DNA of 64,000 nt from Pristiophorus japonicus (lineage: Eukaryota): positions 44,454,001 through 44,518,000 of the forward strand of contig NC_091984.1 in the NCBI RefSeq assembly GCF_044704955.1. The letters run 5' to 3'. This document shows, one piece after another, positions 1 to 64,000 of this stretch (within the stretch, counting starts at the first letter, position 1; each line of letters begins with the position of its first letter). The notes below the pieces were generated by a model. The model did no database searches and was not told where the DNA came from. It saw only the letters and a list, made by a program, of their open reading frames with translations. The translations under genes were made by a program, and so were the position numbers.

Positions 1-431
1 CAGTTGGGTGAGTCACATTGTCTGCATGCCCGACACAAGACTCCCAAAGTAAGCGCTCTACTCAGAACTCCTACACGGCAAGCGAGCCCCAGGTGGGCAG
101 AGGAAACATTTCAAGGACATCCTCAAAAACCTCTGATAAAGTGCAACATCCCCACCGACACCTGGGAGTCCCTGGCCAAAGACGGCCCTAAGTGGGGGAA
201 GAGCATCTGGAAGGGCGCTGAGCACCTTGAGTCTCGTCACCGAGAGCATGCAGAAAACAAGCGCAGGCAGTGGAAGGAGCGTGCAGCAAACCAGACTCCC
301 CACCCACCCTTTCCTTTAACGATTGTCTGTCCCACATGTGACAGGGACAGTAATTCTCCTATTCACCTGAGAACTCACTTTTAGAGTGGAAGCAAGTCAT
401 CCTCAATTTTGAGGGACTGCCTATGATGATG
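1..431 (+). mobile_element. 3' end of an RTE-clade LINE
   Basis: ORF ends WESLAKD...CPTCDRD...HLRTHF; tail gagggactgcctatgatgatg, i.e. (TGA)n. Confidence 0.8.
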
Positions 432-826
432 TCAGCTGTGGCTCAGTGGGTAGCAATCTTGCCTCTGAGTCAGAAGGTTGTGAAATCAAGTTCCACTCCA
501 CAAAAAATCTAAGTTGACACTCCAGTGTAGTGCTGAGGGAGAACTGCACTGTCAAGAGGTACCATCTTTCGGATGAGACGTAGGTGGATGTAAACATCCC
601 ATAGCACATGTCCTGGCCGATATTTATCCCTCAATCAACTAACAAAAAACATTATCTGGTCATTATCACATTGCTGTTTGTGGGAGCTTGCTTGTGTGCA
701 AATTGGCTGCTATGCTTCCCACATTACAACAGGGACTACACTCCAAAAGTACTTCATTAGCTGTAAACGCTTTGAGACGTCCGGTGGTCGTGAAAAGTGT
801 GATATGAATCCAAGTCTTTCTTTTCT
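432..826 (+). mobile_element. tRNA-headed DeuSINE (SacSINE1-like)
   Basis: A box tggctcagtggg, Deu-like core tttcggatgagacg...tgtcctggcc, L2-like tail. Confidence 0.75.
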
Positions 827-875
827 ATATTTTAAAAACTGGCTATCAACACTCCAGATATCACAAACTATCTAA

Positions 876-1943
876 AGAACTTGCATTTATATAGTGCCTT
901 TCATGATGTCCCAAAGCTTTTTACAGCCAAAGAAGTGCTTTTGAAGTGTAGTCATTGTTGCATTGAAAGAGAAATGGAGCAGCCAATTTGCAAACAGCAC
1001 GGTCTTACAAACAGCAATGAGATAAAAGTTTTTTTAATGATGTTGGTCAAGGGATAAATATTGGCCAGGACACCAGGGAGAATACCCCCGCTCTTTGAAA
1101 AGTGTCATGGGATCATTTACATTCACTTAGCAATTCCGAGAGGGGCTCAATTTGATGTCATATTTGACCCTGAAATGAACTTTCGGCCACATATCCACAG
1201 CATAATTAAAACTGCCTATTTCCACCTCTTATAACATTGCCCGTCTCCACTCCTGCCTAAGCTCATCTGCAGCTGAAGCCCTCATCCACACCTTTGTTAT
1301 CTCTAGACTCGACTACTCCAACGCACTCTGGCTGGCCTCCCACATTCTACCCTACATAAACTTGTCATCCTAACTCACACCAAGTCCCGCTCACACAGCT
1401 TCCGGCTAAGCAACACCTCGATTTCAAAATTCTTATCCTTGTTTACAAATCCCTCCATAGCCTCATCCCTCCCCATCTATGTAATCTCCTCCAGCGCCAC
1501 CCCACCTCCCCGAGATAGCTGCGCTCAAGTTCTGCCCTCTTGAACATCCCTCATTATAACTGCTCAACCATCGGTGGTTGTGCCTTCAGCCGCCTAGGCC
1601 CTAAGCTCTGGAACTCCCTCCCTAAACCTCTCCACCTCTGTACATCTATTTCCCTCCTTTAAGACCTTCCTTAAAGCCTACATCTTTAATAAGCTTTTGG
1701 TCATCTGCCGTAATTTATGTGGCTCGGTGTCAAAAATTATTTGTTTTGTCTTATAATACTCCTGTGAAGCACCTTAATACATTTTACTATGTTAAAGGTG
1801 CTATATAAATACAAGTTGTTGTTGTCTCATCCAAAACATGGCACCTGATCAGTGCAGTACTGAGTGTACTCTGGATTGGGGCTCAAACCCATGACCTTAT
1901 GACTCGGAAGCAAGAGTGCTACCTCTGAGTCAAGGCTGATGCT
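876..1943 (-). mobile_element. DeuSINE (-) split by an L2 3' fragment (about 1158-1824, +)
   Basis: SINE 3' part 876-1157, SINE head 1825-1943; L2 insert ends gctatataaatacaagttgttgttg. Confidence 0.7.
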
Positions 1944-3039
1944 AATGCAAAGTATTATATGATACTACTTAATACTGGAACCAGAACATGTGCTTTTTAA
2001 CTGCCTGTCCCACAAAACCCAGAGCTAGATGCTGGGGCTGGGCCTTGTTAGCATAGTGCCAGGGGCGGAGAGTGGAAAACGAGCGCTCGGGGCATCTCGC
2101 CGACTCCAGGCCACTGAACTATTGGGCGACTCAACCAGACTCCAGGCTGGAAGGTAGGTAGGTTTGGGCCAAGAGTTTGGTGTCTGTTTTTGGAAGGGGG
2201 CACCGGGTTCTGTAGCAGCCCAGTATACTTTTGTGGATGACGCAACATTTGATTGGGCTTGTTAAAAACTAGCAAATCAATGTATTTTACTTCAAAGTGT
2301 TGTGACCGATTGACTACTTGTTGCTGAGGCTCTACGTGAAGTTAAACAAGAATATCATACAAAATGTAGGGCAACCTTAAATAATTACTGTCCCAATTTC
2401 ATAATATTGCTGGTTCCTACACTTACTTGCCATCCTGCTCAGTCAGATCCATTCCTTGTATGTTGTGTAGATATGACCCAACACCTTGAATGTCACAAAG
2501 TGCGTGCGGGGGCCTGTGTGGGATACTTACTACACATGAAATGTTTTTTTAAATACATCCCCTTCCCCTAATACTCCAGTTTCAAAGGCTAATACCACCC
2601 AGACTACTATAACAGGGCAAAAGGAGTATTAAAAACATCAAAAGTACAAGTTTTGCCCCAGCCTGTGTAGAGGTGTACCTGGCCTTTGCAATTATGGCAG
2701 TAAGGCCAAGATCAAGAATCCCTTACAGGAGGAAAAGTGCCAAGTGAGGATTTATGCCTTATCTAACCACAACTGATGTTGCAGCTATTAAACTTTGATA
2801 ATCCATTGTTTATTTTATTTTGAAGGCATAAAAACATTGTACTTTGTGAATTGCAGTTCTCAATTGCTTACACTAGATGTCTTTGTTCACATATGAAATC
2901 ACATTTAGGACAGGGCATCAACTCAATGTAGAAGCAATTATTTCCCCAAAGAATGTAAAAATAGATCTTTCCTCAGAAGGCTGAATGACAACTGTTGCAA
3001 CGCCAGCACTAGTAAAGCATATTGCAGCCCTCACCATTA

Positions 3040-3620
3040 GGAACATAGGGACAGTAGCAGGCCATTCAGCCCCTCTAGCCTGATCGACCAATTAGATCAT
3101 CGCTGATCTGCATCTTAACTCCATATCCCTTGTTTAACTTTGTGAAGAAAATGGTTTAGCAGATTGTCAAAGTAAACCATTTTCCTCACCTGAGGTCAAG
3201 GGATATGGGACTGTTAGCTATGAGGAAAGATTGAACAGGCTGGGGTTGTTGCCCTTACAACAGAGGAGGCGGAGGGAAGATTTAATTGAGGTGTATAAAA
3301 TTGAGGGGCCTAGATAGAGTGGGAAGGAGAAGGGTCAATAACCAGGGGCATATATTTAAAGTAGTTGGTAGAAGTATTAGAGGGGAGATGAGGAAACATT
3401 TCTTCACCCAGAGGATGGTCAGAGTCTGGAACTCACTGCCTGAAAGGCAGAAGCCCTCATCACATTTAAATGGTACTTGGATGTGCACTTAAAGAACCGT
3501 AACTCTTTTCGACCGGCACAGACACAATGGGCCAAATGGCCTCCTCTGTAGCATAATTTTCTATGATTCAACAGGTAAATGGAGTTAAGATGCAGATCAG
3601 CCATGATCTAATTGAATATA
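3040..3620. mobile_element. Short CR1 3' fragments
   Basis: HFFTQRMVRVWNSLP-type ORF2 end and atgggccaaatggcctcc tail. Confidence 0.7.
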
Positions 3621-3989
3621 TATATATTTTAAGAAGCTTGGTTTGACTATGGTAGCAGAGAGAATCCATTTGTAGATGAAGAGAGGACCCAGCTATCATT
3701 GCAGAACAGCATTAGACTGTTTCAACTCTAAACCATCAATCTAAACAAATAAAGATAAATAAAATGAGACAAGATTATTCAACTGTGTTCAATAAATGTA
3801 TTTATAATGACAAGTACAACTAAAACAATTGCTGGCTTCAAACTCAATTACAGACACAATAAACCTTTAACAAAAGCAATGTCTGAATCATTATGCAGTA
3901 GACCACAAAGATTCACGTATCACAAGCACAGCCAGAAGTCAGCAAATAACTGAGTTCCCAACAACTGATTTGAATCTTGGTACTGGACT

Positions 3990-4022
3990 TCACTTCAACT
4001 TACTGAAGATATGTTCAGCCAC
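3990..4022 (-). CDS. UQCRH: UQCRH coding exon 4 (VAEHIFSKLK*)
   Basis: Polypyrimidine tract + ttcag acceptor, TGA at 3992-3990; matches the VAHKLFxxLK-type C-terminus. Confidence 0.95.
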   Translation of the reverse strand: MAEHIFSKLK

Positions 4023-4779
4023 CTGAAAGAACAAAAAAAAGTGTTTTAATCTTTGTGTGACAGTAGAGTGGATGGGCAGACTCCGACTGCACAGAGAGCA
4101 GACTGGGAACAGTGTGTATGAATATCCTGTAAGTGAATCGGGAGAAAATTTATAATGCCAGTCCATCCAATACAGAACCTTTTACCAAGATGCATTTATT
4201 GCTTTTCAAGTGATAGAGGGGTGTACATTTGTGTACTTCATTTATTTTGCTCTTAAAACAAAAACTGCAACAGAAAAAAATTGCAGGGTTGTGGGGAACG
4301 GGCAGGGGAGTGGGACTAATTGGATAGCTGGTTCAAAGGGGCAGCTCAGGCACAATGGGTCAATGGCTTCCTGTGCTGTATCATTTTATGTATCTAGAAC
4401 TATTTTTTTTAAATTCAATCGGAATTCTTTAGAATTTATACTGACCACGATACTTCCCAATGTTTAATTCTGATTACAAAAATAGCATTTTCATTACTAA
4501 TTAATTCTCCTTCAGTTCCATTTTAAAAAAGGATCAAGCTTCCTTGATAAATTCTGGAAGATACCCGAGAAAGATTTCTGTATGAGGAGACTAGTCAGAA
4601 ACCTGCATATTTTATTACTAATTGGTACTGTGAGTAGGAACACCAGAAGTGTGTGCCACCAGGGCACTTTTCCAAAATCAAAGACAGGAGGGTGAACAAG
4701 GCCAGTAAGGAAATTTGGAACTCTTCCCCAAAATGAGAAGATAGGTATTTACTATACAATCAAAGAACAATGTACTTAC

Positions 4780-4941
4780 GCAGTGGTCCCGGGCAAGCAA
4801 GAAGTCAAACAGCTCCTCAGTACAGGTCTCTTGTGTTTGTGATCGAGAGTTCACTCGCTCGGTACAGGTGTCCAGTCGTGATCGAAGTTCCACACACTTC
4901 CCATTCTGCGCACATTCCTCCCTGATAGTCGTTAAGGGATC
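4780..4941 (-). CDS. UQCRH: UQCRH coding exon 3 ([10 protein letters not shown]...[12 protein letters not shown])
   Basis: 162 nt, cag acceptor, gtaagt donor; UCR_hinge motifs with conserved cysteines (inside ORF 4678..4977). Confidence 0.97.
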
Positions 4942-6039
4942 CTGCACAAGTACAACAGAATGTTTTAAACAAATCAAATAAATAGCACCCTCACCTAGGT
5001 AATGTGTTTAAATACAAAACTTTAAAGCGTTTGGCCACTATTTAAACTTTTGCTTTCAAGCAAAAGTGGATTTTTAGGGCAATAACATTAGATTTAATTC
5101 TCATTTTTATTTGTTCTGGGTTTGCGACTGTTAACATTGTGTTTCTAGATTCTCATAAATGTATGACTCCAAGGAGTTGATCGGGAAGGGATTCAAACCT
5201 GCTAGCCCCACATCGTGAGTTTTTAAATCCCAGCCTTGTCTCTGTGGGAAAAATTAAGTGAATTAAATGGGATGGGACAGTAGCTTGCACCAATTATGGA
5301 TTCCCTTTCTTCACCCCCTCAGCCTTTGTCTGAAAGCTTAAAGTTTCCTTACGTCTGGCTCAATGCAAAAGCCACAACAGAATGTATGATCATGTTCATG
5401 ATCACCTTAACAGATGAGATTTTCAACTTTAACCAAATATTTCAAACGACAGAGGGAGGCAAATGAACAGGAAATCAGGATCACTTGGCTCGTGAGTGTT
5501 TGACGAATCACCAGCAAAAGCAGAGGCCCAAGACTTATCAATGACCGTTTCTTGTATGCAATAAGTGACAAGATCTTTGAAGGTTGATAGGAAGAGGGTG
5601 GTGAGAAGAGAATAATGTTTAATATAAAACCTGTGTGTTAAACCATAGACTCAGAGTGCAATGTCAGGTCAAATCTACATTCTCCTCTTGCCCATAGGCA
5701 ATTAATATTAATTGAAAATATTTAATCTTTAGTATATCCTGTTGCAGCTTGGTTTAGACTTAGATTAATACCACAACCATCCGCTGCTACATTTCTATTT
5801 TTTTTTTGCAGGTCAAGAAGCAGAAAAAAAAAATGAGGCAAGGAGTAAAAATAAATGAAGTAAAATAGAAATAAATTGCAACAGACAAATTTGAACTCCA
5901 TTTTTTTTTTTAAAAAACAGTCTCACTTCATATCCACAGCATACCAAATAATTTCAACTGTATTACACAATGAACACAAGAGTTGGTAACGAGATGAGAG
6001 ATTACTATTTTAACTTGCCTCCTTAACCATTAATGACAC

Positions 6040-8690
6040 AATGAAACCGAGTCCACACGAGAGGGAGCAGTCTTGGATTTAGTTTTGGGGAATGAAGCTG
6101 GGCAGGTTGAAGAGGTATTAGTGGGAGAGAACTTGTGTGCCAGCGACCATAATTCAGTCAGATTCAAGTTGGTTATGGACAAGGACAAGGTTAAGCCTGG
6201 AATAAAAATCCCGAATTGGGAAAAAGCTAATTTTGCTAAGTTAAGGAGTGATTTGGCCATAGTGGACTTGAAACAGCTACTTGTGGGTAAATCAGTGTCG
6301 GAACAGTGGGAAGCATTCAAGGAGGATATCTTAAAGAAAAAGGTTGGGAATAATAATTCAAGCCCATACAGGGGAGGATAAAGAAAAAACATGAAGCTTT
6401 TGTCATATACCAATGGCTAAATACTATAGAATCTTTAGGAGGAATATAGAAAGTTAAGAGGCAACATTAATAAGGATATTAGGAATGCTAAGAGAGAGCA
6501 AGAGAAATTCTTGGCCAGTAAAATTAAGGAAAACCCTAAGATGTTCTATAAATATATTAAGAGTAAGAAGGTAACTAAAGAAAGGGTAGGGCCTATTAGA
6601 GACCATGAGGGTAATCTTTGTGTGGAGGCAGAAGATGTTGGTAAGGTTCTTAACGAATACTTTGCATCTGTTTTCACAAAGGAAAGGGGCAATGCAGATA
6701 CTGCTATCGAGGAGGAATGTAATATTCTGGATGAAATAAATATAGTGAGAGAGGAAATAGTAAGGGGTTTAGCAGCTTTGAAAGTAGATAAGTCCCCAGG
6801 TCCAGATGAAATGCATCCCAGGCTGTTGAAGTAAACGAGGAAATAGCAGAGGCCTTGACCATCATTTTCCAGTCCTCTTTGGATCTGGGCATGGTGCCAG
6901 AGGATTGGAGGATTGCTAATGTGGTACCCTTATTTAAGAAGGGAGAAAGGGATAGGCCGAGTAATTACAGGCCTGTCAGCCTAACCTCAATGGTGGGAAA
7001 ATTATTGGAAAAAATCCTGAAAGACAGGATAAATCTACATTTGGAAAGGCAAGGATTAATTAGGAACAGTCAGCACGGATTTGTTAAGGGAAGATCGTGT
7101 TTGACTAACCTGATTGAACTTTTTGAGGAGGTAATCAAGAGGGTCGATGAGAGTAGTGTGTACAATGTAATATATATGGACTTTAGCAAAGCTTTTGATA
7201 AGGTCCCACATGGTAGACTGGTCATGAAGGTTAAAGCCCATAGGATCCAGGGCAAAATGGCAAGTTGGATCCAAAATTGGCTTGAAGGTAGGAAGCAAAG
7301 GATAATGATTGATGGATGTTTGTGACTGGAAGATGTTTCCAGTGGGGTTCCACAGGGCTCAGTACTGGGTCCCTTGCTTTTTGTGGTATATATCAACGAT
7401 TTAGATTTGAATATAGGGAGTATAATAAAGAAGTTTGCAGACGACACTAAAATTGGCTGTGTGGTTAATAATGAAGAGGAAAGTCATGGACTGCAGGAGG
7501 ATATCAATTTACTGGTCAGGTGGGCAGAGCAGTGGCAAATGAAATTTAATTCAGAAAAGTGTGAGGTGATGCACTTTGGGAGGGCTAATAAGGGAAGGGT
7601 ATACACATTAAGTGGTAGGCCACTTAATAGTGTAGATGAACAAAGGAACCTTGGAGTGCTTGTACACAGATCCCTGAAAGTAGCAAGCCAAGTGGATAAG
7701 GTGGTTAAGAAGGCATACGGAATGCTTGCCTTTATTGGCCGAGGCATAGAATACAAAAGTAGGGAGGTTATACTTAAATTGTGTAATACTCTGGTTAGGC
7801 CACAGCTGGAGTACTACGTGCAGGTCTGGTCGGCGTATTATAGGAAGGACATGATTGCACTAGAGAGGGTGCAGAGGAGATTTATTAGGATGCTGCCTGG
7901 AATGGAGAATCTTAGTTATGAGGACAGATTGGATAGGCTGGATTTGTGCTCATTGGAACAGAGGAGGATGAGAGGAGACCTCATTGAGGTGTACAAATTT
8001 TGAGTGGCCTGAACATAGTGGACAGTAAGGGCCTATTTCCATTGGTGGAGGGCAATATTACAAGGGGGCATAGTTTTAAGGTGGTTGGTGGAAGGTTTAG
8101 AGGGGATTTGGGGGGGTGGAGGGGGGCTTCTTTACGCAGAGGGTTGTGGGGATCTGGAACTCGCTGCCTGGAAGAGTGGTGGATGCAGAAACCCTCACCA
8201 CTTTTAAAGAGATGGTTGGATGGGCACTTAAACTGCAGTAACCTGCAGGGTTACAGACCTAGAGCTGGTAATTGGGATTAGACTGGATGACCTTTTGTTG
8301 GACGGCGCAGATATAATGGTAAGTACTGCAGGGAATCAAATACGGCTAGGGTGATCTCCTGGACTCGTTTCGATCGCCTGGATGGGTCAGAGAGATTTTC
8401 CCAGATTTTTTCTCTCTAAATTGTCCTGGGTTTTTAATCTGGTTTTTGCCTCTCCCAAGAATCGCATGGCTTTGGTTGAGGTAGAGTGTAGAATGTTTCA
8501 GTATAAGGGGCGTTGCAGTTGTGAGGGGCGGATTAGTTGGGCTGGGTGCTCTTTGCCTTTCCGTCATTGTTCATAGGTTTATATGTAACCTTCAGGGCTG
8601 CTGACCAAGGGTCGTGCGGCTTTGTCGGCCGGCGCGGACACGATGGGCCGAAATGGCCTCCTTCTGCGCTGTAAATTTCTATGTTTCTAT
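6040..8690 (+). mobile_element. 5'-truncated CR1 LINE with extended 3' UTR (UQCRH intron 2)
   Basis: Frameshifted ORF2 pieces (KSPGPD, NYRPVSLTS, DFSKAFD, KFADDTK); tail ttctatgtttcta. Confidence 0.92.
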
Positions 8691-9275
8691 CATCAATATC
8701 TTGGGGCCACTACTGACCAGAAGTGAACTGGGCCAGCCATACCAGCACCGCAGCCACAAGGGAGTGGGCAGAGGCCAGTATACTCAGCAACAAGTGGCTC
8801 ACCTCATGACTCTGCAAAGTTTATCCACCAAGATTCAGGTCAGGAGTGCGATGGACTACACTCGTCTGGATGGGTGCAACAGCAGCAACACCATCCAGGA
8901 GAGAGCTGTTCACTTGATTGGTACATATCACCAGGCTCAATATCCAGCCCTTCCATCATGGATGTACTGTGGCTTTGGTATATATGATCTACAGGATGCA
9001 GTGCAGCAACTCACAAAGATTACCTCGACAGCACCTTCTTCTCATGAGTTCTACCACATAGAAGGACAAGAACAGCAATGTTATGGGATCATAACTTCAA
9101 AGTCACGTACCAAACCAAATATCGCTGTTCCTTCATTGTCGCCGAGTCAATATCCTGGAATTTCTCATCTAAAGCTATTTTGGGCACATCATCACTACAA
9201 GGGATTCAGGCGGTTCAGAACAACTAGAGTTGAGCAATAAATATGACCCTGCCCACATCCCGAGAACAGTTAATA
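8691..9275 (+). mobile_element. Decayed 3' part of a second CR1-group LINE family
   Basis: Same family as 16835-17920 (QSLSTIYKAQVRSVMEY-type RT C-terminus). Confidence 0.65.
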
Positions 9276-9328
9276 ATCAAATGAGAATTTCTGATAGCTA
9301 GGATTTACGCAGATCATTGTGCACTTAC

Positions 9329-9361
9329 CACCAAATCTTCCTCCTCCTCCTCCTCCTCCTC
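9329..9361 (-). CDS. UQCRH: UQCRH coding exon 2 (EEEEEEEEDLV)
   Basis: 33 nt, tctccttag acceptor, gtaagt donor, phase 0/0; acidic tract typical of the hinge protein. Confidence 0.93.
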
Positions 9362-9431
9362 CTAAGGAGAAACAACGTGATTAGTAAGAATAAACAGGAA
9401 ATGAGATAAATCACAAATTGATCCGTTACAA

Positions 9432-10640
9432 CTATTTGCATTTATATAGTACCTTTCAGAGGCTCACTAGAAAAAATGAACACCAAACAGAGATATTAGG
9501 AGGGGTGACCAAAAGCTTGGTGAAAGAGGTGAGTTTTTAAGGAGGGTCATAAAGGAGGGAGGATGAGGGGTTTAGCGAGGTATAGGTAGTTGAAAGCAAG
9601 GCCACCAATGGTGGGGCAATTGGGGGAGGGCAGAAAGAGATGAAGAAGACGCCAAAGTTGGAGCAATGGAGAGTTCGGGGAAGGGGGGATATAGCAGTGG
9701 AGAAAGTTACAAAGATAGAGAAGGTTAAGACCACGGAGGGATTTAAACACAAGGATGAGAATTTCAAATGACATGTTGGAGACAAGTCTGTTATTGCTAG
9801 GTGAATTTAAATTTTCAAGACTGAGATCGATAAATTTTTGTTAGGTATGGGTATCAAAGAATATGGAGTAAAGGCAGGTAAATGGAGTTGAGGTACAGAT
9901 CCATCATGATCTAATAGAATGGTGGGACAGACTCGAGGGACTAAATGACCTCCTCCTGTTCATATGAGCCAATGTAAGTCAGCATTGACAAGTGGGACAC
10001 TGCAGGACAGAATACAATCTGAAGCTCGGGGAGTGAAAGCTGGGACGCGGGATAGCAGAGCACTGAACTAGTCACGTCCGATGGTGACAAAGGCATGGGT
10101 GAGGATTTCAGCAGCAGATGGATTGAGGGAGAAGTAGAAGCGAGCAATATTATGGAAGTGGAAGACTTTGTGATGATGATACTCAAGCTTAGGGTTTAAT
10201 AGGACACAGAGGTGCCAACAAACATGGTCACACTCAGACAGTTGGATGGGACAGGAGATGCAATCTATGGTGAGTTTTGGAGATTGTGACGGGCCGAAGA
10301 GGACAGCTTCAGTCTTCCCCAGCGTTTAGTTGGAGGAAATTGTGGCTTATCCAAGACAGGATGTTGGACAATATCTGAAAGCACAGACAGCAGAGAGGTT
10401 AAGAGAGGCAGTGGAGGGGTAGAACTACAAGTCATCCGCATACACGTGTATGCTGACCCCTCAGCTGATGGTATCAGCCAAGGGCGGCACAGATGGGAAA
10501 GAGGTGGCTAAGGATGGATCTATTCGGGGCTACCAAGGTAATGGTGCAGGGGTAGGGAGAGAAACGATTGATAAAGGATCTGGCTATGATCGAGAGTGAA
10601 ATCAAGCAAGAGCAGTACCATTAAACTGGATAACAGAGGC
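9432..10640 (-). mobile_element. Decayed L2 LINE with a short CR1 tail inserted (about 9810-9965)
   Basis: FEILILVFKSLRGL motif; L2 tail ttgcatttatatag at ~9437. Confidence 0.7.
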
Positions 10641-10654
10641 ACTGTTGGCGAATA

Positions 10655-11348
10655 TAAGAATCAGGAGCAGGAGTAGGCCATTCTGCCCCTCGAGCCTGCT
10701 CTGCCATTCAATAAGATCATGGCTGATCTTCTCCCTCAACTCCACTTTCCTGCAATATCTCCATAATCCCTTGATTCCTTTAATATACAAAAATCTATTG
10801 ATCTCGGTCTTGAATATACTCAATGACTGAACATCCAGGGGTAATTCCAAAGATTCAACATCCTCCAAGTGAAGAAATTTCTCCTCATCTCAGTCTGAAA
10901 TGGCCGACCCCTTATTCTAAGACTGTGACCCCTGGTTCTGGACTCTCTAGCCAGGGGAAACATCCTCCCTGCATCTACCCTGTCAAGCCCTGTAGGAATT
11001 TTGTATGTTTCAATGAGATCACCTCTCATTCTTTTAAACTCTAAAGGGTATAGTCCTAGTCTACTCAATCTCTCCTCATAGGAAATTCCCCCCATCCCAG
11101 GAATCAGTCTGCTGAACCTTCATTGTACACCCTCTATGGCTAATATATTCTTCCTTAGGTAAAGAGACCAAAACTGTACACAATACTCCAGTTGCGGTCT
11201 AACCAGGTCCCTATATAATTGCAGCAAGACATCTTTACTCTTATACTCAAATCCTCTTGTAATAAAGGCCAACATACCATTTACTTTTATAATTGCTTGC
11301 TGTATCTACATGTTAACTTTCAGTGATTCGGGTACAAGGACACCCAGG
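10655..11348 (-). mobile_element. CR1 3' fragment
   Basis: SYEERLSRLGLYPLEFKRMRGDLIETYK. Confidence 0.88.
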
Positions 11349-11394
11349 AGGATGACCATGACGACCCTGGCCACTGTCTCAGGCTGAAACAAAC

Positions 11395-13200
11395 TGATCA
11401 GTTTTGATGTCGGATTTGACCCCAAGCTAAGCTTCCTATCCCACATCCTCTCCATCACAAAGACTACCTATTTCCACCTCCATAACAATGTCCACATGTG
11501 CCTTTACTTCAATCTGCTGCAGAAAACCTCATCCATGCCTCTGTTACCTCAAGACTCTCTCTATTCCAATACTCTCCTGGCTGACCCCTTATCTTCTCCG
11601 ATCAGCATATTTCAGCTCTTCCAGAGCTCTGCTGTCCGTATCCTGTACAGCGCATCCATCTTTGTTGCCCCACAATGGCACCTGTTCCTCCAGCCTCCTT
11701 CCCATCTCCAACCTCCTTCAGTCCTGTAACCTCTTCCCCAAGAATTCGCCATTCCTGGCACCGGCCTTCTGTTCACACCCCCTTCGCCCCACTATTACCG
11801 GCCGTGCCTTCAGTCACCTACACTCAAATTCACTTCCGAAACCAATCCACTTCTTCAATTCCCTTTCATCCTTTATGACATTCCTTAAAACCCTCCTCTC
11901 CAATATCTCCTCTGGCTCAGTGCCGATTTTTGTCTGATTATGCTTTCGTGAAACACTTCAGAACATTTAACATTAAAGGCACTGTATAACAGGGTGGATA
12001 AAGGGGAACAAGTGGATGTGGTGTATTTGGACTTCCAGAAGGCATTTGACAAGGTGCCACACAAAAGATTACTGCACAGGATAAAAGTTTACAGGATTGG
12101 GGGTAATATATTAGCATGGATAGAGAATTGGCTAACTAACAGAAAACAGAGAGTCTGGTTGGCAATCAGTAACTAGTGGAGTGCCGCAGGGATCAGTGCC
12201 GGGACCCCAACTATTTACAATCTATATTAACGACTTGAAAGAAGGGACTGAGTGTAATGTAGCCAAGTTTGCTGACGATACAAAGATGGGAGGAAAAGCA
12301 ATGTGTGAGGATGACACAAAATATCTGCAAAAGGACAGGCAGGCTAAGTGAGTGAACAAAAATTTGGCAGATTGAGTATAATGTTGGAAAGTGTGAAGTC
12401 ATGCACTTTGGCAGAAAAAAAATCAAAGAGCAAGTTATTATTTAAATGGAGAAAGATTGCAAAGTACCACAGTACAGCGGGACCTGGGATTACTTGTGCA
12501 TGAAACAAAAGGATAGTATGCAGGTACAGCAAGTGATCTGGAAGGCCAATGGAATCTTGACCTTTATTGCAAAGGGAATGGAGTATAAAAGCAGGAAGTC
12601 TTGCTACAGCTATACAGGGTATTGGCGAGACCACATCTGGAATACTGCGTGCAGTTTTGGTTTCCATATTTACAAAAGGATCTACTTACTGTGGAGGCAG
12701 TTCAGAGAAGGTTCACTAGGTTGATTCCGGAGATGAGGGGGTTGACTTATGAGGAAAGGTTGAGTAGGTTGGGCCTCTACTCATTGGAATTCAGAAGAAT
12801 GAGAGGTGATCTTATCGAAATGTATAAGATTACGAGGGGGCTTGACAGGGTGGATGCGGAGAGGATGCTTCCACTGATGAGGAGACTAGAACTAGAGGGC
12901 ATGATCTTGGAATAAGGGGCCTCCCATTTAAAACTGAGATGAGAAATTTCTTCTCTCAGAGGGTTGTAAATCTGTGGAATTCACTGCCTCAGAGAGCTGT
13001 GGAAGCTGGGACACTGAATACATTTAAGTCAGAAATAGACAGTTTCTTAAATAATGGGTTATGGGAAGCAGACAGGGAAGTGGAGCTGAGTACACGATCA
13101 GATTAGCCATGATCTTATTGAATGGCAGAGCAGGCTCAGAGTAGGGCCTACTCCTGTTCCTATTTCTTATGTTCTTATATTCTTATAAATGCAAGTTGTT
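11395..13200 (+). mobile_element. L2 3' fragment (11395-11989) with a CR1 (11990-13183) inserted in its tail
   Basis: L2 tail aaaggcactgtataa resumes as tataaatgcaagttgtt after the CR1 tail; CR1 RT motifs YLDFQKAFDKVPH. Confidence 0.82.
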
Positions 13201-13474
13201 CTACCAGCAAGCTAGATTAGAATTTAAAATGTTACCATATTTTAAAAAGTATTATTCAAGACACCTTTTCTGCATCTATTAAACTCTCCAAAAAAAAGTT
13301 TCATTAGAGGCAATTTAAAAAAGGAACAGAAAAAGGAAAGGCAAAAATCACAAAAAGAATATAATGACCTGAAAAGTGCTTAAGTGGAAAATAGGAGATG
13401 GTCAAGTATGTGTGCATCATCCCCTTTTATTCTGTTCCTTTTTTAAAAACTGTTCAACTGTAGCATCTTCTCGT

Positions 13475-13980
13475 TCTACACCGGAAATGTTAACTTGCCT
13501 GTTATCTCCACAGATGCTGCCTGACCAGTTGAGTCTTTCAAGCATTTTAGGTTTTTGTTTCAAATTTCAAGCATCTGGCTTTTTTTGTTTTAATGTTATT
13601 TCAAAAGTGCAAGACCTCCTGGACTGGTGGGGTATTTATTTCCCCACAACTGTGCTTTCAGGTAGAGTGAAGCTGGGAGACTTACATTACAGAATTGGAT
13701 CAAGAAGAAAAACATGGTTGGGCAATATCCGAGGTTTCCAGTTCTGCCTTGCTTACCTTACAGAAACAGATTCCACGTCGAACAACTGCTACTGAAACAA
13801 AGGCATGATTTGAAAATAACATTGTTGGCACCAGGACCATCCCCAATAGCTGGGGAGAGCATGCACATCAGTGCATAAAATACTGCAAGAGCTAGAAACA
13901 AAATGCTGAAAACACAGCAGGTCGGTCAGCCCGGGTGGGGAGGACCAAGAGTCACCCTACACGTTAGTGACCTGATCTGG
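13475..13980. mobile_element. Two decayed Penelope-type terminal fragments (13475-13595 +, 13877-13980 -)
   Basis: Similarity to the 20560 and 58311 copies (ccacagatgctgcctgacc; aaaatgctgaaaacacagcaggtc). Confidence 0.55.
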
Positions 13981-14279
13981 AAGGAAGGACAAATCCAGGC
14001 CAGACTGGCCCGGGCCCCCTCACTGTCCCATATTCCGTTCAGTCGGGTTTACTCGCATTGTAAACTCGACCACCCCTGCCTCTGCCCTTGGACTCACCCC
14101 CAGCGGCCCCAATCCCCGGCACGCCGCGCCGCTCATTCCTGGGTGCTCCCGGCCCAGGCTTGTCCTTGGCTTTCCGCCGGGCCCAGGCTCAAAGTTACAG
14201 CCAACTTTCACAGCCCAGCTTCCACTGCCTCGCCCGCTCACATCCCCCCTTCTCCTACCCTGCTCTCACTGGGCCTCAC

Positions 14280-14324
14280 CTCGGGCTCTCCGGTGTTCAA
14301 CATCACTTCGTCCCCCAGGCCCAT
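14280..14324 (-). CDS. UQCRH: UQCRH coding exon 1 (MGLGDEVMLNTGEPE)
   Basis: ATG at 14324, 45 nt, GAG|gtgagg donor; resembles the vertebrate complex III hinge protein N-terminus; GC-rich context. Confidence 0.92.
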
Positions 14325-14379
14325 AGCGTCCACTTTCTGCTCAGACCCGGCAAAAAATACTACGCATGCTCAACCTGCC

Positions 14380-14475
14380 TGGATTGACGTCCAGCTCTAA
14401 ACACCCGGATGCTGCCAGAAAGGTATAGAGTGTATTCACCGGCAGGAAGTGGCGCAGCAAGTGTACTTCCGGGTT
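14380..14475 (-). promoter_or_regulatory. UQCRH promoter with paired ETS/GABP (NRF-2) sites
   Basis: CAGGAAGTG 14443-14451, ACTTCCGG 14465-14472 and CCGGATG 14405-14411, 80-150 nt upstream of the ATG; GABP sites are typical of nuclear OXPHOS genes. Confidence 0.6.
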
Positions 14476-14769
14476 AGGACGCCAAGCTGCTCAAGCAATA
14501 TATGTAGTGTATCAATTACAGAGGCAATATCACTAGGCGGTTACTTTTCTTTGCTAATAATCAAATAGTATTGTATGTTTTAATCTAATCAAGCGCTAAA
14601 TCCTACCCACCGCTGCCAGAGTAAATTGCACGTCTTTTTATTCTTTGTGAATGCTGCACAAAGTCAACATAGGGAGTACGAGGCTTTTGCATACAATATT
14701 TATTAAACAAATATGCCCAAATAGTACACACATCACTGTGATGTTTCTAACGTCATATTAGGTTTGATT

Positions 14770-14870
14770 GGTTCTGATGAAAGCTCACCAACCGGAAACG
14801 TTAATCTGTTTCTCTCTCCACAGTTGCTGTCTGACCTGCTGAGTGTTTCCAGCATTTTCTGTTTTTATAT
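14770..14870 (+). mobile_element. Penelope-type terminal fragment, hammerhead with decayed stem II
   Basis: CTGATGA...GAAACGTTAA followed by the family tail ctctccacag...cagcattttctgtttttat. Confidence 0.65.
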
Positions 14871-15197
14871 CACTGGTTTACATGTTTGATGACTGCTCTC
14901 TAAGAGGTTTTGCGTGCATATATAATTAGAAGCATTTTGCTTAGTTTAGGATAAAAGTAAGAAGGATTTACTGCTGCTTAAGTCGTGCGTACTGGCATCG
15001 CAACATGCTTTAAATCACGACTTTGCTTGCAGAGATCATTTTAATTAGTTGATTCAAGGTTTCGCGTTCGCTAATGTATACAAGAGATCGATAACAGTTT
15101 GAGCATGAGCACATTGCATAATGCTTATTATAGAGAAAAGCCAATTCTATGTAGAACACCTTCAGTTGAGCAATGAAGCTATTATAAATGAATGTCT

Positions 15198-18100
15198 CAT
15201 AGAATCATATAAATTTACAACACAGAAGGAGGCCAATCGGCCCATCTGGCCAAGAGCTATCCAGCCTAATCCTACTTTCCAGCTCTTGATCGTAGCCTTG
15301 TAGGTCGGCACTTCAAGTGCACATCCAAGTACTTTTTAAATGCTTTGAGGGTTTCTGCTTTTTACCACTCTTTCAGGCAGTAAGTTACAGACCCCCACCA
15401 CCCTCTGGGTGAAAAAAACTCTCCTCAAATCCTCTCTAAACCTCCTACCACTTACTTTAAATCTATGCCCCCCTGGTTATTGACCCCTCTGCTAAGGGAA
15501 ATAGGTCCTTCCTATCCACTCTATCTAGGCCTCTCATAATTTTAAAGACCTAAATTAGGTCTCCCCAGCCTTCTCTGTTCCAAAGAAAACAACCCAAGCC
15601 TATCCAATCTTTCCTCAGATAAAATTCTCCAGTCCAGGCAACATCCTCGTAAATCTTGCATTTTGTAAATGTGCATTTATATTGGGCCATAATTTATTGT
15701 GGCAGAACATCCAGCAGCATCTACCATTAGTTAGACTTACCCTTGCACATTTAGGTTTTTCCATTTTTTGCGTGTCACGTAGCTGAAAGTTCGAGCTGCT
15801 AATGTTGCAGCGAGGGAAACTGGGCATCTGGGACCTGAGTGAACATGGAAAGCTACTGTGTAACTGCTTAACCAATCAACAGAGTGTGAAATTAACAGCA
15901 CCAGGACTGAGAAGGAAGTGTAAATTAGAGTGGGTCAATTCTAATAGAGCCATCTTGTATATGTATGTTTATGATGTTGTAAAGAAGATATCACAAAAAC
16001 AACCCCAGCCTATTCAATCTTTCCTCATGCCTAAACTAGAGAATGTTAGCTAACATCCTCATAAATCTCCTCTGTACCCTCTTTAGTGCATTCACATTTT
16101 TCTGTAATGTGGTGACCAGAACTGCACACAATACTCTAGCTCTGATGTGACTAGTGTTTTATACAGTTCAAACATAACCTCCCTGCTCTTTTATTTGGAA
16201 CAGAGGAGGCTGAGGGAAGACCTAATTAAGATGTATAAAATTATGGGGGCCCCAGATAAAGTGGATAGGAATGACCTATTTCCCTTAGCAGAGGGGTCAA
16301 CAACCAGGGGGTATAGATTTAAAGTCATTGGTAAGAGTTTTAGAGGGGATTTGAGGGGAAAATGTTTCATTCAGAGGATGGTGGTGGTCTGGAACTCATT
16401 GCCTGAAAGGTTGGTAGAGGCAGAAACCCTCACAACATTTAAAAAGAAGTTAGATATGCATCCGTAAGCTACAAGGCTATGGACCAAGAGCTCGAAAGTG
16501 GAATTAGGCTGGATAGCTCTTCGTCGGCTGACACGAACAAGATGGGCTCAATGGCCTCCTTCTGTGCTGTGAATTTCTATGATTCTATATAGTCTATGCC
16601 TCAGATAATAAAGACAGGTATCCTGTATGCTTTCTTCACCATCTTATCTACCTGTCCTGCTACCTTCAGGGATTTGTGAACATGCATCCCAATGTCCCTC
16701 TACACTTCTCAGTGTCCTATCATTTATTGTGTATTTCCTTTCCTTGTTAACCCTCCCCAAATTACCTCACACTTTTCCAGATTGAATTCCTTTAGCCACT
16801 ATTCTGCCCACTTGATCAGTCCATTGATACCTTTTTTTAAATTCATTCGTGGGATATGGGCGTCGCTGGCAAGGCTATCATTTATTGCCCATCCCTAATT
16901 GCCCTTGAAAACATGGTAGTGAGTTGCCTTCTTGAACCGCTGCAGTCCGTGTGGTGAAGGTACTCCCACAGTGCTGTTAGGAAGTTCCAGGATTTTGACC
17001 CAGCGACAATGAAGGAACAGTGATATACTTCCAAGTCAGGATGGTATGTGACTTGGAGGGGAAGGTGGAGGTGGTGGTGTTCCCATGCACCTGCTGCCCT
17101 TGTCCACTTCTAGGTGGTAGAGGTCACGGGTTTAGGAGGTCCTGCCGAAGAAGCTTTGGCAAGATGCTGCAGTGCATCTTGTAGATGGTACACACTGCAG
17201 TCACGGTGCGCTGGTGGTCGAGGGAATGAATGTTTATGGTGGTGGATGGGGTGATAATCAAATGGGCTGCTTTGTCCTGGATGGTGTCGAGCTTCTCGAG
17301 TGTTGTTAAAGCTGCACTTATCCAGGCGAATGGAGAGTATTCCATCACACTCCTGATTTGTGACTTGTAGATGGTGGAAAGGCTTTGGGGAGTCAGGAGA
17401 TGAGACACTCGCCACAGAATACCCAGCCTCTGACCTGCTCTTGTTGCCACAGTATTTATGTGGCTGGTTCAGTTTAGTTTCTGGTCAATGGTGACCCTTC
17501 AGGATGTTGATGGTGGGGGATTCGACGATAGTAATATCATTGAATGTCAAGGGGCTGTAGTTAGACTCTTGCTTGTTGGAGATTGCCTGGCACTTGTGTG
17601 GCGCGAATTTTACTTGTCACTTATCAGCCCAAGCCTGATTGTCCAGGTCTTGCTGACTTGGGCATGGATTGCTCTATTATCTGAGGAGTTATGAATGGCA
17701 CTGTGTAGTCTTCAATGAACATTCCCACTTCTGATCTTATGATGGAGGGAAGGTCATTGATGAAGCAGCTGAAGATGGTTAGGCTGAGGACACTGCCCTG
17801 AGGAACTCCTGCAGCAATATCCTGGGGTTGTGATGATTGACCTCCAACCACCATCCTTTGTGTTAGGTATGACTCCAGCCAGTGGAGAGTTTTCCCCCTG
17901 ATTCCTATTGACTTCAGTTTTACTTCCTGCAGTCTACAGCTTTCTTCTTCATTATCAACCACACGGCCAATTTTAGTATCATCTGCAAACATCTTAATCA
18001 TACCCACCACATTCAAGTTCACTCATTGAGAAATACCACAAAAAGCAAGGGACCTGGTACTGAGCCCTGTGGAACCCCACTGGAATATTTGCTGTTCAAT

Positions 18101-18200
18101 CTCCCTCTGACTATTTGGGGGTCTATAGTACACTCCCAGCAGTTTGATTGCCCTTTTTTTGTTCTTCAGTTCAACCCATATGGCCTCAAATATGGTCTTC
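15198..18200. mobile_element. Intergenic nested LINE cluster
   Basis: CR1(-) pieces 15198-15655, 15995-16190, 16588-16832, 17922-18085; CR1 tail(+) 16190-16587; second-family LINE(-) 16835-17920 (GVPQGSVL, ATRAGQRLGIL). Confidence 0.8.
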
Positions 18201-20559
18201 CTACCCCTTATAGCGATAAGCCAGGCAGAAATTTGTTTTTATGCGTTTGCCTCTATTACTCTCTACTAGATACTCACCGAGATTGCATGTAAATCGTTGT
18301 AACAGCCTCCATATTAGGGAAGTGTCTAACCCTAGTTCGCAGTCTACAGATTCAACCCCCTTAACAATTTCCAGTACTTTCAAGTATATTTTTCCCTTCC
18401 AACAGTTCCTATATCAGACCCTAACCCCATGATCCAGAAACTGTCTTTTTGACTTCTGCCTATTCAAAGGTTGTGTGATAATTACAGTAATCCACATTGT
18501 GGAATTTATGATTAAAAATAGTGCAATGCTATCAGTCTGATATCAAAAAACAGTACAAGCCTTTTACAAATAAAATAACCAAATATTTATTTCAAATTAA
18601 TGAATAATGAAACTTCAGAATTGTAATGAGTGCGTAGAAGCTTCATTAAAATTTTCTGATGGTCCAAAGATAAGCCATTCTGCTGGACAAAGTTTTTTTG
18701 ATAAAGAAAGGGAGACTTTGCTTGCATTACTTTAGCACTCCAGCACAACTTAGAGAACTCTTTGAAATAACCAAAGCTCAACTTTCTGTCTAATATTTTA
18801 GTTTTAGAGTTAAAATTCCAACTATACTTTAAGATTAGCATTTACAAACATAATTAACAATAAGCTTAGCTGATCTTCTTAAGCAGTCCCCCAGAGTTGA
18901 GGATGCTCAGCTGGAACATGACAGGGTTACATTTAAAGTTTAATTTGTTTTCATTGCCGGTGCTTTTAGTGTCCCCCTCCCCTTTTATAGGGGGCACTGG
19001 AAAAATTTGATTTTAGCGCCCCAAAAAAAAAACCAAAAACCAAAAAAAAAAGGGGCCTTGAAAATGTCTGCTGTGTCACCCAGGTCGGGTGGCATGGTTT
19101 TAATGTTTTATGTTTTTGCAGGTTAACTCAAAAGAGTTTCAGACAATTAACAATGCTTGATGCACCTCAAACATACCAACAATTTCCTATTTGGAGAAAA
19201 TATAAACTCAATCACAATCTCTATGGGTCAGGTCCAAAGTTTATCTCAAAAAGAAATATGCTGAATTACATTTTAAAAAGTCAGTAGAATTACAAAAGTC
19301 AGTAATATTTCAAAAGTTTTGTAACCTAATCGATGAAAAGATAATTTCTCAGTGCTACCGGGGCAAGGCTCCTGTTTGGATTTAAGGTGACACTTCATTA
19401 TTTTCAATATTCATCACATTTATGAATGTTTACCTTGTAATGCTTGACTGGAATTCAATCAAAAGGACAATACTGGATTTTTAAAAATTTGGCCTTTGGC
19501 TCTGAGAATTAGGGAAATGCTTTGCTTTATTCCACGATTTATATCCCCACCCTTCCCTATAAGAGGCAACCATGCCACAAAGGGGACTGCAACCCACAGT
19601 CCACCTTTTCTGGTGTGAAGAGAGACGACAAGGATATAGACAACACAAAAAAGACACTTTCTCCCGAAGGGAAGTGAAACTAAAGCAGTTGGTCAACCCA
19701 TATTGTAAGATCTCTGGGTTTGGAATCCCGACAAATATACATCAATGAATTAGACGAATTATTAACCCCCTTTGCCATAACACCTCACCAAGGAACCGTT
19801 TGGGGTTTAACTGTCCAGCTTAGGTCTAGGAACGAATGATGCCTTAATTTGGTTCACCGAATGTGTCATCCAGTTCAAATTGAATTTTGTTTATCTTACC
19901 AACCATCAATTAGAATGCCTGCAAGCTGGAGTGAATGAATTAACCCTTGCTTGCCAAATCAAAGAAATCAGACAATAAGTTGTGCATTAACAATTATTTA
20001 TTTACAAGATCTTAATTATCACTACTTAAATTTAAATACCGAGTTTATAAATAATTAAGTTATAAACAGGGTTACCTAGCAATTGGAAGAACACAATTAA
20101 TCGTTACTTTATGAATTAATAAGAGTTTGTAAAGGCAGCTCAGTGTATCACTGATTCAGCATTTAACTGGATTGCTGAATTTTAAATCATAGTTGAATTG
20201 TGTCTGAGACTACTGCAAATTGGTGAGATTAATTTAGGATTAACTACTTAGATAGCTAATGATTTAGCTCACTAAGATCATTGCAAAGCCAGCCTATTGA
20301 ATAGATTACAGTCTATATGTTGGTGATCGGCAATGTTTCCGGAGTTTCTACACCCATGTCCATATGAGCAGCGCGGTTGGGTTGATGTTCTTCCATCCCC
20401 TGGGATGCCAGTATTCGTTTCTGGAATATCAAGTTAATGTTGGCGAGGCTATCTGTTCCACTCGGATCCTCCATTCCACTTGACAAATGAGTAAGTGTAC
20501 ATAAGCGAACTGGCTTAACTCTCACCTTCCTTGATATCAGACAATTTGTACAATTAAGT

Positions 20560-20790
20560 AAAAACAGAAAATGCTGAAAATATTCAGGAGGTCAGGCAGC
20601 ATCTATGGAGAGAGAAACAGAGTTAACGTTTCAGGTCGGTGACCCTTCGTCAGAACTGGAAAAAGATGCAACAGGTTTTTAAGCAAGTGTAGCGGCAGGG
20701 AAAGGGGAGGGGGGGAAAGAACAAAAGGGAAGGTTTGTGATATGGTGGAAGGCATGAGAGATTAAGAGACAAAAAGGATGATGAGACAAA
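20560..20790 (-). ncRNA. Penelope-type terminal repeat with intact minimal hammerhead core (20621-20659)
   Basis: Minus strand reads CCAGTT-CTGACGA-AGGGTCACCGACCT-GAAAC-GTT-AACT. Confidence 0.75.
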
Positions 20791-20799
20791 AGAACCACG

Positions 20800-21285
20800 A
20801 CAGCTTCACGGGCTGTAGGCCGCTCGTGGGGAAAAAATTAAAGGGGAGGCCCGGTGCTGAAATGTTTTTTAAATGGCCGACTTACTTCTAAATGGCAGCC
20901 TTCTTTACTGCATTTCATGGGGTCCGTGCCACGATCTTGCAGCCTGGCACTCCGCTTGAGTGCCGGGCTGTTGCCACGGCACCCCACTACCTGATGGTCC
21001 AGCGATGGCCCCTCCTCCCTCCTGTAGAGTTGGCAGTTTGGCCCTCCCCTTTAATGGAAAGGGAGGGCCCTGTCTTCCCACCAATGTTACGCATCCCTCC
21101 GCGTAGCACTAGAAAATTTGCGTTGCTTTGCATCTCGGTCCGTCCCCTGAGAGGAAGTGCGAGATTTTGCGCTCCATTTCCTCTTGGGGTCGGTAAGCCC
21201 AATATAGCTTGCGGGGTGGGATTTCTGCACCTGGCACAGGAAGTCCCGCCTCGCAGCTTTGGGGACGGTACCTAATTTTCAGCCC
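20800..21285. mobile_element. GC-rich non-autonomous DNA-transposon-like fragment
   Basis: Right end aattttcagccc resembles the GGGCTGGATTTT TIR of the 32952 element; left TIR not found. Confidence 0.4.
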
Positions 21286-22001
21286 TATATCTGCTAGGTT
21301 AAGATTATTAGAGAAGATGACTAGAGACGTCAGAGAATCTAACTAGCAAAGATAATCTAATGTAGACAAAGAGAATCTGCAAGAGATGTGCCAAGCACCT
21401 GCTTATATACCTCCATTGAATTGACTAATCCGAGTGTCTCGTGTAGTAGAAAGGTTCACCTTTTATGGTGTCAATCATTTTTAACAGTCACACAAGTTCC
21501 TGAAAGATGACAAAGTTAATAAAGCATAGATACCTAGACATACCAGGTCCCATTTTCACTCCTATAACTTCTCAATAATTTCTTAATAAACGTTCCTACA
21601 CAGGAACAAATAAGGCATGGCATTTTTATGCCCCATTAGCAAGCTATTCCTGAGCTTAGTCCTAATATTGGCCATCTTATCACTGGCAAGGAATGTTCTG
21701 TTCCAATAAATATCTTCATAGTTTTAATAAGTTAAATTTCCCAGCATTCAGTTTAACTACTGACTCCATAGTGTGTGGCTACCTTTAAGCTGAAACTTCA
21801 TTTTGAGAACACATTTTAGGCAATTTACAGGGCATTTTCCCTGCAATGCCTCCCATTGTACAGTTACACAGATACCATGGGACATCAACTTGATTGTCCA
21901 GAAACACAGATAAAGACATCAAATTTTGAGGGGCGGGAACACATTTATAAAACAGTTGAGATAGTAGATACATTTATATACAAGTTTACAGGTTACAAAA
22001 A

Positions 22002-22133
22002 TCATCTATCATCCATCTTTTTTTCTCTTTCATATACATGAATGTGACTTCCTATTCGGCCATCTGGTACATGAGTGTGAAAAAGTATTGTCGTTTTCAC
22101 GTAGTTTCTGGTCATTAGGAATGGTTCTATTTT
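22002..22133 (-). CDS. PIGB: PIGB coding exon 12 (KIEPFL...FHTHVPDGRIGSHIHVYEREKKMDDR*)
   Basis: 132 nt, pyrimidine tract + aag acceptor, TGA at 22004-22002; candidate poly(A) signal ATTAAA at 21728-21723. Confidence 0.93.
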   Translation of the reverse strand, partial: KIEPFLMTRNYVKTTILFHTHVPDGRIGSHIHVYEREKKMDDR

Positions 22134-22938
22134 CTTTGATGAGAAAGAAAAAAATCTCCAGGTTAGAAAATGCTTAAAACTGTAGCAGATTTAACTCTAT
22201 TTGTTCAAATTTATGGTCAACAAATACACTCGCATTTTACTCTTTAATGCTCGTTGGCTTGACTTGAAGATTTACAAACAACGAATCTATAAAAGGTTAA
22301 TTTCTTTTAATACACTTCCTCTTAATTTCCCCACTTCCATGCTCCCCTATTTTAGTTGAAAGGACAGGATAGGCTGTGCTGCAAATCTTTCCTCACTGCC
22401 GCTCAGTCAATGGGACCTGCTTCACCCTGATTTCAGAACAGTCACATTTATAGTATAAGTCAAGGCTGCAATTTAAATAGCAAAGGAAGGAGAGAAAAAA
22501 CTATTCTTAAATTAAAAAAAATGCAGCTGAAAGATTCTGTGTTTTGGGCTGTGATTTTTCACATCAGTCTCAGTTATGCCATGAAAAGTGGCACTGAGCC
22601 TTCATATCATCAAGCCTCAGTTATTTCTAACCATTCCCCACTCCTGAACTCAAAAAGCACCAAAACCAAAGGATCTTCCAAAAATGAGCCTGCTGGCAAG
22701 ATTCTATACTATATGTATAGTATAGTATAGAAAGGTATGCATACCTTTCGATTTGTAACACTACAACCCAACCCCACCCCACCATCATTAGGAAGTGATG
22801 CCTATAAGAGGAAAACAAATATCATCATCAAGCCATCCCACACCATTCCATAGCTAGATCAGGAGGGGCACAGCCAATGACCTTGGAACAAGTCGCCATT
22901 GGTAAGTTGGCAAATAATATATATGCATACAAACATAC

Positions 22939-23119
22939 CTGTTCCATTACATTATAAAATATTAGGTGAGTAGGAAGGGAGGCTTGACCAGAAAATCTTA
23001 TGTTCAGCCACTTAAGTGGCTCTTCAAAAAACAAGTCAGCTTCATCAACATAGCTATTATTTCCAGTCAGGTCTGGAGGACATTCCAGAAAGTGCATTTT
23101 TATTGGGCAGTGAACATGG
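22939..23119 (-). CDS. PIGB: PIGB coding exon 11 (HVHCPIKMHFLECPPDL...DEAD...VMEQ)
   Basis: 181 nt, ccacag / gtatgt. Confidence 0.95.
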
Positions 23120-23564
23120 CTGTGGAGAAATGAGAAAGAATTAAGTGAGACAGGCAAGCTTCATGCACTGCACAATTACTGAGAATAAGTATTTGGTATG
23201 AATTATTTCCTTCTTGCCTGCCTTATTTTGTCTCCCCACATCAAGTGACTTTTCCAGCTGTAAGAATGAGCTGCAGACCTACTCCAGATCTCTGCCAATA
23301 CCTTGATGAGCAGCCCTGCAATTTTCTTTCCATTTCCATGAAGAAGTAGATAATAAAGTAGTTCTCATTAGGGATTTGTTTTTAAAGATTACAGCGCTTT
23401 AGGCAGGACCAGCCATTTATGAATAGAAGGTCTGTATTTTCTCTTTGAAATATGATGGTTCTCCTGTATTTTTTGGATAATGTGACTTTGGGGTTACATT
23501 GGAAGTGTATGCAATCTGGACTTATCACCATTTCCTTGACTGGTTCTCTCCACTTTACAGTTAA

Positions 23565-23897
23565 TAAGAACATAAGGATTAAGTCATACGGCCCCTCGAG
23601 CCTGTTCCACCATTTAATACGATCATGGACTCAGGTCCACTTCCCTGCCTGCTACCCATAACCCCTTATTCCCTTATCGGTTAAGAAACTGTCTATCTCT
23701 GTCTTAAATTTATTCAATGACCCAGCTTCCACAGCTCTCTGAGGCAGCGAATTCCACAGATTTACAACCCTCTGAGAAGAAATTCCTCCCCATCTCAGTT
23801 TTAAATCGGCGGTCCCTTATTCTAAGATTATGCCCCTTAGTTCTAGTCTCCCCTATCAGTGGAAACATCCTCTTTGCATTCACCTTATCAAGCCCCC
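23565..23897 (-). mobile_element. CR1 3' tail fragment
   Basis: taagaacataag terminus; same subfamily as the 44283 tail. Confidence 0.8.
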
Positions 23898-24591
23898 TTT
23901 AACTGACTGGAGATGCATTTGTAGTAGGCCCAATATCCTGTTCATTCCATTTCCTCTGGTCAAATGCTCCAAAATTACAAAACAGTCTAAGTAGGAGGTG
24001 AGTCACTCTGGACAGGTTTTCAGCACCTTCTAATGACAAGATCAAGTCCACTCATTTGCCCACATTCTTCACTGGGAATGACATAGTGGTAGATATGAAG
24101 AGCCAATGGATGTGATGGAGCTCTTTGGCCTGAAAGGTGTTCAGCACATGCCCATTAGTATTAAGAATGCTCAAGCCTCTCCGGTATCAGGTTTCAAGTT
24201 TCTGTAAACGCATTACTTTCTGGGTTTTTGCCACTTTCATCCTTTGCTAGCAAAATGCAGCTAGAATTCTTTTTCTCAATGATAATGTTTCTTGATGAGT
24301 ATTTGAAAATAATTACATAGAAGTTACAATACAGAAACTAGTATATGTCAGCGTTGAACCTCCATACGGGATGTTTGAACAAAAGAGGTTTCAGTTTTAA
24401 ACTATACGTGGAATAGAATCATTTACAACGGTTGAAATGCCACTGTGGTAAAATGACTGGAAACCCTGAATCAGACATAGTTTTGTTTGACTTTACATTG
24501 ATGTTCAGGCAGGGTTTCCATAATGCTCTAGTTGGCCAAGGGCGCTACCCAGCGCCGAGCCTATGGCCAACATCTCGCCGTAGGCAACTAG

Positions 24592-24882
24592 GCCCATATA
24601 GCAGTGCCTGGTCTCCAGTCGTCTTGGACCCCCTTGCCACTGGATCAAGACCTAGCTCAGCTAAGACCGTGTGGTAGCCGGTGTGCAACGACCACCCCAC
24701 GTTAAAAGAACTCACGCACAGGCATCTTCCACTCCGTTAACATGAAGTTCGGGACCTGGAACGTCAGGACCCTCATGGACAACCCCAACTCTCGTATTGG
24801 ACTGTTCAGCCACCAAAGAACTCACTTCAGGAGTGGAAGCAAGTCTTCCTCGATTCTAAGGGACTGCCTATGATGATGATGA
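24592..24882 (+). mobile_element. Internally deleted (bipartite) RTE derivative
   Basis: RTE 5' UTR + MKFGTWNVRTL endonuclease start fused to the SRIGLFSHQRTH end and (TGA)n tail. Confidence 0.8.
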
Positions 24883-25165
24883 ATGTCTTTACTATACACA
24901 AATACTGGCACTGAGCATGGCAGCAGTCACTCCGAAGGAAAAATTCCAGGAGGGAATGGGCTGCTTCAAAAATGCTCTTTGGAAAAAAAAAAAGAATTAA
25001 TGTGCAGTACGCTTCTACGCAGCTTCCGGTCGTTGGCAGCAGTCACTCCAAAAAATAAACCACTGGCTACATAAAAAGTACGTCAATTAGATTAATGGCC
25101 AGGGAGCGACAGACCGTACATCATTTCCAATACATCCAGTCAAATTTCCAATATGGCACTGAAAG

Positions 25166-25578
25166 AATAAAATAACTTGAATTGATACAGTACTTCAGAA
25201 TGTACCAAAGCATTTCACAGCTAATGAAGTACTTTTCTGAAGTGTAGTCACTGTTGTAATGCAGGAAAATGCAGCAGTTAACTTGCACACAGCAAGATCC
25301 CACAACCAGCAATAAGATGTTGGTTGAGAAATAAATATTGGCCAGAACACAAGAATACCCCTGCTCTTCTTCAAATAGTAAGTCCACCTGAGAGGGCAGA
25401 CAGGGTCTCAGTTTAACGTCTGATCCGAAAGACGGTATGTCAGACAGTGCAACACTCCCCTCAGCACTGCACTAAAGTGTCAGCCTAGATTACGTGTTCA
25501 AGTTTCTGGAGTGGGGCTTCAACCCACAACCTTCTGATTCAGGGGCAAGAGTTCTACCACTGAGCTAACACTGACACT
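25166..25578 (-). mobile_element. DeuSINE copy
   Basis: Reverse complement of the 432-826 / 28065 family. Confidence 0.75.
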
Positions 25579-26329
25579 CAACGTTTGCATTTAAAATTTT
25601 AAACAAAACATACAAGTTACACAACTGTATTTGCTGAAGATCAGCATTAATTTTATAGATTCCATCATACAATAGTGCAAGAACTGGGCTTTGGATGGGG
25701 TTGGTGGGAGGGAAAGTGAAGAAGGGGAAAAATAATATCCATCTTTATTCTGAGAGAGACGATCAGGTGATTACATGGCTGTAACACGATTCTCGCAATT
25801 ACTAGAGGGCATTATTGCCAACTTTACAGTTCTTCTAAAATTAGAATGAGAACCGGATCGCATGCACTATAAGAGAACTATCTAAAGAAATAGAGGGTGA
25901 ATATCAAACTTACAACCCATTCTACCACCAGTCTTTACCAAATAAATAGTGTCTTTGTATTTTTAGGACTACAGCAAAGTGATGGCTATTTGAAGCTGTA
26001 TTGTTTTAAACGCAGCTTCATTCTCCTACGTCACAAAATCAGACGATAAATGCAATTAGTAAAGCCATTCCCCCATCGCAGTTCATCCATCCAGAATGAA
26101 CATACAGTGCATACAGATCACAAATCAGAACTTTTGCTCCCAGGTTATCTTCACATGTGTGTTCAGATGTCACAGACTTTGATGGAAAATGAGTCCCTCC
26201 CTCTAACTCGGACCTTACTAGCATCCAATATCGCAAAGCTTTGGTATACATGTGTAGGGGTTTACAACCCCATACAGATGTAGTCTCTCCCTTTCTATAT
26301 TAGCTGTTTTTGCATAATACTTAACATGC

Positions 26330-26546
26330 CTGTAGAATGGTGTTGAATGGCAGGGCATTAGGAAGAACAAGGAGGGCTCGTCTCTCTCCGGCAGAGTGTC
26401 CTTACAGAGTTGTTGAACATGCTGCATCACATCCAGTGTTCCACGCTGGTGAATTAAGCCAGTATACAGAACTAGGCATACATTAGAAGAAAGCAGAAAA
26501 CAGACTGCCGGCTTCTTCCATGCTTTCAAATTAGCCAATGAGTAGC
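26330..26546 (-). CDS. PIGB: PIGB coding exon 10 ([12 protein letters not shown]...HQRGTLDVM...MPCHSTPFY)
   Basis: 217 nt, gtatag acceptor; ends AG|gcatgt (GC donor required by phase with exon 11). Confidence 0.93.
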
Positions 26547-27114
26547 CTATACAGAAAAGGGAATGAAACTAAGCATTTATTACACGACTCTACTTAAGTG
26601 AATACCAATGTAAAGAAATCTAAAGCCTATAACATTTTCTGTACATAAAACAGGAGTAAATAACTTCAACTATTTATTCCAGTTAAGTGCATACTTTTGT
26701 ATAGGTTATGCAATTTACCAGATTTATATTCAAATTTTAGTTACAAATTGCATAATTTCAGAGTATTTCAACAATACCCGAGTTAGAAAGTTGAAATATA
26801 AAACCATATAAAGTACTAATTCATAATGTCACAACAGGGAAGAGTTACAAATATCTGCATCAAACTGCCTCTGGAAATAAACAGGCTGAAGTCAAAGAGA
26901 TATATCTTTTTAAAAACATGAAACAAGCATTCAAAAGCATTTTTCCTTTTAAAAATCGTAAAAATGCTCATCCATTCTACATTTTTCAAAGCCAAGTATT
27001 TCATGTGGAAAACATTTTTAATTGAAGATATTTTGTTTTAAAATCTAAACAGCAACAGTTACACAAGTCAAGTGGGTTACTTATTTGAGGTCGAATTAGC
27101 AAGAGGATACTTAC

Positions 27115-27179
27115 CACAAAACACCATGCAGAGAGGCATTACTGGATAAATAAATCTGAATTCCTTGTGGCTTAAGAAA
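27115..27179 (-). CDS. PIGB: PIGB coding exon 9 ([21 protein letters not shown])
   Basis: 65 nt, ttacag / gtaagt; HKEFRF motif of GT22 mannosyltransferases. Confidence 0.96.
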
Positions 27180-27319
27180 CTGTAATAAAGAATATATATA
27201 TTTTTTAAATGTAGGTATTCAAGAGGTGATATTTGAAAGTATGCATGTGCATACCTGGTAATGCTATATGTCAGTGCATCAGCATGCTGTGCCACACATT
27301 TCCCCAAATATCAATACAA

Positions 27320-27672
27320 TAGCAAAATATTGCAGATGCTGGAATCTGAAATAAAAACAGAAAATGCTACAAATACTCAGCAGGTCAGGCAGTATCTGTG
27401 GAGAGAGAAACAGAGTTAACATTTCAGGTCGAGAGCCTTTCGCTAGTTCTAACAAAGGGTCATCGACCTGAAACATTAACTATTTATCTCTAATAAGAAC
27501 ATAAGAAATAGGAGCAGGAGTAGGCCATACGACCTCTCGAGCTTGCTCCGTCATTTAATACAATCATGCCTGATCCGATTATGGACTCAGGTCCACTTCC
27601 CTGCCCGCTCCCCATAACCCCTTATCGGATGCTGCCTGATCTGCTAAGTATTTCCAGCATTTTCTGTTTTTA
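27320..27672. mobile_element. Palindromic pair of Penelope-type termini interrupted by a CR1 tail (about 27495-27625, -)
   Basis: Minus copy 27320-27441 abuts plus copy 27442-27490, which resumes at 27627-27672. Confidence 0.7.
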
Positions 27673-28064
27673 TCCCCAAATGTCAATTTCTCCACAACAT
27701 CCAGATTGAGCGAGGCAGTGAGCGAAGGGGAAGAAGTAATCAACTCAACCACTCCTGTACCTCCTAGTGTCTGCTTCAAAGCAGAGAACTGCTTGCATGC
27801 CTGCTCTCACAGAATGATTATTCACTACAGTAGGTTACCCGTTATAACTACGTCTTAGTAGGTCAATTTAGCCACACAGTGCCCAATATATGGCTCCAGC
27901 ACCAGCCGAGTCATGATGCCCAATTGGGCTTTTGCCAGTGCCAAGAGCACACACTACCCAAATCATTTTATTTTCATAATGTGGGGGAGGGTGCAGGTGG
28001 TGAAGAAAGTGAAGGAACTTCTCCACTTTCACTACCCTGCAAAGGTAGAACTGTGTTTAAAACT

Positions 28065-28515
28065 GCTGTAGCTCAGTGGTAGCACTCTCAACTCTGAGCC
28101 AGAAGGCTGTAGGTTCAAGTTGCTCTCCAGAGATTTGAGCACATAATCTACGCTGACACTTCAGTGCAGTACTGAAGGAGTGCTGCATTGTTGGAGGTGG
28201 AGTCTTCCAGGTGAGAAGTTAAACCGAGTCCCTGTCTACCCTCTCAAATGGATGTAAAAGAACCCATGATACTATTCAATGAAGAGCAGGGGAGTTCTCC
28301 CAGAGTGCTGGTCAACATTTATTCCTCAAACAACACATAACCAGATTTATCTGTTTTATCTATTTAATCGCTGTTCATGGGACCATGTTGTGCTCAAATT
28401 GGCTGAAGCATTTCCTATATTGCAACAGTGGCTACACTTCCAAAGTACTTTATTGGTTCCAAAGCATTTTAGGTTGTAAAAGATGTGCTATAAATGCAAG
28501 TATTTCTTTATTTTC
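28065..28515 (+). mobile_element. DeuSINE copy
   Basis: A box tagctcagtgg, B box ggttcaagt, Deu core, tail gctataaatgcaagt. Confidence 0.75.
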
Positions 28516-29053
28516 TTTTTTTAATACTAAAACATTGGAGACTAATGGTTGTGAAGAGGAGGAAAGACAGTAATGCGTTTTCATGTAAAGCTACCTCCTA
28601 ATTATCACCTTTATGTAGCAAGTATCTACAGTAACTCCTCAACCTGTCCTTACATTTCTAATTCTAAATTTGTGCAGTAAGTCTCAAAACAACAAATTCT
28701 TCTACATTATGAACAGTGCATATTATAAGAGAAAAGTAGATAAATAGCTGAAAGAGAGGAGGATACAAAGGCTATGGGAAGACAGCAGGGGCAGAAAGAT
28801 TAGTTATGGATTGCTCTAGCAAAAACCTGGTAGAGACATTTTGGGTCAAATAGTTTGGAAACCCATGATTAGGATAGTGGTCTTGTCTTTAATCGTTCTG
28901 TGCTGTAAGCTTCTATCGTTCAGTGTAGCCAAATCTTGCTTTCACTTCATGTGTTCCCAGATCGGGAAACAACTATTTAAGTAAGAATTGGAGGGAGGAG
29001 AAACAGGAAAACTTTAAATCAGAAAGGAGAGATTTACACCTTATTGGTTTGCA

Positions 29054-29474
29054 TCTTATTGGAACCCAGAGGTGGAGCAGCGTGGACAAGACCAAGGGAA
29101 GGCGCAGCACGGGCCAATAAGCGAGGCTGTAAGGTCGTGAGGCTCACATTGTGTACTATGAATTCCATGTAGAGAGCGGACCTGTGGGAAGAAGGAAGGA
29201 AGGAGGACAGTAGGAGTATATTTGAGTTTGTGTATATGTATTGGCACATGCGGCGAAGCCTGGTCTCCAATCGTTTTGGATCCCCTTGCCACTGGACCAA
29301 GACCTTGCTCTGTCAACCCCGTGTGGTGGCTGGTGTGCAACAGCTACTCCACGTTAAAAGAATTCACGCACAGGCATCTTCCACCGTTTAAAATGAGTTA
29401 ATCAGTCACCCAAGTACTCATTTTTAGTGTGGAAGCAAGTCATCCTCGACCCCGAGGGATTGCCTATGATGATG
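29054..29474 (+). mobile_element. Bipartite RTE derivative with 5' extension and 11-bp TSD
   Basis: ATTGGTTTGCA at 29043-29053 and 29475-29485; 29243-29474 aligns to the 24592-24882 copy. Confidence 0.75.
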
Positions 29475-29938
29475 ATTGGTTTGCAGCATCACATTAAGTG
29501 GTATATCTGTAAATAAACAGGATAAAAACAAATATTTTTTTGCATAGGGCAATAACTTATGAATGCCTATTTGTGAGATTATGCAGCTTCACCTACACAC
29601 AAATATTAAACTGGACAAAGAATTTCTCGGAAAAAGAATTCTATTGAACTTGCATTAACAACAGGCACCTTTAATACCTTCTTGTGGAGATCATATTGTG
29701 CTTCTCTTAGCTGTCAGAGTATTTCACAAAAGCAGCAACTCCACTGAAGGTGGTTACAGAAACAAAATCAGAGAGCAAGGAGGGAGTTATAAGGTTGAAT
29801 CTTAGCTCAGGACTGCAATATCTGTAAAACCTCAAGATTGAAATAGTTTCAAACCAATGATTAGGATTCTAGTCCTGCCTTCAATCCCAGATAGCTATTA
29901 GACTTTACACAGAGAGCCCTAATCTGAATGGTACACAC

Positions 29939-30150
29939 CTATACACCACGAGGGTCCACATCACCGCTATTAGTAAAACTCTGTACTTCCTGGGCACCAA
30001 CAGACATCCATGAATGAAGAAGGGCAAATGTGTTCCCATGATAACAGGAAATCCCTGAGTGAAGTACCAGTGCCACGAGTGTGCACCATAGAATGCTCCC
30101 ATGTTCTGAATCACGTTAAATCTGAGGAAATTCCATTGAACCATAACCCA
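29939..30150 (-). CDS. PIGB: PIGB coding exon 8 (WVMVQWNF...[10 protein letters not shown]...LVVY)
   Basis: 212 nt, tttcag / gtgtgt. Confidence 0.96.
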
Positions 30151-30806
30151 CTGAAAGAGTGAAAAAAGCAAAGCATGACAGGAACAAAATGTAAATTGGC
30201 ACCATATTCTGTTATGGCTGTTGTAAATGGAACAAGATAACAACATAGATATTATCAACAGGGGATAAAAGGCAAATATCTTAGGTAGCCCTACCCTAGA
30301 ATGTTTTCTTCAAAACTGGGGTACCATATTATGTACATTTCTGAATCCAAACAGCTTCATTGATTTTTTTTTTTTTAAAAAGATATATAAATGCTAGGAA
30401 AAGAAATGAGTGGTACAGAATCATCATTTTACATAGATACACAACTGAACAGTTAGCATTTATAAACGAATCAATGAAACTAATGGACAGTAATCCCTTC
30501 ACTAACTACCTTTATGCACTGGCAGCCAGATTAAGAGCACTACTTTGTTTGCTTTGTTGAAGCAGAAGACTTAGCAATTTGAGAGTGTTTTTTTAAAAAA
30601 ATAAAGCAAAAAATTATTTAATCTATAAAGCTGAAAATAACAGGCACCAGATCTATTAAAAATAAGATGCTCAACACATTACAATTTGCTCCAAAGTAGG
30701 CCAGGCCAGTGGCTTTATCGTAGGCTAGCCACACTACCATAGTTGTGTTACGCAGCTCAACAGTAGCTTTTGAAAGACCAATCAAAAATATGAAAAACCA
30801 CCCTAC

Positions 30807-30858
30807 CTCACCATAAAATATTCGGTCAATGATCAGAGAAATCCCAAGTGTTAAGCAC
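30807..30858 (-). CDS. PIGB: PIGB coding exon 7 (CLTLGISLIIDRIFYGE)
   Basis: 52 nt, ttacag / gtaggg. Confidence 0.94.
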
Positions 30859-32178
30859 CTGTAAAATAAACACCATATTCATAGCGGGAATAAATTTCAT
30901 CTTTTAGGAAAAAAATTATTAGGTTTCTCTTAAAAATAACTGGCACACCAACACATAGCCTCAGCGTTGGAGGACACACATTTCCATCCCGATTTCCTCT
31001 GCACAAAAAGTTCATGATCTTGGCTGTGCCACGAAGAATGAATGAGTCAGCTTAAGCCACTCTAACCAACTGTTGAGAATTGTGCAAAAGAACAATATTG
31101 GTAGAAGACTGGTAGCATCAACAAGGAATGGCACACAACCTGCAATGGAAACAGCCTCCCACCCACATCTGTCCCCACCTCAAAACATCCAAAAGTGGGA
31201 ACATTACACAGAAAATCAGAAACATGATTCTACATCCTAACATCTCTGCCACCGCATGTTAGATACAATTGTCTGTCCCAGCTAAACAACCCTCCAGACT
31301 CCTTTACAGGAGCAGCTGAGACCTGGTCCTGCATTGAGGATTTTCTCTGTTTTGTGCGTGAAAAATTACAGAGGAGTTTGCCACAAGCTCTGTAAACAAT
31401 GATTCCTCAGGGATCAAGAGCGCCTCTTAGGACGAGACTAATGCACAGCTGACCCAGATTCTCTCAAAAAGTACTTGAGGCAATCCTCCTAGGCGGTGGG
31501 AGCTGGAATCCTAAGCATACCTGTGCATTGGGTAATTTCCATCAAGTCCAAAATGAAATCCCTGCTCATGTCAGGGTTATCTGGGAGTCAAGTCCCAGAA
31601 TGTCCAGGCAGGAACTATAATCCTCAGTATGAACATGAAACAAACTTGATTTGAAATATTGGTGGGAAATTGCTTGCTGTTCCTGTTAATGCCATATCTC
31701 TGCCTCAACCCATCCTCTTCACCTACTTTCCAAGAGCAGACAACATAGTCATCCTGCATTTCCGGGTTATACCCTATTAACCAGGCAAGTCAGCAATAAC
31801 AGAGCCACCAACATTGGATGGTGTGGATATGAAATGGGAATGCAACTCATGCCAGCAATAGTGTTTTGTGAGTTGATTCCAGAATCATGGGAGGCACTGT
31901 ACTGCTTTACCACTAATCTTTATCTAGATCAGAGCCAAACTGCTCCCTACTTGACATTTTACAACTAATAATTTACAGTTAGTGTTTTAATTTTTTCTCC
32001 TTTCTGTTCCTCAACAAACTGATCCTGACGTGAAATGCAAATGCAGGGAATCTGCAGTAAAGTAATCTAGTTGCTGGTTGCAAATAGTATTCAACAGCAG
32101 AAAATACAGAATTGGTTTGTCTGAAATTGTAAAGTCTGGACTGATATGGGACAAAATCCTCCCCCCTTTTGTACGTAC

Positions 32179-32319
32179 CCAACTGGTAGACATTTGTGCA
32201 AGAGTAGATCCAGTTTCTTCAGTTCCTGCCAGAAATGTGAAAATAGCAGTGGCAGCCAAAGGATAACAGCAGTGGGGCGCACAACAACTGCAAAAGCAGT
32301 CAGAGCCAGATATTTTGAA
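32179..32319 (-). CDS. PIGB: PIGB coding exon 6 (SKYLAL...VRPTAVILW...LPVG)
   Basis: 141 nt, ctgcag / gtacgt. Confidence 0.95.
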
Positions 32320-32951
32320 CTGCAGATAGAAAATATAAAAACAGACACAATGAGATCTGCTTAAAGCTGCCCTTAAATGTTATCACAAAAACAAAATGGC
32401 ATTACTATAGACACGTCATCGCACAAAAGGTACAGTGATTTGTGCAGAACAAAAAAATAAAGACCAATTTTTCAAGGGACTTTTATTTCTTCTCTCGAGG
32501 AGAGATATTAATCAATAGTAAAACCTCAAAAGGAGAAAAACTGAACTCCATGGCCTCTAACCCAAAAATGGCAAAATAAATAAAAAATAATAAATAAATT
32601 ACAATGCTAGGAAGTGGGACTCTTCATTAAGAGCCCAAATTCAAATCTCTATCCAGATTGATCTGCGCACTTTTATTTAGTCCACAGTGTAACCACCTGG
32701 TGTTGTCCGGACAGGAAAAAAAACTGGGATGAAGTGGACTGAAGGTCCTGTCTTCTAACCAACCTCAAGTTGTAATGAGAATCTGTAGAGACGTCTGTGC
32801 ACTAAAATATCAACTCAACAAATTTAGACTGTGAAGATGCAAGGAGTATAATGTAAGGGAGTGGAAAGAAAGCAGTGGAGGAAAACCAAATTATTTATGG
32901 GAGTGATATTACCACTTCCTGCACAGAGCTTGTAATGACTTTAAACTCCAA

Positions 32952-33469
32952 GGGCTGGATTTTCGGGTTTTGGGGTGAATACGCAAGCGATAAGTGAAAA
33001 TTAATGTTTTCGCTGTGCTAACGATTTAAGGCCTAATTTTCGGCATTTGGGTCTCGCAAAGGGAGGCGTTGCACAAGTGTTCTCAGCTCAAAAACGCGAT
33101 CCTCGCCAACTTTAGTGCGGGGTCGGGAGCGCTGCGAGAGAGGCGCCTTGGGAGGGGGAGGATAATGCCAAAAAACATTTCAAAAACATTTACAAGACCG
33201 TTAACTAATTAATCGCTGCAAAAAAATTAATGAAAGCGTTAACTTAGCTTTTTTGCAGGTTTTCTGATTTGTGTTCAGGGCGCAGCGTATGGGTCAGGTG
33301 CATGCTGAAATTCGATCGCAAACGCAATCAGAGTTGTTCCACGTCGGCGTGGAAGCGCCGCCGCAAACAGGTACCCGAGGATCTCGCCCGGACTTTGCAA
33401 CCGGGTTATCGCCACGGAGGGTTAAATCGCAGCGAAAACCCGGTCGCAAACCTCTCAAAAATCCAGCCC
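32952..33469. mobile_element. MITE with 12-bp perfect TIR (PIF/Harbinger-group-like)
   Basis: GGGCTGGATTTT ... AAAATCCAGCCC; CpG-rich interior; flanks caa/cat. Confidence 0.75.
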
Positions 33470-33574
33470 CATGAGTCCCCATCAATAGTCCTGAATTTCC
33501 ATAGGGTTCATTTCATCTCCTAACTGTAACTTAGGGAGAAGATCGGTAGAAACCGTGCAAATTCGGAATTTAAT

Positions 33575-34643
33575 TCGGAGGAGTGTGAGGTAATGCACTT
33601 TGGGAGGACTAATTGGAAAGGGTATACACATTAAGTGGTAAGCCACTTAATAGTGTAGATGAACAAAGGGACCTTGGAGTGTTTGTCCACAGATCCCTGA
33701 AAGTAGGCCAGGTGGATAAGGTAGTTAAGAAGGCATACGGAATGCTTGCCTTTATTGGCTGAGGCATAGAATGCATGAGCAGGGAGGTTATGCTTAAATT
33801 GTATAATACTCTGGTTAGGCCACAGCTGGAGTACTGCAGGACATGATTACACTAGAGAGGGTGTAGAGGAGATTTACTAGGATGCTGCCTGGAATGGAGA
33901 ACCTTAGTTATGAGGACAGATTGGATAGGCTGGGTTTGTTCTCATTGGAACAGAGGAGGCTGAGAGGAGACCTCATTGAGGTGTACATAATTTTGAGGGG
34001 CCTGGAAAAAGTGGATAGCAAGAGCCTATTTCCATTGGTGGAGGGGTCTATTATGAGGGAGTTTTAAGGTGGTTGGTGGAAGGTTCAGAGGGAATTTTAA
34101 AGGTGGCATCTTCACGCAGAGGGTTGTGGGGATCTGGAACTCGCTGCCTGGAAGGGTGGTGGATGCAGAAACCCTAACCACAATTAAAAGGGTGGGCACT
34201 TAAAAGTGCCATAACCTGCACCAGAGCTGGTAATTGGGATTAGACTAGATAATCCTCTTGTTGGCCAGTGCAGATATGATGGTAAGTACTGCAGGGAATC
34301 AAATTCGGCCAGAGTGATCTTCTGGACTAGTTTCGATCGCCTGGATGAGTCGGAGAGTAATTTTCCCAGATTTTTTTCCCCCAATTGGCCTGGGTTTTTA
34401 AACTTGGTTTTTGCCACTCCCAGGAGATCACATGGCTCTGTTTGCGGTGGAGTATAGAATGTTTCAGTGTAAGGGGTGTCGCAGTTGTGTGGGGCGGACT
34501 GGTTGGGCTGGGTGCTCTTTACCTTTCCGCCATTGTTCATTGGTTTATATGTAATCTTCAGGGCTGCTGACCGAGGGCCGTGCAGCGGACACAATGGGCC
34601 GAAATGGCCTCCTCCTTCTGCGTTGTAGATTTCTATGTTTCTA
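33575..34643 (+). mobile_element. CR1 3' fragment, same long-3'UTR subfamily as 6040-8690
   Basis: Near-collinear with 7555-8690. Confidence 0.9.
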
Positions 34644-34949
34644 AACAGTCACTTTTAGCATTTACACCATTTCTCTGGGGTTTTGTCAATTTGCCGTTGG
34701 AGAATCCCCTAGAAACCTCAAGCGAGGATCACATCATGTGATAAAGCATTCAAGTTGTTCTTTCAATACTTTTCAAATCACACATACTATGTTTGCCAAT
34801 TAATGGCCCTCACACATACAAAAAATACATGACTGTAAAATAAACCCACTCAAAATACATCAATGATTATACCTTTTCACAATCACATTCCTAATGCATG
34901 TCTGATTATGCAAAATGCTCAAAATAAATGCGTCACCGGGACATTGTTT

Positions 34950-35205
34950 TTAAATCCATTCATGAGATGTGGATGTCGCTGGCATTTATTTCCCAATCCT
35001 AATTACCCTTGAGATGGTGGTGGTGAACCGCCTTCTTGAACTGCAGCAGTCATATGGTGAAGGTACTCCCATAGTTCAGTTTGGGAAGGAATTCCAGTAT
35101 TTTGGCCATGTGACAATGAAGGAACAGTGATATATTTCCAAGTGACTTGGAGGGAACTTGGGAGGTAGTAATGTTCCCATGTACCTGCTGCCCTTGTCCT
35201 TTTAG
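34950..35205 (-). mobile_element. 3' tail of the second LINE family
   Basis: Aligns with 16835-17110. Confidence 0.7.
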
Positions 35206-35663
35206 ACCATTATGGTCTTCCATAATGACTAGCTTCCAGAACAGGAATCCCCAGTGTAAACAAATTGATTACAAGAATATTTGATCAGCAATAAACTTAG
35301 TTCAGTGTAATTCCCTTTGTATTTTTCTTATAAATTGATGCTTTTTTTGTATCTTCTATAAACCCTTCATTTTATCCTGTCCACAAAACATGCCCTTGAG
35401 GAAAGAGCATGCAGATGATATTTTCAATAGCAGTGGACAATAGCACTCTTTTTAAAAAAAAAGTTGGGAAGTGAATCCGCCTCCTATTTTCTCTAAGGAA
35501 AAGCACTCTGTTCAATAGGTTGGCATGAGAGTAGAGCTGAGATCAGGCTAATCTGTGTGGGACATTAGGAGCACAAATCTTGCATTCTATAACACAAACA
35601 TACTATGCTAAATTATACAATAGCATTTAAAAAGGGTTCAGAATAAGCAAACATTTTCCTGAC

Positions 35664-35794
35664 CTACTCCCAGTCTTTGTACCCTGAAAAGGGTAGTAAT
35701 AAAGTGTAAAGCTGGTTAGAACAGCTTCCATACTATTCGTAATAGTCCGGGTACTGCAATACCAGGTGAACCAGGAACACAGTTGGGAGAAATA
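35664..35794 (-). CDS. PIGB: PIGB coding exon 5 ([23 protein letters not shown]...)
   Basis: 131 nt, ttccag / gtcagg. Confidence 0.95.
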
Positions 35795-36757
35795 CTGGAA
35801 GAAGAAAATAAGAGATAGATTTAAAAAAAACTTTCATAAAATTTGTATGGATACGCAAGTTTACATAAAATAATTTTCTAAATACACAAAATACATTTTT
35901 TTTTTTTTTTTTTTATACAGTTAAGGGTTGCAAATCCCCTATTTTGGGGGTTTGGAGTTTTGAATGCACACCTTAGTGTTGCAATTTAATTCCCCATTAC
36001 GGTCATTAAATGGTGCCATCCATGCATCTGACACACAAAACAAACTTCGACATACACAGTTGTGAAATAAACAAAATGAAACAACAAAAGGATTCTTTTT
36101 ACCATAGTGTGGACTATGGAAACCAAGATATTTGGCCTTTTCTTCCCCCCATGCACCACTTTTGATTTCATAGCCCATTGCAACAAACACAATTCATGAC
36201 AGTAATTATGCTGTTAAGTAGAGAGCTTTCTACTATATCGAGACTGTAATCACCTTGTACAAAACATAGGTTCAATGGGCTCAAGTTTCAGGCTGCGCGA
36301 CCTGGACGCCCGTTTCTCGCGCCACAAAGTGTGCCTTAAAAAAACTTACCTATTCTCCGGCTCCTTGCAGGCCCTCTGGAGCTGGGCGCAGCGCAGCACA
36401 GCACGAGCTGTAGGGGGTGGAGCCAGGTCCCTGCGCTGAAAACAGTGCCGGGACCTCTGCACATGCGCGCTACAGTGGGCGCGCATGTGCAGTAGCTCCA
36501 GGCGCCCAAAACTGTGGGAGGGGCCCGAAGCACACAGCCCCTAGCCCTGGCCGAATGGCCTCTCTGGGGCTGCGTGAATAAGGCTCTTCCCACCCGACTG
36601 GACCCTCGCTCTCCCCCCCCCCCCCCACCCCCCGCGACCCGACCTCCACTTCCCCCCCCTCCAGCGACCCGACCTCCGCCCCCCCCCCCCGCGACTCTCT
36701 CTCTTCACACACCCCCGACCTCCGTGACTCTCTCTTCACCCCCCCCACCCACCCCGA

Positions 36758-36953
36758 NNNNNNNNNNNNNNNNNNNNNNNNNNNNNNNNNNNNNNNNNNN
36801 NNNNNNNNNNNNNNNNNNNNNNNNNNNNNNNNNNNNNNNNNNNNNNNNNNNNNNNNNNNNNNNNNNNNNNNNNNNNNNNNNNNNNNNNNNNNNNNNNNNN
36901 NNNNNNNNNNNNNNNNNNNNNNNNNNNNNNNNNNNNNNNNNNNNNNNNNNNNN
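36758..36953. other. Assembly gap (196 N)
   Basis: Run of n. Confidence 0.99.
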
Positions 36954-37927
36954 CCCCGAGACCTGACGCCACCTACCTGTAAATCCAGCCCGAAGTCCTT
37001 CTCTCCCTTCCTTACCTCCCTCCCTTCCTCCATCCCTCCCTCCCTCCATCCTCGCTCCCTTCTCCCCCTCTCCCTCTCCCTCCCTGCTTCCCCCCACCCC
37101 TCCCCTGACCCCCTCCACCCTCCCTCACCCCCCCTCACCTCCCTCCGCCTCCTCACTTCTCCCCCCCCCCATCCACCTCCCCCACCCGCACCGCTCCCCC
37201 CTCCCTTCACCACCTCCCCCCCACCACCTCACCAACCCCCCCCACCCCCCCTACCAACACCTCACCTCCCACCCCCCCCCACCCCTTCCCAACCCCCACC
37301 TCCCAACCCCCCACCTCCTCCTCCTCCCCCCACACCCTCCCCTCCCCCCCACCCACACCCACATCCCCCCTCCCACACCCACATCCCCCCTCCCCCACCA
37401 CCCACACCCCACCTCACCCCCCCACCCACACCCCCCCTCCCCCCACATCCACACCCCCCCTCCCCCCACATCCACACCCCCCCTCCCCCCACCCCCCCAC
37501 CCCCCACATCCACACCCCCCCTCCCCCACATCCACACCCCCCCTCCCCCCACCCCCCCACCCCCCACATCCCCCCCACCCCCCACCCACACCCCCCCCAC
37601 CCCCACACCCCCCCTCCCCCCACCCCCCACATCCACACCCCCACACCCCCCCCCACACCCACCCCTCCCCCACCCCCTCCCCTCCCCCCACACCCACCCC
37701 TCCCCCCACACCCCCCCTTCCCCCACCCCCCCCTCCCTCCCCCCACACCGACACCCCCCTCCCCTCCCCCCACACCCCCCCTCCCCCTCCCCCCACACCC
37801 CCCCCCCCTCCCCCCACACCCCCCTCCCCCTCCCCCCCACACCCCCCCTCCCCCTCCCCCCACACCCCCCCTCCCCTCCCCCCACACCACCCTCCCCTCC
37901 CCCACACCCCCCCCTCCCCTCCCCCAC

Positions 37928-38127
37928 NNNNNNNNNNNNNNNNNNNNNNNNNNNNNNNNNNNNNNNNNNNNNNNNNNNNNNNNNNNNNNNNNNNNNNNNN
38001 NNNNNNNNNNNNNNNNNNNNNNNNNNNNNNNNNNNNNNNNNNNNNNNNNNNNNNNNNNNNNNNNNNNNNNNNNNNNNNNNNNNNNNNNNNNNNNNNNNNN
38101 NNNNNNNNNNNNNNNNNNNNNNNNNNN
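37928..38127. other. Assembly gap (200 N)
   Basis: Run of n. Confidence 0.99.
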
Positions 38128-39035
38128 CCCCTTCCCCCACGCCCCAACACCACCCCTCCCCCCACGCCCCAACACCACCCCTCCCCCCACGCCCCAACAC
38201 CACCCCTCCCCCCACGCCCCAACACCACCCCTCCCCCCACGCCCCAACACCAGGATTTCCCCTCCCCCACGCCCCAACACCATGAGAGTCCCCTCCCCCA
38301 CGCCCCAACACCACCCCTCCCCCCACGCCCCAACACCACCCCTCCCCCCACGCCCCAACACCACCCCTCCCCCCACGCCCCAACACCACCCCTCCCCCCA
38401 CGCCCCAACACCACCCCTCCCCCCACGCCCCAACACCACCCCTCCCCCCACACCCCAACACCACCCCTCCCCCCACACCCCAACACCACCCCTCCCCCCA
38501 CACCCCAACACCACCCCTCCCCCCCACACCCCAACACCACCCCTCCCCCCACACCCCAACACCACCCCTCCCCCCACACCCCAACACCACCCCTCCCCCC
38601 ACACCCCAACACCACCCTCCCCCCACACCCCAACACCACCCCTCCCCCCACACCCCAACACCACCCCTCCCCCCACACCCCAACACCACCCCTCCCCCCA
38701 CACCCCAACACCACCCCTCTTCCCACACCCCAACACCACCCCTCCCCCCACACCCCAACACCACCCCTCCCCCACACCCCAACACCACCCCTCCCCCCAC
38801 ACCCCAACACCACCCCTCCCCCCCACACCCCAACACCACCCCTCCCCCCCACACCCCAACACCACCTCCCCCCCCCCACACCCCAACACCACCCCTCCCC
38901 CCACACCCCAACACCACCCCTCCCCCCACACCCCAACACCACCCCTCCCCCCCACACCCCAACACCACCTCCCCCCCCCACACCCCAACACCACCTCCCC
39001 CCCCCCCCCACACCCCAACACCACCTCCCCCCCCC
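38128..39035. repeat. 25-bp minisatellite (R-CCCCAACACCACCCCTCCCCCCAC), about 35 units
   Basis: Period 25 read directly (e.g. units start at 38141, 38166, 38191); preceded by low-complexity C-rich DNA 36600-37927. Confidence 0.95.
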
Positions 39036-40342
39036 CCTTCTCCCCCTTCCCTCGCTGTCAGAAACACAGACACTGACAGAGAGTAAGAGACACACACACA
39101 GACAGAGAGATAGAGACACTGACAGAGACACACTGGGGGGGGGGTGCCGTCCCAGCACGTTGTTGGAGGACTCCCGGTGCTGCAGTCGGTAAGTAGAAAA
39201 TGTTTTATTTATTGATTTTTTTACATTTTTTTTATTTTTTATTAATTTTTTTTGATTGATTTATTGGTTGATTTATTGATGTATTTCACATTTATTATTG
39301 ATGGCTCTTTATTTGTAAAACTGAAGTGTTTAATATTTGTAAACTTCCCTTTAAACCCTAGCCCCCCCCGCATTCCCTACGCCTAATTTGTAACCTACAC
39401 CTGATTTTCTAAAGTATAGACAAGGTTTTTTTGAACGTACAAAAATCTTCACTTACTCCATTCTAAGTTAGTTTGGAGTAAGTTTTCACTGCCTAAACTT
39501 TGAAAACAGGCGTAAGTGGCTGGATACACCCCCTTTTGAAAAAAAAATTCTGTTCCAAAGTGAAACTGTTCTAACTGACTCGAACTGGAGCAAACTAAAT
39601 GCTGAGAATTCAAATTTCTAAGATACTCCGCTCTACACCAGTTGCTCCAAAAAATCAGGAGCAACTCAGGCCGAAACTTGGTCCCATTATATTAAATTGC
39701 AGCCCTTAATGTCTTACTTATAGGCTAATGCTTAGAGGAATAGACAAATGAGGGTGGACCAACAGCTATGGATCTGGACTTGAAGATGAGACTTTGAGGC
39801 ACTGTAGACAGAAGAGAATAGTGCTTAACAAAACAAATATCTTTATGGAGTGCATTTATTTTTACATTAAAATTGTGTTCTTCTTATCCAATTGCTTTAA
39901 CTTGTATTCATCCATCTCAAGATCTTATACATTTTTGTCTCAGATTTAGCTTGGTAATAGCTTCTTTAATGGGTATAGCACAAAATGAGTTAAAACTAGC
40001 TTCACTCACAGAAGACTAATCCAGTTCACTTTTGTTATATTTTTTTGCAATAATTTGTCAGTTTGTTTGAAAAACAAGTGTTCAAGGACACAACAATTCC
40101 AACTTATTCTACATACAGACACATTATAAAGTCTATTGGGGTGCTGAATACTAGAGATATCTACTGTATCATGCCTTCAGTGCTTGTTGCATACACATTC
40201 TTCTATGTGCATCACTCACTTTTGAGTCTCTCCCTCAAGTTGAGAAGGACTTGAGGCAGAGTCAAACACCTTGGAAGAATTTCTATATCACATCAATAAA
40301 AAGAAAATAAATATGAAAAGATACAAGAAGCAACCTGCTTAC

Positions 40343-40447
40343 CACCCATTTTGCAATCTCTGCGCTCTCCTGCTTTTTCATGATAGAGTATAGTTTTACA
40401 TCTGCCAGTGCTGCCAGAAAGGACTGGACTAGTCGAGGAACCCAGAT
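40343..40447 (-). CDS. PIGB: PIGB coding exon 4 (IWVPRLVQ...IAKWV)
   Basis: 105 nt, ttgcag / gtaagc. Confidence 0.95.
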
Positions 40448-42620
40448 CTGCAAAAACAATGATGGCAGGTTCACAATACAGTTGAAGTTGGGGGGGGGGG
40501 GGGGGCGGGGGCGCAAATTGCAGGTGTAAGTCGTTGCTCAGTCAGCGCCACCTCTGCCAGTGAAATTATTCCTGCTCTCCTGCACCATCACTGCTAACAA
40601 AAACACAGATGGATGTGAAACTTACAATTTTCTTTAATGAATAGGTATCATTTCTATATAATCTGAATTGATTCAATCTCAAGCATCCTGCACAACACAG
40701 TGCAAATTGTGGCTCCGAGATACAACTCACTACATCAAGATCTAATTCTTAAATGTGTCAAAGCATGGTGCCAACCAAAGGTCTAAAAGTCAGTCCAAAC
40801 GAAGAACTGAAATCAAAGAGCACCCTGTAGCAGCCAGATCAGCTCATTTTATTTCCCAATGCAGCGATGCAAAGACAGAAGAGGGTAAAAGCAGAATAGA
40901 AAGGAGCATCGGACAGAATGCAAAACCGTAACCTTGTGTAGACTCAACTTTAAAATTTTTTATTCTCATTACTTTTTATTATTTATTTTCTCATCCCCAG
41001 CATAGGAAGAACCAAGTATACACAATCCTCAGACAAGTGAAGAGCTACTTCCATCGTACAAAGACACCAATTTTTAAAACTACTTGTGAATATGGAAAGT
41101 GGCTTAAATTGGGAGAGACAATTTTACCCTATCTCTAATTTCACCAGATCAAAAACATCCTGTGCCAGGCCTGCTTCCAGGCTCCCCCCCCACTGATTCT
41201 GTTGGGCCAGCTGTAGCAAAAACGCAAATACTTTTTGGTGGCCTCGCTTCGGACAAATTTTCCCGAGGGAAGCGCCTGTCCTCAAGTCAGCATCTTCCCA
41301 GAGCAACACATTGAGGTTACAAATTTCAGCAGATTGAGCTAAAAACAAATCATGATTGCCACAATTCTTAGAGTTGCAAGGAATAAATGAAATATTTGAT
41401 AATACTAAAGGCCTTCATTTTCAGCATTATCTGGTTAGTTAGAAGGATCAAACAATTGCCAGAATCACATCATATTATTTGCTAGTTTTGCAGAATATGT
41501 ATAATACACATCTTTATTAACGCAGTAAGGAGGGTTATAACAAATTCGTAATACAGCAGAGAACCAAACTAAATACAGAAAGTACAGAAGAGATCTAAAA
41601 AAGAGAATAAGAGGGACAAAGAGAGTATGAGAATAGATTAATGGGCAACATAAAAGGGAACCCAAATGTTTTTTATAAACATATAAATAGTAATAGGGTA
41701 GTCAAAGGAAGGGTGTGGCCAATTAGAGATCAAAATAGAGATCTTCTTGTGGAGGCAGAGGTACTAAATGAGTACTTTGCATCTGTCCACTAGAGAAAAG
41801 GATGATGCCAAGGTAGCAGTAAAGAAGAAGATAAGCGATATCGGATGGGATAAAAATAGATAAAGGGGAGGTACTTAAAAGATGGGCAGTACTCAAAGTA
41901 GAAAAGACATCAGGACCAGGTGGGATGCATCCTAGGTAATTGAGGGAAATAGTGGGTTTGGCCACAATCTTCCAATCCTCCTTAGATATGATGATGGTGC
42001 GAGAGGACTGGAGGATTGCAAATGTTACATCCCTGTTCAAAAAATGGAAGGGATAAACCCAGCGATTAGTCAGCCTAATGCCACTGGTGGGGCCACTTTT
42101 AGAGAGAGTAGTCCGGACAAAATTAACTGGCATTTGGAAAAGTGTGGGCTAATAAATGAAAGTCAGCATGGATTTGTTAAAAGCAAATCGTGTTCGACTA
42201 AATTGATTGAGTTCTTTGATGAAGTAATGGAGGGTTGACGAGAGTAGTGTTTTGTATATGGACTTTTTAAAGGCCTTTGATAAAGTACCACATAATAGAC
42301 TTGTTAGAAAAATTAAAGCCCATGGGATTAAAAAGGGACAGTAGCAGTGAGGCTAAGAACTGGAAACAGAAAGCAAAGATGAGTGGTGAAGTTATTTTTC
42401 AGGCTGGAGGGAAAGAATATAAAGTGCTGTTCCCCAGGGGTCGGTATTCAGGCCATTGCTCTTTTTGATATATATTAATGATCTGGACTTGGGTATGCAG
42501 GGCATCATTTCAGAGTTTTCAGATGACATGAAACTTGGAAATGTAGTAAACAGTGAGGACGATAGTAACAGACTTCAGGAGGACAAACAGACTGGTGAAA
42601 TGGGTAGACACATGTCAGAT

Positions 42621-44283
42621 TAGCCTAACATCTGTGGTTGGGAAAATGTTGGAGTCTATTATTAAAGAAGTAGTAACAGGACATTTGGAAAAGTAAAATT
42701 CAGTCAGGCAGAATCAGCATGGATTTATGAAGGGGAAGTCATGTTTGACAAATTTGCTAGAATTCTTTGAGGATGTAACAAATAGAGTGGATAAAGGGGA
42801 ACCAGTGGATGTGGTGTATTTGAACTTCCAGAAGGCATGTGACAAGGTGCCACACAAAAGGTTACTGCACAAGATAAAAGTTCACAGGGTTGGAGGTAAT
42901 ATATTAGCATGGGTAGAAGATTGGCTGACAAACAGAAAACAGAGAGTCGGGATAAATGGTTCATTCTCTGATTGGCAATCAGAAACGAATGGGTTGCCGC
43001 AGGGATCAGTGCTGGGACCCCAACTATTTACAATCTATATTAACGACTTGGAAGAGGGGACTGAGTGTAATGTAGCCAAGTCTGCTGACGATACAAAGAA
43101 GGGAGGAAGGGCAATGTGTGAGGAACACAAAGAGGCTGCAGGAGGACATAGACAGACTAAGTGAGTGGGCAAGAATTTGGCAGATGGAGTATAATGTTGG
43201 AAAGTGTGAGGTCATGCACTTTGGCAGAAAAAAATCAAAGAGCAAGTTATTATTTAAATGGAGAAAGATTGTGTAGTGTCTCTGCACCTTGTTATAAACT
43301 CGCACGAGGCATATATATATATCAGACACGGTCACTCTGTGACCTTCCTTTATTCCCAGGACCAAGGAGTGCTGACCCTGGGTGGGACCTCCCCTTTTAT
43401 ATCTGGAAACCCAGGTGAGGAGTGTCTCCCGCTAGCTCACCCCCTGTGGGCAGGGTGCGCATTTCAAGGGTACAGGTACAGTGTGCATGAGTTACAGTTA
43501 CATAACTATGTCATTGCAAGATGGTGAAATACATGGCAGATTGCAAAGTGCTGCAGTACAGTGGGACTTGGGGGTACTTGTGCATGAAACACAAAAGGAT
43601 AGTATGCAGGTACAGCAAGAGATCAAGAAGGCCAATGGAATCTTGACCTTTATTGTGAAGGGAATGGAGTATAAAAGCAGAAAAGTCTTCTTACAGCTGT
43701 ACAGGGTATTGGTGAGGCCACACCTGAAATACTGTGTGCAGTTTTGGTTTCCAGATTTACGAAAGGATATACTTGCTTTGGAGGCAGTTCAGGGAAGGTT
43801 CACTAGGTTGATCCCAGGATGAGTGGATTTGACTTATGAGGAAAGGTTGAGTAGGTTGGGCCTCTACTCATTGGAATTCAGAAGAATGAGAGGTGATCTT
43901 ATAGAAACGTATAAGATTATGAGGGGGCTTGACAAGGTGGATGCAGAGAGGATGTTTCCACTGGTGGGGGAGACTAGAACTAGAGGGCAGGATCTTAGAA
44001 TAAGGGGCTGCCCATTTAGAACTGAGACGAGGAGAAATTTCTTCTCTGAGGGTTGTGAATCTGTGGAATTCGCTGCCTCAGAGAGCTGTGGAAGCTGGGA
44101 CATTAAATAAATTTAAGACAGAAATAGACAGTTTCTTAAACGATAAGGGGATAAGGGGTTATAGGGGACGGGCAGGGAAGTGGAGCTGAGTCCATGATCA
44201 GATCAGCCATGATCTTATTGAATGGCGGAGCAGGCTCGAGGGGCCTTATGGCCTATTCCTGCTCCTATTTCTTATGTTCTTAT
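42621..44283 (+). mobile_element. CR1 copy B, 5'-truncated, carrying a solo LTR
   Basis: RT ORF pieces 42727-44110; tail cctatttcttatgttctta. Confidence 0.88.
43272..43538 (-). mobile_element. Solo LTR, 267 bp, 5-bp TSD
   Basis: TG...CA termini, GATTG at 43267-43271 and 43539-43543; minus-strand TATAAAA (43401-43395) followed by AATAAA (43354-43349). Confidence 0.85.
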
Positions 44284-45370
44284 TAAACTAATTAGTGGGG
44301 GTGAGGATTCAGATGAACAAAAATTTTAAAAGTCAAAGAATAAGGAGAAGGCAATAGAGCAGGGTAGCACTGGGGGAAATGAAAATCATAGCTGACAGGA
44401 AGAGACAGAATGTATAAACAAAGGTGAATCAGAAAGTGGGGTCAAAGCAGGAAAAAATGGTGAAAAAACAAATTTAAAAGCTCTTTATCTGAATGCACAT
44501 GGCATTCATAACAAAATAGATGAATTGACAGTGCAAATAGATACAAATGGGTATGATCTGATAGCCATTACAGAGACGCGGTTGCAAGGTGACCAGGACT
44601 GGGAACTAAATATTCAGGGGTATTTGACAATTCAGAAAGACAGACAGATAGGAAAAGGAGGTGGGGTAGCACTGTTAATAAAGGATGAGATCAGTGTGTT
44701 AGTGAGAAACGATATTGGCTCAGAAGATCAAGATGTTGAAACAGTTTGGGTGGAGATAAGGAATAATAAGGGAAAAAAAAGTCACTGGTGGGCATAGTCA
44801 ATAGGCCCCCTAACAGTAGCTACACTGTTGGATGGAGTATAAATTAAGAAATAATGGAGGTTTTAATAAAGGAATGGCAAAAATCATGGGCGATTTTAAC
44901 CTTCATATTGATTAGATAAAGCAAATAGGCCAGGTTAGCCTTGAGGAAGAGTTCATAGAGTGTATCCGCGATAGTTTCCTTTAACAGTACGTTGCAGAAC
45001 CAACCAAGGAGCAGGCTATCTTAGATCTGGTAGTGTGTAATGAGACAGGATTAATAAATGATCTCGTAGTAAAGGATCCTCTTGGAATGAGTGACCATAA
45101 TATGGTTGAATTTCAAATTCAGTTGGAGGATGAGAAAGTTGGATCTCAAACCAGTGTCCTAAGCTTAAATAAAGGAGACTACAGAGGTATGAGGGCAGAG
45201 TTGGCTAACGTGGACTGGGAAAATAGATTAAAGTATGTGACGGTTGATGAGCTGACATTTAAGAAAATATTTCATAACTCGCAACAAAAATATATCCCAA
45301 AGAGAAGGAAAGACTGTAAGGGAAGGGATAACCATCCACGGCTAACAAAGGAAATAAGGGATGATAAAGA

Positions 45371-48300
45371 GAGGGAAGATAGATTAGGAACTGGAGCGGG
45401 AGGATCGAGAGGCCCATAAAATTTGGAAAGAGGTGACATAATAGGTCCAAGTCAGCATGGATTTGTGAAAGGGAAATCATGCTTGACAAATCTTCTGGAA
45501 TTTTTTGAGGATGTTTCCAGTAGAGTGGACAAGTTGATGTGGTATATTTGGACTTTCAGAAGGCTTTCGACAAGGTCCCACACAAGAGATTAATGTGCAA
45601 AGTTAAAGCACATGGGATTGGGGGTAGTGTGCTGACGTGGATTGAGAACTGGTTGTCAGACAGGAAGCAAAGAGTAGGAGTAAATGGGTACTTTTCAGAA
45701 TGGCAGGCAGTGACTAGTGGGGTACTGCAAGGTTCTGTGCTGGGGCCTCAGCTGTTTACATTGTACATTAATGATTTAGACGAGGGGATTAAATGTAGTA
45801 TCTCCAAGTTTGCGGATGACACTAAGTTGGGTGGCAGTGTGAGCTGCGAGGAGGATGCTATGAGGCTGCAGAGTGACTTGGATAGGTTAGGTGAGTGGGA
45901 AAATGCATGGCAGATGAAGTATAATGTGGATAAATGTGAGGTTATCCACTTTGGTGGTAAAAACAGAGAGACAGACTATTATCTGAATGGTGACAGATTA
46001 GGAAAAGGAGAGGTGCAACGAGACCTGGGTGTCATGGTACATCAGTCATTGAAGGTTGGCATGCAGGTACAGCAGGTGGTTAAGAAAGCAAATGGCATGT
46101 TGGCCTTCATAGCGAGGGGATTTGAGTACAGGGGCAGGGAGGTGTTGCTACAGTTGTACAGGGCCTTGGTGAGGCCACACCTGGAGTATTGTGTACAGTT
46201 TTGGTCTCCTAACTTGAGGAAGGACATTCTTGCTATTGAGGGAGTGCAGCGAAGGTTCACCAGACTGATTCCCGGGATGGTGGGACTGACCTATCAAGAA
46301 AGACTGGATCAACTGGGCTTGTGTTCACTGGAGTTCAGAAGAATGAGAGGGGACCTCATAGAAACGTTTAAAATTCTGACGGGTTTAGACAGGTTGGATG
46401 CAGGAAGAACGTTCCCAATGTTGGGGAAGTCCAGAACCAGGGGTCACAGTCTAAGGATAAGGAGTAACCCTTTTAGGACCGAGATGAGGAGAAACTTCTT
46501 CATTCAGAGAGTTGTGAGCATGTGGAATTCTCTACCAGAGAAAGTTGTTGAAGCCAGTTCGTTAGATATATTCAAAAGGGAGTTAGATGTGGCCCTTATG
46601 GCTAAAGGGATCAAGGGTATGGAGAGAAAGCAGGAATGGTGTACTGAAGTTGCATGTTCAGCCATGAACTCATTGAATGGCAGTGCAGGCTAGAAGGGCT
46701 GAATGGCCTACTCCTGCACCTATTTTCTATGTTTCTAAAAGGGGCCAGAGAGTCGGAGGAGCCACAGGAGAGAGAGGATAGAGAGGCCCATAAAAAGGGC
46801 CTGAGAGTCAGAGGAGCCAGCTGGTGTAGGGAGAAATATCAAAATCGAAGTGTGATGTCACAGCCAAGCGGGTAAGTGATTGGCTGGTGGATTGGTGAGT
46901 ATTGTAACTTTTTCTTTTCTGATCGGTAGAAAACCTTTGGCATTGTTGCCAAATTAAGTTAATTTAAGGGTTAAGTCATGGCAGGAGAGCCCAAACCCAT
47001 GTCATGCTCCTCCTGTGCTATGTGGGAAATCAGGGACACTGTTCCAGCTGCAGCTCCTGACCAACCGCATTGCAGCACTGGAGCTGCGCATGGATTCACT
47101 CTGGAGCAACTGCGATGCTGCGGATGTGGTGAATAGCACGTTTAGTGAGTTGGTCACACCGCAGGTAAAGGTTACAAAGGCAGATAGGGAATGGGTGACC
47201 ATCAGGCAGAGCAGTGGAAGGAAGGTAGTGCAGGGGTCCCCTGCGGTCATCTCCCTGCAAAACAGATATACCACTTTGGATACTGTTGGTGGAGATGGCT
47301 CATCACGGGAGGGCAGCAGCTGTCAAGTTCATGGCACCATGGGTGGCTCTGCTGCACAGGATGGCAGAAAAAAAGAGTGGGAGAGCTATAGTGGTCTGGG
47401 GATTCCATTGTAAGGGGAATAGATAGGCGTTTCTGCGGCCGCAATCGAGACTCCAGGATGGTATGTTGCCTCCCTGGTGCAAGGGTCAAGGACGTCTCGG
47501 AGCGGCTGCAGGGCATTCTGGAGGGGGAGGGCGAACAGCCAGTTGTCCTGGTGCATATAGGTACCAACGATATAGGTAAAAAACGGGGTGAGGTCCTACA
47601 AACTGAATTTAGGGAGCTAGGAGTTACATTAAAAAGTAGGACCTCAAAAGGTAGTAATCTCAGGATTGCTACCAGTGCCAAGTGCTAGTCAGAGTAGAAA
47701 TAGCAGGATAGTTAAGATGAATACGTGGCTTGAGGAATGGTGCAAGAGGGAGGGATTCAAATTCCTGGGACAATGGAACTGGTTCTGGGGGAGGTGGGAC
47801 CAGTACAAACCGGACAGTCTGCACCTGGGCAGGACCGGAACTGATGTCCTAGGGGGAGTGTTTGTTAGTGCTGTTAGGGAGGGATTAAACTAATATGGCA
47901 GGGAGACAGAGGGAATTAAAATGGGGGCAGAAGCAAAAAGTAGAAAGGAGATAAGGAAATGTGGAGGGCAGAGAAATTAAGAGCAAAAATCAAAAAGGGC
48001 CACATTTCAACATAATTCTAAAAGGACAAAGTGTGTTAAAAAAACAAGCCTGAAGACTCTGTGTCTCAATGCGAGGAGCATTCATAATAAGGTGGATGAA
48101 TTAACTGTGGGGATAGCTGTTAACGGATATGATGTAATTGGGATTGCGGAGACATGGCTCCAGGGTGACCAAGGATGGGAGCTCAACATCCAGGGGTATA
48201 CAATATTCAGGAAGGATAGGCAGAAAGGAAAAGGAGATGGTGCAGCGTTACTGGTTAAAGAGATTAACGCAATTAACGTGAGGAAGGACGATGTGGAATC

Positions 48301-50896
48301 TGTATGGGTAGAGTTGCGGAACACCAAGGGCAGAAAACGCTAGTGGGAGTTGTGTACAGACCACCAAACGGTAGTAGTGAGGTTGGGGATGGCATCAAAC
48401 AGGAAATTAGGAATGCGTGCAATAAAGGTACAGCAGTTATCATGGGGTCTTTAATCTACACATAGATTGGGCTAACCAAACTGGTAGCAATACGGTGGGG
48501 GATTTCCTGGAGTGTATAAGGGTTAGTTTTCCAGACCAATATGTCGAGGAACCAACGAGAGAGATGGCCATCCTAGACTGGGTGTTGTGAAATGAGAGGG
48601 GATTAATTAGCAATCTTGTTGTGCAAGGCCCCTTGGGGAAGAGTGACCATAATATGGTAGAATTCTTCATTAAGATGGAGAGTGACACAGTTAATTCAGA
48701 GACGAGGGTCTTGAACTTAAGGAAAGGTAACTTCGATGTATGAGATATGAATTGACTAGGATAGACTGGCGAATGATACTGAAACGGTTGACAGTGAATA
48801 GGCAATGGCAGACATTTAAAGATCACATGGATGAATTTCAACAATTGTACATCCCTGTGGCGTAAAAATAAAACGAGAAAGGTGGCTCAACCTTGGTTAA
48901 CAAGGGAAATTAGGGATAGTGTTAAATCCAAGGAAGAGGCATATAAATAGGCCAGAAAAAGCAGCAAACCTGATAACTAGGAGAAATTTAGAATTCAGCA
49001 GAGGAGGACAAAGATTTTAATTAGGAGGGGGGAAATAGAGTATGAGAGTAAGCTTGCAGGGAACATAAAAACTGACTGCAAAAGCTTCTACAGATATATG
49101 TGAAGAGAAAAAGTTTAGTGAAGACAAATGTAGGTCTCTTGCAGTCAGAATCAGATGAATTTATAATGGGGAACAAAGAAATGGCAGACCAGTTGAACAA
49201 ATACTTTGGTTCTGTCTTCACGAAGGAAGACACAAATAATCTTCCGGAAATACTCGGGGACTGAGGGTCTAGTGAGAAGGAGGAACTGAAGGAAATCCTT
49301 ATTAGTCAGGAAATTGTGTTCGGGAAATTGATGGGATTGAAGGCCAATAAATCCCCAGGGCCTGATAGTCTGCATCCCAGAGTACTTAAGGAAGTGCCCC
49401 TAGAAATAGGGGATGCATTGGTGGTCATTTTCCAACATTCTATAGATTCTGGATCAGTTCCTATGAATTGGAGGGTAGCTAATGTAACCACTTTTTTAAA
49501 AAGGAGGCAGAGAGAAAACAGGGAATTATAGATTAGTCTGACATCTGTGGTAGGGAAAATATTGGAATCAATTATTAAAGATGTAATAGCGCATTTGGAA
49601 AGCAGTGACATGATCGGTCCAAGTCGGCATGGATTTATGAAAGGGAAATCATGCTTGACAAATCTTCTTGAGGATGTAACTAGCAGAGTGGACAAGGGAG
49701 CCCCAGTGGATGTAGTGTATTTGGACTTTCAAAAGGCTTTTGACAAGGTCCCACACAAGAGATTAGTGTGCAAAATTAAAGCACATGGTATTGGGGGTAA
49801 TGTATTGACGTGGATAGAGAACTGGTTGGCAGACAGGAAGCAAAGAGTAGGAATAAACGGGGCCTTTTCAGAATGGCAGGCAGTGACTAGTGGGGTACCG
49901 CAAGGTTTAGTGCTGGGACCCCAGGTATTTACAATATACATTAATGATTTAGACAAAGGAATTGAATGTAATATCTCCAGGGTTGCAGATGACACTAAGC
50001 TGGGTGGTGGTGTGAGCTGTGGGGAGGATGCCAAGAGACTGCAGGGTGACTTGGACAGGTTAGGTGAGTGGGCAAATGCATGGCAGATGCAGCATAATGT
50101 AGATACATGTGAGGTTATCCACTTTGGTGGTAAAAACAGAAAGCAGAATATTATTTGAATGGTGACAGATTAGGAAAAGGGGAGGTGCAATGAGACCTGG
50201 GTGTCATAGTTCATCAGTCATTGAAAGTTGGCATGCAGGTACAGCAGGCGGTGAAGGCGACAAAAGGCATGTTGGCCTTCATAGCAAGAGGATTTGGGAA
50301 TATGAGCAGGGAGGTCTTCCTGCAGTTGTACAGGGCCTTGATGAGGCCACACCTTGAATATTTTGTACAGTTTTGGTCTCCTAATCTGAGGAAGGACATT
50401 CTTGCTATTGAGGGAGTGCAGCGAACGTTCACCAGACTGATTCCCAAAATGGCAGGACTAATATATGAAGAAAGACTGGATCGACTAGGCTTATATTCAC
50501 TGGAAATTAGAAGAATGAGAGGGGATCTCATAGAAACATATAAAATTCTGACAGGATTAGACAGGTTAGATGCAGGAAGAATGCTCCCGATGTTGGGGAA
50601 GTCCAGAACCAGGGGTCACAGTCTAAGAAGTAACCCTTTTAGGACCGAGATGAGGAGAAACTTCTTCATTCAGAGAGTTGTGAAATTCTCTACCACAGAA
50701 AGTTGTTGAGGCCAGTTCGTTAGATATATTCAAAAGGGAGTTAGATATGGCCCTTATGGCTAAAGGGATCAAGGGGTATGGAGAGAAAGCAGGAATGGTG
50801 TACTGAAGTTGCATGATCAGCCATGATCATATTGAATGGTGGTGCAGGCTCGAAGGGCCGAATGGCCTACTCCTGCATCTATTTTCTATGTTTCTA
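45371..50896 (+). mobile_element. Near full-length CR1 copy E (5' UTR, ORF1 46978-47893, ORF2 about 48050-50800), disrupted
   Basis: ORF1 MAGEPKPMSCSSC, leucine zipper, SGNH esterase motifs GDS / VHIGTND / DSLHL; APE and RT with stops and frameshifts. Confidence 0.88.
45421..46736 (+). mobile_element. Young CR1 copy D inserted in the 5' UTR of copy E
   Basis: Uninterrupted 384-aa RT C-terminal ORF 45539-46693; the gaggcccataaa UTR repeat resumes after the tail. Confidence 0.88.
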
Positions 50897-53654
50897 TGAA
50901 AGTAAACTAGCACAAAATATAAAAACAGATAGTAAGAGTTTCTACAGGTACATAAAAAGGAAAAGAGTGACTAAAATAAATGTTGGTCCACTAGAGGATG
51001 AGACTGGAGAATTAATAATGGAGAACAGGGAAACGACAGAAATGTTGAACAAATATTTTGTATCGGTCTTCATGGTAAAAGGCACTAAAAACATCCCAAT
51101 AGTGGATAATCAAGGGGCTATAAGGAGGGAGGAACTTAATACAATCATTATCACTAATGAAGTAGTACTTGGTAAAATAATGGGAGTAAAGGCAGACAAG
51201 TCCCCTGGACCTGATGGCTTACATCCTAGAGTCTTAAAAGTGGCTGCAGAGAAAGCAGATGTATTGGTTGTAATCTACCAAAATTCCCTGGATTCTGGGG
51301 CAGTTCCAGCAGATTGGAAAACTGCAAATGTAATGCCCCTATTTAAAAAAAGGAGGCAGACAAAAAGCAGGAAACTATAGACCAGTTAGCCTAACATCTG
51401 TCATTGGGAAAATGCTGGAGTCCATTATTAAGGAAGCAGTAATTTGGAAAAGCATAATTCAACCAAGCAGAGGCAGCATGGTTTTATGAAAGGAAAATCA
51501 TGTTTGACAAAGTTGCTGAAATTCTTTGAGGATGTAACGAGCGGGGTGGATAAGGGGGAACCAGTGGATGTGGTGTATTTGGATTTCCAGAAGGCATTCG
51601 GTAAGGTGCCACATAAAAGGTTCATGGGGTTTGGGGCTAAAGTATCAGCATGGATAGAGGATTGGCTAGCTAACTGAAAACAGAGAGTCGGAATAAATGG
51701 GTCCTTTTCCGGTTGGCAAACAGTAACTAGTGTGGTGCCGCAGGGATCGGTGCTGGGTCCTCAACTATTTACAATCTATATTAATAACTTGGATGAAGGA
51801 ACCCAGTGTTATGTAGCCATGTTTGCTGATGATACAAAGATAGGTGGGAAAGCAAATTGTGAGGACACAAAAAATCTGCAAAGAGATATAGACAGGCTAA
51901 GTGAGTGGGCAAAAATTTTGCAGATGGAGTATAATGTGGGAAAATGTGAGGTTATCCATTTTGGCAGAAAAATAGAAAAGCAAATTATAATTTAAATGGA
52001 GAAAAATTGCAAACTGCTGCAGTACAGAGGGCCCTGGGGGTCATTGTGCATGAAACACAAAAAGTTAGTATGCAGGCACAGCAAGTAATCAGGAAGGCAA
52101 ATTGAATGTTGGCCTTTATTGCAAGGGGGAATAGAGTATAAAAGCAGAGAAGTCCTGCTGCAACTGTACAGGGTATTGATGAGGCCACATCTAGAGTCCT
52201 GCATACAGTTTTGGTTTCCATATTTAAGGAAGGATATACTTGCATTGGAGGCTTTTCAGAGAAGGTTCACTCGGTTGATTCCGGAGATGAGGGAGTTGAC
52301 TAATGAAGATAGGTTCTTATAAAGATGGGCCTATACACATTGGAGTTCAGAAAAATGAGAGGTGATCTAATCGAAACATTTAAGATAATGAGGGGGCTCG
52401 ACAATGTGGATGCAGAGAGGATATTTCCACTCATAGGGGGAACTAGAACTAGGGGACATAGTCTCAGAATAATGGGCCGCCCATTTAAAACTGAGATGAG
52501 GAGGAATTTCTTCTCTCAGCGGGATGTAAATCCATGGAATTCTCTGCCCCAGAGAGCTGTGGAGGCTGGGTGATTGAATATATTTGAGGTGGAGATAGAC
52601 AGATTTTTGAGCAGGAAGGGAAGTGGGCAGGGAAATGAAGCTGAGTCCATGCTCAGATCAGCTATGATATTAAGTGGCGGAGTGGGCTTGAGGGGCCAGA
52701 TACTCCTGCACCTATTTCTTATGTTCTTAGATGAAAGTTAATGCAGAGAATGTGAAGTGACACATTTTGGTAGGAAGAATGAGAAGAGGCAATATAAACT
52801 AAAAGGTACAATTTTAGAGGAGGTGCAGGAACAGAGAGACCTGGGGGTGTATGTACATACATCTTTGAAGTGGGCAGGACATGTTGAGAAGGCTGTTAAT
52901 AAAGCCAAAGATCCATTTTTAATAGAGGCATAGAGTACAAAAGCAAGAGAATTATGCTAAACCTTTATAAAACATTGGCAAGTCCTCAGCTGGAGTATTA
53001 TGTTCAATTATGGACACCACACTTCAGGAAAGACGCCAATGCTTAGAGAGGGTGCATAAGAAATTCAGTAGAATGGTACCAGGGATGAGGGACTTCAGTT
53101 ATGTGGAGATACCGGAGAAGCTGAGGTTGTTCTCCTTAGGGCACAGAAGGTTAAGAGGAGATCTGATAGAGGTGTTCAAAATTATGATCGGTTTTGATAG
53201 AGTAAGTAAGGAGAAACTGATTTGTGGCAGAAGGGGCAGTAACCAGAGTACTCAGATTTAAGGTGATTGGCAAAAGAACCAGAGACAACATTTTTGTTTT
53301 TACGCAGCGAGTTATGATGATCTGGAATGCATTGCCTGAAAGGGTGGTGGAAGCAGATTTGATAGTAACTATCAAAAGGGAATTGGATAAATACTTGAAG
53401 GGAAAAAATTACAGGACAATGGGGAAAGAGTAGGGGAATGGACTAATTGGATAGTTCTACCAGAGACAGCACAGGCACAATGGGCTGAATGGCCTCCTTC
53501 TGCGCTGTATCATTCTGTACCAAAGAACAGGCAAGCATAGAGGTTTCTGAAAAATAAACAATTTGGCCAATAACTTTCCTAATATTTCAATAAAAATTTC
53601 ATTTTTGAAAGGCAAGGCTGATTAGTACCAAACAAATACATGTTTTAACCTTAC

Positions 53655-53772
53655 CAGCAGTTGAACTGTATCCTTCTTCAGTATTTGCAACAATTTATAA
53701 AAGCTTGCAAAAAATAATGGGTAAGTGTAGCCTCGTATCCTCTCTTTCCATTCCCAGGTTAAATATCCATAT
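53655..53772 (-). CDS. PIGB: PIGB coding exon 3 ([18 protein letters not shown]...VQLL)
   Basis: 118 nt; preceded by U12 branch point CCTTAAC and an AA terminus; gtaagg donor. Confidence 0.95.
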
Positions 53773-55789
53773 TTGAGAATGTTAAGGTTGTATTAAATAT
53801 TTCTTTTAAAAATAAACAAAATCGTCTGTCTGTCTGCTTTAAGCAACGTGATTGATTGATCAAGTACCATGTGACCACCAAAATGTAAGCTCTGATTGGG
53901 CATGACCAGTTTTCTGATTAATCCCTACTAAGCAAGTGCTGAGCAACAATCTGATACAAGATACAGTATATATAAGCCACCATCGTGTCCCACAGCTGGT
54001 CCCTCCACTTCACAACTCCTCGATCCTTCATACCCAGCAGCAACATCAGACATTCTAAGAGTCATTTGGTCCACTCTGCTCCTCAACTTGCCAAGGCCCT
54101 GCTTCTCTTCCCTAATTGCTTACATCAAACCTTTGGTAATCGAAGAAGTTAAATAATGTAAAATATATTTGGTCAAAAAAATACCCTGAGGGTTCTTTTG
54201 TTTATCTGGATGTCCCAGATGTCAGGGGATAATTGGATTGGGGTGCACATACATAATTTAGTCCACATTTTAAAGACATATATTCTATCCTTATTTTTAC
54301 ATAATACTTTGAGTTTATATTATTATTTATAGTTAAATAGTCAAGCTTACATCAATTTGGGAAGCAGAGAAGTAGGTAGAGATGGTTGGAGTATAGAAGT
54401 TTCTTTGCAATACAGACTGAGGATCTGGAAGATGTAAAACTGAGGCATACCAGCACTTCCACTGGCAGGAGGATGTAATTATAATGTTACAAGTTTACCC
54501 AGACAGTTACCATTATAAGAACATAAGAAATAGGAACAGGAGTAGGCCATATGGCCCCTCGAGCCTGCTCCACCATTCAATAAGATCATGGCCGATCTGA
54601 TCATGGCCTCAGCTCCACCTCCCTGCCGACGACGAAAAGGAGCCTGGCGAGGCCCTCATTGGATAGCCACACCATCCACGGATTCTAAATGTTCACATTG
54701 GAACTTGTAATGGAAGTTCATGCTGATGTAAGATTTTAAAAATATTACAGGTGTGTGTGTCAGGTTCTTCCTTCCCAATTTTAACTGAGACAAGCTTCCA
54801 GCAGGAGCCAGGCACTTCCTTACAAAGTGTGTCACATTTCTCTCTCTAGTGCAGTGCATTGTGGTCAATGGAAAATAGATGAGAAGTTTTACGTGCCAAC
54901 TAACTTAGACACAGATGACTAAAATTGTACTTTACAAAATCAATCTATTAGAGATCGTGTTTAGGTTTAGATGTGAATAAGTGACACTAACGTTTCCTTT
55001 ACAATATTGCAATACATTCTGGTAGACAAATCTAGCTGTCCCGAAATCTTTCCACACTTCATGCAATTTGCAATTAGTTTTAGCAACCCAATCAACAAAT
55101 TAGATACATAGTATCAGGCCATATTTGAGAACTGGTTATAGCAACCGCAAAGGTTTTCTTATCTTCCGTTCTGTAATTAAAAGAAAACCTTCATTCATAT
55201 TTACATTGTACCATCTTCTAATTTTTAATATTTTTCCCCGTCCCTAATTAGATGCTGCTGACTATTTTCTGACCAAAGTGGGGTGGGCACAGGAATTGCT
55301 AATAGACATCTGTAGATATCAAACATTAAGAAAGAGCACAAACGCATATGCCAGGTTGACTTCCTCTTCAATCCCCAGATTGGTTTGAAATATGTAATTC
55401 ACTGCATGCAGAACTACAGCTGCAAACATGTAAACCATCACTCCATAAGCTTTTTTTTCTGCAGGATAGAGAAGAATATAAAAGAAAATTAAAAAGTTGT
55501 ATTTCAAGAAGTAATTTCAGGAACTCCCAGCCTTTTGAAGACAACATTATTTTAAAGCAAATATTATTACATTAGGTCTCCACGTTCAGTAGCACATAAC
55601 TATCCCATATATCCCAATTCCATCTCACTCTACTGTCACGAATAGACAAAAATGCAGCTTGATCAGGCATAAAAGTTATACTTGATCTGTGATGTCCAAA
55701 AGATTGGCACATCTGTGAATTACAATAGGCTGATCGAAAAGTTACAATTTTTTTTATGTGCATGTACAATTTGAAAACTTAAAGGATAT
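53773..55789 (-). other. PIGB: U12-type (minor spliceosome) intron 2 of PIGB with AT-AA termini
   Basis: 5' ATATCCTTT; 3' CCTTAAC-ATTCTC-AA; no in-frame GT-AG alternative at the homologous junction. Confidence 0.9.
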
Positions 55790-56990
55790 TTGAAGACCAT
55801 GTTGTGTGCAACTTCGAGTGACTGCCAATACTCATCAGGAACAAAGCTCGTCTGGACTAGAATGCAGTTCACCATCCTCAAAGCTACAGTAAACATAATT
55901 AAATAGGTGTTTGGACCCAATAGACCTGGATTAAAAAAAACAGAAAAATTACAATTACAATATCATTATAGAAGTAGCAAAATATTTTGGTGGATCCAAA
56001 TATCAGCTGTGTTTTTCTGAGGAAGGCGGTGTCACATTAGACATTTTTCATGGAGTAAATATTACGCCTTAGGAAAAAATAATCTTATAATCGTTAATGA
56101 GTACTTCTATAGAAAAATTCTATCCAATGAAGCATTTTCCACAAAAAATTCTGGACGATTCAATTTTTATTCTTAAAGAAAATCTTGTTCGATGATTAAA
56201 TATTATGATTGCTAAGCATTCACTGCTAGATAATTAACATTTTCTTGCTCTCCACTATATTCAAAAAGGAGTTAGATGTAGTCCTTACTACTAGGGTGAT
56301 CAAGGGGTATGGCAAGAAAGCAGGAATGGGGTACTGAGGTTGCATGTTCAGCCATGAACTCATTGAATGGCGGTGCAGGCTCGAAGGGCCGAATGGCCTA
56401 CTCCTGCACTTATTTTCTATGTTTCTAAGTCCCGTATACTATCTCAGCATCTAATCAGTGGAGAGAACACACTGGGGTGAATTAGGGAATTTACTTGGTC
56501 TATCGGAATCCTGTTATTAGCAACAGCATGATTTAGTCAAATTCTGGAACAACCATAAACCATTTTTGAAAACTTGTGTCTGCCAACTTTTTACTCAATT
56601 TTATTTCAAGTGGAATAACACCCTTGCGTATCTTCCCAAGCTCATAGAATCATACAGTACAGAAGAATGCCAGTTGACCCATCATGCCTGTGCCAGCTCT
56701 TTGAAAGAGCTATTCAATTAGTCACACTCCCCTGCTGCTCATTCTCCATAGCCCTGCATTTTTTTCTTTTCAAGTATATATCCAGTTCCTTTTTGAAAGT
56801 TACTATTGAATCCGCTTCCACCACTCTTTCAGGCAGTGCATTCCAGATCATAAAAACTCACTGCATAAAAGTATTTCTCGTCTTCCTCTTGGTTCTTTTG
56901 CCAATTATCTTAAATCGATATCTTCTGGTTATCGACCCGCCAATGGAAACAGTTTCTCCCTATTTACTCCATCAAAACCCTTCAGAACAC
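54517..56990. mobile_element. Three isolated CR1 tails (54517-54628 -, 56250-56427 +, 56645-56990 -)
   Basis: CR1 terminal hairpin and short repeat motifs; the interval also contains PIGB exon 2. Confidence 0.7.
55790..55925 (-). CDS. PIGB: PIGB coding exon 2 (LLGPNTYL...[21 protein letters not shown])
   Basis: 136 nt, ccag acceptor; PDEYWQSLE motif of the GT22 family; followed by U12 donor ATATCCTTT. Confidence 0.96.
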
Positions 56991-57229
56991 AGTTTTGCCC
57001 AGAAATGTATAGTGTACAGTAGCGGTTGGAAAGCATTTTTTGTGTGGGTGATCCCCTGCAAATATTGATACACATCCAGGGATCCGCTCACTTAACTTCT
57101 GAAAGGCAGTGCCAGCTACCCAAAGAAAAACAATGCCATCACTGCACAAAACATTTACTCACACACAGTAACAGAACTAATGTGCTAGTAATTGAAATAC
57201 AGTATGTATTGACAGGATAGTACCCTAGT

Positions 57230-57620
57230 GAGAGTTAGTGATGAGGAGTCTTCAATTTAAAATTGTCATAGAGAAAAGAGTTTGGGAGAAATCTCTTTAT
57301 ACAGGTGATTATTGGAGAATGGAATGCTTTGTCACATAAATTGGTTGAGGCATCTTTTATGCTGAAAATGAATAAATATTTGAGACATAGTAAGATACAA
57401 GGCAATGGGGAGAGTGTTTTGGAATAAAAGCAGAAAATGTTGGAAACACTCAGCAGGTCAGTCATCGTCTATGGAGAGATAGAGACAGTGTTAACGTTTT
57501 AGGTCGATGACCTTTCATTGGGTCAGATCAGACCAGATTAGTTTTGGATTGCTCTAAGAGCCAACACAGACGCAATGGGCCGAACGGCCTCCTAGGCTGA
57601 CCTCTGGGATCCTGCGATCC
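57230..57620. mobile_element. Decayed CR1 tail (+) interrupted by a Penelope-type fragment (57424-57520, -)
   Basis: CR1 tail motif atgggccgaacggcctcc; insert gttaacgttttaggtcgatgacctttcat. Confidence 0.6.
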
Positions 57621-57978
57621 ATTGGAAAAACCACTCCAGCTGATCGGAAGAGGTGGATAGGATTGGCTGGCTTATGCTACGGAACTATTAGCCAACAAAA
57701 ACCTTCCCGGTCCAGAGGATGCATTAAGCTCATTCAATTCAGATCAAAGTGTAGCTCTGCTTCAAATACTACTACCGCATTTGGAACTATATGCAACGCT
57801 TTAGACTCTTGCACATGATACTATCCAACGAGTTGGCAGCTGGGAAAGATTCCCCCACAACAGGTCTCTTCCAAGGGCTTTTATGAACAGAACGCAACCA
57901 ATTGCGATGTCATTTTGCAAAAGAGCAGCGGCGAGACGAGGACAGATTAAAGTCCTCGGCTACCCATCCTGCCTGTAC

Positions 57979-58102
57979 CTGCGCCCCGCTCCGAGTCGGA
58001 GGGCTCTTTGCTGTACAGCGTCGATTTTCTCTTTCTCAACCGGACCGTTTCGGCAGCCGCGGAACGCCTGCCCCGAAAGAGACTGCGCCTGAGTTTCTCC
58101 AT
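57979..58102 (-). CDS. PIGB: PIGB coding exon 1 (MEKLRRSLF...RLRKRKSTLY...ERGA)
   Basis: ATG at 58102, 124 nt, phase-1 donor G|gtacag; LRKRKSTLY motif as in human PIGB; CpG-rich. Confidence 0.88.
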
Positions 58103-58109
58103 GCTGTAC

Positions 58110-58300
58110 ACTATACTTGTGCTGGGGGGTTCGGGGGCGGGGCGGGCTCAGCGCTCCATCCACTGCCTCCTCGGCCAGCTTCCTCTCCCGTGACGTCAAC
58201 GTCCCCGCGCCCCCGCCCTGCGGATCGTGCGCGCCACCACGCGGACTCGGCGCGCGCCCGTGTTCATGCTGACTCGGGGCCGGCTCGCGAGCCCGAGCGT
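58110..58300 (-). promoter_or_regulatory. PIGB CpG-island promoter / 5' UTR
   Basis: GC boxes (GGGGCGGGGCGGG ~58134-58146, CCCCGCCC ~58211), palindromic CRE TGACGTCA 58191-58198, high CpG density. Confidence 0.7.
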
Positions 58301-58310
58301 CCACTTTTTC

Positions 58311-58400
58311 CCAGTTCTGACGAAGGGTCATCGACCTGAAACGTTGACTCTGTTGCTCTCTCCACAGAAGCTGAGTATTTCCGGCATTTTCTGTTTTTAT
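58311..58400 (+). ncRNA. Penelope-type terminal repeat fragment with intact minimal type I hammerhead ribozyme core
   Basis: AGTT-CTGACGA-AGGGTCATCGACCT-GAAAC-GTT-GACT: conserved CUGANGA and GAAA boxes, stem II, palindromic stem III, 4-bp stem I. Confidence 0.75.
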
Positions 58401-58599
58401 ATTAGCTCGCTTCCACTGGCTGGTGACTCCCTCCCCAGAAGGGGAGGCTGGTTGCCAGGGGGGACCTTATCTCTCTCCACCCCCTATTATAATCACACAC
58501 GGCCTCTTGCTCCCCCTCCCCCAAGTATACAAGTGTGAGAATTTTCGGTTAACGTTCGCTCTCGCTGGTTTTAAATAAATACTGCCGACGCGCTCTTCT

Positions 58600-58873
58600 G
58601 CCTAGAAAGACTACAACTCCCGTGATGCCGTTTTATTTGGAACGCATGCGCAAGCGCGTCGGGGGCGTGGTCGCCCTTTCGCTGATTGGCATTTTGGGCA
58701 GTCGGCGGGCGAGTGCACTGTCGTTCCAAAGCAGCGTGTGGCCGCCTCCACAACCAATCAGAACAGCAGGAAGAGGGGAGGGAGAACAAGTCTGGCAGCC
58801 AAGTTAGGATGAGTGCACAGCGCCTGGAGCAAGGAAGGCTGCATCTTGTGAGCTAGCCCAGCTCAGGGTAAGC
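58600..58873 (+). promoter_or_regulatory. Second promoter module and putative plus-strand first exon of a divergent gene
   Basis: ACTACAACTCCC-GTGATGC (ZNF143/THAP11 type) 58610-58628, NRF1 CGCATGCGCA 58643-58652, CCAAT boxes at 58685 and 58754, donor CAGG|GTAAGC at 58867/58868. Confidence 0.6.
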
Positions 58874-58934
58874 ATTCTACTTTTACCCGAGGCATTCATC
58901 TAATGGAAGTTTAAGCAACAAGTGTAACTGCAAT

Positions 58935-59225
58935 TAGCAGAGAGGTCAATAACCAGGGAGGGGAGGGATAGATTTAAAGTAATTGGTAGAAGGATTGGAG
59001 GGGAGTTGAGGAGAACATTTTTCACCCAGAGGGTGGTGAGGGTCTGGAACTCACTGAACGCATTTAAAAAGTGCTTGGATTATGCACTTGAAGTGGTGTA
59101 ACCTACAGGGTTATGGGCCAAGATCTGAAAAATGGGATTAGGCTGGATAGCCCTTTTTCGGCTGGCACAGGCACGATGGGTCGAATAGCCTCCTTCTCTG
59201 TCATAAATTTCTATGATTCTATGAA
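58935..59225 (+). mobile_element. CR1 3' tail
   Basis: ttttcacccagagggtggtg...ttctatgattctatga. Confidence 0.8.
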
Positions 59226-60569
59226 TTTCTTTTCCTAATCCATCAATTTATGAGCGAATTAATGAGCCGCACGGATTCAAAGTTTAACTTTTAGTCTGAA
59301 ATGAAAATGATTTATCAATGAATGTTTAGTCTGAATTTTAATCTAGGTCTTTTTGTTCTAAATGGAAAAAAAGCTTCATTTGAGACCCTGAAGAAGCATC
59401 TGAATGTTTTATTTATTAATGAGTGAAAATCTGTTTTCGGATAAAGTACAGAAATACATTCTTCAACAACAAAATCGTTTTATTTTTGATTAAAACTCTA
59501 CAGCTTTGGTTAATGATGCCTGCAACTGCCTTAGATATTGGATTATTCTCACATTCTCGTTGACTATCGAACTTTTACCTCTACCCCCCCACCCCCCCCT
59601 GCCACAAACATTACTCCCACCCCCACCCTCACCTTCACCCTCACCCAAGGTCATTTTCAGATCCATTTAATGTTGACAGTGCTCCAGGATTTTAGATTGC
59701 TGTTGATAGCCTAGCTGAGCAATTCCAGCCTGCCTTTTTAATGAAAGTTGAAAATGCTGGAAATACACAGCAGGTCTGGTAGAATCTGAAAATGGAAAAA
59801 TCTGAATCTAAACCCCTTTTTTGCCAGATTTCAAAACTAGAAGATAAGCAAATGGGACTGAAAAAATGAGTGGGAGTAGAGAAATGGTAAAAAACAAGAA
59901 GTGGAAGTGTTAAGTACTGTCACACAGAAACAATTAATGCATTTAATAGCCAGTTTAAAAAAAAATTATGATCATTCAACAAGTCATGCAGCATCTGTGG
60001 AGGGAGAAATAAAGTTAATGTTTCAGGTCAATAACTTTTCATCTGTTTCATTAAGTTAGTGGGACGTAGTATTGTATAGGTGAGTTGGAGTTTGTGGTGT
60101 GGAGCTCGAGGCATATGAAATAAGCTGTGCTTAGAGCTAACAAAGCATGGATGAGAGTTTCAGTAATGCTGGGGATGAAGTAGGGACCGAGGCACTCAAT
60201 GTTATGCAAGTGAAACTAGGTAGTTTTGATGATGGATAGTATGATGGGTTTGAAGTTAGGTTTAGACTGAATAAGGACACCAAAGTTGTGAACTGTCATG
60301 GAGTGGATGGAAATGGGGGCTAGGATGCAGAGTTTCTGGTAGGATCAATCAATCAATCAATTTTGATAAATCTACATAATGTTGACAACAGCTTGCCGAA
60401 TCCCCCATCATCAACATCCTGGGGGTGACCATTGACCAGAAACTTAATTGGACCAGCCACATAAATACTGTGGCAACAAGAGCTGGTCAGAGGTTGGGTA
60501 TTCTGTGGTGAGTGTCTCACCTCCTGACTCCCAAAGCCATTCCACCATCTACAAGGCACAAGTCAGGAA

Positions 60570-61532
60570 TAGAAACAAAGAAAATAGGTACAGGAGTAGG
60601 CCATTTGGCCCTTCGAGCCTGCACCACCATTCAATAAGATCATGGCTGATCATTCCCTCAGTATTCCTTTCCTGCTTTCTCTCCACACCACTTGATCCCC
60701 TTAGCCGTAAGGGCCATATCTAACTCCCTCTTGAATATATCCAATGAACTGACATCAACAACTCTCTGCGGCAGGGAATTCCACAGGTTAACAACTCTCT
60801 GAGTGAAGAAGTTTCTCCTCATCTCAGTCCTAAATGGCCTACCTCTTATTCTAAGACTGTGTTCCCTGGTTCTGGACTTCCCCCAACATCAGAAACGTTC
60901 TACCTGCATCTAACCTGTCCTGTCCCGTCAGAATTTTATGTTTCTATGGGATCCCCTCTCATTCCTTTAAACTCCAATGTATAAAGGCCCAGTTGATCCA
61001 GTCTCTCATATGTCAGTCCTGCCATCCCGGGAATCAGTCTGGTGAACCTTTGCTGCACTTCCTCAATAGCAAGAACGTCCTTCCTTAGAATAGGAGACCA
61101 AAACTGAACACTATTCCAGGTGAGGCCTCACCAAGGCCCTGTACAACTGCAGTAAGACCTAAATGCTCCTATACTCAAATCCTCGAGCTATGAAGGCCAA
61201 CATACCATTTGCCGCCTTCACCGCCTGCTGTACCTGTATGCCAACTTTCAATGACTGATGAACCATGACACCCAGGTCTCGTTGCACCTCCCCTTTTCCT
61301 AATCTGCTGCAATTCAGATAATATTGTGTCTTCGTGTTTTTGCCCCAAAGTGGATAACCTCACATTTATCCACATTATACTGCATCTGCCATGCATTTGC
61401 CCACTCACCTAACCTGTCCAATCACCCTGCAGCCTCCTAGCATCCCCCTCACAACTCTCACCGCCACCCAGTTTAGTGTCATCTGCAAACTTGAAGATAT
61501 TACACTCAATTCCTTCATCCAAATCATTGATG
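60570..61532 (-). mobile_element. CR1 3' fragment adjoining a second-family LINE piece (60390-60570, +)
   Basis: Reverse-complement RT C-terminus and tail. Confidence 0.85.
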
Positions 61533-64000
61533 TATATCGTAATAAGGTGGATGAATTAACTGTGCAAATAGATGTTGACAGATATGATGTGATTGGGATT
61601 ACAGAGTCGTGGCTCCAGGATGATCAGGGCTGGGAACTCAACATCCAAGGGTATTCAACATTCAGAAAGGATAGACTAAAAGGAAAAGGAGGTGGGTTAA
61701 AGAGGAGATTAATGCAATAGTTAGGAAGGACATTAGCTTGCATGATGTGAAATCTATATGGGTAGAACTGCAGAACACCAAAGGGCAAAAAACGTTAGTG
61801 GGATTTGTGTACAGACCTCCAAACAGTAGTAGTGATGTTGGGGAGGGCATCAAACAGGAAATTAGGGGTGCATGCAATAAAGGTGCAGCAGTTATCATGG
61901 GTGACTTTAAAGCATATAGATTGGGTTAACCAAACTAGAAGCAATACGGTGGAGGAGGATTTCCTGGAGTGCATAAGGGATGGTTTTCTAGACCAATATG
62001 TCGAGGAACCAACTAGGGGTGAGGCCATCTTAGACTGGGTGTTGTGTAATGAGAGAGGATTAATTAGCAACCTTGGGGAAGAGCGACCATAATATGGTGG
62101 AATTCTACATTAGAATGGAGAATGAAACAGTTAATTCAGAGACCATGGTCCAGAACTTAAAGAAGACTAACTTTGAAGGTATGAGGCGTGAATTGGCTAG
62201 GATAGATTGGCAAATGATACTTAAGGGGTTGACAGTGGATGGGCAATGGCAGACATTTAGAGACCGCATGGATGAACTACAACAATTGTACATCCCGGTC
62301 TGGCGTAAAAATAAAAAAGGGAAGGTGGCTCAACCGTGGCTATCAAGGGAAATCAGGGATAGTATTAAAGCCAAGGAAGTGGCATACAAATGGGCCAGAA
62401 ATAGCAGCAAACCCGGGGACTGGGAGAAATTTAGAACTCAGCAGAGGAGGACAAAGGGTTTGATTAGGGCAGTACGAGAAGAAGCTTGCAGGGAACATTA
62501 AGACGAACTGCAAAAGCTTCTATAGATATGTAAAGAGAAAAAGGTTAGTAAAGACAAATGTAAGTCCCCTGCAGTCAGAATCAGAGGAAGTCATAACGGG
62601 GAACAAAGAAATGGCAGACCAATTGAACAAGTACTTTGTGTCCTCCTTAGTGAATACTGAACCAAACAACCTTCCGGATATAAAAGGGGTCAGAGGGTCT
62701 AGTAAGAAGAAAGAACTGAGGGAAATCCTTATTAGTCAGGAAATTGCGTTGGGGAAGTTGATGGAATTGAAGGCCGATAAATCCCCAGGGCCTGATGGTC
62801 TGCATCCCAGAGTACTTAAGGAGGTGGTCTTAGAAATAGCGGATGCATTGACAGTCATTTTCCAACATTCCATAGACTCTGGATCTATTCCTATGGAGTG
62901 GAAGGTAGCCAATGTAACCTCACTTTTTAAAAAAGGAGGGAGAGAGAAAACAGGGAATTATAGACCAGTCAGCCTGACATCGGTAGTGGGTAAAATGATG
63001 GAATCAATTATTAAGGATGTCATAGCAGCACATTTGGAAAGAGGTGACATGATAGGTCCAAGTCAGCATGGATTTGTGAAAGGGAAATCATGCTTGACAA
63101 ATCTTCTGGAATTTTTTGAAGATGTTTCCAGTAGAGTGGACAAGGGAGAACCAGTTGATGTGGTGTATTTGGACTTTCAGAAGGCTTTCGACAAGGTCCC
63201 ACACAAGAGATTAAAGTGCAAAGTTAAAGCACATGGGATTGGGGGTAGTGTGCTGACGTGGATTGAGAACTGGTTGGCAGACAGGAAGCAAAGAGTAGGA
63301 GTAAATGGGTACTTTTCAGAATGGCAGGCAGTGACTAGTGGGGTACCGCAAGGTTCTGTGCTGGGGCCCCAGCTGTTTACATTGTACATTAATGATTTAG
63401 ACGAGGGGATTAAATGTAGTATCTCCAAATTTGCGGATGACACTAAGTTGGGTGGCAGTGTGAGCTGCGAGGAGGATGCTATGAAGCTGCAGAGTGACTT
63501 GGATAGGTTAGGTGAGTGGGCAAATGCATGGCAGATGAAGTATAATGTGGATAAATGTGAGGTTATCCACTTTGGTGGTAAAAACAGAGAGACAGACTAT
63601 TATCTGAATGGTGACAGATTAGGAAAAGGGGAGGTGCAACGAGACCTGGGTGTCATGGTACATCAGTCATTGAAGGTTGGCATGCAGGTACAGTAGGCGG
63701 TTAAGAAAGCAAATGGCATGTTGGCCTTCATAGCGAGGGGATTTGAGTACAAGGGCAGGGAGGTGTTACTACAGTTGTACAGGGCCTTGGTGAGGCCACA
63801 CCTGGAGTATTGTGTACAGTTTTGATCTCCTAACTTGAGGAAGGACATTCTTGCTATTGAGGGAGTGCAGCGAAGGTTCACCAGAATGATTCCCGGGATG
63901 GCGTGACTGACATCAAGAAAGACTGGATCAACTGGGCTTGTATTCACTGGAGTTCAGAAGAATGAGAGGGGATCTCATAGAAACATTTAAAATTCTGACG
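61533..64000 (+). mobile_element. CR1 ORF2 (APE + RT) running off the window
   Basis: 361-aa RT ORF 62611-63696 ended by a CAG>TAG change; very similar to copy D. Confidence 0.92.

What the first reader, a model, noticed from the sequence alone, without database searches (positions are those of the whole stretch)
58311..58350. Intact hammerhead ribozyme core embedded in the PIGB bidirectional promoter
Seen: AGTT(58313-16)-CTGACGA(58317-23)-stem II AGGGTC/GACCT-GAAA(58338-41)-C-GTT/GACT lies between the PIGB GC-box module and the ZNF143/NRF1 module, on the strand opposite PIGB. The core and its CpGs are preserved while the adjacent repeat tail has a deletion. Known: Penelope-type minimal hammerheads with palindromic AACGUU stem III cleave as dimers. 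Inference: it could cut divergent or antisense promoter transcripts, in trans with any of the many genomic copies, which would be an exapted ribozyme system at promoters. A simpler explanation is CpG-island protection from methylation decay.
Basis: partly seen in the sequence, partly recalled or inferred. Interest (0 to 1): 0.7.

Follow-up and report, generated by a model that had tools for sequence, protein, structure and literature searches.

The report
Penelope ribozyme relic in shark promoter
This is a real hammerhead-ribozyme motif, but it is the 100-base end piece of a jumping gene found thousands of times in this genome, lying between two head-to-head genes, and its one private change in the motif is predicted to misfold it, so it is likely an ordinary relic rather than a promoter switch.

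Summary
The motif is real: 58313-58349 (+) fits a minimal hammerhead descriptor (2 hits in the window, 0 in 300 shuffles). It is part of a 97-base, 5'-truncated end (58305-58401) of an abundant Penelope-like retroelement whose parent encodes RT and GIY-YIG. The same 33-base core occurs exactly 813 times in the genome. It lies in a CpG island between PIGB (minus) and a DUF4149 gene (plus), both spliced in RNA-like contigs. Nothing singles the ribozyme out for selection: core 1/37 versus tail 3/50 changes (p=0.63); the tail deletion recurs in 91 places; intact cores are not enriched at CpG islands (1 of 30 versus 3 of 30). The only core change, G58346, sits next to the cut site in a column invariant in 46 of 46 other copies and is predicted to drop stem II from 0.99 to 0.04-0.18. 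The copy lacks the element's upstream sequence and a same-strand partner. RNA covers both edges in 2 of 3 runs, strand unknown. Other sharks and cleavage could not be tested. The scan has reported this family before, in this and other genomes. Verdict: ordinary relic, likely kept CpG-rich by the island.

The parts
58305..58401 (+). 5'-truncated terminal (pLTR) piece of a Penelope-like retroelement, 97 bases; begins about 7 bases before hammerhead stem I and lacks the upstream element sequence
   Evidence: profile hit 58305-58401; 7 bases of upstream match; parent element
58313..58349 (+). Minimal type I hammerhead motif: stem I 58313-16/58346-49, core CTGACGA 58317-23, unpaired A58324, stem II 58325-29/58333-37, GAAA 58338-41, palindromic stem III region 58340-45, predicted cut after 58345
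   Evidence: sequence; descriptor and shuffles
58346..58346 (+). Private A-to-G change: turns the stem I pair next to the cut site into U-G and is predicted to favour an alternative helix that removes stem II
   Evidence: A in 46 of 46 other gap-free copies; stem II probability 0.04-0.18 as is, 0.99 with the family letter
58350..58401 (+). Rest of the repeat: changes at 58355, 58369 and 58383 and a 12-nt deletion between two GCTG repeats near 58370-58373; G58383 makes a new CpG and an ETS-like site (motif label recalled) at 58377-58384
58297..58305 (+). Possible left copy of a decayed target-site duplication (8 of 9 letters match 58409-58417); weak
   Evidence: 247 of 5000 random pairs from the island score as well
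58409..58417 (+). Possible right copy of the decayed target-site duplication; weak
57751..58750 (.). CpG island (GC 0.56-0.61, CpG o/e 0.94-1.0; window-wide o/e 0.33)
57979..58102 (-). PIGB first coding exon (ATG at 58102-58100, donor GT at 57978-57977), spliced to the exon that starts at 55925
   Evidence: ORF; loose end of spliced contigs in X5 and X6 found at 55894-55923; PF03901 in the next exon
58134..58198 (.). PIGB-proximal promoter module: GC box at 58134, CRE at 58191 (labels recalled)
   Evidence: motif scan; X7 contig ends at 58168
58610..58760 (.). Bidirectional promoter module: ACTACAnnTCCC (ZNF143-associated) at 58610, NRF1-like at 58643, CCAAT at 58684 and 58754
   Evidence: motif scan; motif class as in PMC3082894 (passages)
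58769..58867 (+). First exon of the plus-strand DUF4149 gene (TMEM205-like; name recalled); donor GT at 58868; next exon lies 3.3 kb past the window end
   Evidence: spliced contigs in X5 and X6; exon 2 at L031:3315; PF13664 exon at G000:C8:44525226-44525408, E 5.7e-7
20558..20665 (-). Another copy of the family in the window with the full descriptor, Watson-Crick stem I and all three CpGs, outside any promoter: internal control

Best explanation
The motif is the inherited minimal hammerhead in a 97-base end piece of a high-copy Penelope-like retroelement that lies in the PIGB/DUF4149 CpG island, and it is likely a neutral relic that is predicted not to cut. Shown: the repeat identity, the RT plus GIY-YIG parent, the copy number, the two spliced flanking genes, and equal preservation of core and tail. 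Inferred: a short reverse transcript of the element's end was inserted into the open promoter; the unmethylated island spared its CpGs; one later A-to-G change next to the cut site lets the 3' strand pair with the 5' strand of stem II, so the catalytic fold is not formed. The copy has none of the element's upstream sequence, so it is transcribed only as a passenger of host leaders, in part probably antisense within a long PIGB leader.
For: Exact 29-nt core at 1142 places and 33-nt core at 813, reversed controls 0; exact tail 32-mer at 3122; 7 family hits in 540 kb of position-sampled DNA and 31 in 524 kb around the window. Upstream of longer copies lie RT and GIY-YIG frames ending about 250 bases before the motif; relatives carry RVT_1, PF26215 and GIY-YIG at 41-65% identity. 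Core 1/37 versus tail 3/50 changes, Fisher p 0.63 (script count 1/31 versus 2/49 at non-CpG sites, p 1). Same deletion junction at 91 places. Flank CpG o/e highest of 81 copies; a new CpG arose in the tail too. Full descriptor also in 5 of 21 tail-selected, 2 of 14 nearby, 1 of 3 random and 1 of 17 endonuclease-selected copies that cover the core. 1 of 30 exact-core copies within 1 kb of a CpG-island-like window versus 3 of 30 tail-selected. G58346: stem II 0.04-0.18 versus 0.99. No plus-strand copy with a core between 27491 and about 88900. Papers: single motifs showed no cleavage and dimers little (PMC4209133, parts 1-2 of 4 read); the anole element's ribozyme cut only with the element's protein, and no RNA-seq ends were found at its cut site (PMC11167929, passages).
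Against: The copy is well preserved: the 7 of 30 comparison copies that are as close to the majority all come from the endonuclease-selected set, and 0 of the 13 position-sampled copies are (1 of 13 by the hand count of 4 changes); the majority sequence was, however, built from copies chosen for likeness to this one. All 11 catalytic letters and the three CpGs are kept. RNA-like contigs cover both edges of the insert in X5 and X6, and family core 31-mers are deep in all three runs (280-700 for the commonest), so partners may exist in trans. 4 of 30 exact-core copies have a stem II probability as low, so misfolding by context is not unique to this copy, and nearest-neighbour folding ignores tertiary contacts and proteins. 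With only 87 sites the core-versus-tail test has little power.
Confidence: 0.85

Rival explanations
1. The insertion does not cut but has a passive cis effect: read antisense inside a long PIGB leader it adds two upstream ATGs (58387, 19-codon frame, A at -3; 58331, out of frame and running over the PIGB start), and its tail has gained an ETS-like site, so it would tune PIGB translation or promoter strength.
For: Upstream ATGs and motif. In X6 low-depth contigs run 58126-58521 and stop about 90 bases short of the ZNF143-type site, which fits a minus-strand start driven by that module; contigs in X5 and X6 cross the proximal module without a break. ETS/GABPA sites are enriched in bidirectional promoters (PMC3082894, passages).
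Against: Strand unknown; X7 shows PIGB-side cover only up to 58168; two host-derived upstream ATGs (58267, 58159) lie in the same leader; the CCGG variant also occurs in other copies (L006, L014, L017, L018, L030 among the 29 shown). No conservation data.
Confidence: 0.09
2. One reading: the motif is an exapted, active ribozyme that cuts plus-strand promoter RNA by pairing in trans with other family transcripts, perhaps only when the element's protein is present.
For: Catalytic letters intact; active dimer can be drawn without pseudoknots and the U-G pair does not raise its energy (-10.5 versus -9.7 kcal/mol); X5 has one spliced plus-gene contig reaching left to 58371; family k-mers are abundant in the RNA-like runs; domesticated hammerheads exist in amniotes (PMC7761336, passages).
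Against: No excess conservation of core over tail; no promoter enrichment of intact cores; predicted misfold from the private change; active dimer 8.5 kcal/mol above two folded monomers in the 40-nt form (same for family-type copies); no cis partner; one X6 contig with this copy's own letters crosses the cut site (58325-58400, only 21 letters on the left, below the tool's 31-letter bridging rule, strand unknown).
Confidence: 0.04
3. The copy was harmful because it could cut a long plus-strand leader of the DUF4149 gene, and G58346 was selected because it switches the ribozyme off.
For: The single core change falls on a column invariant in 46 of 46 other copies and has a large predicted effect on the fold.
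Against: One substitution cannot show selection; three of the four substitutions in the copy go to G, as expected from drift in a GC-rich island (inference); family-type monomers are already predicted to be self-inhibited (core-sequestering pair 0.97-1.0).
Confidence: 0.02

Closest known systems
Minimal hammerheads (min-HHR) of metazoan Penelope-like elements, Cervera and De la Pena 2014 (PMC4209133; parts 1-2 of 4 read)
   Same: Type I layout, short helix I (4 bp), unpaired base between positions 9 and 10.1, no helix III loop with palindromic 15.2-16.2, thousands of dispersed single copies from truncated elements
   Different: Helix II is 5 bp with a 3-nt loop; 10.1-11.1 is G-U rather than G-C; this copy has a U-G pair next to the cut; sharks are not mentioned in the parts read
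Endonuclease-positive Penelope-like elements of the Neptune/Nematis type (bioRxiv 10.1101/2021.04.23.441226, passages)
   Same: [quoted passage not shown]
   Different: Clade not placed by a tree here; this copy has no coding part, no inverted partner and no 30-40-base tail extension
PAc (Poseidon) element of Anolis (PMC11167929, passages)
   Same: Vertebrate Penelope-like element with a pLTR hammerhead of stems I and II
   Different: Tested there: cuts only with the element's protein, not needed for insertion; here nothing is tested and the copy is a fragment
Domesticated vertebrate hammerheads (mammalian 3'-UTR and amniote intronic ribozymes; PMC7761336, passages)
   Same: Retroelement-derived hammerhead at a host gene
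   Different: Those are highly conserved between species; this is one of many near-identical dispersed copies with no sign of selection on the core and no helix III of its own
Non-LTR retrozymes (bioRxiv 10.64898/2026.07.22.740005, passages)
   Same: Non-autonomous hammerhead-bearing sequence derived from Penelope-like elements; reported there in the one cartilaginous fish sampled
   Different: Defined there as tandem repeats; this is a solitary truncated end piece

Membership tests
Minimal hammerhead of metazoan Penelope-like elements | Catalytic boxes CUGANGA, GAAA and UH in type I order | tested here: met
Minimal hammerhead of metazoan Penelope-like elements | Helix I of 4-5 pairs and a helix II closed by the boxes | tested here: met
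   4 pairs (one U-G) and 5 pairs on paper; stem II is predicted not to form in the native flanks
Minimal hammerhead of metazoan Penelope-like elements | Unpaired base between 9 and 10.1; palindromic 15.2-16.2 | tested here: met
   A58324; C58342-G58343 inside AACGTT
Minimal hammerhead of metazoan Penelope-like elements | G10.1-C11.1 pair (typical according to the paper, not part of its descriptor) | tested here: not met
   G-U here; family: 18 G-U, 17 G-C, 10 A-U, 1 unpaired of 46 gap-free copies
Minimal hammerhead of metazoan Penelope-like elements | Lies in the terminal repeat of a Penelope-like element | tested here: met
   Same 100-base unit follows RT/GIY-YIG frames in L176-L181 and in 17 of 17 endonuclease-selected loci
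Minimal hammerhead of metazoan Penelope-like elements | Self-cleavage as a dimer | not testable with these tools
   Only folding energies
Rfam hammerhead families | Match to a covariance model | tested here: not met
   No hammerhead family among 8 matches up to E 10 in 56000-61000
Endonuclease-positive Penelope-like element (parent family) | RT followed by a C-terminal GIY-YIG domain in one frame | tested here: met
   Weak Pfam hits on decayed copies (RVT_1 E 0.0075; GIY-YIG E 0.0002, 0.032, 0.18; none over the cut-off; 0 hits for 7 shorter frames); 600 relatives at E<=1e-20, most listed ones with RVT_1 and PF26215, some with GIY-YIG
Endonuclease-positive Penelope-like element (parent family) | CX2-5CxxC motif before GIY-YIG (Neptune/Nematis) | tested here: met
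   CX4CxxC in L176, L178, L181
Endonuclease-positive Penelope-like element (parent family) | 5' truncation and inverted truncated copies | tested here: met
   Upstream homology from 0 to 1500 bases; 8 of 30 exact-core copies start within 20 bases of stem I; inverted pairs in L012, L029 and window 27350-27491
Endonuclease-positive Penelope-like element (parent family) | Placement in the Neptune clade by an RT tree | not tested
   No named reference set was fetched
Domesticated (exapted) vertebrate hammerhead | Conserved at the orthologous site across species | not testable with these tools
   No related genome held; all 7 listed runs are of one organism
Domesticated (exapted) vertebrate hammerhead | Core preserved beyond neighbouring repeat sequence | tested here: not met
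   1/37 versus 3/50, p 0.63; low power
Domesticated (exapted) vertebrate hammerhead | Transcribed in the sense direction in a host RNA | tested here: inconclusive
   RNA-like contigs cover both edges in 2 of 3 runs; contigs give no strand
Non-LTR retrozyme | Tandem head-to-tail units with hammerheads | tested here: not met
   Single copy; the three nearest family hits (57518, 59788, 60043) are on the other strand

The most novel reading that the evidence does not exclude
The promoter copy is a protein-gated ribozyme switch: its private G58346 keeps it folded off, and when the Penelope protein or family RNA is abundant (germline, stress) it is refolded and cuts long plus-strand leaders of the DUF4149 gene, so that one side of a bidirectional promoter senses retroelement activity.
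Probability: 0.04. Interest if true: 0.65.

Novelty: new member of a known kind. Interest (0 to 1): 0.12.

Why it matters
As read here it matters little: one more truncated Penelope end with its known minimal hammerhead. It is a clean example of how a CpG island makes a repeat look 'conserved', and of why an intact core needs the family as control: 813 places carry the same 33 letters. If the switch reading were true it would be a first case of a Penelope minimal hammerhead put to host use at a promoter and would give these motifs, whose role in cells the cited review calls unknown, a testable function. Searches for such a case listed none by title or abstract start; most subscription journals and one key paper (PMC5785218) were not available, so this is no proof of absence.

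Tried and rejected
Rfam scan: no hammerhead model matched. CTGANGA count alone: chance level. Fold z-scores of the monomer: -0.27 to 0.12 and -0.58 for three cuts, no unusual stability. Cross-species test: no related genome is held and the run search listed one organism only, with no holder on record as RNA; look-ups of earlier notes by sequence, by relatives and by gene names returned nothing. Strand and RNA ends: only assembled contigs are available, so neither can be read; gaps in cover (X6 58009-58125 and 58522-58768, X7 right of 58168) prove nothing. The guess that the plus gene is PIGBOS1 or RAB27A (human arrangement, recalled) failed: no true motif hit in 524 kb and the only PIGBOS1 match lies on another contig. 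Pfam found nothing in 7 short decayed frames of the parent; the protein atlas was unavailable. Dimer energies do not separate this copy from family-type copies in the 40-nt form. A target-site duplication is only borderline. The bacterial promoter scan does not apply. Rows dropped before counts: L001 and L025 from the training set; L133 and L135 as near-duplicates; copies that do not cover the core (15 of 29 nearby, 4 of 7 random, 7 of 28 tail-selected); copies with gaps in the 37-nt motif. Lunse et al. on dimer cleavage was not held and is known here only through its citation in PMC6765202 and PMC7761336. Supplements of the papers (motif alignments, descriptor) were not opened and may include shark examples.

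Full report
Observation. On the plus strand, 58313-58349 reads as a minimal type I hammerhead: stem I (4 pairs), CUGACGA, one unpaired A, stem II of 5 pairs with a 3-base loop, GAAA, CG, UU with the predicted cut after 58345, and the 3' strand of stem I. The box CTGANGA alone is at chance level (33 found, 36.9 expected), but a full descriptor hits twice in the window and in 0 of 300 dinucleotide shuffles. Rfam has no hammerhead match here.

What it is part of. The motif lies in a 97-base repeat piece, 58305-58401. The window holds ten profile hits of the family, among them 20665-20558 on the minus strand, which has the full descriptor with a Watson-Crick stem I. In the genome (5.92 Gb) the 29-letter core occurs exactly 1142 times, the 33-letter form 813 times and a 32-letter tail motif 3122 times; reversed controls give 0. 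Position-sampled DNA gave 7 hits in 540 kb, which extrapolates to roughly 77,000 copies (Poisson range about 31,000-158,000; my arithmetic); the 524 kb around the window hold 31. Longer copies share upstream sequence for up to 1500 bases. [quoted passage not shown] Pfam hits on these decayed frames are weak, but the 541-residue frame has 600 relatives at E<=1e-20, most of the 120 listed with RVT_1 and PF26215, some with GIY-YIG, including shark and ray proteins at 57-63% identity. The endonuclease part has 34,094 first-look candidates in the genome. This is an endonuclease-positive Penelope-like element, with the linker motif described for Neptune and Nematis (passages). That the host is a shark is inferred from these relatives. 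The promoter copy matches the element for only 7 bases before stem I; 8 of 30 exact-core copies are as short within 20 bases. Earlier notes of the scan read such short copies as run-off copies of the element's RNA start; I checked only the boundary, not the mechanism.

The setting. The copy sits in a CpG island (o/e 0.94-1.0 against 0.33 for the window). PIGB runs on the minus strand (PF03901 exons at window 55786-55902, 35639-35890, 29929-30282, 26960-27223). Three unlabelled runs of the same organism behave like RNA: contigs in X5 and X6 leave the genome at the donor 57978 and continue in the next PIGB exon, and at the donor 58868, from where the X5 contig continues in an exon 3.3 kb past the window end. 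That gene has a DUF4149 exon (E 5.7e-7); the name TMEM205-like is recalled. So the promoter is bidirectional. A GC box and CRE lie at 58134-58198, and ACTACAACTCCC, an NRF1-like site and two CCAAT boxes at 58610-58760 (motif class as in PMC3082894). RNA-like contigs cross the left and right edges of the insert in X5 (57977-58335; 58371-58867) and X6 (58126-58311; 58325-58400; 58371-58521), not in X7 (57995-58168). The DNA run breaks at the same place, so the break at the core comes from the repeat. Contigs give no strand. The X6 cover ends at 58521, which fits a minus-strand start from the ZNF143-type module and would put the motif antisense in a long PIGB leader; the X5 contig allows a long plus-strand leader as well.

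Is the core specially kept? Against the family majority this copy has four substitutions (58346, 58355, 58369, 58383) and a 12-base deletion between two GCTG repeats. Core 1 of 37, tail 3 of 50: p 0.63. The deletion junction occurs at 91 places, so it is a recurrent event or a small subfamily. The copy keeps 3 of 3 core CpGs, where nearby copies keep 12 of 41, but it also gained a CpG in the tail, its flanks have the highest CpG o/e of 81 copies, and retention rises with flank o/e (rho 0.36, p 0.008, n 54). The full descriptor is met by 9 of 55 other copies that were chosen without regard to the core and cover it. If intact cores served promoters they should gather at CpG islands: 1 of the first 30 of 813 exact-core copies lies within 1 kb of an island-like window, against 3 of 30 tail-selected copies. 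Against my reading: the copy is among the best preserved. The 7 of 30 comparison copies as close to the majority all come from the endonuclease-selected set, none from the 13 position-sampled ones; but the majority was built from copies picked for likeness to this one, and the preservation is even across core and tail, which suits a younger insertion or a protected island as well as selection.

Would it cut? The one change in the motif is A to G at 58346, the stem I partner next to the cut site. That column is A in 46 of 46 other gap-free copies. With G the 3' strand can pair with the 5' strand of stem II: in three native contexts of 101-396 bases stem II has probability 0.04-0.18 and the alternative helix 0.78-0.90; with the family letter stem II has 0.99. 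Family-type monomers are themselves predicted to bury the catalytic box (0.97-1.0), and the active dimer lies 8.5-8.7 kcal/mol above two folded monomers for all copies tried. These are secondary-structure models without tertiary contacts or proteins, and 4 of 30 exact-core copies score as low for stem II. No plus-strand copy with a core lies between 27491 and about 88900, so a partner must come in trans; family core words are abundant in the RNA-like runs. In print, single minimal motifs did not cut and dimers cut poorly (PMC4209133); the anole element's motif cut only with the element's protein and left no ends in RNA-seq (PMC11167929). At family level the 10.1-11.1 pair varies as G-U, G-C and A-U (18, 17, 10 of 46), which suggests that the fold mattered to the active elements, not to this copy.

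Mechanism and odds. Most likely (0.85): a short copy of the element's end was inserted into the open promoter, the island spared its CpGs, drift added four changes and a deletion, and one change is predicted to misfold the ribozyme; it is transcribed only as a passenger. Rivals: a passive effect through two upstream ATGs in a long PIGB leader or a new ETS-like site (0.09); an exapted, trans-acting or protein-gated ribozyme (0.04); selection for the disarming change (0.02).

Novelty. The motif class, its place in Penelope terminal repeats and its mass dispersal are described (PMC4209133; PMC6765202 and PMC7761336, passages). The scan itself has noted this shark family many times: 11 notes hold the search words, in at least 4 genomes, and 4 notes in this genome, one of them beside another promoter. 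Verdict: new member of a known kind, interest 0.12.

Noticed in passing
window 58769-58867 (+), L031:3315 onward, G000:C8:44525226-44525408; L131:1501-1638: The head-to-head partner of PIGB here is a DUF4149 (TMEM205-like, recalled) gene. The only PIGBOS1 match lies on a separate contig (C1973), whereas in human PIGBOS1 is the neighbour of PIGB (recalled).
   Followed up: partly
window 20558-20665 (-): Family copy with the full descriptor, Watson-Crick stem I and all three CpGs, on the PIGB strand about 6 kb past the last Pfam-matched PIGB exon; a better cleavage candidate than the promoter copy if it lies inside the pre-mRNA (not checked).
   Followed up: partly
window 27350-27491 and 27626-27673: Inverted, overlapping pair of family ends plus a further tail piece, just beside a PIGB exon: the fold-back insertion pattern of Penelope-like elements.
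   Followed up: no
window 58387 and 58331 (-): The insert supplies two upstream ATGs to any PIGB leader that starts right of it: a 19-codon frame, and an out-of-frame one that runs over the PIGB start codon.
   Followed up: partly
G000:C8:44254001-44778000 versus 54 position-sampled 10-kb stretches: Family density is uneven: 59 hits per Mb around the window (10 within the window itself) against 13 per Mb in the sampled stretches; exact-core copies also crowd near contig ends in the listings.
   Followed up: no
family alignment, columns 58325 and 58337: Subfamilies differ at the pair that closes stem II next to the core: G-U, G-C or A-U in 45 of 46 copies.
   Followed up: partly
L132-L135 (G000:C1:0.8-3.1 Mb): Two pairs of near-identical copies with shared flanks, likely segmental duplicates, of a distinct subfamily.
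   Followed up: no
window about 61500-64000 (+): Long decayed LINE of CR1/L2 type (label recalled, by eye; similar frames in L182) in the first intron of the DUF4149 gene.
   Followed up: no
window 37001-39000: Extremely C-rich, G-poor stretch (GC skew -0.98 and -0.95) around the two runs of N at 36758-36953 and 37928-38127; probably a simple repeat inside a PIGB intron.
   Followed up: no
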